Below are positions 1-33,966 of a DNA stretch of 33,966 nt, piece by piece. Source of the DNA: a virus (taxonomy: Duplodnaviria > Caudoviricetes). Location of the stretch: positions 1 to 33,966 of the IMG/VR virus record IMGVR_UViG_3300032225_000821, one strand, 5' to 3'. How positions within the stretch are numbered: position 1 is the first letter of the stretch; each line of letters begins with the position of its first letter. Position numbers and translations under genes: made by a program. The notes below the pieces were generated by a model that did no database searches, was not told the DNA's origin, and was given only the letters and a program-made list of their open reading frames with translations.

Positions 1-451
1 CGTGGTGCAGATTCAGCAAAAGATGACCGCCGCCGGCCTCTACTCCGGCCTGTGGGACGGCTACTACTCGCCCGCCCTCACTCAGGCCGTCGCCGAGTGG
101 CAGGTCCGCCTCGGTATCACCTCCGACGGCGCCTGGGGCCCTCGCACCGCCAAGGCGACCGCAGCATGGGAGGCATGGATCGCCTCGATCCGCCCGACCG
201 TCAAGCGCCCGGTGCCGGTGATTCACCCGGGCCAGCATGGGCGCAACGTCCGCCATCTCCAGAAAGCCACGAACGCCCTCGGCATCAAGGTCCACAAGCA
301 GCCCCTCGGCCTCAACGGCGTCTACGGGCCCGACACGCAGAACGCCGTCGCCAAGTTGAAGGCTTCGTGCCACCTCAACGCCAAGCGCCCTCCGTTCTCC
401 CGGCGTGCTGCGGCGTGCCTTGACCGCAAGCTCAGAAAGGCCGGACGATGA
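1..451 (+). CDS. Endolysin, C-terminal peptidoglycan-binding domains (5' truncated)
   Basis: PG-binding-1-like motifs (DGYYSPALTQAVAEWQ, DGAWGPRT, V.HLQ..NGVYGPDTQNAV); followed by membrane proteins. Confidence 0.8.
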   Translation, partial: VVQIQQKMTAAGLYSGLWDGYYSPALTQAVAEWQVRLGITSDGAWGPRTAKATAAWEAWIASIRPTVKRPVPVIHPGQHGRNVRHLQKATNALGIKVHKQPLGLNGVYGPDTQNAVAKLKASCHLNAKRPPFSRRAAACLDRKLRKAGR

Positions 452-834
452 TCGCCGCCGTAATCCCTCACCCGACGACCGACCCTCTGGCGCATCTGTC
501 CTACTTCGCCTCCGTCGTGATCGCCATGACGCCGATTGCCGGCGGACTGTGGGCCGCCTACCGCCACCACGAAAAGAAGAAGGCTCTCCGGCTCCAGGAT
601 CACACCGACAAGGTGGACGCCTTGCACGACGTGATCGTCGGACGTGAGCCGACCATCGAGAACCCGCACCCGCAGCTCGGAATCTTCCAGCGCCTTGAGC
701 GCATGGAGGCCGACCTTCTTGACCTCAAGGACGGGCTGGAGAACGTCCGCAAGGAGGTCACCCCAAACGGCGGGAACACGAACCGCCTCGGCGACCGAGT
801 CAAGCGCCTCGAGGAGAGGCTCGCCAAGTCGTGA
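448..834 (+). CDS. Membrane protein with coiled coil, holin/lysis accessory candidate
   Basis: One N-terminal hydrophobic helix plus C-terminal coiled coil; ATGA-coupled to the endolysin. Confidence 0.6.
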   Translation: MIAAVIPHPTTDPLAHLSYFASVVIAMTPIAGGLWAAYRHHEKKKALRLQDHTDKVDALHDVIVGREPTIENPHPQLGIFQRLERMEADLLDLKDGLENVRKEVTPNGGNTNRLGDRVKRLEERLAKS

Positions 835-1160
835 GGCGCATCGGCTCCGTCTTGGACTCCATCGGCGTCAAGATCACGAGCGCCGTCGGCACGATGTGGT
901 GCGCCCTCGCCTTCGCCTGCCTCGCCCTCGTCTCGCTCCCCGACGCCCTCCGCACTGGACGCCCGGCGATCGTCTCATGGGTGGCGCAGACCTTCCTCCA
1001 GCTCGTCCTCCTCTCCGTCATCATGGTCGGCCAGCAGGTGCAGGGCCGGAGCACCGAGCGGATCATCAGCGAGACGCACGCCCTCGCCGAGGAGTCACGC
1101 CAAGAGATCATTGCCATCCTGCGAGAGGTCCACAACATTGAGGACGACCTAGATGACTGA
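831..1160 (+). CDS. Two-TM membrane protein (DUF1003-like), holin candidate
   Basis: ITSAVGTMWCALAFACLALVSLP...WVAQTFLQLVLLSVIMVGQ hydrophobic segments; lies in the lysis cassette. Confidence 0.55.
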   Translation: MRRIGSVLDSIGVKITSAVGTMWCALAFACLALVSLPDALRTGRPAIVSWVAQTFLQLVLLSVIMVGQQVQGRSTERIISETHALAEESRQEIIAILREVHNIEDDLDD

Positions 1161-1665
1161 CCGCTACCGCACCATCCGAGCCGGCGACCTCGTGCTGGCC
1201 CACGGCACCGGCATCATCTCCAAGATCATCCGCTTCGGCCAATGGCTCCGCCCGTCCTGGCGCCCGTATCGCTACTGGAATCACACCGCCATCGTCGTCG
1301 CCGAACTCGACGGCGTGGTCAAGTGCGTCCAGATGGCCCGACGCTGCGAGATCGTGACCCTCGACGAGGTCGCCCCCGGCGGTCGTGTGCAAGTCCGCTC
1401 CATCCCCGACGGCGTCGATCGCCTCCGGGCCGTGGATTGGGCGCTCCAGCAGGCTCGGGCCGGTCGGCGCTACTCATTCCTCACGATCATCAGCATCGCC
1501 CTCCAGCTCATTACCCCCAAGTGGCTCAACGTGGACTTCCACGAGAATCACCCCGCTCTCATTTGCAGCGCCTTAGTGGCCCGAGCGTGGGAACATGGAG
1601 GCTGGGACTGTCCTAGCGACCCGTTCCAGATCACCCCCGCCGAGCTCGCAAGGATCACCGCATGA
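1153..1665 (+). CDS. Permuted papain-like NlpC/P60 hydrolase (YiiX/YebB-like)
   Basis: GDLVL, WNHTAIV (His) preceding Y-S-F and LICSALVARAW (Cys): circularly permuted catalytic order. Confidence 0.8.
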   Translation: MTDRYRTIRAGDLVLAHGTGIISKIIRFGQWLRPSWRPYRYWNHTAIVVAELDGVVKCVQMARRCEIVTLDEVAPGGRVQVRSIPDGVDRLRAVDWALQQARAGRRYSFLTIISIALQLITPKWLNVDFHENHPALICSALVARAWEHGGWDCPSDPFQITPAELARITA

Positions 1666-4600
1666 CCTACAGAATCGTCGTTCCTGTCGAGGGCTCCGGC
1701 GGATTCATCAACGGCGTCACGGTCGACGCCTGGAAGGTGACCCGGTTTGCCAACACGAACGTCCCCGCCAAGGATGCCTCGCCGCCCTCCGGCTCGCCCG
1801 ATGCTGGCCCGGTCACCACGGCGACCAACGGCGCCCCCGGTCAGGCCGTCCTCGACGTGGAGGCCGGCTACTCCTACAACATCCGAGTGCAGCAAGGCTC
1901 CAACGCCTACTGGACGCAAACCTCCGAGCCCCTCGCCGCCGGCGTCGCCTCCACGGCGCTTCAGTCCTTCCAGGGCCGCACCGCCACCGCCGCCGTCCTG
2001 ACCAAGGCGGACGTGACCGGCACCGGCCTCACCTACTCCGACGTGAACGCCGACATCTCAGGCGCCGCCGCCACCAAGGTCGCCAAGGACTCCCTCGTCT
2101 ACAACGTCCTTGACCACGGGATCGTCTGCGACTCCTCGACTGACAACGCCTCGGCCATCAACGCCCTCATCTCGTCGATGCCATCGGGCAGCACCCTCTA
2201 CTTCCCGCCAGCGCCGGTCGGCACGACCCGCTACTACGGCGTCCGCTCGCCCATCGAGGTCACGAGGCAGATCGTCCTCCGAGGTGATTCACTCGGCACC
2301 GCCTCGGGATCGAGCACCATCGCCACCCGCATCCGAGCCCTGTCGGGATTCACCGGCGGCGCCATCATCCGCAACTTCGCCACGAGCGACTACAAGACCG
2401 TCATCACGCACACCGGCGTTAGCACGACCAACGGCTCCGCCGTCATCAACGACCCGAGCGCCTCATCTCTCAGCACCTACGTCAACGCCCTCGTCACCGG
2501 CACCGGCATCCCGACCGGCTCCTACATCAAGTCCGTCAACACGAGCACCGGGGACATCACCATCTCGCAGGCGGCGACGGCGGACGGCTCCGTATCGGTG
2601 CAGTACGGCGACATCAACGGCAAGGCCTACGCCCCCAACTACGCCCCGTCGCACGTCAACGCCCTCACCATCAAGGACATCACCATCGACCTCGGCCAGG
2701 AGTCGGGCGGCGTGGCCGTGTGCAACAACACCGTCGGCCTCCAGCTCACCGGCATCTACGAGCGCACCGAGATCCGCAACGTCGTCATCCAGAACAACAA
2801 CGCCCCGAACGCTTACGGCAACGTCGCCGTCGGCGTCTACAACTCACTCGGCGGCGGTAGTGCGATCGGGCGCTACATCATGGACCACGTCACGGTCTAC
2901 GGCTACGGCTGGCTCCACGAGCTCGCCCTGGACGGCACCAACGGCGGCACGATCCTCGGCGACATGATGCTGGACTGTGGCGTCACCAACTGGACCACGA
3001 CGCCCGGACCTCCCGATGGCACGACGCACCAGTCCTCCGTGTTCTACGTCAACGCCGTCCGTGGTGCCTACATCGAGGGCCACGCCGAGGCGATCCCGCC
3101 GAACAGCGCCGCCGCAACGTGGGCCTCGAGCACCGCCTACGCCAAGGACGCCCCCATCGTGGTCAACGGCGTCCAGTATTGGGCCACGACCGCCGGCACC
3201 TCGAGCGGCAGCGCCCCGGCGTTCTACGGCACCTGGCAACCGAGCACCGCCTACACCGTGAACACGATCGTCAACAACCTCCTCGGCGCCGCCTCAAGCG
3301 CCATCCTGTTCAAGTGCACCGTGGCCGGGACGAGCGGCTCAACCCCGCCGGCGTGGAGCTACGACACGACCACGACCTTCACCGATGGCGGCGTCACCTG
3401 GCAGCCCGTCGGCGTGTGGACCCTCGGCACGATCACGGACAACACGGTCCGATGGACGCCCAAGACGACCGCCCCCTACGCCGCCCAGCCGTGGGTCGCC
3501 AACACCTACATCCCGACCGACACCTACGGCAACACGACCGTCACCGAGGCCGGCTACCCCAACGTCGTCTACCGATGCACGACCTCGGGCACGACCGGCT
3601 CGTCAAACCCGTCATGGAACCGCACCCTCGGAGCGACCACGACCGACGGCTCCGTCGTCTGGCGTTGCGTCTCCACCGATGCCGGCGACTGCGCCAACGT
3701 GCGCCTCATCGACTGCCCCGACGCCTACGTCCGAGTCCTGTTCAAGACTGACCAATGGGCCGTGGCGACTCGTCCGATCGTGCGAGCGACTCAGACCGCC
3801 ATCTTCAGCACCACCTCAACCGCCTCCGGCACGAACCCGATGTCGTCGCCCAAGCTTGACCATTGCATCCTCTCGCAGCAGCCCGGACGAGGATGGATCG
3901 GCAGCATCGTCGAGGACTACATGGGCGGACTCACCCGTGTCCTCTCCTACGACCCCACGACCTTCAACCCGTCATGGATCACCTACGACGGGATCACCTG
4001 CGAGTACGGCAACGCCAACAACTACAGCCCGTACTATTCGGTCCCGACCGTCATCTCCTACGTCAGCGGCGCCCCTGTGACGCTCGCCGGCGATGTCACG
4101 GGCGCCAGCAACTCCAACACGGTCGGCAAGATTCAAGGCGTCGCCGTCAGCGCTGCCGATGCCACGCTCGTCAGCCAGGGCGACAACGTGAGCACTCAGT
4201 CGTCGCTCGTCTCGAGGACGGCCAACCCCGGCGAGATGACCGTCGTGAACTCAACGAGCGGCGGCACCCTGACCCTCCCGACCGCCCCGACTCAGGGCAC
4301 CCTCAACACGGTCGCCAACAACACGAGCGGGTCGATCACCGTCACCAGCGCCGCCAACACGCTCAGGACGTTCGGCACCGTCGTGACCAACTACACCTTG
4401 GCCGCCAACACGCTCAGCCAATGGCGCTACTCGGGCTCCGTGTGGGTGCTCGTCGCCCTTTCGCCCTCGTCGCCGCTCCTCACGGGCAACAACCTCAGCG
4501 AGCTCACGGCCACGGCCTCGACCGCCAGGACGAACCTCGGCCTCGGCACCGCCGCCACCTCGGCTTCGTCGGACTTCCTCGCCGCTGGCTCCACGGCCTC

Positions 4601-5726
4601 GGGCGATGTCACCGGCACCCTCGGCTCCTCGCTCACGGTCGGCAAGGTGCAAGGCGTGGCGATCACGAGCAACGAGGCCACGCTCGTCACTCAGACGGAC
4701 AACACTTTCACGACCACGAACATCACGACCCGGACGATGAACCTCGGCGAGATGCTCGTCATCAACGGCACCGGCGGCGGAGGAGTCACCGTCACCTTCC
4801 CGAGCAGCCCTGCGACCGGCACCATCAACACGATCGCCAACAACACCTCGAGCACGATCGGCTTGTCGGCGCCTGGTATCACCCTGAGATACCTCACCGG
4901 CCTCGGCAGCTCCTTTACTCAGCCCGCCAACTCGGCGACACGATGGGAATGGTCCGGCGCCGCTTGGGTACTGATCGCCTACTCGCCGACCGCCTACGCT
5001 CCGAGCGGCTCAGCAGGCGGCGACCTGACCGGCACCTACCCGAGCCCGACCCTCGCCGCCGCCTACGCTGGCTCCTCGCCGGTCGGCTCCGCCACCGCCG
5101 TCCCGGTCCTCACGATTGACACCAAGGGCCGGATCACGGCGACCTCGACCGCCGCACCATCCGACACGACCCGAGTGCTCAAGGCCGGCGACACCATGAG
5201 CGGCGCCCTGGCAATGGGATCGAACAAGATCACCGGCCTCGCCGCCGCCAGCGCCAACGGTGACGCCGTCCGCTACGAGCAGATCACGACTCTCAAGGGC
5301 ATCGAGATCGCATCGACCTACTACACCGCCAACGTCTCCAAGACGGTCACCGGCTCCACACTTGCCGCTTTCGACACGACGAACCTCACCGTTTCGTTCA
5401 CCGCTCCGGCCTCCGGGCAGGTGTGGGCCGAGCTCATCGGCGTCATCACGGTCGGCACCGCAGGCACCAACGCCTTCTGGGGAGTCGCCACGCACAACAC
5501 GACGACCGTCCAGGGCTCTCTCACGATGGCTACGCAGACCTCAACGCAGATCAACGGACGAGCGATGATCCTGATCACCGGCCTCACGCCCGGATCGTCG
5601 TATCAGTACGATTGGGTCGGCGCCACCGGCACGACCGGATCGGTCACTCAGACCCTCACGATCCGCTCGCAGACCACGGCGACGGGCGCTGGCGGTCCGG
5701 CCATCATGCGAATCCTTACGGCATGA
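1662..5726 (+). CDS. Tailspike/tail fibre with pectate-lyase-like beta-helix and carbohydrate-binding repeats
   Basis: YNVLDHGIVCDSSTDNASAIN...TLYFP beta-helix entry motif; W-x-x-[S/N]T-x-Y repeats; Ser/Thr/Gly-rich, 1354 aa. Confidence 0.8.
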   Translation: MTYRIVVPVEGSGGFINGVTVDAWKVTRFANTNVPAKDASPPSGSPDAGPVTTATNGAPGQAVLDVEAGYSYNIRVQQGSNAYWTQTSEPLAAGVASTALQSFQGRTATAAVLTKADVTGTGLTYSDVNADISGAAATKVAKDSLVYNVLDHGIVCDSSTDNASAINALISSMPSGSTLYFPPAPVGTTRYYGVRSPIEVTRQIVLRGDSLGTASGSSTIATRIRALSGFTGGAIIRNFATSDYKTVITHTGVSTTNGSAVINDPSASSLSTYVNALVTGTGIPTGSYIKSVNTSTGDITISQAATADGSVSVQYGDINGKAYAPNYAPSHVNALTIKDITIDLGQESGGVAVCNNTVGLQLTGIYERTEIRNVVIQNNNAPNAYGNVAVGVYNSLGGGSAIGRYIMDHVTVYGYGWLHELALDGTNGGTILGDMMLDCGVTNWTTTPGPPDGTTHQSSVFYVNAVRGAYIEGHAEAIPPNSAAATWASSTAYAKDAPIVVNGVQYWATTAGTSSGSAPAFYGTWQPSTAYTVNTIVNNLLGAASSAILFKCTVAGTSGSTPPAWSYDTTTTFTDGGVTWQPVGVWTLGTITDNTVRWTPKTTAPYAAQPWVANTYIPTDTYGNTTVTEAGYPNVVYRCTTSGTTGSSNPSWNRTLGATTTDGSVVWRCVSTDAGDCANVRLIDCPDAYVRVLFKTDQWAVATRPIVRATQTAIFSTTSTASGTNPMSSPKLDHCILSQQPGRGWIGSIVEDYMGGLTRVLSYDPTTFNPSWITYDGITCEYGNANNYSPYYSVPTVISYVSGAPVTLAGDVTGASNSNTVGKIQGVAVSAADATLVSQGDNVSTQSSLVSRTANPGEMTVVNSTSGGTLTLPTAPTQGTLNTVANNTSGSITVTSAANTLRTFGTVVTNYTLAANTLSQWRYSGSVWVLVALSPSSPLLTGNNLSELTATASTARTNLGLGTAATSASSDFLAAGSTASGDVTGTLGSSLTVGKVQGVAITSNEATLVTQTDNTFTTTNITTRTMNLGEMLVINGTGGGGVTVTFPSSPATGTINTIANNTSSTIGLSAPGITLRYLTGLGSSFTQPANSATRWEWSGAAWVLIAYSPTAYAPSGSAGGDLTGTYPSPTLAAAYAGSSPVGSATAVPVLTIDTKGRITATSTAAPSDTTRVLKAGDTMSGALAMGSNKITGLAAASANGDAVRYEQITTLKGIEIASTYYTANVSKTVTGSTLAAFDTTNLTVSFTAPASGQVWAELIGVITVGTAGTNAFWGVATHNTTTVQGSLTMATQTSTQINGRAMILITGLTPGSSYQYDWVGATGTTGSVTQTLTIRSQTTATGAGGPAIMRILTA

Positions 5727-5989
5727 GCACCCTCGTCATCCTCCCCGGGCCCGGCGCAACACCGCCGGCGGCTCCGGTCGTCGGCCTGTGGGTCGGCGTC
5801 ATCCTGGAGACTCCGGGCATCGTCCACGGCGGCATCAAGCTCCCGACCGTCACGGGCGCCGCCGTTGCCGTCGGATCGGTCGCCGGTCGCACCGCCACGG
5901 GATCTGCGGAATCGTCGGCGATTGCAGGTAGCGTCTACGGGAGAGTCAGCACATCGAGCGTCAGCTCGGATTGGATGGTGAAGCCGTGA
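5723..5989 (+). CDS. Hypothetical virion-associated protein
   Basis: ATGA overlap with the tailspike stop; coupled to the next gene. Confidence 0.55.
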   Translation: MSTLVILPGPGATPPAAPVVGLWVGVILETPGIVHGGIKLPTVTGAAVAVGSVAGRTATGSAESSAIAGSVYGRVSTSSVSSDWMVKP

Positions 5990-6312
5990 GCAGCGTCGGC
6001 GTGATCGAGGGGACCGTAGTCAGGTTCTACACCTCCTCGGCTTTCAAGGATGTCAGCGGGACCGCAGCGGACCCGACGGAGATCATCTTCGCCTATCAGG
6101 TCGGGAGCAACCCCGTCCGCCAGGTCGTCTACGGCGTCCCTCAGTCATGGGGGACCATCAGCCGAGACGGCACCGGCCTCTACCACGTCGACATCGACAC
6201 GACCGGATCGCCCGGCCTGTGGTCGTGGACGTGGGCCGGGATCGGAGCGGTGCAGGTCAAGACCGAGGGCCAGATCCTCGTCAACCCTGCCACCGTCGCC
6301 GTCACGCCATGA
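5986..6312 (+). CDS. Beta-rich Ig-like virion protein
   Basis: GTGA overlap; DGTGLYHVDID...GLWSWTWAG pattern typical of tail-associated beta proteins. Confidence 0.55.
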   Translation: MSSVGVIEGTVVRFYTSSAFKDVSGTAADPTEIIFAYQVGSNPVRQVVYGVPQSWGTISRDGTGLYHVDIDTTGSPGLWSWTWAGIGAVQVKTEGQILVNPATVAVTP

Positions 6313-6569
6313 AGCTCGCCGAGGCCGAGGCGCTCCTCAACCCTCCGCCTCTGTGCAAGATCGGCGCCTTCATCGTCGATATGGACGCCGACGACCTCGC
6401 CACGTTCGGACGATGGGTCGACGAAGGCCGATCGACCTCCTGGGTATCCAACGTGCTCGGCAAGGCCGGGCTGGCGTGCAAGCGGGACACGATCACGACG
6501 CACTGGCGAGGCCTCTGCCGTTGCCCCGAGGACACGCCCTACCGAGGGATCGTGGAGTGGGACGGCTAA
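6309..6569 (+). CDS. Small putative Zn-binding/HTH protein
   Basis: CKIG ... TITTHWRGLCRC; ATGA overlap; directly precedes the phosphoesterase. Confidence 0.6.
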   Translation: MKLAEAEALLNPPPLCKIGAFIVDMDADDLATFGRWVDEGRSTSWVSNVLGKAGLACKRDTITTHWRGLCRCPEDTPYRGIVEWDG

Positions 6570-7756
6570 GCGACCACGAGCCTCGAGCACCGAGGCACGT
6601 TCAGCAGCACCCGACCGGCTGGGAGCCGGCGCTGGAATGGTCCGAGACGGGCGGCACGATCTCAACGGGCCCGATGGAGCACGAGCCCGACGACGCCCTT
6701 TGGCAGCTCCTGATCGGTGACTGGGGCCTCGACCCCGCTCGGGTCCGCATCATCCCGGGCTCGGTGCAGATCCGAGCATGGGACGCCGCCATCGGAGGCG
6801 GTCAGGTTGAGCGGCTCCGGTATTACCGATGCAGGATCGAACCAACCGCCACAAACCTCGACCCCGCCGACATCGCCGCCCTCATCAAGTCCGTCTCCAA
6901 GCGCAAGCCCCGGAGCATCACGCCGCCAGAATCGTACGAGAGGGCTCTAGTCGTCCCTCTAAGCGATTGGCAGCTCGGCAAGGCACGAGAGCGAGGCGGA
7001 GGCACGCAGGAGACGACAGAGCGCATCTTGGACTCCCTTGACCGTCTCGTCGGCTACATCAAGGCACGCCGCAAGATGGGCCGAGCACCTCAGGCCGCCT
7101 ACCTCGTCGGCCTCGGCGACATCGTTGAGCAGTGTGACGGCCACTATGCCATGCAGGCCTTCGCCACCGACCTTGACCGCCGAGAGCAGATGCGCCTTGC
7201 CCGCCGGCTCATCCTCCAGTACGTCGAGGCGATGCTTGACCTCAAGCTCCCGGTCGTGCTCGGAGCGGTCCCGGGGAATCACGGCGAGAATCGACGCAAC
7301 GGGCAAGCCTTTACAACGTGGACGGACAACGACGACCTCGCCGTCTTCGAGCAGGTCGCCGAGGTGCTGGCGCATAACGCCGACCGTTACGGAGCCGTGT
7401 CGGTCCCGCTCGGAGCGATCGCCGAGGACCTCACGCTCACCCTCGACATCGCCGGCGTCCCGGTCGGCTTCGCCCACGGTCATCAGATCAAGCGAGGCGG
7501 GCCCGAGGCGTGGTGGAAGGGCCAGGCGCTCGGGCGCCAGCAGGTCGCCGACGCCGAGATCCTCGTCCTCGGCCACAAACACCACCTCATGCTCAGCGAG
7601 GCGACGGGCCGGACGATCCTCCAATGCCCGGCGATGGACGGCGGGAGCTACTGGTGGACGGCGCAGACGGGCCAGAGCGCCCCGAGCGGTATGCTGGCGT
7701 TCCTCGTCGGCTCAGGTTGTGGACCGAGAGGATGGTCCGACCTGGAGGTCATCTAG
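6557..7756 (+). CDS. Calcineurin-like metallophosphoesterase (Mre11/SbcD-like)
   Basis: All five motifs present: SDWQ, GDIVE, GNHGE, AHGH, GHKH; GTG start at 6557 inferred. Confidence 0.85.
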   Translation: MGRLSDHEPRAPRHVQQHPTGWEPALEWSETGGTISTGPMEHEPDDALWQLLIGDWGLDPARVRIIPGSVQIRAWDAAIGGGQVERLRYYRCRIEPTATNLDPADIAALIKSVSKRKPRSITPPESYERALVVPLSDWQLGKARERGGGTQETTERILDSLDRLVGYIKARRKMGRAPQAAYLVGLGDIVEQCDGHYAMQAFATDLDRREQMRLARRLILQYVEAMLDLKLPVVLGAVPGNHGENRRNGQAFTTWTDNDDLAVFEQVAEVLAHNADRYGAVSVPLGAIAEDLTLTLDIAGVPVGFAHGHQIKRGGPEAWWKGQALGRQQVADAEILVLGHKHHLMLSEATGRTILQCPAMDGGSYWWTAQTGQSAPSGMLAFLVGSGCGPRGWSDLEVI

Positions 7757-7947
7757 TGCTCAGTCTCACCGCCGTCTGTACCGTCTGCCGCAAGCAGTAC
7801 GGAGTGTTCACCGGACCGATGTCGAGCCTCAAGACCAAGAGCCTCCTCGAGTCACTCGCCAACGTCGAGGACTTGCATCACGAGTGCCTCCGGCGTGACC
7901 ACAACCTCCGACTCCTCAACCCGCAGCACCCGGCTTTCGCCTCCTAG
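7756..7947 (+). CDS. Hypothetical CxxC protein
   Basis: GTG overlapping the TAG stop; CTVC...HHEC; ends at the strand convergence point. Confidence 0.5.
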   Translation: MLSLTAVCTVCRKQYGVFTGPMSSLKTKSLLESLANVEDLHHECLRRDHNLRLLNPQHPAFAS

Positions 7948-8342
7948 AGCTCAAACGTCATCTGGCCGGTGTCCAGGAGGGCGACGATCGCCCGGCTCCT
8001 CTGCTTCGACTCCGACGACATCGAGTCGAAGTGCTCGAAGCATGGGCACCGCCAGCGACCGGCGTGCGGCGTGCCAACGTACTGCTCGGGGAGCCAGCCG
8101 CTCCCGTCGCAGTACGGGCACGCCACCGGGCTCACGAACCTCATGCAGTCCTGGCGACAGATGTACGGGTACTCTTTCTCGCCGGCGCAGACGGGCCGAT
8201 GGTCGGAGCGTCGATGCCCGCAGCCTCGGCAGAGCGGCTCGCAGTCGTGCGTCTCGATCCAGCCGTCCCACGTCCGGCGGTGGACTCGCTGCGAGCACTT
8301 CGGGCAGTCGATCACCTCGTGCGTCGGGTCGAGCTTCGCCAT
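7944..8342 (-). CDS. Cys-rich multi zinc-finger protein
   Basis: CPKC, CRGCGH, CPYCDGSG motifs. Confidence 0.65.
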   Translation of the reverse strand: MAKLDPTHEVIDCPKCSQRVHRRTWDGWIETHDCEPLCRGCGHRRSDHRPVCAGEKEYPYICRQDCMRFVSPVACPYCDGSGWLPEQYVGTPHAGRWRCPCFEHFDSMSSESKQRSRAIVALLDTGQMTFEL

Positions 8343-8524
8343 CACGACGAGAACCCCGGACGCCAGCACTCCTCGCCCTTGCCCCATCGGTGGATGCCAC
8401 GATCGGCGCCGCTAGAGGACAGTTGGATCTCCGTCGGCCAGCCTTTCGCCTTCGACCAGGTGGACATGAATCCGCAGTTGCAGGCCTGCCGGTAGCGGAC
8501 CTCGGGGAACATCTCCTCCGTCAT
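8342..8524 (-). CDS. Hypothetical protein
   Basis: Stop/start overlaps on both sides. Confidence 0.5.
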   Translation of the reverse strand: MTEEMFPEVRYRQACNCGFMSTWSKAKGWPTEIQLSSSGADRGIHRWGKGEECWRPGFSS

Positions 8525-8706
8525 CCGGGCTTGCACGCGCTCAGCACCTCGAGCGTCGTCTCCAGCTCGTGCCGCAGCGCATCCACCTCGTCCCGGAACT
8601 TCATCATCAGTTTCAGATAGTGCGTCTTGGCTCGGTGATTGGCGATGGCGATGTCACGCCACTCCTCCGCCGTGAAGTGATCGACGGGCAAGTCCTCGAT
8701 GCTCAT
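8521..8706 (-). CDS. Hypothetical coiled-coil protein
   Basis: ATGA overlap; GGCGGTG RBS-like sequence. Confidence 0.6.
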   Translation of the reverse strand: MSIEDLPVDHFTAEEWRDIAIANHRAKTHYLKLMMKFRDEVDALRHELETTLEVLSACKPG

Positions 8707-8930
8707 GCCGACACCGCCTGCTCGAGGTCGTACGTCGGGCCGCAAAAGCAGGTGTCGCAGCGGATGCCGTACTGAGCGGTTCCACGATCAAACAGGTCCC
8801 GAGCGGTCGCCCTCGTCGGCGTCTCGCCCTCCAGGATGGCGACGTAGGTGCAGATCGGGCAGAGCAGGTCGACACCGACCCACGTCCAGCGGGTCGGGTC
8901 GGTGCTGGTGATGGTGACGGGCGTGTTCAT
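8703..8930 (-). CDS. Hypothetical Zn-ribbon protein
   Basis: CPIC...CDTC; ATGA overlap. Confidence 0.6.
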   Translation of the reverse strand: MNTPVTITSTDPTRWTWVGVDLLCPICTYVAILEGETPTRATARDLFDRGTAQYGIRCDTCFCGPTYDLEQAVSA

Positions 8931-9121
8931 GCCGACACCGCCTGCGACTCCAGGACGATCGCCGCAGCGATGGTCGGGTACTTGTCGAAGATCCAGCGGG
9001 CGCCGGCGTCCATCGCCTCCTCGAGCGTGCAGCCCGTCTCGGCCATGAGGGCGAACGTCTCCCGGGCCATGATCTTCATAAGCTGCGAGAGATCCTCGGT
9101 GCGCTCGGTGCTTGCTTCCAT
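8927..9121 (-). CDS. Hypothetical protein, first gene after the promoter at 9141-9184
   Basis: Strong RBS AGGAGGT; promoter immediately upstream. Confidence 0.7.
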   Translation of the reverse strand: MEASTERTEDLSQLMKIMARETFALMAETGCTLEEAMDAGARWIFDKYPTIAAAIVLESQAVSA

Positions 9122-9140
9122 GATTACCTCCTAGTAGGTA

Positions 9141-9184
9141 CTGACTCCACAAGGAACTGTAATACATGGCGCCGGAGATGTCTA
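9141..9184 (-). promoter_or_regulatory. Sigma70-type promoter with GGAGTCAG leader
   Basis: TAGACA-17 bp-TACAGT; 9141-9175 is 33/35 identical to 13140-13174. Confidence 0.75.
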
Positions 9185-9385
9185 GTCCATTCTTCGGACG
9201 ATCTCCCAATAGGTCATCCGGTTCCGATTCTCCGAGCATCGGTGCCCGACCTCGGAGGCGAGCGTCTCGAGCTCCTCGCCGCACTTCGGGCACCGCCAGA
9301 GCCGACGCCCCTGGCGCTTCGCCTGCTCGGTCCTCACGATGCGCCGGGCCTCGGCGTCGAGGTGGAAGTAGTCACCGAGGTCCAC
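9182..9385 (-). CDS. Hypothetical Zn-ribbon protein
   Basis: WRCPKCGEE...HRC. Confidence 0.6.
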   Translation of the reverse strand: MDLGDYFHLDAEARRIVRTEQAKRQGRRLWRCPKCGEELETLASEVGHRCSENRNRMTYWEIVRRMD

Positions 9386-9713
9386 CGGACTCCCGCACGT
9401 AGGTTGCCATCTGCTCCGGCGTGAGCACGCACCGCCACGCACCGCCTCGGAGGCGGACCATCGTGAAGGCGAACGTGACGCCGGCGTTGAGCCGTTGATC
9501 CTCGGCGCCCAACGGCTTCTCCCTCACGGCTCGGAGGGCATCGGCCCACGAGGCCACCTGGACGACCGTATCGGGCACGCCATCGAGGTCGCCGGTGTCG
9601 TCCTGCCGACCGGCCCCGAGCTTGCGCCGGACTCCGTAGCCGAGGAGGTCGTCGAGCAGCGCCGCCGCCTCTCGCTCCGCCCGGTCGCCCTTCGCCTTCT
9701 GCGAGTTCGTCAC
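9372..9713 (-). CDS. Holliday junction resolvase-like PD-(D/E)xK protein (Hjc type)
   Basis: KAKGDRAEREAA...DDTGDLDGVP motif; the ExK position reads QVA. Confidence 0.7.
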   Translation of the reverse strand: MTNSQKAKGDRAEREAAALLDDLLGYGVRRKLGAGRQDDTGDLDGVPDTVVQVASWADALRAVREKPLGAEDQRLNAGVTFAFTMVRLRGGAWRCVLTPEQMATYVRESGGPR

Positions 9714-9898
9714 TTCGCCCTCGCCGTGTCGTAGGCCTCCAGCCATTGCCGCCACATCTCCGGGAGCGGAGGCCACGGAGGAGTCGTGTCCGCCATCGCC
9801 ACGAGGAAGTCGTCGCCGCTCTGTCGCCACGCTCGCAGCACTCGCCAGCGGTTCCACTCGGCCTTCGCCATGCGATAGGCACAGATCGGGTATTTCAC
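9710..9898 (-). CDS. Hypothetical protein
   Basis: GTGA overlaps; GAAGGGG RBS. Confidence 0.55.
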   Translation of the reverse strand: MKYPICAYRMAKAEWNRWRVLRAWRQSGDDFLVAMADTTPPWPPLPEMWRQWLEAYDTARAK

Positions 9899-10011
9899 TT
9901 GGTCCCCTTCGGTTCGGCGTGAGTGTTCAGGCACTTCCAGAATCCGGTAGGGACGTGACGCCACTCCCGGCCCTTCTTGACGATCTCCTCGCCGCAGTTC
10001 TTACACTTCAT
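9895..10011 (-). CDS. Small Zn-finger protein
   Basis: MKCKNCGEEI...WRH...C. Confidence 0.55.
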   Translation of the reverse strand: MKCKNCGEEIVKKGREWRHVPTGFWKCLNTHAEPKGTK

Positions 10012-10340
10012 CGGTACGGGATTCTCCTCTTGATCCGAGCGACCTCGAGCGCGTCGACGTTGTCCTCCCACGACCACAGGACGTAGCCGGCGGCGTGTGC
10101 AGCCCTCGGGTGCTCAGTCGCCCAGGAATGGCACGAACGGCAGAGCGCCACGAACAGCTCGGGCCTCAGCGCCGCATCCTTCGCCTGCGATCGGCGGATG
10201 ATCTCGTGAACGTCGGAGGCCGGCTGGCCGCACCGCTCACAGTCGGGATGGATGGCGAGGAACTGGATGCGCAGCCACTTCCTCAGCCGGTCGGCCTGCG
10301 CCTTCTTGACCGACCGGCCTCGGAGCGGCGTGCGCTTCAT
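10008..10340 (-). CDS. HNH endonuclease
   Basis: MKRTPL N-terminus; CERC..DVHEIIRRS..ALCRSCH. Confidence 0.8.
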   Translation of the reverse strand: MKRTPLRGRSVKKAQADRLRKWLRIQFLAIHPDCERCGQPASDVHEIIRRSQAKDAALRPELFVALCRSCHSWATEHPRAAHAAGYVLWSWEDNVDALEVARIKRRIPYR

Positions 10341-10513
10341 GCCATCGACCGCCGGCGGGCGAGGCGGAGCCGCTCCCACTTCACCGAGCCGCCGTCGCCG
10401 TGGTCGCCCAAGTGCCCGGGCTCGAGCTGGCACCACAAATCATGCCAAGGGCTCCGAGCGTTGCAGGCTCGGTGCTTGACGCATGGCACGTCGACCTCGC
10501 AGGTACACCTCAT
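10337..10513 (-). CDS. Hypothetical Cys/His-rich protein (58 aa, not in ORF track)
   Basis: MRCTCEVDVPC...CQLEPGHLGDH; ATGA overlaps at both ends. Confidence 0.55.
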   Translation of the reverse strand: MRCTCEVDVPCVKHRACNARSPWHDLWCQLEPGHLGDHGDGGSVKWERLRLARRRSMA

Positions 10514-10677
10514 GCGTCGCCCTTCGCTCGCTCGGCGAGGAGCTCGTCACCACCGAGTACGGCGATCATCGCCCGCACGACCTCGGAGCGACTGACCCCA
10601 GCCTCCTCGGCCTTGCGATTGAGCCACGCCATCTCGTACTCGTCGAGGCGGGTCGTGAGGGGTGCAGTCTTAGCCAT
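10510..10677 (-). CDS. Ribbon-helix-helix (CopG-like) DNA-binding protein (55 aa, not in ORF track)
   Basis: MAKTAPLTTRLDEYEMAWLNRKAEEAGVSRSEVVRAMI: beta strand, helix, GxSRSExxR. Confidence 0.8.
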   Translation of the reverse strand: MAKTAPLTTRLDEYEMAWLNRKAEEAGVSRSEVVRAMIAVLGGDELLAERAKGDA

Positions 10678-11054
10678 TAGAACGGCTCCTCCGAGAACGT
10701 TGGCGCAGCCGCCGGGCGTGGCGTGCTTGTCTCCAGGCCGAACGTGAGGTCCAGCCCGACGTGATCGGCGACGACCTCAAGGCCCTCAACCTTCTCGCCC
10801 TGCTTGTTCGTCCAGTTCGCCGCCTTCAAGTCGCCGGCGACGACGAGGCGGGTGCCCTTGACGATGTGCTCCGAGCAGCCCTCGGCCAACTTGCCGAACA
10901 CGACGAGCCCGGCCCACGTCATCTCGGTCGACCACTCGCCGTCCGTCTTGACTCGGGACTCCAGCCCGATCCTCGTCTTGAACACGGCCTTGCCATCCGC
11001 CGAAAATCGGAGCTCTGGCTCCTTCACAACCTTGGCGATCCCTGCGATCCTCAC
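10677..11054 (-). CDS. ssb: Single-stranded DNA-binding protein
   Basis: PELRF, VVFGKLAE, KGTRLVVAGDL, C-terminal EEPF tip. Confidence 0.9.
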   Translation of the reverse strand: MRIAGIAKVVKEPELRFSADGKAVFKTRIGLESRVKTDGEWSTEMTWAGLVVFGKLAEGCSEHIVKGTRLVVAGDLKAANWTNKQGEKVEGLEVVADHVGLDLTFGLETSTPRPAAAPTFSEEPF

Positions 11055-11377
11055 TTACTCATCTCCTTCGCCCGCATCATGGCGAGCAGCTCACGGCCTG
11101 CGTCGGTGATGACGCACGCCTGGACAGTCTCGTCATGTGACGAGGTGGCGGTCCCGACGACCTCGGTGAGGCCCCAGGTCCTCAACTCCGAGCATCGGGC
11201 CCAATACATGCAGCCCGGACGGTAGAGGCCGGTCATCTTGGCGACCTCCTCGTCCGTCATGCCCTTCTTGCGCCGGCTGGCGGCGTACGTCTGGAGCAGC
11301 CGGTGCCGCTGGCTCCCCCATCGGAGGAGGTTCCGAGCCTTCTCATGGGCAAGCGCCGAGGTGTAGGTCGTCGTCAT
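11051..11377 (-). CDS. Winged-helix DNA-binding protein
   Basis: GMTDEEVA...WARCSELRTWGL...ITDAG. Confidence 0.7.
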   Translation of the reverse strand: MTTTYTSALAHEKARNLLRWGSQRHRLLQTYAASRRKKGMTDEEVAKMTGLYRPGCMYWARCSELRTWGLTEVVGTATSSHDETVQACVITDAGRELLAMMRAKEMSK

Positions 11378-11679
11378 GCGGCCCCCATCTCAGCCTCGGC
11401 CCGACCCTCAGCTCGAGCGATCCGGTCGGCCCGGTTCGTTGCCTGCGAGATCAGGAACGCCGTCGACCCCGCCATCGTCAGCGCCGAGGCGACATCGCCC
11501 TCGAAGCGGTCCCGGGCGATCTCCTCGTGCTTTGAGGCATAGCCCGTCCGGTGCGTCACGAGGTCGCTGAACATGACGGTGACCGTACTGACGTAGTAGT
11601 CACCGTCAAACGTGAGGTTGCCGGTGACGAGCCCGTCGCCGACCTCCTCCTCGACTGCCAGGATCAGTTCCTTAGCCAT
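11374..11679 (-). CDS. Hypothetical protein
   Basis: GGAAGGGG RBS; coupled to its neighbours. Confidence 0.65.
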   Translation of the reverse strand: MAKELILAVEEEVGDGLVTGNLTFDGDYYVSTVTVMFSDLVTHRTGYASKHEEIARDRFEGDVASALTMAGSTAFLISQATNRADRIARAEGRAEAEMGAA

Positions 11680-11818
11680 TGTTCTCCCCTTCCTTCTCGG
11701 CCTTCGCCGACTCCGACTGGCGACGTGCCAGCTTCTCCCGATACCTAGCCCTCTCGGCCAGGTAGCGATCCCTTCCTGCCTTCATTGCGTACTTCGATCC
11801 CGGTGTGCGCTTGCTCAT
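11672..11818 (-). CDS. Small basic hypothetical protein
   Basis: MSKRTPGSKYAMKAGR...; ATGA overlap. Confidence 0.5.
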   Translation of the reverse strand: MSKRTPGSKYAMKAGRDRYLAERARYREKLARRQSESAKAEKEGENNG

Positions 11819-12105
11819 CGCATACCCTTCCACTCTGGAGCCGGCTTCCAGCTCGACCTCGACGATCCCCTCGGGTAGCGCCACTCGTAGACCTTCGTCA
11901 TCCACTTTTTGTAGACGGACTCGCCGAGATTGAGGCAGACCCCGCCGAAGTGTGCGCCCTGCTGGAATCCCCTCCGGTACGACCGCTCGGCCAGCTCGTA
12001 GGCCTGCCGCTCCGTGACCATCACGTCGGGCGAACCAACGCTCTGCTCCTCGCAGAACGGACCGTCGAGCATCATGCCGGGCTCCTCCAGGTCCTCGCCG
12101 CTCAT
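11815..12105 (-). CDS. Hypothetical protein
   Basis: ATGA overlaps; ERSYRRGFQQG. Confidence 0.6.
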   Translation of the reverse strand: MSGEDLEEPGMMLDGPFCEEQSVGSPDVMVTERQAYELAERSYRRGFQQGAHFGGVCLNLGESVYKKWMTKVYEWRYPRGSSRSSWKPAPEWKGMR

Positions 12106-12644
12106 GCTGCGGCCTGGAGCGTTGCGATGATCTCGTCAACCTCGCTCGAGCGGATGTCACCGTAGCCTCGGACCTCCCGGCCCGTAGCGGCAGCGATGGC
12201 GTCCCGCAGGTCGTCACCTCGCAGCCCGACCTCGCCGGCGATCGCCTTGATGAGCTCCACCTGCTCCTCGGTGGCCTTGCCCGGGTCGACCTCGACTCGG
12301 ACCTCACGACCGGCGACGGCCTTGCTCATCTCCTCACGGCTCGGACGAGGTGCGCCCTTCGCCTGAAACGTCCAGTTAGCGAGGGCCCGACCGATGGCGC
12401 TCGTCTCGCAGTTCTCGAGGGCGCTCGTCTTGTTGACCGGACTGGAGCCGATCGTCTCCTCTGCGTAGCCGGTGGCAACCGGAGCCACGTCGTCGGCGCT
12501 CCGATAGACCTCGGCCTTCACGATGTACCGACCGCCCTCGGCGGCGACGAGCTCGGTGGCGATGCGCCCGTCAGGGTTCGCCTCCCAATACCTCACGAGC
12601 CGAGACTCGACAGTCTCGTAGTCGGCCAAGTTGAACCTTGCCAT
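12102..12644 (-). CDS. Single-strand annealing recombinase (Rad52/Sak-like)
   Basis: YETVESRL...ATGYAEE...NKTSALENCETSAIGRAL; RBS GGAAGGGG before the ATG at 12644. Confidence 0.7.
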   Translation of the reverse strand: MARFNLADYETVESRLVRYWEANPDGRIATELVAAEGGRYIVKAEVYRSADDVAPVATGYAEETIGSSPVNKTSALENCETSAIGRALANWTFQAKGAPRPSREEMSKAVAGREVRVEVDPGKATEEQVELIKAIAGEVGLRGDDLRDAIAAATGREVRGYGDIRSSEVDEIIATLQAAA

Positions 12645-12646
12645 GA

Positions 12647-12835
12647 TTAGATCCCCTTCCTGTAGTTGCGGATTGCCACGATAGCGGACCCGAAGAATCC
12701 GAACGTGAGAGTGATGAGCACGACGAGGCCGTAGGCGCTCATCGGCGTGTTGTCGGGTTGCCACGGCATGACCGTCACCACGGCGATGACGTAGCCGACG
12801 GCGATCCATCGGATGAGGGCGGTGCTGATCTTCAT
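12647..12835 (-). CDS. Small two-TM membrane protein
   Basis: Two hydrophobic helices. Confidence 0.65.
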   Translation of the reverse strand: MKISTALIRWIAVGYVIAVVTVMPWQPDNTPMSAYGLVVLITLTFGFFGSAIVAIRNYRKGI

Positions 12836-13116
12836 GCCGCCACCTCCTCACGGCTGGCGATGCTCGCCATCGTGACGCCGTTGCGGAGCGCCTGGTCGTA
12901 GGTCAACGTCGTCTCGTCGTCCATGACCCACGCCTCCATGTGAGCGTCCACGTCGTAGCGGCCCTCGATGATCTCTCGGATCATGGTGCGGACCGTCCAC
13001 TCGGGCGCCCCACGCTCAACGGTGGCGAGTGCGTCCAGCATCCCGAACAGCTCGCCGGTCGTGTTGGCCTCGAGCATTTGGATCATCTGCTCACGGATTG
13101 CGGTTGCGTTGCTCAT
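12832..13116 (-). CDS. Hypothetical protein, first gene after the promoter at 13140-13183
   Basis: AAGGAGG RBS; promoter immediately upstream. Confidence 0.7.
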   Translation of the reverse strand: MSNATAIREQMIQMLEANTTGELFGMLDALATVERGAPEWTVRTMIREIIEGRYDVDAHMEAWVMDDETTLTYDQALRNGVTMASIASREEVAA

Positions 13117-13139
13117 TGCGTGCCTCCTTAGGGCGGTTC

Positions 13140-13183
13140 CTGACTCCACTAGGAACTGTAATACATGACGCCGGCGACCGCAA
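13140..13183 (-). promoter_or_regulatory. Sigma70-type promoter with GGAGTCAG leader
   Basis: TTGCGG-17 bp-TACAGT; near-identical to 9141-9175. Confidence 0.75.
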
Positions 13184-13191
13184 GACCATTT

Positions 13192-13362
13192 CTAGTGATC
13201 GTCGATCCGGCCCTCGGTCGCCTGTTCCAACTGACGCTCCAGCTCCTCGAGCCGGGCGAGCAGAGTCCGCAGAGCGACGAGCGCATCCGAGGAGTAGTCA
13301 CCTCGCTCCACTCGTGCTCGGATCGTCTCCGTCCTCGGCGGGTGCATGTCGTAGTACGTCAC
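13192..13362 (-). CDS. Hypothetical coiled-coil protein
   Basis: GTGA overlap with whiB; GAGGAG RBS. Confidence 0.55.
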   Translation of the reverse strand: MTYYDMHPPRTETIRARVERGDYSSDALVALRTLLARLEELERQLEQATEGRIDDH

Positions 13363-13622
13363 AGCTCTCCTCTCATCATCTTCCCCTTCAGCCCGTTCCG
13401 CTCCCTCGGCGTCCGGCCTCCCCAATAGCCCTGGCGTACTCCGTTCATCACGGCGTACCGGAGGCAGTCGGCGGCGACCTCGCACCGGGCGCACGCCATC
13501 CGAGCCTCAGGCGTCACCGGCTGGCCCTTCTCATTGTGAAAGAGCTCAGGGTCCATTCCTCGGCACGCCGCCTCTAGCCGCCACGGATCTCGGACGGCGT
13601 CGAGGAACGCCTCGAGGCTCAT
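13359..13622 (-). CDS. whiB: WhiB family transcription factor
   Basis: W..AAC..DPELF..C..C.V...C..YA...GYWGG.T..ER; four Cys. Confidence 0.95.
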   Translation of the reverse strand: MSLEAFLDAVRDPWRLEAACRGMDPELFHNEKGQPVTPEARMACARCEVAADCLRYAVMNGVRQGYWGGRTPRERNGLKGKMMRGEL

Positions 13623-13918
13623 GCGTTGGCCTGCTCCACGATGCTCCGAGCCTCGGCGATTGCCGCCACCCTCGCATCCATCACCTCGGCGTACTGCTCG
13701 TTGGCGAAATCGAACGCCTCCGAGATCATCCCGAGCAGGTTGGCCCTCGCATCCTCCGCCGAGCAGTTGAACGCCTCAACGTTGCGGTGCGTGATCCGGC
13801 CCGAGGTCGTCAGCACCATCACGACGGCGATCCAGTCGGCAGTCACTCCAGGAGCGACGGTTCCGATGATCTTGCCGATCGGGTGCTCGTGCTCCTCACG
13901 GTGTGCGGTGTCCTTCAT
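13619..13918 (-). CDS. Hypothetical protein
   Basis: Coupled ORF within the operon. Confidence 0.6.
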   Translation of the reverse strand: MKDTAHREEHEHPIGKIIGTVAPGVTADWIAVVMVLTTSGRITHRNVEAFNCSAEDARANLLGMISEAFDFANEQYAEVMDARVAAIAEARSIVEQANA

Positions 13919-13989
13919 CAGTCATTCCTCGTCAGGTAGATGCCGGCGGCGGCGAACGCCCCGAGCATGGCGAACAGTAGAAACGTCAC
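13918..13989 (-). CDS. 23-aa single-TM peptide (not in ORF track)
   Basis: MTFLLFAMLGAFAAAGIYLTRND; GGAGGT RBS; overlaps both neighbours exactly. Confidence 0.55.
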   Translation of the reverse strand: MTFLLFAMLGAFAAAGIYLTRND

Positions 13990-14225
13990 GACCGCACCTC
14001 CGTCGTGCAGCCGTCGCAGTCGAGCGCCTTGCCGGTGCCCTCGATGACCATCCGCTGGTCGTGCTCGGTGATCTCCATCCACATCTCGTCGCCCACGTCA
14101 TACCCCGGGAGCGGCGGTCCGTGTTTGATCGCCATAAGCAGCTCGTCGCTGGCGTGACGCTCGCACGTAATCACGTCGTGTAGGTCGCACGCCCACAAGC
14201 GCCTTGTCTTGATCTGTTCGGCCAT
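13986..14225 (-). CDS. Hypothetical protein, first gene of the leftward arm
   Basis: GAGGAGG RBS; Cys pairs. Confidence 0.6.
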   Translation of the reverse strand: MAEQIKTRRLWACDLHDVITCERHASDELLMAIKHGPPLPGYDVGDEMWMEITEHDQRMVIEGTGKALDCDGCTTEVRS

Positions 14226-14302
14226 CTGGCCCTCCTCTCTTGTGACTCCTGCGTATCACGGTACACCACAAACGATCCACAGGCTAGGGATAAGGTGTGG
14301 AG
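14226..14302. promoter_or_regulatory. Divergent promoter region
   Basis: Leftward -10 TACCGT followed by GGAGTCAC leader; rightward -10 TAAGGT (14291-14296) 6 nt before ATG 14303 (leaderless geometry). Confidence 0.55.
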
Positions 14303-14482
14303 ATGCCCGACGTGTGCAACGAACAGCACGCCCTCGTCGGAGACTTTGCCTTCCACCTTGAGCGCGTCATCCTCACGATGAGCGACGGGACCGAGGAGGA
14401 GGGAGCGGTGCTGGAGCTCTGCCCGACCGCCACCAGCATCCTTGTCGACCACGCCAAGCAGTTCGGGGATCGGCTAGAGTAA
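14303..14482 (+). CDS. Hypothetical acidic protein
   Basis: ORF at the head of the rightward arm. Confidence 0.5.
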   Translation: MPDVCNEQHALVGDFAFHLERVILTMSDGTEEEGAVLELCPTATSILVDHAKQFGDRLE

Positions 14483-14497
14483 CGCCGACAACAAAGC

Positions 14498-14533
14498 GAC
14501 GACCCCCGGCCACCACCAGGGCCGAGGGTCGTC
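14498..14533. terminator. GC-rich hairpin, possible terminator
   Basis: GACGACCC-CGGCC / GGCCG-GGGTCGTC stem; T-rich tail on the minus strand only. Confidence 0.45.
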
Positions 14534-14556
14534 TAGAGCCTGGAATGGAGGCCCTT

Positions 14557-14889
14557 ATGGCAAGAGACTACCCGACGACCTCGGCAGCAAGTCTGTACGA
14601 GGCCGGCGACGACACGATCGTCTACCCGACACACATCGACAACCTGACGAGCCGAACGCTCGTGTGGGAGAGTCGTGCGATCTTCCACCGAGCGGTCAAC
14701 GATCCCGAGCCGGACGAGTTCGGATGCGACTGCGGCTCGGGCTGGCAGCAGTTCTCCGTCTGCGGTCAGATGACGTGGGGATGCGACCACGGCGGCGGCT
14801 TGCAGTTCAGCCGAATCCGCCTCGGTGATCTAGACCTCGGTCGGCATCGACCATGCCTCAAGTGCTGGCCGGGGTTGAGGTTGCCATGA
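14557..14889 (+). CDS. Hypothetical Cys-rich protein
   Basis: GGAGG RBS; RPCLKC. Confidence 0.55.
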   Translation: MARDYPTTSAASLYEAGDDTIVYPTHIDNLTSRTLVWESRAIFHRAVNDPEPDEFGCDCGSGWQQFSVCGQMTWGCDHGGGLQFSRIRLGDLDLGRHRPCLKCWPGLRLP

Positions 14890-15641
14890 TCATCCGCACC
14901 CCAGGACGCGACCGCTACGTCATCATCAGCAAGGTCCCCCTCGAGGATGAGCGCCTGAGCTGGAAGGCTCGAGGCCTCCTCGCCTACCTTCTCAGCAAGC
15001 CCGACAACTGGAGCGTGATTGTCGCGCACCTCGTGAAGCAGGCGCCGGACGGTCGCTCGGCGGTCATGGCCGGCTTGCAGGAGTTGGAGACGGCGGGCTA
15101 CCTCGTCCGCAAACGGACCCGAGACGACGAGGGCCGATACGACGGCACCGACTCCGAGATCCATGAGGAGCCGAGTGATACATCCACAGTTCGGTTTTCC
15201 GACTGCGGGTTTTCCGACTGCGGGAAATCGGACACTAATGAAGAAAGACCATTAGTGAAGAAAGAGAAAGACTCTCTTGGCTCGAAAAATCGAGCGAGGG
15301 ATCAACTGTTCGACGCCCTCGTCCTCGTCTGCCAAATCGACCCCAAGGCACTCACGTCCTCGGCTCGTGGTGCAGCCAACCGAGCGATCAAGGAGCTCCG
15401 AGAGGTCGGAGCCGAGCCCGAGCAGATCGTCCAGGCGGCTCGGGCCTACCGGACCCGATACCCCGGAGCAGCGGTCACGCCCTCGGCGCTGGCAAAGCAT
15501 TGGCCGAGCCTCCTCGAGGGATCGCCGGCGACCGCTCCAGCTCAGCCCGAGGGCCCGACTTGCTCGGAGTGTCGAGGGACCGGCTACGTCACCGAGGACA
15601 ACGATGAGCGGATCGTCGCCCCCTGCTCGGCGTGTAGTTGA
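14886..15641 (+). CDS. Replication initiator (lambda O-like, N-terminal HTH)
   Basis: DERLSWKARGLLAYLLSKPDNW...LQELETAGYL; internal iterons; C-terminal CxxCxGxG. Confidence 0.8.
   Translation: MIIRTPGRDRYVIISKVPLEDERLSWKARGLLAYLLSKPDNWSVIVAHLVKQAPDGRSAVMAGLQELETAGYLVRKRTRDDEGRYDGTDSEIHEEPSDTSTVRFSDCGFSDCGKSDTNEERPLVKKEKDSLGSKNRARDQLFDALVLVCQIDPKALTSSARGAANRAIKELREVGAEPEQIVQAARAYRTRYPGAAVTPSALAKHWPSLLEGSPATAPAQPEGPTCSECRGTGYVTEDNDERIVAPCSACS
15193..15296. repeat. Probable replication origin: iterons plus A-rich tract
   Basis: Two exact tandem copies of GGTTTTCCGACTGCG (15193-15222), a degenerate third copy, then an A-rich stretch. Confidence 0.7.
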
Positions 15642-15702
15642 CGCCCCTCATCGCTTGCCCTAGTATCACAACCGGAGTCAGTACCAACGCCCCAAGGAGG
15701 CA
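15638..15702 (+). promoter_or_regulatory. Sigma70-type promoter with GGAGTCAG leader and RBS
   Basis: TTGACG-17 bp-TAGTAT; GGAGTCAG 15674-15681; AAGGAGG. Confidence 0.7.
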
Positions 15703-15706
15703 CACC

Positions 15707-16666
15707 ATGTACCAGGCACTCGCCTACCCCAACGCCATCGGAGACGAGGCGACACTCACCAAGGCCGCATGGCTAGACGTGAGGCACACCGGCATCGGAG
15801 GCTCCGACGCCGCCAGCATCCTCGGCGTCTCGCCGTGGAAGTCCCGCTACGCACTCTGGAGCGAGAAGTCCGCAGCGACCCCGCCGCCGCCGCTCACCGA
15901 GAACGACGCCATGAGGTTCGGGACCATGATGGAGCCCCACCTCCGGCGACTGTTCGCCGACGTGACCGGCCTCCAGGTCCTCGAGGACACGACGATCTAC
16001 CAGCACCCCGAGCACTCGTGGATGCTCGCCAACCTTGACGGCGTGGTCCTGGACGACTTCACCGGCGAGCCCGCCGCCGTCCTCGAGATCAAGACGGCCA
16101 GCCGCCCGCAGGGCTGGGCCAACGGCGTCCCGGCCTACTACCGGGCGCAGGTCGTCCACTACCTCGCCGTCACCAACCTCCCCAAGGCCTACGTCGGCGT
16201 CCTGCTCGCCGGCTCAGAGTTCAAGGTCTACGAGATCGACCGAGACGAGGCCGAGGTCGACGCCCTCATCGCAGCGGAGGCGGAGTTCTGGCGCAGCCTC
16301 GGCAAGGACGAGCCCGAGCTCGACGGCCACGACTCAACCCGACAGGCCCTCGCCGACGCCTTCACGCCCGACGGCTCCGAGATCGACCTGGACCCGAGCC
16401 TCTCGGATCTGTTCGAGAAGCGGGCCGGCCTCAAGCGAGACGCCGACGCCGTCGCCGAGGAGATCAAGGCGACAGAGGCAGCGATCATGCGGGCCCTCGG
16501 TGACGCCGAGATCGGACTCCTCGCCGGCAAGAAGATCGTGACGTGGAAGCCGCAGAGCCGGACGACGATCGACTCCAAGGCCCTCAAGGCCGAGATGCCC
16601 GAGGTCGCCGAGCGATTCAGCAAGACGAGCTCCAGCCGTGTCCTCCGCATCACTTGGGAGGCGTGA
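15707..16666 (+). CDS. YqaJ-like viral recombination exonuclease
   Basis: WL..R..GIGGSDAASILGVSPW, LANLDG, LEIKT, YYRAQV.HY. Confidence 0.92.
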   Translation: MYQALAYPNAIGDEATLTKAAWLDVRHTGIGGSDAASILGVSPWKSRYALWSEKSAATPPPPLTENDAMRFGTMMEPHLRRLFADVTGLQVLEDTTIYQHPEHSWMLANLDGVVLDDFTGEPAAVLEIKTASRPQGWANGVPAYYRAQVVHYLAVTNLPKAYVGVLLAGSEFKVYEIDRDEAEVDALIAAEAEFWRSLGKDEPELDGHDSTRQALADAFTPDGSEIDLDPSLSDLFEKRAGLKRDADAVAEEIKATEAAIMRALGDAEIGLLAGKKIVTWKPQSRTTIDSKALKAEMPEVAERFSKTSSSRVLRITWEA

Positions 16667-17103
16667 TGGAGCGCACCTGCCAGACCTGCGGCGTCACGTT
16701 CGAGCAGGCGACCGCCCAGGCGCCGCCGGCCAAATACTGCGAGGACCACGCCCCCAAGGCCCGCAAGCGCAAGCCGCCGGCGCCAGTCGTCCCGGCCAAG
16801 ACCTTCACCATCGAGGTCCGTTGCACCGTCTGCCGAGGCAACATGGAGCAGATCAACACCCGCCAGATGCCCGGCCACATCGTCTCCGTCCTCGAGTGCC
16901 AGGACTGCGGCGACCCCCTCGTGGTCAGGTTCACGGCGGTCCGCACCAGCCCCAAGACCGAGCCCCCTCGGGAGCATGGCACCGAGAACGGCGCCAAGGC
17001 TCACCGCAAGCGAGGCGAGAAGGCCTGCCGTGAGTGCCAGCGAGCCGAGTCGCTCGCCCTCGCCATCCGAGAGGAGCGCAAGCAGAAGAAGGCGAACGCA
17101 TGA
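16666..17103 (+). CDS. Multi zinc-finger protein A
   Basis: CQTC..YC, CTVC..CQDC, HGT..H...CREC. Confidence 0.7.
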   Translation: MERTCQTCGVTFEQATAQAPPAKYCEDHAPKARKRKPPAPVVPAKTFTIEVRCTVCRGNMEQINTRQMPGHIVSVLECQDCGDPLVVRFTAVRTSPKTEPPREHGTENGAKAHRKRGEKACRECQRAESLALAIREERKQKKANA

Positions 17104-17555
17104 GCCGCAAGAACGCCGCAGTCTGCGGCACCAACGGCGGCTACCAGCGGCACCGGCGTCAAGGCGAGGAGCCATGCGAGCCATGCCGGCAAGCCAAGAA
17201 GGACTACAACCGGGCCTATTGGGCCAAGCGTCAGCCGACCGAGCCGGAGACGTTCACCATCCAGATCCGGTGCCCATACTGCGGAGGCCCGACCACCGAG
17301 ATCAACCGGCGCTCCTACCGTGGCGAGCTCATCGCCCGCATCAAGTGCGCCGGCATCAAGACTTGCCGCTACGAGCTGGCCGTCCGAGCCATCGTCGTCC
17401 CGGTTGCCATGACCGACGACCTCGAGCCGTCAAGGTGCGGCACCGAGGCCGGCGCTCAGCGACACTTTCGCAACCAGGAGCCGCTCTGCGATTCCTGCGC
17501 CACCGCCCACAGCCAGCAAGTCAACGACCACGACAACAAAAGGATTAGCGCATGA
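17100..17555 (+). CDS. Multi zinc-finger protein B
   Basis: Two CGT...RH...CxxC modules flanking a CPYC ribbon. Confidence 0.7.
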   Translation: MSRKNAAVCGTNGGYQRHRRQGEEPCEPCRQAKKDYNRAYWAKRQPTEPETFTIQIRCPYCGGPTTEINRRSYRGELIARIKCAGIKTCRYELAVRAIVVPVAMTDDLEPSRCGTEAGAQRHFRNQEPLCDSCATAHSQQVNDHDNKRISA

Positions 17556-17722
17556 CGATACCCTCCGAAAACGGGGTGGAACGTAGCGACACCGTGACCA
17601 TCACGATCAGCCGTGAGGACGCCGAGTTGCTGGCGAATCCTCAGTACGTGGTCCCCATTGGCGACGATCCGTTGTCGAACGTCATCAGGGCAGCCCGAGC
17701 AGCACTAGAGGGGGAGCAATGA
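17552..17722 (+). CDS. Hypothetical protein (DTVTITISR module; not in ORF track)
   Basis: 56-aa coupled ORF; paralogous to the next gene. Confidence 0.6.
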   Translation: MTIPSENGVERSDTVTITISREDAELLANPQYVVPIGDDPLSNVIRAARAALEGEQ

Positions 17723-17937
17723 GCATCGGGAATATCTGTTGGTGCCGTGGATGCCAGACCGAGCAGCCGTGCATGGTGTACGGAGTGCCCGAGCAGCCCG
17801 ACACCGTGACCATCACGATCAGCCGCAACGAGGCGGAGTGGTGGGCAATGCACCGACCCATGCCTGAACAGTTCGGGAACTTCTTCGAGCGCCAGATCCA
17901 AGCGGCCTGTCGAGCAGCATTGAAGGAGCAGCGATGA
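17719..17937 (+). CDS. Hypothetical protein (DTVTITISR module)
   Basis: Shares a 27-bp exact repeat with the previous gene. Confidence 0.6.
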   Translation: MSIGNICWCRGCQTEQPCMVYGVPEQPDTVTITISRNEAEWWAMHRPMPEQFGNFFERQIQAACRAALKEQR

Positions 17938-18032
17938 GCGTGTACATCGTCATCGGAGCCATTGCCGGCGCCCTCAGCGCCGAGATCGCTCGACTCAAGC
18001 GACGCATCAAGGCACTGGAGGAGCAGCGATGA
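17934..18032 (+). CDS. 32-aa membrane peptide (not in ORF track)
   Basis: MSVYIVIGAIAGALSAEIARLKRRIKALEEQR; ATGA overlaps. Confidence 0.55.
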   Translation: MSVYIVIGAIAGALSAEIARLKRRIKALEEQR

Positions 18033-18268
18033 CCCTCTACAACTGCCCCGACTGCCGACGCTGGCACAACGGCACCGGCCACATCTGCACCGACCCACTC
18101 CCAGAAATACGCGACACGAACTCCCTGAAAAGTGCAGTCGTGCGAGCAGCGAGGGATCTCATCCGCCAGATGCCCGAGCCCGGCGAGGTCGGAGAGATGG
18201 ACCTCGGGCCCCTGGCCCACGCCATCGCCGAGCTCGACGGCCACGACCGACCGCTCGGAGACGTATGA
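18029..18268 (+). CDS. Hypothetical protein
   Basis: CPDC..H..HIC; GGAGGAG RBS. Confidence 0.6.
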   Translation: MTLYNCPDCRRWHNGTGHICTDPLPEIRDTNSLKSAVVRAARDLIRQMPEPGEVGEMDLGPLAHAIAELDGHDRPLGDV

Positions 18269-18525
18269 CGCCCCACAACTACAACCGCCAGCCTCCGCAG
18301 CCCTGGAAGGCCTCCGACCTACGCTTGAAGGATGCCGAACGGAGCCGCATGAGCGGCGCCCCGATCGTACGCATCTCACCGGAGACGATCGCATTCTTGG
18401 ATCACCTGGTAGCGATGCAGCGCGTCGTCGACGCGGCCCGAGTGATCGCCGAGGATGGACTCCCATCCGACGCCCTCGTGGCCGCCCTCGCCAACCTCGA
18501 CGGCGCCGGAGGCGATGCTGCGTAG
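18265..18525 (+). CDS. Hypothetical protein
   Basis: ATGA overlap. Confidence 0.55.
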   Translation: MTPHNYNRQPPQPWKASDLRLKDAERSRMSGAPIVRISPETIAFLDHLVAMQRVVDAARVIAEDGLPSDALVAALANLDGAGGDAA

Positions 18526-18532
18526 CGGTACG

Positions 18533-19057
18533 GTGGCGAACCTAAGCCACCTCGCCGTCGCCATCATGGCGCAGCTCGTCGTCCTCGTCGGCGGAGTCCC
18601 GAGCGCCGCCGGCGATCCCAAGCCTCAAGTCGTACATCACGTACGACAAGTTGTACCGAACGTGCAGATCACGACGACGACGATGCCGCCGACGACGACC
18701 ACCGAGCCGCCGACGACCCTGCCACCGGAGACGACCACGACGACCGCTCCGCCGCCAGTAGCGCCAGCACCTCAGGCCGACCCGCTCGGGATCGCCGCCG
18801 CCTTCCAGGCCCTCGGCGCCTCGACCTCGGAGGCCGAGACGTTCGTGTGCATCGCATGGCACGAAAGCCGTTTCGATCCGAGCGCGGTGAACCCCAGCAG
18901 CGGAGCCGGCGGTGCTCTACAGTTCCTTCCGAGCACCTGGGCCAACCTTGGACGCCCGGGACTTCCCGAGGACGCGCCGTTATCGGATCAGATCGCCGCA
19001 GCATGGCAGCTCTACCGGAGCCAAGGCTGGAGTCCGTGGGCCGGTAGTTGCGTCTAG
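18533..19057 (+). CDS. Secreted lytic transglycosylase (SLT/Rpf-like)
   Basis: Signal-like N-terminus, Thr/Pro linker, CIAWHES, GAGGALQFLPSTW, QIAAA..LY..QGWSPW; start uncertain. Confidence 0.85.
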   Translation: MANLSHLAVAIMAQLVVLVGGVPSAAGDPKPQVVHHVRQVVPNVQITTTTMPPTTTTEPPTTLPPETTTTTAPPPVAPAPQADPLGIAAAFQALGASTSEAETFVCIAWHESRFDPSAVNPSSGAGGALQFLPSTWANLGRPGLPEDAPLSDQIAAAWQLYRSQGWSPWAGSCV

Positions 19058-19069
19058 TACCCTCGGCTC

Positions 19070-19261
19070 GTGGACGCCGAGATCATCAGCCTCAACGCCG
19101 AGCGCATGAAGCGACGGACCGGCAACGGCGGATTCTGCCGTCCATGCGTCGAGCAGGTCCGCCTCATGGGCAAGCTCGTCACCCTCGTCCCGGACGACTA
19201 CCCGAGACTCCTCGACGGATTCTGCGCCGAGCGAGACGACTGCGAGGCCGGACGCCGCTAA
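19070..19261 (+). CDS. Hypothetical protein
   Basis: TACCCT -10 lies 6 nt before the GTG; Cys pairs. Confidence 0.5.
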   Translation: MDAEIISLNAERMKRRTGNGGFCRPCVEQVRLMGKLVTLVPDDYPRLLDGFCAERDDCEAGRR

Positions 19262-19296
19262 CGGGAACGATCCGAGGTAGGCGATACGCTCGGGAC

Positions 19297-19400
19297 GTGG
19301 CCCTGGAGCGTTTGCCTCCTTGCTGACTCCAACTAGCAGGGCCACCGAGGCAGGCACCCGGCTCCAGCACCCCTTCCGCTGGAGTCCGGTGCCGCCTCTT
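19297..19400 (+). ncRNA. Candidate two-hairpin antisense small RNA
   Basis: -10 TACGCT 19285-19290; stem 19297-19305/19337-19345; long stem 19347-19368/19378-19398; loops complementary to early-gene leaders. Confidence 0.6.
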
Positions 19401-19412
19401 AGGATGGGGAAC

Positions 19413-19811
19413 ATGGCAGGACGACCGACCAAACTGACTCCAGAAATGCAGGCCAAGTTTGTAGCGCACGTCCGGGCCGGCAACTTCATCGAGACGGTCT
19501 GCGCAGCCTGCGGTATCGCGGTCTCCACCTACTACACATGGGCCGAGCGAGCCGAGAATGGCGAGGAGCCCTACGCCGGATTTATGGAGGCTGTACGCAC
19601 CGCCGAGGCCGAGGCCGAGCTGGAGGCCGTCGAGGGCATCCTGACGCACGCCGCCGAGAACTGGAGCGCCTTCTCGTGGTACCTGGAGCGCCGGCATTGG
19701 AAGCGGTGGCGCAAGACGGACAAGGTGGAGCAGGAAGTCACCGTGAAGAAGGAAGGGCCGGAGCCGAGTGAGCTCGACGACGAGATCCGCCGCATCCTCA
19801 ACCGAGACTGA
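19413..19811 (+). CDS. terS: Terminase small subunit
   Basis: MAGRPTKLTPE, HTH, NWSAFSWYLERR; TAGGAT -10 7 nt upstream; precedes terL. Confidence 0.85.
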   Translation: MAGRPTKLTPEMQAKFVAHVRAGNFIETVCAACGIAVSTYYTWAERAENGEEPYAGFMEAVRTAEAEAELEAVEGILTHAAENWSAFSWYLERRHWKRWRKTDKVEQEVTVKKEGPEPSELDDEIRRILNRD

Positions 19812-21153
19812 GTGGGAGAACTGGGACGAGTGGAGCAAGGCCCGACTCCGATGGATCGCCACCGCCCGAGATAATCAGGTCACGCCCCCGGGCGAGTGGC
19901 TCACATGGCTCGTGATGGCCGGTCGTGGATTCGGCAAGACTCGCCTCGGAGCCGAGGACGCCGCCGACTTCGCCCGCAAGAATCCCGGCGCCCGTCTCGC
20001 CTTCGTGGGCCCGACGATCGCCGACACCCGAGACACCATGATCGAGGGCCAGTCGGGCCTCCTAGCGTGCGTCCCCGCCGAGGCCCTCCGTGGTGGCTCC
20101 ATCGCCTCGTCATGGAACCGCTCGATGGGCGAACTGTTCTTTGCCAATGGATGCAAGGTCAAGGCCTTCTCCGCCGAGGAGCCCGAGCGCCTCCGAGGTC
20201 CGCAGCATCATCGGGTATGGGCCGACGAGCTCGGCGCCTGGACCCGAGAGGAGACGTGGGATCAGCTCCAGTTCGGCCTCCGCCTCGGCGAGCGCCCGCA
20301 GGTCGTCGTCACTACGACCCCCAAGCCTTCGCCCCTCATGCGCCGCATCATCGAGGCCGACACGACCCTCATCACCCGAGGCTCAACCTTCGACAACGCC
20401 GCCAACCTCAGCCCCGCCGCCTTGGCCGTACTACGTGACCGCTACGAGGGCACCCGCCTCGGCCGCCAGGAACTGTTCGGCGAGTTCCTCACGGACACCC
20501 CCGGCGCCCTCTGGACCGCCGCCATGCTCGACGAGCACCGAGTCACCGAGGCCCCCGAGATCGTCCGCATCGTCGTCGCCGTCGACCCCGCCGTCACCTC
20601 GGGCGAGGACGCCGACGAGACGGGCATCGTCGCAGTCGGCAAGGGCACCGACGGTCGTGCCTACGTCCTCGCCGACCGCTCCTGCCGTGAGTCGCCGGCA
20701 GGCTGGGCGCACCGGGCCGTCGGACTGTTCCACGAGCTCGGGAGCATCGGCACCATCGTCGGCGAGGCCAACCAGGGCGGCGACCTCATCGAGGCCACGC
20801 TCCGAGCGGTTGACCCCGGCATCCCGTACATCAAGATCAACGCCAAGCAGGGCAAGCGCCTCCGAGCCGAGCCGATCGCCGCCCTCTACGAGCAGGGCCG
20901 AGTCAGCCACGTCGGGCCCGACCTCAAGACGCTCGAGGATCAGATGACCGGCTGGCTCCCCGACTCCGGCTACTCCCCGGACCGCCTCGACGCCCTCGTC
21001 CACGCCATCGCCGAGCTCAAACTGGCGAACGGCTCGCAGGCGGATCGGTACTTCGCCGCTATCGCTCCCCCTTGTCCGTCGTGCGGCGTGCCAAACTTGC
21101 CCGAGGCTACTGAGTGCGCCGCCTGCCGTAAGCCGCTATCCCGAGGAGCATGA
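19768..21153 (+). CDS. terL: Terminase large subunit
   Basis: Walker A AGRGFGKT, Walker B WADE, TTTP, nuclease VDPA...DRLDA. Confidence 0.95.
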   Translation: MSSTTRSAASSTETEWENWDEWSKARLRWIATARDNQVTPPGEWLTWLVMAGRGFGKTRLGAEDAADFARKNPGARLAFVGPTIADTRDTMIEGQSGLLACVPAEALRGGSIASSWNRSMGELFFANGCKVKAFSAEEPERLRGPQHHRVWADELGAWTREETWDQLQFGLRLGERPQVVVTTTPKPSPLMRRIIEADTTLITRGSTFDNAANLSPAALAVLRDRYEGTRLGRQELFGEFLTDTPGALWTAAMLDEHRVTEAPEIVRIVVAVDPAVTSGEDADETGIVAVGKGTDGRAYVLADRSCRESPAGWAHRAVGLFHELGSIGTIVGEANQGGDLIEATLRAVDPGIPYIKINAKQGKRLRAEPIAALYEQGRVSHVGPDLKTLEDQMTGWLPDSGYSPDRLDALVHAIAELKLANGSQADRYFAAIAPPCPSCGVPNLPEATECAACRKPLSRGA

Positions 21154-21154
21154 G

Positions 21155-23047
21155 TTGGGACTTCTAGACCGATTCCGCCGACCCTCAGCCGAGGACATCG
21201 CTGAGGCCGCAGCGGAGCAGGTACTCAAGGCGATCGGCCAGACGCCGATGGCTGGCTCAGGCTACGCCACCGCCGTCCAGCCCTCCTACGCTCCCGGCTC
21301 CGGCGGCCAAGGCCTCTCGCAGACTCCAGGCACGCCGGCGGTCCCGCTCCCTCGCCCGCCCGACGCCTTCGGCTCGCAGCTCGGACCGGCGCAGCCGTTC
21401 ATCCCGGCACCCCTCGACCCTCGTGATCCCGTCTCCGGTCGTGCGCTCCCCCGTAAGGCACAGATGCCGGTGGCGTGGAACCTTGACCTCTCCTCGGACC
21501 GGATGACCCCCTGGACGGTGCTCCGTTCCCTCTCCGACCAATGCGACGTGATCCATCGCTGCATCGAGATCCGCACCGCCGAGGTCACCAGCCTTGAGCG
21601 GGCGCACACCGTCGACGACGTGGCGATCAAGCGGATCATGGTGGAGCAGAACTGCTCCCACGCCAAGGCGCAGGCGATCGCCCGTGAGAAGTACGGCGAC
21701 ATCATCGACGACCTCGACCGATTCTGGGAGAACCCCTACCCGGACGCCGGCGACAAGGGGATCGTGGACTGGCTCACCGAGGCCCTTTGGCAGCACTTCA
21801 CCTACGACGCCATCCCGATCTACCCCCGCCTCAACCTCGGCGGCGACGTGATCGGGTTTGAGATCATCAGCGCCGACACGATCAAGCCACTCCTCGACAA
21901 CCGTGGAGGGACGCCTGCTCCGCCGGCGCCTGCGTTCCAGCAAGTGCTCTGGGGATTCCCTCGTGGCGAGTATCAGGCAAGCCCGCAGGCCGACGCCGAG
22001 ATGTTCACCAGCCCCGGCCAGATGGGCGAGTACGCCAAGGACCAGCTCGCCTACTTCGTCCGCAACCGCCGGACCTGGAGCCCCTACGGATACTCCACCG
22101 TCGAGGAGTGCATCCCGGCGGCGACGCTCTACCTTGAGCGACAGGTTTGGATGCGGACGGAATACACCGAGGGCACGCTCCCTCAGACGTTCATGAAGAC
22201 GGACTCGCAGGAGTACGACCCGGTCAAGATCAACAGCCTCGAGCGCATCCTCAACGATCAGCTCGCCGGCCAGACCTCGGAGCGCCACCGGATCAAGCTC
22301 CTCCCCGGAGGCCTCGACCCCATCTTCCCGCCGATGCTCGAGGAGCGGTACAAGTCCGACTACGACGAGCACCTCATCAAGCAGATCGCTTCCAAGTTCG
22401 GCGTCATGCCGACCCAGCTCGGGATCATCCCCAAGACGGGCCTCGGCGGCAAGGGCCAGATGGAAGGCGAGCAGGACCAGGCCGAGTCAATGTCGCAGCG
22501 CCCGCTCGAAGCATGGCTCACCGATGTCATCAACAACCTCAACCGCCGATTCCTCGGAGCGCCCAAGGACGTGACTTTCACGCTCCGCCAGCCGAACAAC
22601 TCGCAGCAGCAGGTCGAGGAGGCCAAGAGCCTCCAGATCAGCCTCTACTCCGGCCAAAAGACGCTCAACACCGTCCAGGCCGAGCTAGGTCAGCCCCTCT
22701 ACGAGATGCCCGAGGCCGACGAGCCGTTCATTGTCGCCGGCAACCAGGTCATCTTCCTCCGCGGCATGATGAACACGGACGCCGCTGGCGAGACGACGGA
22801 GCAGGTCGGGACCATCGGGGCCGAGCAGCCGGAGCAGCCCGAGCCCGAGGTCGCCGCCGAGGTCAAGGCCTTCCGAGCTTTCACCGCCAAGCGCCTCCGC
22901 ACCCGTCAGGCGTGGCGAGACTTCGACTTCAAGGCTGTGGACGCCGACACCGCCGCCAGCCTCAACGCCGAGGCCCGTGAGCAAGTGGAGGCCAAGCGCC
23001 GCCCTTTAGTCGACAGGTCAGCGATCTCCCAGGGGCGGGCCTACTAG
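21155..23047 (+). CDS. Portal protein
   Basis: Position after terL; DTIKPL, SPYGYS.VE, IASKFGVMPTQLG motifs. Confidence 0.9.
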   Translation: MGLLDRFRRPSAEDIAEAAAEQVLKAIGQTPMAGSGYATAVQPSYAPGSGGQGLSQTPGTPAVPLPRPPDAFGSQLGPAQPFIPAPLDPRDPVSGRALPRKAQMPVAWNLDLSSDRMTPWTVLRSLSDQCDVIHRCIEIRTAEVTSLERAHTVDDVAIKRIMVEQNCSHAKAQAIAREKYGDIIDDLDRFWENPYPDAGDKGIVDWLTEALWQHFTYDAIPIYPRLNLGGDVIGFEIISADTIKPLLDNRGGTPAPPAPAFQQVLWGFPRGEYQASPQADAEMFTSPGQMGEYAKDQLAYFVRNRRTWSPYGYSTVEECIPAATLYLERQVWMRTEYTEGTLPQTFMKTDSQEYDPVKINSLERILNDQLAGQTSERHRIKLLPGGLDPIFPPMLEERYKSDYDEHLIKQIASKFGVMPTQLGIIPKTGLGGKGQMEGEQDQAESMSQRPLEAWLTDVINNLNRRFLGAPKDVTFTLRQPNNSQQQVEEAKSLQISLYSGQKTLNTVQAELGQPLYEMPEADEPFIVAGNQVIFLRGMMNTDAAGETTEQVGTIGAEQPEQPEPEVAAEVKAFRAFTAKRLRTRQAWRDFDFKAVDADTAASLNAEAREQVEAKRRPLVDRSAISQGRAY

Positions 23048-24717
23048 ACCGCATCGCTGAGCACCACGCTCCCGAGATCGCCCGGGCCATCAAGGCCGGC
23101 ATCAGCAACGTCGACGCAGCCGTCCACAACGCCAACGCCGCCTTCATCCGGTGGGACGGTAGCCACCTCGCCAAGGTCATCGAGCAGCTCTACATCGACT
23201 CATGGCTCGCCGGCGCCCACACCGCCCGGGAGCAGGTCACGACCAAGGCAGCGCAGGCGACCTCCGACGCCGTCGGCGCAACCGACTGGAGCTCGTGGAC
23301 GCCCGGCGACATCGGCGCCAGCGATCTCACGATTGACGGCGGACTCCGTGAGATGCTTGACTCCGCCAACGTCACGATCCAAGGCATCGGCGACACCACG
23401 ACCGACCGCATCGGCAACGAGATCGCCCGAGGCCTCGCCGCCGGCGACCCGATCACGAACGTCACCGCCGGCATCACCGACATCCTCGGCGACCCGAACC
23501 GATCGTTCACCATCGCCCAGACCGAGACGAGCCGAGCGATGGTGTCCTCTCAGGCCTCGGAATACCAGGGCCTCGGGTTCTCGCAGTTTGAGTGGCTCGC
23601 CTACGACGGCGCTTGCGACGAGTGCATGGACGAGGAGGACAACAACCCGCACGAGTTCGGCGACGATCAGCCGCCCGGCCACCCGAACTGTCGGTGCAGC
23701 ATCGTCGGCACCGGCGACGTGACGACCCCGGAGGGCGCCCTCGACTGGAACGGGCCCGAGGGCATGGCACCGACCGAGAACGAATCGTTCATCGCCGACA
23801 ACTTCCAGATCATCGACGATGCCATGCGGATCTACCGCACCCGCACCGCCGCCGAGGCCGATCTCACCGCCATCCGAGAGTCCATGCTCAACGACCTCCG
23901 CACCGAGAGGGACGCCGCACGAGCCGACATCGACACCTTCGGCGGAGCGATCCGCAAGCCGGCGAACCTGGAGCGCACGACCGACCCGATCACCGGCGCC
24001 CCGGTCTATCGCAGCACCGAGGGCGGCGAGTACGACTGGTGGTACAAGCTTGACCAGCAGGAGCGCCAGCGCCTCATCCGCAACGGCTACGTTTCCGACG
24101 CTCCCTCGGCCCTCAACGTCGACTCCGCCATCCACGCCGCCGAGCAGAACGGGCGACACTTTGAGAGCCCCGAAGCAGCGGTCGACACCTGGCTCCGGGC
24201 CACCAGAATCAAGGACACCGTCGACACCATTGAGACGAAGAAGTCCCTCCCCTCCTTCGGCGCCCTAGAGCGCCAGATGGGCGGCTTCGACCCCAATGGC
24301 ATCATCGCCAACCCGGTCTACGACGTATCGGACATCTTCGCCTCCAAGACGAACGCCATCGACTACCTCATGTCACTCCGAGCCGATCCCGCCGCCGACG
24401 CCTACGAGCTCGTCGACTCGCAGATCACCGTCCCCTATCACCTCGGCCCGAGCCCGTACGAGATGAGCGCCGAGGACTACGCCACCAAGACCTTCGACCT
24501 CTGGGCGAAGATGGAGGACATCTGGCAGCGCCAAGAAGAAGGCCGCAACACCGAGTTCGGCGCCGTCCTCACGCACGACGACCGAGAGACGATCGAGCTT
24601 TGGAAACACTTCATGCCCGAGGCCCTCGTCCCCGACATCAACGCCGACGTGGACGTATACGAGATCCACGCCGAGATGGTCCAACTAGCCCGGCTCGCCG
24701 GCGTCCTGGAGTCCTAA
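23002..24717 (+). CDS. MuF/SPP1 gp7-like head morphogenesis domain plus C-terminal extension; probably the -1 frameshift extension of the portal
   Basis: IAQTETSRA, W...ACDEC, PPGHPNCRC; frame open from 22981 with no ATG/GTG/TTG until 23353; slippery CCCTTTA at 23002-23008. Confidence 0.75.
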   Translation, partial: PFSRQVSDLPGAGLLDRIAEHHAPEIARAIKAGISNVDAAVHNANAAFIRWDGSHLAKVIEQLYIDSWLAGAHTAREQVTTKAAQATSDAVGATDWSSWTPGDIGASDLTIDGGLREMLDSANVTIQGIGDTTTDRIGNEIARGLAAGDPITNVTAGITDILGDPNRSFTIAQTETSRAMVSSQASEYQGLGFSQFEWLAYDGACDECMDEEDNNPHEFGDDQPPGHPNCRCSIVGTGDVTTPEGALDWNGPEGMAPTENESFIADNFQIIDDAMRIYRTRTAAEADLTAIRESMLNDLRTERDAARADIDTFGGAIRKPANLERTTDPITGAPVYRSTEGGEYDWWYKLDQQERQRLIRNGYVSDAPSALNVDSAIHAAEQNGRHFESPEAAVDTWLRATRIKDTVDTIETKKSLPSFGALERQMGGFDPNGIIANPVYDVSDIFASKTNAIDYLMSLRADPAADAYELVDSQITVPYHLGPSPYEMSAEDYATKTFDLWAKMEDIWQRQEEGRNTEFGAVLTHDDRETIELWKHFMPEALVPDINADVDVYEIHAEMVQLARLAGVLES

Positions 24718-24848
24718 TGCCCGACATCCCGCCCCGCATCAACCTCGCCAACAAGCCAAACAAGCCCGACCCGGTGAAGGTCCGCATGACGATCGACCGA
24801 GCGCTGGCCTCCGTCCGCACGTCCGCTACCCGATCCGACCGATCTTGA
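24717..24848 (+). CDS. Small hypothetical protein
   Basis: TAATG coupling to the MuF stop; 43 aa. Confidence 0.45.
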   Translation: MPDIPPRINLANKPNKPDPVKVRMTIDRALASVRTSATRSDRS

Positions 24849-24895
24849 GTCCTACGATTACCGATAGACCGCCTCTCGAGCAGGAGACTCACCCG

Positions 24896-26362
24896 ATGAG
24901 CGAGCAGATCACCTACGCCTACGCCGGCGACATCGACAAGTCCTACGACGAGGACGGCAGTCTCATCGTGGTCGGCAAGGCGACGGGCCCGGACCTCGAC
25001 CTTGACGAGCAGGTCTGCGACCCCAACTGGCTCAAGTCTGCGATGCCCGCATGGATGGAGTATGGCAACCTCCGAGAGATGCACCAGCCGGTCGCCGCCG
25101 GCATCGGCCTCGAGCTCAGCGCCGACGGTGACGACTGGCACCTCAAGAGCAAGGTCGTCGACCCCGGCACCCAGGCGAAGATCGAGGCGGGAGCCCTCCG
25201 CGGCTACTCCATCGGCATCAAGGGCGCCAAGGTCATCAAGGACGCCGCCGCCCCCGGTGGCCGCATCATCGGTGGGACCATCGTGGAGGTGTCCTACGTG
25301 GACCGCCCATGCAACCCGACCGCCGTCACCGCCATCGCCAAGGGCGCCGGACTCTCGCAGGCCGTCGAGGCCGCTGAGGCCGACCGCGTCTACAAGGGCA
25401 ACGAGATGAACGCCGACGCCAACATCGGCGCCGAGTGGAAGCCCGAGGAGACGTACCAGACCGACCAGGACGGCGCCACGCCGACGACCAAGGACGGCGA
25501 GTACCCGGACACAATCCAGTGCTCCAACTGCGACGGCCTCGGCAAGCTCCCCGACACGGGCGACGAGTGCCCGACCTGCGGCGGCTCCGGTCAGGTCGAC
25601 CCCGACGAGCGTGAGCAGGCCGGCATCAGCCCCGCCACCATCGTCGAGAACGATGGCGAGAAGGACGCCGAGCCCGACAGGATCAAGGCCGTCAGCCCGA
25701 TCCGTGACCTCGCCAACCTCCTCCAGGCGCACGACATCGACAAGGTGGAGCACGACCCCGCAGCCCTCACCGCCGTCCGTGACGCTCTCATCGCCCTCAT
25801 CAAGGCCGAGCTCGACGAGATGGTCGCCGGCGAGGAGGACGAGACGTGCGACGTTTCGCACCTCATGGCCGCCCTGAGCATCTTCCTCCAGTGGTGGGAG
25901 GGCGAGGCCGACGAGGGCGAGACTGCCGCACCATTCCTCTCTGAGGACGACGACAAGGAGCCAGAGATGGACCTGACCTACCTCGGCGTCAGCGCCGACC
26001 TCATCAAGAGCGTGGGCGCCGGCGAGGCCGAGCCCGACGCCATCAAGATCGACCTCATCAAGGCCCTCGGCATCGAGGACCTCCGTGAGGACGTGCAGAC
26101 CGTGAAGGCAGCGCAGCAGGAGGAGCTTGATCTCCTCAAGGCTGAGCTGGAGCGGATCAAGACGCTGGCCGCCCCCGGTGGCCCGGCGATCACCCGGACG
26201 CAGGCCCAGGCGCACAAGAGCGCCGAAGCCGAGCGCCTCGAGGCTGAGGCCAATCGGTACTACAGCATCGCAGAGCAGGTCGAGGATCTCAACCTGGCGA
26301 AGATGTACCGCGACAAGGCCGACGCCATGAGCCGCGACGCATCCAAGATCGCCTCCGCCTAG
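24896..26362 (+). CDS. Prohead protease-scaffold fusion
   Basis: HK97-type protease motifs DLDEQV, LREMHQP, GYSIG, EVSYVDRPCNP; acidic helical C-terminus; AGGAG RBS. Confidence 0.85.
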   Translation: MSEQITYAYAGDIDKSYDEDGSLIVVGKATGPDLDLDEQVCDPNWLKSAMPAWMEYGNLREMHQPVAAGIGLELSADGDDWHLKSKVVDPGTQAKIEAGALRGYSIGIKGAKVIKDAAAPGGRIIGGTIVEVSYVDRPCNPTAVTAIAKGAGLSQAVEAAEADRVYKGNEMNADANIGAEWKPEETYQTDQDGATPTTKDGEYPDTIQCSNCDGLGKLPDTGDECPTCGGSGQVDPDEREQAGISPATIVENDGEKDAEPDRIKAVSPIRDLANLLQAHDIDKVEHDPAALTAVRDALIALIKAELDEMVAGEEDETCDVSHLMAALSIFLQWWEGEADEGETAAPFLSEDDDKEPEMDLTYLGVSADLIKSVGAGEAEPDAIKIDLIKALGIEDLREDVQTVKAAQQEELDLLKAELERIKTLAAPGGPAITRTQAQAHKSAEAERLEAEANRYYSIAEQVEDLNLAKMYRDKADAMSRDASKIASA

Positions 26363-26405
26363 CAAGCACCAACCCCAACCCTTCCATCCCGTAAAGGAAC
26401 CCATC

Positions 26406-28079
26406 ATGGCTTTCGCAGCCCCCAAGGTGGACGAGCTTTTCGGCGGACTCCCCGCCGAGCAGCGTGTCGACCGCTTCGAGCAGTTCAAGTCGGTCCTGGC
26501 TGAGTGCCAGAGCCGCTCCATCCGCAACTCCCAGTCCGGCGCCACGATGTTCGTGCGCGGCGAGGGCATCGTCAAGAGCGCCAACGCTGGCACCGACCTC
26601 GACGCCCTGCGCTCGGAGATGACGACCAAGGCGATGACGCCCGACCAGGCCGCCGACGTGCAGAGCGCACTCGACCGCCTGAGCGAGCTGAACAAGGACT
26701 GGAGCCTCACCAACCCGCTCTCGTCCGCCGTCGGCACCTACGGCATGGTCCCCTACGACCTCGACCCGGCGCTGGCCCTCCTCGTGCCTCGCTCCTTTGT
26801 GGTCCGCAACTCCGTCGCTCGCGTCGGTGGGATCGGTCAGGCCAAGGAGTACCGTCGCATCACCGGCGTGTCGAACTCCGGCACCGGAGGCGTCGCCAAC
26901 CTGAACACCTTCTTCTCGTCGGCCTCGCAGACCTCGACGTGGGACAACGGGAACATCACCCGCAACCGTCCGGCGCACATCTCGTACGCCGCCGACCGCC
27001 ACGTCGTGCCCTACACCGAGCAGGGCGTGTCCGACGCCGTTTCGATGCAGGCGCAGTTCGCCGGCCAGGGCTTCGCAGACCTGCGCCAGCTCTCGCACAC
27101 GGCGGCCCTGTGGGCGCACATGATCGGTGAGGAGCGCAACCTCATCACCGCTCGTGGAACGGCCACCGGCTACACCGGCGCCCTCGCCACCCCGGTCGTG
27201 GGCAACTTCACCACGGCAGCGGCGACGACCACCGGCGGCGCACTCGTCGGCGGAACGGACACCCTGTACTTCAAGGTGACCTACGACTCGGGCTTCGGCG
27301 AGACTGTCGCCTCCGCTGAGGGCTCTCGTGTCGTCTCGGGCTCGAACAACTCGGTGACCATCACCGCTCCCTCGAGCCTCCCCGCCGCTGCGGTCCGCTG
27401 GTGGGTCTACTCGGGCACCGTCTCGGGCACCTACACGCTCAAGACTGCGGTCGTCGGCTCGTCCGTCACCATCCTCACCGCTGGCACCGGCTCCTTCACC
27501 CCCTCGGGTACGGGCGCCTCGGCCAACGCTGCGGCCTACGACGGCCTCATCGCCACCTACACCGACACCACGCAGGCGGGCTACGTCAAGCGGCTCAACA
27601 GCACCCTCTCCACCTCGGAGCCGGGCGCAGAGTTCCAGGACGCCTTCGCCAGCCTGTACTCGTCGGTGATCGCTGACCCGGACGCCATCCTCACGGACGG
27701 CGGCACGCGTCGGGCGCTCGCCAAGGCGATCCAGCAGAGCGGCGGCTCGGCCACCGGCTACCGGATCAACTACGACGGCGGCGACGGCGTCAACATCGGC
27801 TCGGTCGTCACCGGCCTCGCCAACGAGGTCACCGGCAAGATCGTCGACATCGTGGCGTCGCCGTACATCCCCGCCGGCGTGGCCCTGATCTGGAGCAAGC
27901 AGCTCCCGTTCCCGGACTCGGGTGTCACCACGACCACCGAGGTCGCCAACGTGCAGGACATGATGGTGATCGAGTGGCCCGTCACGTCGCTCAACTACGA
28001 GCTCAGCACGTACCAGTACGGCACCATGCTCCACCGGGCTCCGGCCTGGTCGGGCGCCATCACCGGAATCACCGGCTGA
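26406..28079 (+). CDS. Major capsid protein with inserted Ig-like domain
   Basis: Position after the protease; 557 aa; terminator follows; internal Thr/Ser/Gly beta domain. Confidence 0.85.
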   Translation: MAFAAPKVDELFGGLPAEQRVDRFEQFKSVLAECQSRSIRNSQSGATMFVRGEGIVKSANAGTDLDALRSEMTTKAMTPDQAADVQSALDRLSELNKDWSLTNPLSSAVGTYGMVPYDLDPALALLVPRSFVVRNSVARVGGIGQAKEYRRITGVSNSGTGGVANLNTFFSSASQTSTWDNGNITRNRPAHISYAADRHVVPYTEQGVSDAVSMQAQFAGQGFADLRQLSHTAALWAHMIGEERNLITARGTATGYTGALATPVVGNFTTAAATTTGGALVGGTDTLYFKVTYDSGFGETVASAEGSRVVSGSNNSVTITAPSSLPAAAVRWWVYSGTVSGTYTLKTAVVGSSVTILTAGTGSFTPSGTGASANAAAYDGLIATYTDTTQAGYVKRLNSTLSTSEPGAEFQDAFASLYSSVIADPDAILTDGGTRRALAKAIQQSGGSATGYRINYDGGDGVNIGSVVTGLANEVTGKIVDIVASPYIPAGVALIWSKQLPFPDSGVTTTTEVANVQDMMVIEWPVTSLNYELSTYQYGTMLHRAPAWSGAITGITG

Positions 28080-28100
28080 TCGCTCCGTACAGCACGCCTC

Positions 28101-28143
28101 AGGCGGGCGGCTCGGGTCCTCGTGGCTCGGGTCGCCCGCCTTT
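28101..28143 (+). terminator. Intrinsic terminator after the capsid gene
   Basis: AGGCGGGCGGCTCGGGTC / GGCTCGGGTCGCCCGCCT stem followed by Ts. Confidence 0.75.
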
Positions 28144-28160
28144 GGCGGTAGGAGGGAAGA

Positions 28161-28418
28161 ATGACCAGGATGCTAGGCCCGGACAAGGGCGCCAAGGCCG
28201 TCGAGATCGGTGGACGTGAGCACCGCCAGCACCGAGACGGTACGTTCCACGTCGATCCGATCACGGCGAAGATGATGAAACGGACCGGCGACTTCGTGAC
28301 GGTCGGGACGGTCATCTCTCCCGCCACCGGATTCAAGTGCCAGGACTGCGGATTCCTCGCCGTGTTCTCCGACCATTGTGGCAAGTGCGACGGCTCCAAC
28401 CTGATCCCCGAGGACTAA
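28161..28418 (+). CDS. Small Zn-ribbon protein
   Basis: CQDCGF..CGKC; AGGAGG RBS. Confidence 0.7.
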   Translation: MTRMLGPDKGAKAVEIGGREHRQHRDGTFHVDPITAKMMKRTGDFVTVGTVISPATGFKCQDCGFLAVFSDHCGKCDGSNLIPED

Positions 28419-28433
28419 GGCAGACTAGAACCC

Positions 28434-29354
28434 ATGAGCGCCATCTCCCCGCAGAACCTCACCTATCAGAACCGGACCGTCTACCTGACGCCGGCTGAGG
28501 TCAAGGGGTCGCCGATCGCTTCGGCCATTGACTTCACGCAGCTCATCCCGGGCGGAGACTTCAAGACGCAGGACACCGCCCTCGCTTCCCTCATCGCCCA
28601 GGCATCCGCCGAGGCCGACCAGTATTGCCTCGGAGCCGTCGGCACCCTCGGCGCCACCGTCAACACGGAGGCAGGCCGCTACCGCTCCAACCGCCAGGGC
28701 TGGATCATCGTCCACCCGGGCTTTTGGCCCATCCTCGAGGTCCAGACGTTTTCGGTCGGCACGTCCCCCGGCATGACGACGCAGTTGACCGTTACCAACG
28801 ACAACTGTTGGATCGAGCAGCGCCAGTTCGTCATGGCCGCAACCTCCGACTCATGGTCCTCCAACGGGCCCGTCGAGCTCTCGGCGATCGGCTGGAACAT
28901 GAACGGCTACCAGTTCGTCGAATACACCTACGTCAACGGCTTCTTCTGCCAGTTCCTCTCGTCGCCCGTCGCCGCTGGCGCTTCGTCCATCGTGGTCCCG
29001 CACACGACCGGCCTCTACCCCGGGATTCCGTTCACGATCTACGACGGCTCCCTCAGCGAGACGGCCACGGTCGCCTCAACGTGGGACAGCACGAGCACCA
29101 CGATCCCGCTCGTCGCTCCCCTGACCTACGCCCACGGCGCCGGCACGCACGCCACGACGCTCCCGCCGACCGTCAAGGAAGCGGTTATCCACCTCGTCGT
29201 CGCCAAGGTCAAGGCCCGAGGCCAGGGCGGCTTCGTCCTCAACGAGATCGGCGAGCCGACGATGGTGAGCGGACGCACCGAGACGAGCTACGAGGACCAC
29301 CGCATCGGCCTCAACCTCCTCGACGCCTTCAAGCAGGTCACGGGCCGAGCATGA
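28434..29354 (+). CDS. Head-to-tail adaptor
   Basis: YLTPAEVK, ASAEADQYC, LPPTVKEAVI motifs; position. Confidence 0.75.
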   Translation: MSAISPQNLTYQNRTVYLTPAEVKGSPIASAIDFTQLIPGGDFKTQDTALASLIAQASAEADQYCLGAVGTLGATVNTEAGRYRSNRQGWIIVHPGFWPILEVQTFSVGTSPGMTTQLTVTNDNCWIEQRQFVMAATSDSWSSNGPVELSAIGWNMNGYQFVEYTYVNGFFCQFLSSPVAAGASSIVVPHTTGLYPGIPFTIYDGSLSETATVASTWDSTSTTIPLVAPLTYAHGAGTHATTLPPTVKEAVIHLVVAKVKARGQGGFVLNEIGEPTMVSGRTETSYEDHRIGLNLLDAFKQVTGRA

Positions 29355-29875
29355 CCACCGTCCGCCAGGACACTCGAGCCGCCATCGCCGCCTACCTCGA
29401 CCCCTCCGTCGCCGGCATCGACAACCTCGGCAAGGTGCTCCCGCATCCTGCCAAGTTCTCGCCGGAGGGCATCTTCTACGAGAACACGGACCCCGGCCAC
29501 ACGACCGGCGCCGTCATCTACATCTACCTCCAGCGCCAGTCGGATCGACGGGTCGCCCTCGGCGGAGCGCACAACGGGCGCAAGGTCGTCGAGTTCCAGT
29601 TGGTCCTCGACTGCTTCATCCGCTCCACGAGCCCCAAGGCCGAGGACTGCGGCGAGGCGGCGGATCAGTTCCTCGACCAGCTCGTCACCCGCATCCGAGC
29701 GGACCGCAACGCCGGCGCCCCTGCGGTCATCTTCACATGGGGCGAGGGCACCTTCCCCGGAGGCCGTGACATCGAGGTCGAGGCCCTCTACCCCAAGACG
29801 ATAATGGGCGCCCAAATGGCGACTCAGGTGTACGCTTCTTGCAGGCTCACCGTTCTAGCCATCGAGAACACCTAG
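29351..29875 (+). CDS. Tail terminator/completion protein
   Basis: MTTVRQDTRAAIAAYL...; located before the major tail gene. Confidence 0.65.
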   Translation: MTTVRQDTRAAIAAYLDPSVAGIDNLGKVLPHPAKFSPEGIFYENTDPGHTTGAVIYIYLQRQSDRRVALGGAHNGRKVVEFQLVLDCFIRSTSPKAEDCGEAADQFLDQLVTRIRADRNAGAPAVIFTWGEGTFPGGRDIEVEALYPKTIMGAQMATQVYASCRLTVLAIENT

Positions 29876-29884
29876 AGGACCGAG

Positions 29885-30133
29885 ATGCCCGACTTCACCT
29901 ACATCGGCGACACCCCGATCGACTACATCGTCGTCGGCGTTCCTGGCGCATCGTTCTCCGTCAAGAACGGCGACATCATCTCGCTCGAGGTGGACCCGAA
30001 CACGCCTGACTTCGTGCCCGCCGTCAAGGCCTCCAAGAACGCATCCGCACCGAGCGCCCCGGCCACCGTTTCCGACGTGGCAGGCGGCGATCTAGACCCC
30101 TCTCAGACCACTCCAGCCCCCGAGGAGCAGTAG
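29885..30133 (+). CDS. Hypothetical structural-region protein
   Basis: GAGG RBS; coupled to the major tail gene. Confidence 0.6.
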   Translation: MPDFTYIGDTPIDYIVVGVPGASFSVKNGDIISLEVDPNTPDFVPAVKASKNASAPSAPATVSDVAGGDLDPSQTTPAPEEQ

Positions 30134-31098
30134 TGCCGTACACCTCCGTAAACAGTTTCGTCCAGCTCGGCATCGAGGGGACCTCTGGCACCCTGTCGAG
30201 CAACCTCAAGACGATCCCCGTCTCCTCGCCGCAGGTGACCCCCATGCAGACCTTCCTCCGAGACGAGGCCTTCCGAGGCTCGCCGGCCAAGGTCTACTCG
30301 CAGGTCGCCGGCGTCCGTCACGACGAGTACGACGCCAAGTTCTACGTCTTCCCCGACACCTTCCCGCTCCTCGCCTACTCCATCCTCGGCGTGGACACCG
30401 TGACCGGCACGACGCCCAAGGTTCACACGGTCAAGCTCAAGAACGACGCCACAACCGGCTCGCAGCCTCCGAGCGTCTCCATCATCGACTTTGACGGCCA
30501 GCAGGCTTTCCAGATGCTCGACGCCCAGGCCACCGACCTCAAGCTCAACTTCGGAGCCGAGGCCGCAGTCGAGGCCACGACGAAGTTCATCGCTCAGCCC
30601 TGGAGCGAGGTCGGCACCCCCGGCTCGCTCTCCATCGGCTCCAACACCTTCGTCCCCGGATGGGACTGCGCCCTCAGCATCGGCGGCACCTCGTCGGCGG
30701 TCCTCGTCGACGGTGAGGTCAACATCACTCGCAGCGCCGAGGCGATCTTCACCGCCGGCCAGCAGAACCCGTACAAGACGTGGGCCGGTCCGATCGACGT
30801 GACCGGGCGCCTCAAGTTCGTGGTCGAGTCCACCGACCCGCTCCTCCTCGCCGCCAATGGCTCCATCGCCCTGACGCAGAACACCAAGGCCGTCGTGCTT
30901 ACCTTCACCGAGCCCGTCACGACCTACACCACGGCGATCACCATGAGCCAGGTCCAGTTCCACGACGCCAAGCGCACGAGGGACAAGGCCTACGTTGAGG
31001 TCGACGCCTCCTTCACGGCGCAGGCCAACACGACCGACGCCGCCTCGGGCTACTCGCCCATCAAGATCGTCTCGCAGAACACGGTCTCCTCCTACTAA
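30133..31098 (+). CDS. Major tail tube protein
   Basis: LGIEGTSGT N-terminus; beta-rich 321 aa; precedes the chaperone. Confidence 0.85.
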   Translation: MPYTSVNSFVQLGIEGTSGTLSSNLKTIPVSSPQVTPMQTFLRDEAFRGSPAKVYSQVAGVRHDEYDAKFYVFPDTFPLLAYSILGVDTVTGTTPKVHTVKLKNDATTGSQPPSVSIIDFDGQQAFQMLDAQATDLKLNFGAEAAVEATTKFIAQPWSEVGTPGSLSIGSNTFVPGWDCALSIGGTSSAVLVDGEVNITRSAEAIFTAGQQNPYKTWAGPIDVTGRLKFVVESTDPLLLAANGSIALTQNTKAVVLTFTEPVTTYTTAITMSQVQFHDAKRTRDKAYVEVDASFTAQANTTDAASGYSPIKIVSQNTVSSY

Positions 31099-31514
31099 TG
31101 CGCCACGACCTCCCCGGCGGCTGGGCCGACATCCGAGAGTCCTCCGAGCTCACCGAGCGGCAGGCTCGTCCGGTCCGCAAGGCTTACGCATCCTTCGCCG
31201 GCGCCCTCGCTCGAGCGATCGATCCGAACGCCAACCCGGACACGCTCACCGAGGCCGACCTCATCCGAGCGATCGGGCCGGACTACATCGACGCCCGTGA
31301 CGCCTACCAGGACGCCCTCATCGTCGCCTACGTCGCCGAGTGGTCATGGTCGGAGCCGAGCACCGAGGCCGCCGACGTGCTCCCGATCGCCGTCTACTCC
31401 GCCCTCGTCGAGCTCTGTGAGCAGGCCGACCGAGCCAAGCCCGACCTCGGGCCGGACGGTGCATCGGACCCAAAAGCGCCTACCGGGATCTCAACCGACT
31501 CCGAGCAGCCCTAG
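31098..31514 (+). CDS. Tail assembly chaperone (G)
   Basis: Position; slippery C CCA AAA at 31469-31475. Confidence 0.8.
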   Translation: MRHDLPGGWADIRESSELTERQARPVRKAYASFAGALARAIDPNANPDTLTEADLIRAIGPDYIDARDAYQDALIVAYVAEWSWSEPSTEAADVLPIAVYSALVELCEQADRAKPDLGPDGASDPKAPTGISTDSEQP

Positions 31515-31699
31515 AGGGCCGAGTCTCCGAGCCACCGTCGGCGGACATCGCCGCACGATGGAGGGAGCACCGCTACCGGCGCTTGTACCCGATGACCCAC
31601 GAGCAATACCTGGACGAGCCCGCCGAGGTAATCGACTGGACGCTCGCCCTAGATAGCATGGAGCAGGAGGTGCGGGCCGATGCCGAGCGTGATCGTTAG
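31469..31699 (+). CDS. Tail assembly chaperone -1 frameshift extension (T)
   Basis: -1 frame reads SAYRDLNRLRAALEG...MTHEQYLDEPAEVIDW...DR*. Confidence 0.8.
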   Translation, partial: PKSAYRDLNRLRAALEGRVSEPPSADIAARWREHRYRRLYPMTHEQYLDEPAEVIDWTLALDSMEQEVRADAERDR

Positions 31700-32195
31700 C
31701 GGAGTCAAGGAGACGAACGCCTCCATTGACCACCTCATCCTCAAGATGTCCGAGGCCGCCCGCAACACGGTCATCAAGGGCGGCATGATCGTCGCCAAGG
31801 CGGCCAAAGAGGAGTTCACCGAGCTCGCCATCCACAAGTCGACGGGCGAGGTCCGCATCGTCGGCGGCGACGGTCGCAAGCGCAACGAGCTCGCCGGCTC
31901 CAAGTACCGAGGCAACAACATCTCCGGCATGAGCCGACCGCACGCCAGGACGCACATCCTCCGGGAGAGCATCAAGGTCAGCGAAGTGTCGCAGGTCGGC
32001 CCTGGCCGATGGATGAGCAAGACGGGCCCGACGCAGACCTACGGGCGCCGTGTTGAGCTCGGATTCACCGGGACCGACGTGCTCGGTCGCCGTTACAACC
32101 AGCCCGCCTATCCGTACTTGCAGCCCGGATTCGAGAAGGCACGCCCCGAGCTGGAAGCCCTCTACGCTGAGGAAGTCCGAAAGGCGATGGCATAA
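31680..32195 (+). CDS. HK97 gp10-like neck/tail protein
   Basis: V.GVKE, RT..LRESI, YGRRVELG, PAYPYLQPGFE. Confidence 0.75.
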   Translation: MPSVIVSGVKETNASIDHLILKMSEAARNTVIKGGMIVAKAAKEEFTELAIHKSTGEVRIVGGDGRKRNELAGSKYRGNNISGMSRPHARTHILRESIKVSEVSQVGPGRWMSKTGPTQTYGRRVELGFTGTDVLGRRYNQPAYPYLQPGFEKARPELEALYAEEVRKAMA

Positions 32196-33966
32196 TGGCT
32201 GAAAGCGGACTCCTCCCTCCCGTAGTCGTCCACCTCCTTGCCGACATCAAGGAGTTCCAGGCCAAGATGGGCGAGGCCAAGGGCGAGATGGACACCCTCT
32301 CGGCCAAGGGCGCCAGCACCGGCGCCATGCTTTCCAAGGGCTTCGGACTCGCCGCCCTCGGAGTCGCCGGCCTCGCCGCCGGCATCGCAGGCATCGGCAT
32401 CAAGTCGGCGATCGACTACCAAGACTCCATGACCAAGGTCGGCGGGCAGTTGGGCCTCACCGAGGATGCCACCAAGAAGCTCGGCGAGACGTTCCTCAAG
32501 ACCTCCCGAGGCTCGGAGTATTCCGCCAACGATCTCGCCAAGGCCTACGCCGGCGTGGCCGGTCAGGTCGCCAACCTCTCAGGCGGCACCGATGTCGCCG
32601 GATCGTCCACCGAGATCCTTAAGGCCTCGATGGAGCTGGCGACCGCCAAGGGCATCGACCTCAACACGGCAGTCGGCAACGTCGTCGCCACCATGAAGAC
32701 GTTCCAGATGCCGACCGCCGACGCCGGCGATGCAATGGCGCTCCTCTACAACACGAGCAGCGCCACCGGCCTCAGCATCGACACGCTCAACTCGACGATG
32801 GGCCGCATGAACGCCGCCGTCGTCGGCGTCAAGCCTCCGGCTTCCGACCTCGCCGGCCTCCTCGTGGACCTCGGCCAGCATGGCGTCACCGGCGGCAAGG
32901 CGATCACAAGCGTCTCCAACGCCTTCGGCAAGATGCTCAACCCGGCCTTCCAGACGACCAAGGCGGCGCAAGACCTCAACCTCACGATCTACGACACCAA
33001 CGGCAACTTCGTCGGATTCCGCAACATCATTGAGCAGTTGCAGCCCAAGCTCGCCGGGATGACCAACGAGCAGCAGCAGGCAACGATCGCCTCCCTCGGC
33101 CTCGGCTCCGCCGGCGAGAAGTTGCTGCCGACGATCAACGCCGGCACGACCGCCTTCGATCAGGCGACCACCGCCGTCAAGGACCACAAGAAGGCGACCA
33201 AGGCAGCCGAGGATCAGAGCAACACCTTCAAGGGCAACCTCGAGAAGGTCAAGGCCGCAGCGCAGGACGCCGCTACCTCCCTCGGCAACGTCCTCCTCCC
33301 CGACGTGACCAAGGCGATGGGCTGGCTCGCTGGCCCCGGCTCCGATTACCTCCACAAGTTCATCAACGGCCTTGAGGGCAAGGGTCATTCCAAGAACCCG
33401 GCGCACCAGCTCGGCCTTGACATCCGCAACATGGTCACGGAGATCGGTAACGCCTTCACCACGCTCAAGGGCTATTGGGACGCCCTCCCGCCCGAGGTCA
33501 AGAAGATGCTCGGCGCCGGTCTGGCTGGAGCGGCGGTTGGTGCCAAGGCCGGACCGGCTGGAGCCGGTGTCGGCTTCGTCGCCGGTGCCACGTCTCCCGG
33601 CGTCGTCGCTGGAGCGCAGGCGCACAAGCGTGGCATCCTCGACCGACTGAGGGCCTCGTCAACGTACGGCTACTCAGCCGACATCGGCGGCGGACTCGTG
33701 TCGGCCAAGGATCTCATCGGTGGACTTATCACCGAGCTCATCGGCACCTCGCCCGCCGGCGCAGCCGAGCACAAGCCCGGAGGCAAGGGCGGGACTGGCG
33801 GCACCGACCTCGCCGCCGCCATGAACAGCGCCCTCACCGCCATCGCCACCAACACGGCGCAGTCGGCGACCACGCTCCAGACCTCGGACGGACGCCTGGA
33901 GCGCCACGGCCAGCACCTTGAAAAGATCGACACCTACACCGTCTACGTCTCGCAGCACACCCGAGA
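32195..33966 (+). CDS. Tape measure protein (3' truncated; not in ORF track)
   Basis: MAESGLLPPVVVHLLADIKEFQAKM...; TP901-like core (IYDTNGNFVG..IIEQL); frame open to the window end. Confidence 0.9.
   Translation, partial: MAESGLLPPVVVHLLADIKEFQAKMGEAKGEMDTLSAKGASTGAMLSKGFGLAALGVAGLAAGIAGIGIKSAIDYQDSMTKVGGQLGLTEDATKKLGETFLKTSRGSEYSANDLAKAYAGVAGQVANLSGGTDVAGSSTEILKASMELATAKGIDLNTAVGNVVATMKTFQMPTADAGDAMALLYNTSSATGLSIDTLNSTMGRMNAAVVGVKPPASDLAGLLVDLGQHGVTGGKAITSVSNAFGKMLNPAFQTTKAAQDLNLTIYDTNGNFVGFRNIIEQLQPKLAGMTNEQQQATIASLGLGSAGEKLLPTINAGTTAFDQATTAVKDHKKATKAAEDQSNTFKGNLEKVKAAAQDAATSLGNVLLPDVTKAMGWLAGPGSDYLHKFINGLEGKGHSKNPAHQLGLDIRNMVTEIGNAFTTLKGYWDALPPEVKKMLGAGLAGAAVGAKAGPAGAGVGFVAGATSPGVVAGAQAHKRGILDRLRASSTYGYSADIGGGLVSAKDLIGGLITELIGTSPAGAAEHKPGGKGGTGGTDLAAAMNSALTAIATNTAQSATTLQTSDGRLERHGQHLEKIDTYTVYVSQHTR

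Follow-up and report, generated by a model that had tools for sequence, protein, structure and literature searches.

A candidate antisense RNA upstream of the terminase genes of a phage, with loops complementary to its early leaders

The CI RNA of phage P4 is an antisense RNA that blocks an RBS through complementary sequences held in its loops, and both c4 and CI RNAs are processed from a longer transcript. The c4 RNA of P1 and P7 targets the ant mRNA and serves immunity; in the relevant sections of a 2025 review (PMC12197685), the phage antisense RNAs OOP, aQ, sas and c4 are each described as acting on one phage mRNA. According to excerpts of two further reports, the 6C RNA of actinobacteria binds G-rich mRNA through C-rich loops without a chaperone (PMC6486639), and StxS, the lambdoid pR'-tR' short RNA, is bound by Hfq, arises from antitermination control and acts in lysogeny on stx1AB and rpoS (PMC7547250). 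In cluster K mycobacteriophages an RBS-linked motif, SAS, is common to the starts of non-structural genes. Passages of papers from 2011 (PMC3203893) to 2024 (PMC11373665) state its function to be unknown, and the former (Pope 2011) describes one reverse SAS in four K1 phages.

Here we describe an element just 5' of the terminase small subunit gene (terS) in the window, by which we mean the whole stretch of DNA analysed, a virus record of 33,966 bases with a G+C content of 66%. The element resembles c4 (PMC12197685, in the sections mentioned) and P4 CI as a putative phage-encoded antisense RNA with complementary sequences in its loops, which are predicted to cover and block RBSs. Whereas c4 has one immunity target, the RNA predicted here would address two internal RBSs as well as four early operons, in a phage for which no integrase was found, and these targets are early replication and recombination operons rather than an antirepressor operon in a temperate immunity region. 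With StxS the element would share the nature of a short regulatory RNA with an origin at the start of the late operon and an action in trans, but it is predicted to target early leaders of its own phage, and a separate promoter seemingly serves terS. Of the two hairpins, loop 2 is C-rich, as in 6C, both in the window and in the distant relative G001, and loop 1 is C-rich in G001 and branched in the window; 6C is chromosomal and loop 1 here is a phage-specific complement. The first-pass annotation had not recognised the RNA family, and Rfam lists none above threshold for the whole window (E<=1) or the element (E<=10); the c4 and CI covariance models matched at neither setting, and the 6C model did not match the element at E<=10. 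By analogy, the element appears to join a c4-like working, a StxS-like place and a 6C-like loop while being a member of none of these groups. We regard it as an RNA that is new in sequence and of a recurring but unproven kind.

The window encodes two WhiB-like proteins, YqaJ, SSB, RusA, HNH, and head and tail proteins, and this content, the two WhiB-like genes included, points to an actinobacterial type of host. Its terS is also encoded in a contig of 37,949 bases, so the window, which is 2-4 kb shorter than related contigs, possibly lacks a few kb, most likely in the tail region. The early genes are divergent, leftward from ~14250 and rightward from ~14850, and terS starts at 19413. Among the 51 ORFs scanned in this shortened window no match to an integrase or an antirepressor was found, nor was a CI-like gene recognised; two bacterial-genome scans returned no prophage relative. 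The element had been proposed as an early-to-late or immunity switch. The early-to-late role fits its position at the head of the late genes, while the immunity role is unlikely because no integrase was found. The accompanying remark that no CI-like repressor is evident stands as far as CI-like genes go, but the phage does encode a DNA-binding protein of the ribbon-helix-helix (RHH) type. The late-proximal features are as follows.

19070..19261, plus strand: small Cys-rich gene directly 5' of the RNA element, the synteny anchor (38% identity to the G001 homologue)
19285..19290, plus strand: TACGCT, -10 box of the predicted RNA (identical hexamer at the identical place in G001)
19297..19345, plus strand: domain 1, an outer stem around two predicted sub-hairpins (fold prediction; no listed change in strains X3, X4 and X5)
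19313..19322, plus strand: anti-RBS segment TGCCTCCTTG, masked in part through pairing to 19305-19309; its complement AAGGAGGCA stands at 13121-13129(-) and 15694-15702(+)
19323..19333, plus strand: anti-box segment, which includes CTGACTCCA at 19323-19331 (sequence match to the leader box; fold)
19347..19398, plus strand: domain 2, a bulged 20-bp hairpin with an open 9-nt loop ACCCCUUCC at 19369-19377 (-39.3 kcal/mol, z -7.2)
19400..19405, plus strand: TAGGAT, a second -10-like box 7 nt before the terS ATG
19413..19811, plus strand: terS, the first late gene (phrog_4102, E 1.8e-30)

The element lies just 5' of terS, and the TACGCT box before a 9-bp stem is present as first described, with stem arms at 19297-19305 and 19337-19345. 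The 31-nt loop within this stem exists as sequence but is not predicted to be open: domain 1 folds into a three-way junction in which the outer stem has 8 bp and two sub-hairpins leave the anti-SD half-masked. Opening the anti-RBS segment is predicted to cost 3.3 kcal/mol, and 5.3 kcal/mol together with the anti-box. The predicted seed is the exposed loop ACUCCAAC at 19326-19333, whose UCCAA opens at a cost of 0.04 kcal/mol. As for the extent of the element, the first hairpin was confirmed, and the second, stronger one was added; its stem is bulged and contains a G-U pair. No U-tract terminator was called at the element, and in the model domain 2 is the probable 3' end of the RNA. Positions 19366-19415 are identical in L001.

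Two -10 boxes, its own and the one just before terS, bound the element at about 19297-19399, so that it probably forms a stand-alone transcript of ~100 nt. The motif TANNNT occurs in the window genome at a frequency of 0.001 per position; strain X4 has TACGAT as the upstream box and retains TA...T. The promoter is probably activator-dependent, since no clear -35 accompanies the box at 19285. TANNNT lies 5-8 nt upstream of 3 of the 49 called starts, with ~0.2 expected, and TAGGAT is probably a leaderless terS promoter; L003 has TAGACT 6 nt before its own terS, and G001 has only AAAGAT. The small Cys-rich gene also has TACCCT (window 19058-19072) 6 nt before its GTG and is therefore probably leaderless. 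It matched no protein family, and its database relatives number only two, plus the G001 homologue.

The position of the element would also suit a cis-acting 5' leader of the late operon, either an attenuator or a structure concealing the terS RBS until loop 1 is occupied by early mRNAs. In longer transcripts, near-equal folds do pair the 5' part with the terS start, and in G001 blocking loop 1 cuts the opening cost of the terS start by 1.8-3.7 kcal/mol. The identical test in the window yields only 0-0.5 kcal/mol, which leaves a reciprocal cis switch unsupported there, and right behind hairpin 2 there is a -10-like box for terS itself. A passage on the mycobacteriophage Adephagia (PMC11373665), in which late transcription apparently starts in the gap that holds the anti-SAS hairpin, would agree with a leader; on balance we consider a cis-acting role quite unlikely.

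Strain contigs from three studies (runs X3, X4 and X5) cover the element. The 16 listed differences, at 15 positions, all fall within 19240-19293 and none within 19294-19412; the list includes all 8 for X3, and 3 in X4 and 2 in X5 near piece ends are not on it. With 15 variable positions in the 94 bases 19200-19293 and none in 19294-19412, Fisher's test gives p 2.4e-6, for strains that have some changes in common and are not mutually independent. The X3 contig that covers the element has 59 differences over its 2,184 bases, none of them within the RNA. No compensatory base-pair changes were found in X3, X4 and X5. The element is real and under selection. Directly behind it, in the 5' part of terS (19413-19600), divergence sets in after 19438 in X4, X5 and L001, and the terS start of one X5 contig is of the L003 type; these sharp differences among strains suggest allele swapping right behind the RNA.

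The complementarity of TGCCTCCTTG and CTGACTCCA to the RBS and box of the leaders at 15674(+), 13147(-), 9148(-) and 14249(-) was confirmed, with the box at 7/8 in the case of 14249. The leaders, with net predicted binding to the RNA, are these.

15638..15709, plus strand: target leader 1, promoter TTGACG-17-TAGTAT, box 15674-15681, RBS 15694-15702, YqaJ recombinase ATG 15707 (-17.8 kcal/mol)
13114..13183, minus strand: target leader 2, promoter, box 13140-13147, RBS 13121-13129, ATG 13116 (-21.8)
9119..9184, minus strand: target leader 3, promoter TAGACA-17-TACAGT, box 9141-9148, RBS 9127-9133, ATG 9121 (-21.1)
14223..14286, minus strand: target leader 4, weaker, -10 TACCGT, box 14243-14249 (7/8), RBS 14231-14237, ATG 14225 (-14.0)

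All four leaders follow -35/-10 pairs, and each GGAGTCAG box lies just 3' of the pair, at the probable 5' end of the mRNA. They do not count as four separate cases, however: leaders 9148 and 13147 have in common a duplicated promoter of 51 nt (84% identical) and are thus not independent. At three other starts the net predicted binding is -6.2 to -11.6 kcal/mol. The 23-nt core of loop 1 pairs with the four leaders at a mean duplex energy of -29.05 kcal/mol, a value reached by none of 5000 shuffled loops and by none of 5000 in which the anti-SD core was kept fixed. Three leaders rank within the top 4 of 8,439 genome windows for pairing with loop 1, and a single non-leader window, on the minus strand close to the tape-measure start, ties with them; the leader at 14249 does not make the top 15. 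The complementarity of loop 1 to the four early leaders is more than chance.

Two further box copies were rejected as leaders or targets. A putative fifth minus-strand promoter-leader at 19331 has no -10 upstream and no start codon after the RBS, and a copy inside terS (19434) is at chance level and lost in X4, X5 and L001. A leader-pattern scan found 0 stretches. The region of the 13147 leader is kept in X2 and X3 contigs, and the gene behind it is deleted in X2 and replaced in X3.

The second loop has candidate targets of its own inside the early operons.

12653..12660, minus strand: candidate loop-2 target, RBS GGAAGGGG of gene 12102-12644 (8-mer match)
11686..11693, minus strand: candidate loop-2 target, RBS GGAAGGGG of gene 11374-11679, with a 7/8 box copy 21 nt upstream (8-mer match)

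The 8-mer complementary to loop 2 occurs at three places in the window, namely the RNA itself and these two RBSs, and the RBSs of 12644(-) and 11679(-) have the two best loop-2 scores among 50 called starts. The sequence GGAAGGGG, found at 2 RBSs in the window, is absent from G001, and GGAGGAGG, found at 3 early RBSs in G001, is at no called RBS in the window. From these sequences loop 2 appears to track the RBS type of its own phage.

A two-hairpin outline is likewise known from the chromosomal Streptomyces RNA Scr3202 (Rfam RF02833), to which the element has a sub-threshold full-length match of 23.3 bits against a gathering score of 52 (E 0.11), with no match listed for G001. The element could accordingly be a real sRNA, or a 3'-end fragment of the early right operon, whose main targets are host mRNAs or generic SD sequences in the manner of 6C or Scr3202, the leader match being secondary. 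The two hairpins with a C-rich terminal loop, and the canonical anti-SD that forms loop 2 of G001, would suit such a role. It seems quite improbable to us, as the phage-specific box match survives controls in which the anti-SD is fixed and the anti-SD of loop 1 is predicted to be masked.

G001, whose terL and terS are 79% and 64% identical to those of the window, has the same order of features: the small Cys-rich gene comes first, then TACGCT, a hairpin, a long hairpin whose 9-nt loop is C-rich, and terS. Its second hairpin has 23 bp, another stem sequence and the loop ACCUCCUCC. The stems and loop 1 are wholly different from those of the window, and four G001 early leaders lack the GGAGTCAG box. 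We scored each RNA against each set of leaders by the sum of the two longest perfect blocks per leader. The window RNA scores 65 on window leaders and the G001 RNA 56 on G001 leaders, and the crosses score 45 and 48; this is one comparison of two phages, with the G001 RNA located by synteny. Gene calling was crude, above all in G001 (17 calls), so the G001 leaders were chosen by promoter pattern and by eye. The cognate score is reached by 0 of 3,312 background windows in the window and 1 of 1,455 (a tie) in G001, and by 0 of 2,000 and 5 of 2,000 shuffles, respectively, with the anti-SD core fixed. The YqaJ leaders are orthologous, and each is matched by the RNA of its own phage, over 18 bases in the window and 16 in G001. 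For pairing in G001 a stem arm must open, since it contains half of the match; the four G001 leaders have no common box, and loop 2 of G001 is a generic anti-SD. The sequence GACGTGG alone is a weak candidate for a G001 tag, with 22 occurrences. Strain invariance, the shuffle and background controls and the cognate match of G001 together support the proposed bipartite pairing in trans with box and RBS.

Beyond G001 no further homologue of the RNA element was found. In G006, G007 and G008, which are more distant, and in L003 a coding gene and not an RNA precedes terS. Scans with a terS profile gave only L001 and G001 above 50% identity, and YqaJ and upstream-gene scans found no viral loci. A viral-contig pattern scan for the loop-1 pair returned 75 stretches, which we treated as unrelated, as at most a single tblastn match to a window protein was seen, in 2 of them. 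The pattern of G001 hairpin 2 returned 6 stretches, the sole relative being G001 itself, and a motif survey across all compared loci found copies in G001 only.

The same comparison bears on whether GGAGTCAG is a DNA operator. A candidate protein is encoded in the early block.

10510..10677, minus strand: RHH protein, candidate for an operator-binding role (Pfam RHH_1 25.3 bits, cut-off 20.5)

This protein, or a WhiB-like one, would repress early promoters by overlapping +1; the copies near the late promoters would be sites for an activator or a repressor, and hairpin 2 would be either a palindromic site or a terminator. In favour, every one of the four promoters has the box at its start site, the inverted repeat of hairpin 2 has its centre ~40 bp 5' of the terS start, and the ESAS repeats of cluster K are thought to be protein sites in passages of two papers (PMC3203893, PMC11373665). 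An operator leaves unexplained the adjacent anti-RBS, loop 2 and the bulged 20-bp stem with its G-U pair. G001 apparently has a similar small gene, yet no common box, and its palindrome, centred ~48 bp before terS, has different arms; the terS-internal box copy is lost in strains. We consider an operator unlikely.

Loop 1 matches the reverse complement of the 13147 leader at 13 of 14 bases, and the complementarity extends into CTAG 5' of the probable +1, as it would in an inverted copy at the DNA level. That the element is a non-functional relic, such an inverted copy beside an ordinary terminator, is nevertheless highly improbable, given its invariance in three strains and the cognate match that G001 has of its own; the extra matching bases are also accounted for by a sub-hairpin.

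We favour, as reasonably likely, an antisense RNA that acts in trans to stop translation of the early mRNAs when the early phase gives way to the late one. Its transcription would start at an activator-dependent promoter of late type, or run in from the early right operon by read-through, and would end at hairpin 2; the late timing is suggested by a -10 without a -35 adjoining late genes. Each early mRNA would first be caught by its 5'-terminal GGAGU, through the exposed ACUCCAAC loop of the RNA. Unzipping of both short sub-hairpins would follow, so that the masked anti-SD captures the RBS with the variable spacer looped out, and the outcome would be repression. Masking of the anti-SD would keep the RNA off ordinary host RBSs, while loop 2 would reach the two internal early RBSs that loop 1 fits poorly. 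Read-through transcripts could provide delayed feedback through identical pairing.

A similar layout is seen in cluster K. In Adephagia the single reverse SAS copy (58682-58694) is predicted to lie in an open hairpin loop in the gap between genes 92 and 93, where, in the section of PMC11373665 that deals with this gap, late transcription apparently starts. Both systems place a single reverse copy in a hairpin loop where the late genes begin, a likeness of layout with no homology. The SAS is one 13-mer over the RBS, whereas here a 5' box and an RBS are set apart by a variable spacer; there is no sequence relation, and the 13-bp SAS consensus before start codons was not found in the window leaders. 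In total 197 phage records match the gene 92-93 region, and among seven selected phages the anti-SAS stem has double-sided changes at 4 of 16 pairs. In the 14 cluster K phages examined, the anti-SAS loop is exact in 5, partial in 2 and absent in 7. Covariation of SAS and loop failed as a test, because the three phages checked that have an imperfect or missing late-leader loop, namely Amgine, Shandong1 and Hurricane, still have an unchanged SAS. In the Microbacterium phage Chivey (cluster EF; motifs from passages of PMC7302621 and PMC12859693, accession from PMC10112241) no reverse motif copy was found within 2 mismatches. The SAS kept without a matching loop, together with Chivey, indicates that common leader motifs need not be read by an RNA. 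By analogy, the layout seems to recur in cluster K, yet such motifs can persist without a reverse-copy loop.

The gene 92-93 gap of the cluster K phages (Adephagia JF704105.1, 58541-58880, L363:28540-28880; also L364-L376) contains a conserved multi-hairpin RNA behind a TAGACT box. One hairpin loop in the gap is lineage-variable, and three records annotate small ORFs across it.

More broadly, one late-made multi-loop RNA could be a protein-free master off-switch for early translation in a lytic actinophage, with a private 5' address tag on every early transcript that unlocks the anti-SD; RNA and tags would be re-coded together between lineages, and cluster K1, with its reverse SAS hairpin, would provide an independent instance of this logic. 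We put this forward tentatively, as possible if a little short of probable. If true, silencing a whole temporal class via a common leader tag would be a distinct form of lytic-cycle timing, and a tag-reading RNA would be a candidate for what reads the start-associated sequences. Actinobacteria could also gain a compact, chaperone-free silencing tool in a tag-gated anti-SD RNA. In the open-licence literature we found no description of an entire early class being repressed by one phage sRNA via a common leader; subscription papers could hold a precedent.

Several minor observations concern the early regions. The early block (window 7944-14250) is on the minus strand here, and its G001 homologues run rightward (L004 1-4000); mis-assembly was dropped as an explanation, as one X3 contig spans the block collinearly. 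Between the divergent early regions a strong G+C hairpin (14498-14533) has a T-rich tail on the minus strand and looks terminator-like, and 14853-15641 encodes an HTH protein resembling a replication initiator. In strain X3, 476 other bases replace 14539-15305, and X2-X4 are without cover at 14765-15215. The early right operon ends (18455-19057) with an Rpf-like transglycosylase domain behind a Thr/Pro-rich linker. Near-identical stretches that end in GCAGGCGGTGTCGGCATG lie upstream of consecutive small genes (8703-8706 and 8927-8930, minus strand), as at a tandem duplicate gene junction. A 48-nt segment (DTVTITISR) is repeated in adjacent small genes at 17587-17634 and 17799-17846, and is also present in G001 (L004 7865-8130).

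What the first reader, a model, noticed from the sequence alone, without database searches (positions are those of the whole stretch)
22981..23075. Programmed -1 frameshift fusing the portal to the MuF head protein
Seen: the MuF frame is open for 124 codons (22981-23352) with no ATG/GTG/TTG, reads as protein-like after the shift site, and overlaps the portal end in the -1 frame. In the portal frame the overlap holds a canonical X XXY YYZ heptamer, C CCT TTA (23002-23008). GGAGG lies 10 nt upstream (22987-22991), like the dnaX stimulatory SD. A stem TCAGCGAT/ATCGCTGA (23018-23025/23053-23060) follows, with a possible pseudoknot (GGGGCG/CGCTCC). Predicted products: 630-aa portal and ~1187-aa portal-MuF. 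Known: SPP1 gp7 binds the portal at low copy number. Inference: the frameshift sets MuF stoichiometry within the portal ring. Phage frameshifts are mostly known from tail chaperone, capsid and major tail genes.
Basis: partly seen in the sequence, partly recalled or inferred. Interest (0 to 1): 0.8.

Follow-up and report, generated by a model that had tools for sequence, protein, structure and literature searches.

The report
Two-way frameshift joining portal to MuF
Near the end of this phage's portal gene sits a slippery sequence that relatives keep at the same spot whether the next head protein (MuF) lies one base out of frame or in frame, so ribosomes likely slip there and make portal subunits both with and without a MuF tail.

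Summary
Observation confirmed; the frameshift reading is strongly supported, the proposed stem is not. The portal (21155-23047) overlaps a 578-codon MuF frame in -1 with no ATG/GTG/TTG for 124 codons; C CCT TTA (23002-23008) holds the only TTA among 219 Leu codons of six structural genes. Contigs of three other runs cross the junction without an indel. Of 151 related loci holding both genes (49 junction clusters), all 60 split ones are -1 with a slippery heptamer (CCCTTTA, CCCTTTT, AAAAAAG or CCCAAAA), none +1; 82 of 84 in-frame portal-MuF fusions keep CCCAAAA or CCCTTTA at the same linker, mostly with a -1 stop 6-11 codons on. A portal tree needs at least 4 switches of polarity. Cultured Arthrobacter phages Sonali and Mufasa8, annotated as single unbroken genes, carry the site, so it is testable. 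The GGAGG is plausible; the stem is broken in close relatives. What seems selected is a mix of short and long portal, not necessarily a low MuF count. No product or efficiency was measured. Ten paper searches found no portal-MuF frameshift; this scan noted the same phenomenon earlier in other phage genomes.

The parts
21155..23047 (+). Portal gene, 630 aa (zero-frame product); ends at TAG 12 codons after the shift site
   Evidence: PF04860 E 7e-8 (below Pfam cut-off), phrog_2662 E 1.7e-36 over profile 25-506
22859..23001 (+). Small conserved helical domain at the portal C-terminus (W-R-D-F motif), directly before the shift site
   Evidence: Present before the site in split and fused relatives; helices 591-665 in the model of fused relative P0031; no Pfam family at E<0.001
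22987..22991 (+). GGAGG, SD-like element 10 nt 5' of the heptamer; likely stimulator
   Evidence: Duplex -9.3 kcal/mol, top 5% of in-phase portal positions; split clusters shifted as a group, p 0.003, clusters not independent; core kept in 4 of 17 split clusters; 9-14 nt spacing per PMC5009743
23002..23008 (+). Slippery heptamer C CCT TTA, predicted -1 shift site
   Evidence: columns invariant in 7 of 7 aligned junctions while flanks vary
23018..23060 (+).
   Evidence: z +0.9; 1 pair broken in L001, 5 of 8 in L021; no consensus fold over 16 junctions
23008..24717 (+). MuF (SPP1 gp7-like) coding frame entered by the -1 shift, 569 codons; predicted 1187-aa portal-MuF fusion
   Evidence: PF04233 at frame residues 143-241 (about 23407-23703), phrog_2662 profile 534-706; synonymous changes exceed non-synonymous only in this frame in the ATG-less stretch
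23353..23355 (+). First ATG of the MuF frame; a possible but unconserved internal start
   Evidence: Weak upstream context; this Met is Leu in L005, L006, L023

Best explanation
A programmed -1 ribosomal frameshift at C CCT TTA likely lets one gene region make two portal subunits: a 630-aa portal when ribosomes stay in frame and a predicted 1187-aa portal-MuF fusion when they slip. Shown: the -1 overlap, the heptamer, the absence of a start codon, purifying selection on the ATG-less MuF stretch, and the conservation of a slippery heptamer at this linker across the family in both polarities. Inferred: tandem slippage of peptidyl-tRNA-Pro (CCU to CCC) and tRNA-Leu (UUA to UUU), helped by the rare UUA codon and the GGAGG 10 nt upstream; co-assembly of short and long subunits in one portal ring (12-mer, recalled), which would tether a set number of MuF domains inside the head instead of recruiting free MuF as SPP1 does with gp7. 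In relatives with in-frame fusions the same slip would hit a stop within a few codons and give the short portal, so the selected trait is likely the mixture of both forms.
For: (1) 60 of 60 split loci (17 clusters, 44-100% portal identity) are -1 overlaps with an in-phase heptamer 16-55 nt before the portal stop; none is a +1 overlap. (2) The heptamer turns over among four canonical forms: CCCTTTA 7, CCCTTTT 4, AAAAAAG 3, CCCAAAA 3 clusters; the amino acids differ (PL, PF, KK, PK), so protein constraint does not explain it. (3) 82 of 84 in-frame fusion loci keep CCCAAAA (72) or CCCTTTA (10) at the linker; 27 of 32 fused/odd clusters have a -1 stop within 11 codons against 41% background; all 21 clusters with T-K just after the site use ACT (20% of Thr codons elsewhere), which makes TAA in the -1 frame, and others use TGA or TAG. 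(4) Rare codons: TTA 1 of 219; AAA 0 of 23 and CCA 1 of 43 elsewhere in the Amycolatopsis prophage L178. (5) No indel in contigs of runs X2, X3, X4 across the junction. (6) Syn/nonsyn 12/7, 11/7, 18/13 in the MuF frame versus 7/14, 7/15, 9/25 in the portal frame over 100 codons before the ATG. (7) The site lies in a low-confidence linker (665-674, holding P669-K670) between two folded domains of fused relative P0031. (8) Split state needs 4 changes on a portal tree, all forced by starred branches. (9) The same genome has C CCA AAA in its probable tail chaperone gene.
Against: No protein, ribosome or RNA data: frameshifting is not observed. No conserved 3' structure in the window's clade or in the fused clade; across clusters only a mild shift to stronger folding (p 0.003-0.08). 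SD core absent from 11 of 17 split clusters and most freshwater fused clusters. 2 of 84 fused loci (L061, L126) have a degenerate site (C ACA AAA), and three more distant cultured portal genes (THSA-485A, MMB025, Strzyga) have no CCC heptamer at the linker, so the switch is not universal. 2 of 17 split clusters have a standard start codon at or just after the site (L159 ATG, L008 GTG) and two more upstream of it. Loci are redundant and related; p-values treat clusters as independent. The tree is the quick search; root and direction untested.
Confidence: 0.88

Rival explanations
1. Assembly or sequencing indel in an in-frame portal-MuF fusion gene.
For: 84 of 151 related loci and many hits are in-frame fusions; phrog_2662 spans both parts. 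Real assembly breaks occur in the set (L022, L148, L160).
Against: Contigs of three other runs cross the junction with no gap; 60 loci in 17 clusters share the -1 offset with four different heptamers.
Confidence: 0.01
2. MuF is a separate gene that starts on its own (ATG 23353, a non-canonical codon, or re-initiation at the portal stop) and the heptamer is incidental.
For: PF04233 (143-241) lies after ATG 23353; SPP1 gp7 is a free protein (PMC6316719); L159 has an ATG at the site, and L057/L085 have a separate MuF with its own ATG.
Against: About 115 codons before the ATG are under purifying selection in the MuF frame and conserved from the site on; the Met is not conserved; none of 12 non-canonical candidates has an SD-like context; it does not explain the heptamer in fusions.
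Confidence: 0.05
3. Transcriptional slippage (RNA polymerase adds a base) rather than ribosomal slippage gives the two products.
For: Three clusters have A8-9 G runs and four have CCC T5; Thermus dnaX uses this route (PMC5009743).
Against: CCCTTTA and CCCAAAA, the commonest forms, have no run longer than 4; every site is in X XXY YYZ codon phase; only the -1 frame is used.
Confidence: 0.04
4. In the fused relatives the heptamer is only a by-product of a conserved Pro-Lys dipeptide, so the two-way part is wrong while the split forms do frameshift.
For: P669-K670 and T674-K675 are at least 90% conserved in 53 fused proteins; L061/L126 lost the heptamer.
Against: Synonymous choices are fixed (C CCA AAA, ACT) in genes where these codons are rare; two fused clusters use P-L (CCCTTTA); the dipeptide lies in a low-confidence linker.
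Confidence: 0.08

Closest known systems
-1 frameshift C-terminal extensions of phage structural proteins (T3/T7 gp10, Lactobacillus phage A2 major head and tail, Listeria A118/A500 coat), as summarised in PMC5009743 (passages read)
   Same: One gene, two structural proteins sharing an N-terminus; -1 slip near the 3' end adds a domain to a fraction of subunits; that review notes in-frame alternatives exist.
   Different: Here the carrier is the portal and the extension is MuF, an interior head protein, not a surface Ig-like domain; polarity flips within one family with the site retained.
Lambda gpG/gpGT tail assembly chaperone -1 frameshift (PMC5009743; PMC6316719)
   Same: X XXY YYZ heptamer, downstream frame without its own start, conservation of the slip rather than of the heptamer's letters.
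   Different: Head module, products predicted to be virion parts; this genome has a separate G/GT-type site at 31469.
dnaX tau/gamma -1 frameshift (PMC5009743, passages read)
   Same: SD-like element 9-14 nt upstream; both polarities reported (slip truncates in E. coli, seems to extend in a few bacteria); A AAA AAG occurs in three clusters here.
   Different: No conserved 3' hairpin found here; phage structural gene; CCC-type P-site codon dominates.
SPP1 gp6/gp7 and constitutive portal-MuF fusion genes (PMC5576092; PMC6316719; PMC7302621; GenBank label 'portal and MuF-like fusion protein')
   Same: MuF tied to the portal; gene order portal then MuF; fusions are common in actinophages.
   Different: gp7 binds non-covalently at 1-2 copies; fusions are described as single ORFs with no recoding. 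Here recoding would give both forms.

Membership tests
Bacterial programmed -1 frameshift (X XXY YYZ type) | In-phase slippery heptamer in the overlap of two frames | tested here: met
   C CCT TTA 23002-23008
Bacterial programmed -1 frameshift (X XXY YYZ type) | Site and frame offset conserved in diverged relatives beyond amino-acid constraint | tested here: met
   148 of 151 loci, four heptamer types, rare codons
Bacterial programmed -1 frameshift (X XXY YYZ type) | Downstream frame coding yet without its own start | tested here: met
   124 codons without ATG/GTG/TTG; synonymous excess in the MuF frame; exceptions L159, L008
Bacterial programmed -1 frameshift (X XXY YYZ type) | 5' SD-like stimulator 9-14 nt upstream | tested here: inconclusive
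   Present here; group shift p 0.003 but GGAGG/AGGAG core in 4 of 17 split clusters
Bacterial programmed -1 frameshift (X XXY YYZ type) | 3' stimulatory hairpin or pseudoknot | tested here: not met
   Window stem z +0.9 and unconserved; a 6-bp hairpin is kept only in the CCCTTTT clade. This is a frequent stimulator rather than an obligatory feature (recalled).
Bacterial programmed -1 frameshift (X XXY YYZ type) | Both products made at a reproducible ratio | not testable with these tools
   Needs proteomics or a reporter
Tail assembly chaperone G/GT frameshift | Located between major tail and tape measure genes in chaperone ORFs | tested here: not met
   This site is in the portal gene
MuF1 / SPP1 gp7 family | PF04233 domain downstream of the portal | tested here: met
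   30.1 bits against cut-off 29.6
MuF1 / SPP1 gp7 family | Binds portal and DNA, 1-2 copies per head | not testable with these tools
   Shown for gp7 only (PMC5576092)
MuF polymorphic toxins | C-terminal toxin domain | tested here: not met
   C-terminal 332 aa: no Pfam family above cut-off; function of this extension unknown

The most novel reading that the evidence does not exclude
A reversible recoding switch built into the portal: one slippery site at a fixed linker has been kept from freshwater phages to Streptomyces and Amycolatopsis prophages and cultured Arthrobacter phages while its polarity flipped at least four times, so portal rings are mosaics of short and cargo-bearing subunits; the cargo after the site is exchangeable (MuF in most, another enzyme-like domain in a few), and some genes annotated as plain portal-MuF fusions hide a truncating frameshift.
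Probability: 0.65. Interest if true: 0.85.

Novelty: new variant of a known kind. Interest (0 to 1): 0.72.

Why it matters
The portal is treated as a homo-oligomer made from one ORF, and phage recoding is catalogued for tail chaperones, capsid and tail tube genes. A conserved frameshift that doses MuF onto portal subunits would add the portal to that list, give a handle on the poorly understood MuF family (35% of 1753 tailed phages in PMC5576092), and imply mis-annotation both ways: truncated MuF calls in split genomes and missed short portals in fusion genes. A family with both polarities is a natural experiment on how many MuF copies a portal needs, and two cultured phages make it directly testable.

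Tried and rejected
Assembly indel: rejected. RNAalifold found no consensus structure for 16 junctions of the window's clade or 17 fused junctions; a 6-bp hairpin only in 8 CCCTTTT junctions. Non-canonical starts: 12 candidates, none with SD-like context. Sequencing runs: no RNA holder listed. Pfam on the domain after the site in L057, on the insert in L012, on the MuF C-terminal part and on the tail chaperone ORFs gave nothing above cut-off. The careful tree did not finish; the quick tree was used and no root test was run. The AlphaFold model has pTM 0.38, so only local domain boundaries are used. Paper searches found no portal-MuF frameshift; 'portal' has 0 occurrences in the held first 300,000 characters of PMC5009743, in PMC10885494 and in bioRxiv 10.1101/2025.10.02.679949; 'frameshift' has 0 in PMC5576092. 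PMC10885494 mentions MuF-like genes among its 'false positive' frameshift calls without naming the portal; its supplements were not read and could bear on priority. Subscription journals are not covered. Sequence look-up in the scan's findings returned nothing.
Full report
Setting. The window is a whole 33,966-base contig, 66% G+C, with a tailed-phage head module: small terminase, large terminase (19768-21153), portal (21155-23047), MuF frame (to 24717), protease, probable capsid, and a tail tube at 30133-31098. An actinobacterial host is an inference from relatives in Streptomyces, Amycolatopsis and Mycobacterium records and a transglycosylase-like gene.

Observation. The MuF frame is open from 22981 to 24717, -1 to the portal, with the first ATG/GTG/TTG at 23353. 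C CCT TTA at 23002-23008 is in X XXY YYZ phase, GGAGG lies 10 nt before it, and the 8-bp stem is present. CCCTTTA is unique in the window, and its TTA is the only one among 219 Leu codons of six structural genes; GC3 moves from the portal frame to the MuF frame just after the site. A tandem slip predicts 1187 aa. phrog_2662 matches the portal with profile positions 25-506 and the MuF frame with 534-706, so the two parts are one protein elsewhere.

Not an assembly error. Contigs from runs X2, X3 and X4 (two of them other studies than the possible source run X1) cross the junction with substitutions but no indel there.

Family survey. Four scans gave 183 loci (searches kept the best 80 of 328 and of 184 matches, and many contigs appear twice). 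With the window, 184 entries: 33 lacked a MuF match, mostly truncated, and were dropped; 84 were in-frame fusions; 66 were -1 overlaps; 1 was broken by ambiguous bases. After inspection, 60 are true split junctions, 6 have another arrangement (five with a different domain after the site and a separate MuF; one with a frame break further on) and L160 is broken inside the portal. All 60 split loci carry an in-phase heptamer 16-55 nt before the portal stop: CCCTTTA 27, CCCTTTT 18, AAAAAAG 9, CCCAAAA 6. None is a +1 overlap. Clustering junctions at 80% identity gave 49 clusters: 17 split, 30 fused, 2 other. The background is 25 in-phase heptamers in 31,508 portal codons. MuF-frame conservation begins right after the site with a D/E-x-P-G motif 4-14 codons on in most clusters. 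Over 100 codons before the ATG, changes are mostly synonymous only in the MuF frame. Against: L159 has an ATG at the site, L008 a GTG five codons on, L012 and L150 have starts upstream.

Two polarities. Earlier notes of this scan suggested looking at fused relatives; I tested this on this family. 82 of 84 fused loci keep CCCAAAA (72) or CCCTTTA (10) at the same linker; L061 and L126 have C ACA AAA. The site was picked as the first CCC-type heptamer after portal codon 400, but its position relative to the MuF motif is constant. In 27 of 32 fused or other clusters the -1 frame stops within 11 codons (background 41%); the 21 clusters with T-K after the site all use ACT, 20% of Thr codons elsewhere, which creates TAA in the -1 frame; others reach TGA or TAG. 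In G+C-rich prophages CCA and AAA are otherwise rare (for example 1 of 53 and 1 of 15 in L175). A quick IQ-TREE tree of 52 portals needs 4 changes for the split state, all forced by starred branches; distant rows are fused with CCCAAAA, which hints at a fused ancestor, but the root was not tested and L174 is a long branch. An AlphaFold model of fused relative P0031 (mean pLDDT 66, pTM 0.38) puts P669-K670 in a low-confidence linker, 665-674, between a helical domain (591-665) and MuF (684-923).

Cultured phages. A search of 50,697 phage records gave 9 matches, 5 different portal genes plus duplicates or close kin. Arthrobacter phages Sonali and Mufasa8 have a portal-NUDIX-MuF gene of about 1000 codons annotated as one ORF (the NUDIX label comes); each has C CCA AAA at codon 738/739, GGTGGTGG shortly upstream and a -1 stop 11 codons on, and only one other in-phase heptamer, at codon 2. 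THSA-485A, MMB025 and Strzyga have no CCC heptamer at the linker; Polewnik was not examined.

Stimulators. The GGAGG spacing fits the 9-14 nt given in PMC5009743 (passages read). Its duplex energy is in the top 5% of the gene and split clusters are shifted as a group (p 0.003; fused p 0.02; clusters are related), but a GGAGG/AGGAG core is seen in 4 of 17 split clusters and GGTGG in 2 more. The stem is not supported: z +0.9, broken in L001 and L021, outer pairs kept in 5-8 of 16 junctions and no consensus fold. A 6-bp hairpin is kept in the CCCTTTT clade, and across clusters there is a mild excess of 3' folding. Pausing at the rare UUA codon is my inference.

Mechanism. Most likely a tandem -1 slip gives short and MuF-bearing portal subunits that co-assemble. 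SPP1 gp7 binds the portal, is present at 1-2 copies and is needed for efficient infection but not assembly (PMC5576092, PMC6316719; passages read), so tethering MuF by recoding is a sensible substitute. None of this is measured.

Novelty. -1 extensions of capsid and tail proteins, the G/GT chaperone slip and dnaX with both polarities are known (PMC5009743, passages). Portal-MuF fusions are known as plain genes (PMC7302621, passages). Ten searches and term look-ups in PMC5009743 (first 300,000 of 449,034 characters), PMC10885494, PMC5576092, PMC7911831, PMC10299305 and bioRxiv 10.1101/2025.10.02.679949 (passages only) showed no portal-MuF frameshift; other listed papers were seen as search listings only, supplements were not read, and subscription journals are not covered. 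Eight unchecked notes of this scan describe the same phenomenon in other genomes; they are leads, not evidence. Verdict: real, a new variant of a known kind, interest 0.72.

Noticed in passing
window 31469-31475 in ORF 31098-31514: C CCA AAA in phase near the end of the ORF after the tail tube gene; the -1 frame runs 76 codons to a stop at 31699. Kept in 3 of 3 relatives (L189-L191). Looks like a classical tail chaperone G/GT frameshift by position; no Pfam hit.
   Followed up: partly
L057, L123, L085, L086, L136 (after the CCCAAAA site): The in-frame cargo after the slippery site is not MuF but a domain of about 200 aa that I read by eye as ADP-ribosyltransferase-like (recalled motif; Pfam gave no hit for L057); MuF follows as a separate gene with its own ATG. 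L084 and L146 have an insert and then MuF, all in frame.
   Followed up: partly
L012, L040, L058, L061, L150, L170 and P0002/P0003 (before the site): A mobile insert of about 100-110 aa rich in Trp and Gly sits between the small helical domain and the slippery site in both split and fused relatives; no Pfam family above cut-off.
   Followed up: partly
L184 and L185 (Sonali and Mufasa8 gp3): A NUDIX-like domain lies between the portal core and the slippery site, so even the short product would carry it.
   Followed up: no
window 23719-24714: The MuF frame has a C-terminal extension of about 330 aa after the Cys motif with no Pfam family above cut-off; close relatives share it, many others end after about 250-300 codons.
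   Followed up: partly
window 18455-19057: Transglycosylase-like gene (PF06737, Rpf-type by recall) just upstream of the small terminase.
   Followed up: no
window 1662-5726: A 1354-aa ORF with no Pfam hit and only a short PHROG 'head decoration' match.
   Followed up: no
window 762-768 and 29811-29817: Two further heptamers (CCCAAAC, CCCAAAT) near ends of ORFs; phase and conservation not checked.
   Followed up: no
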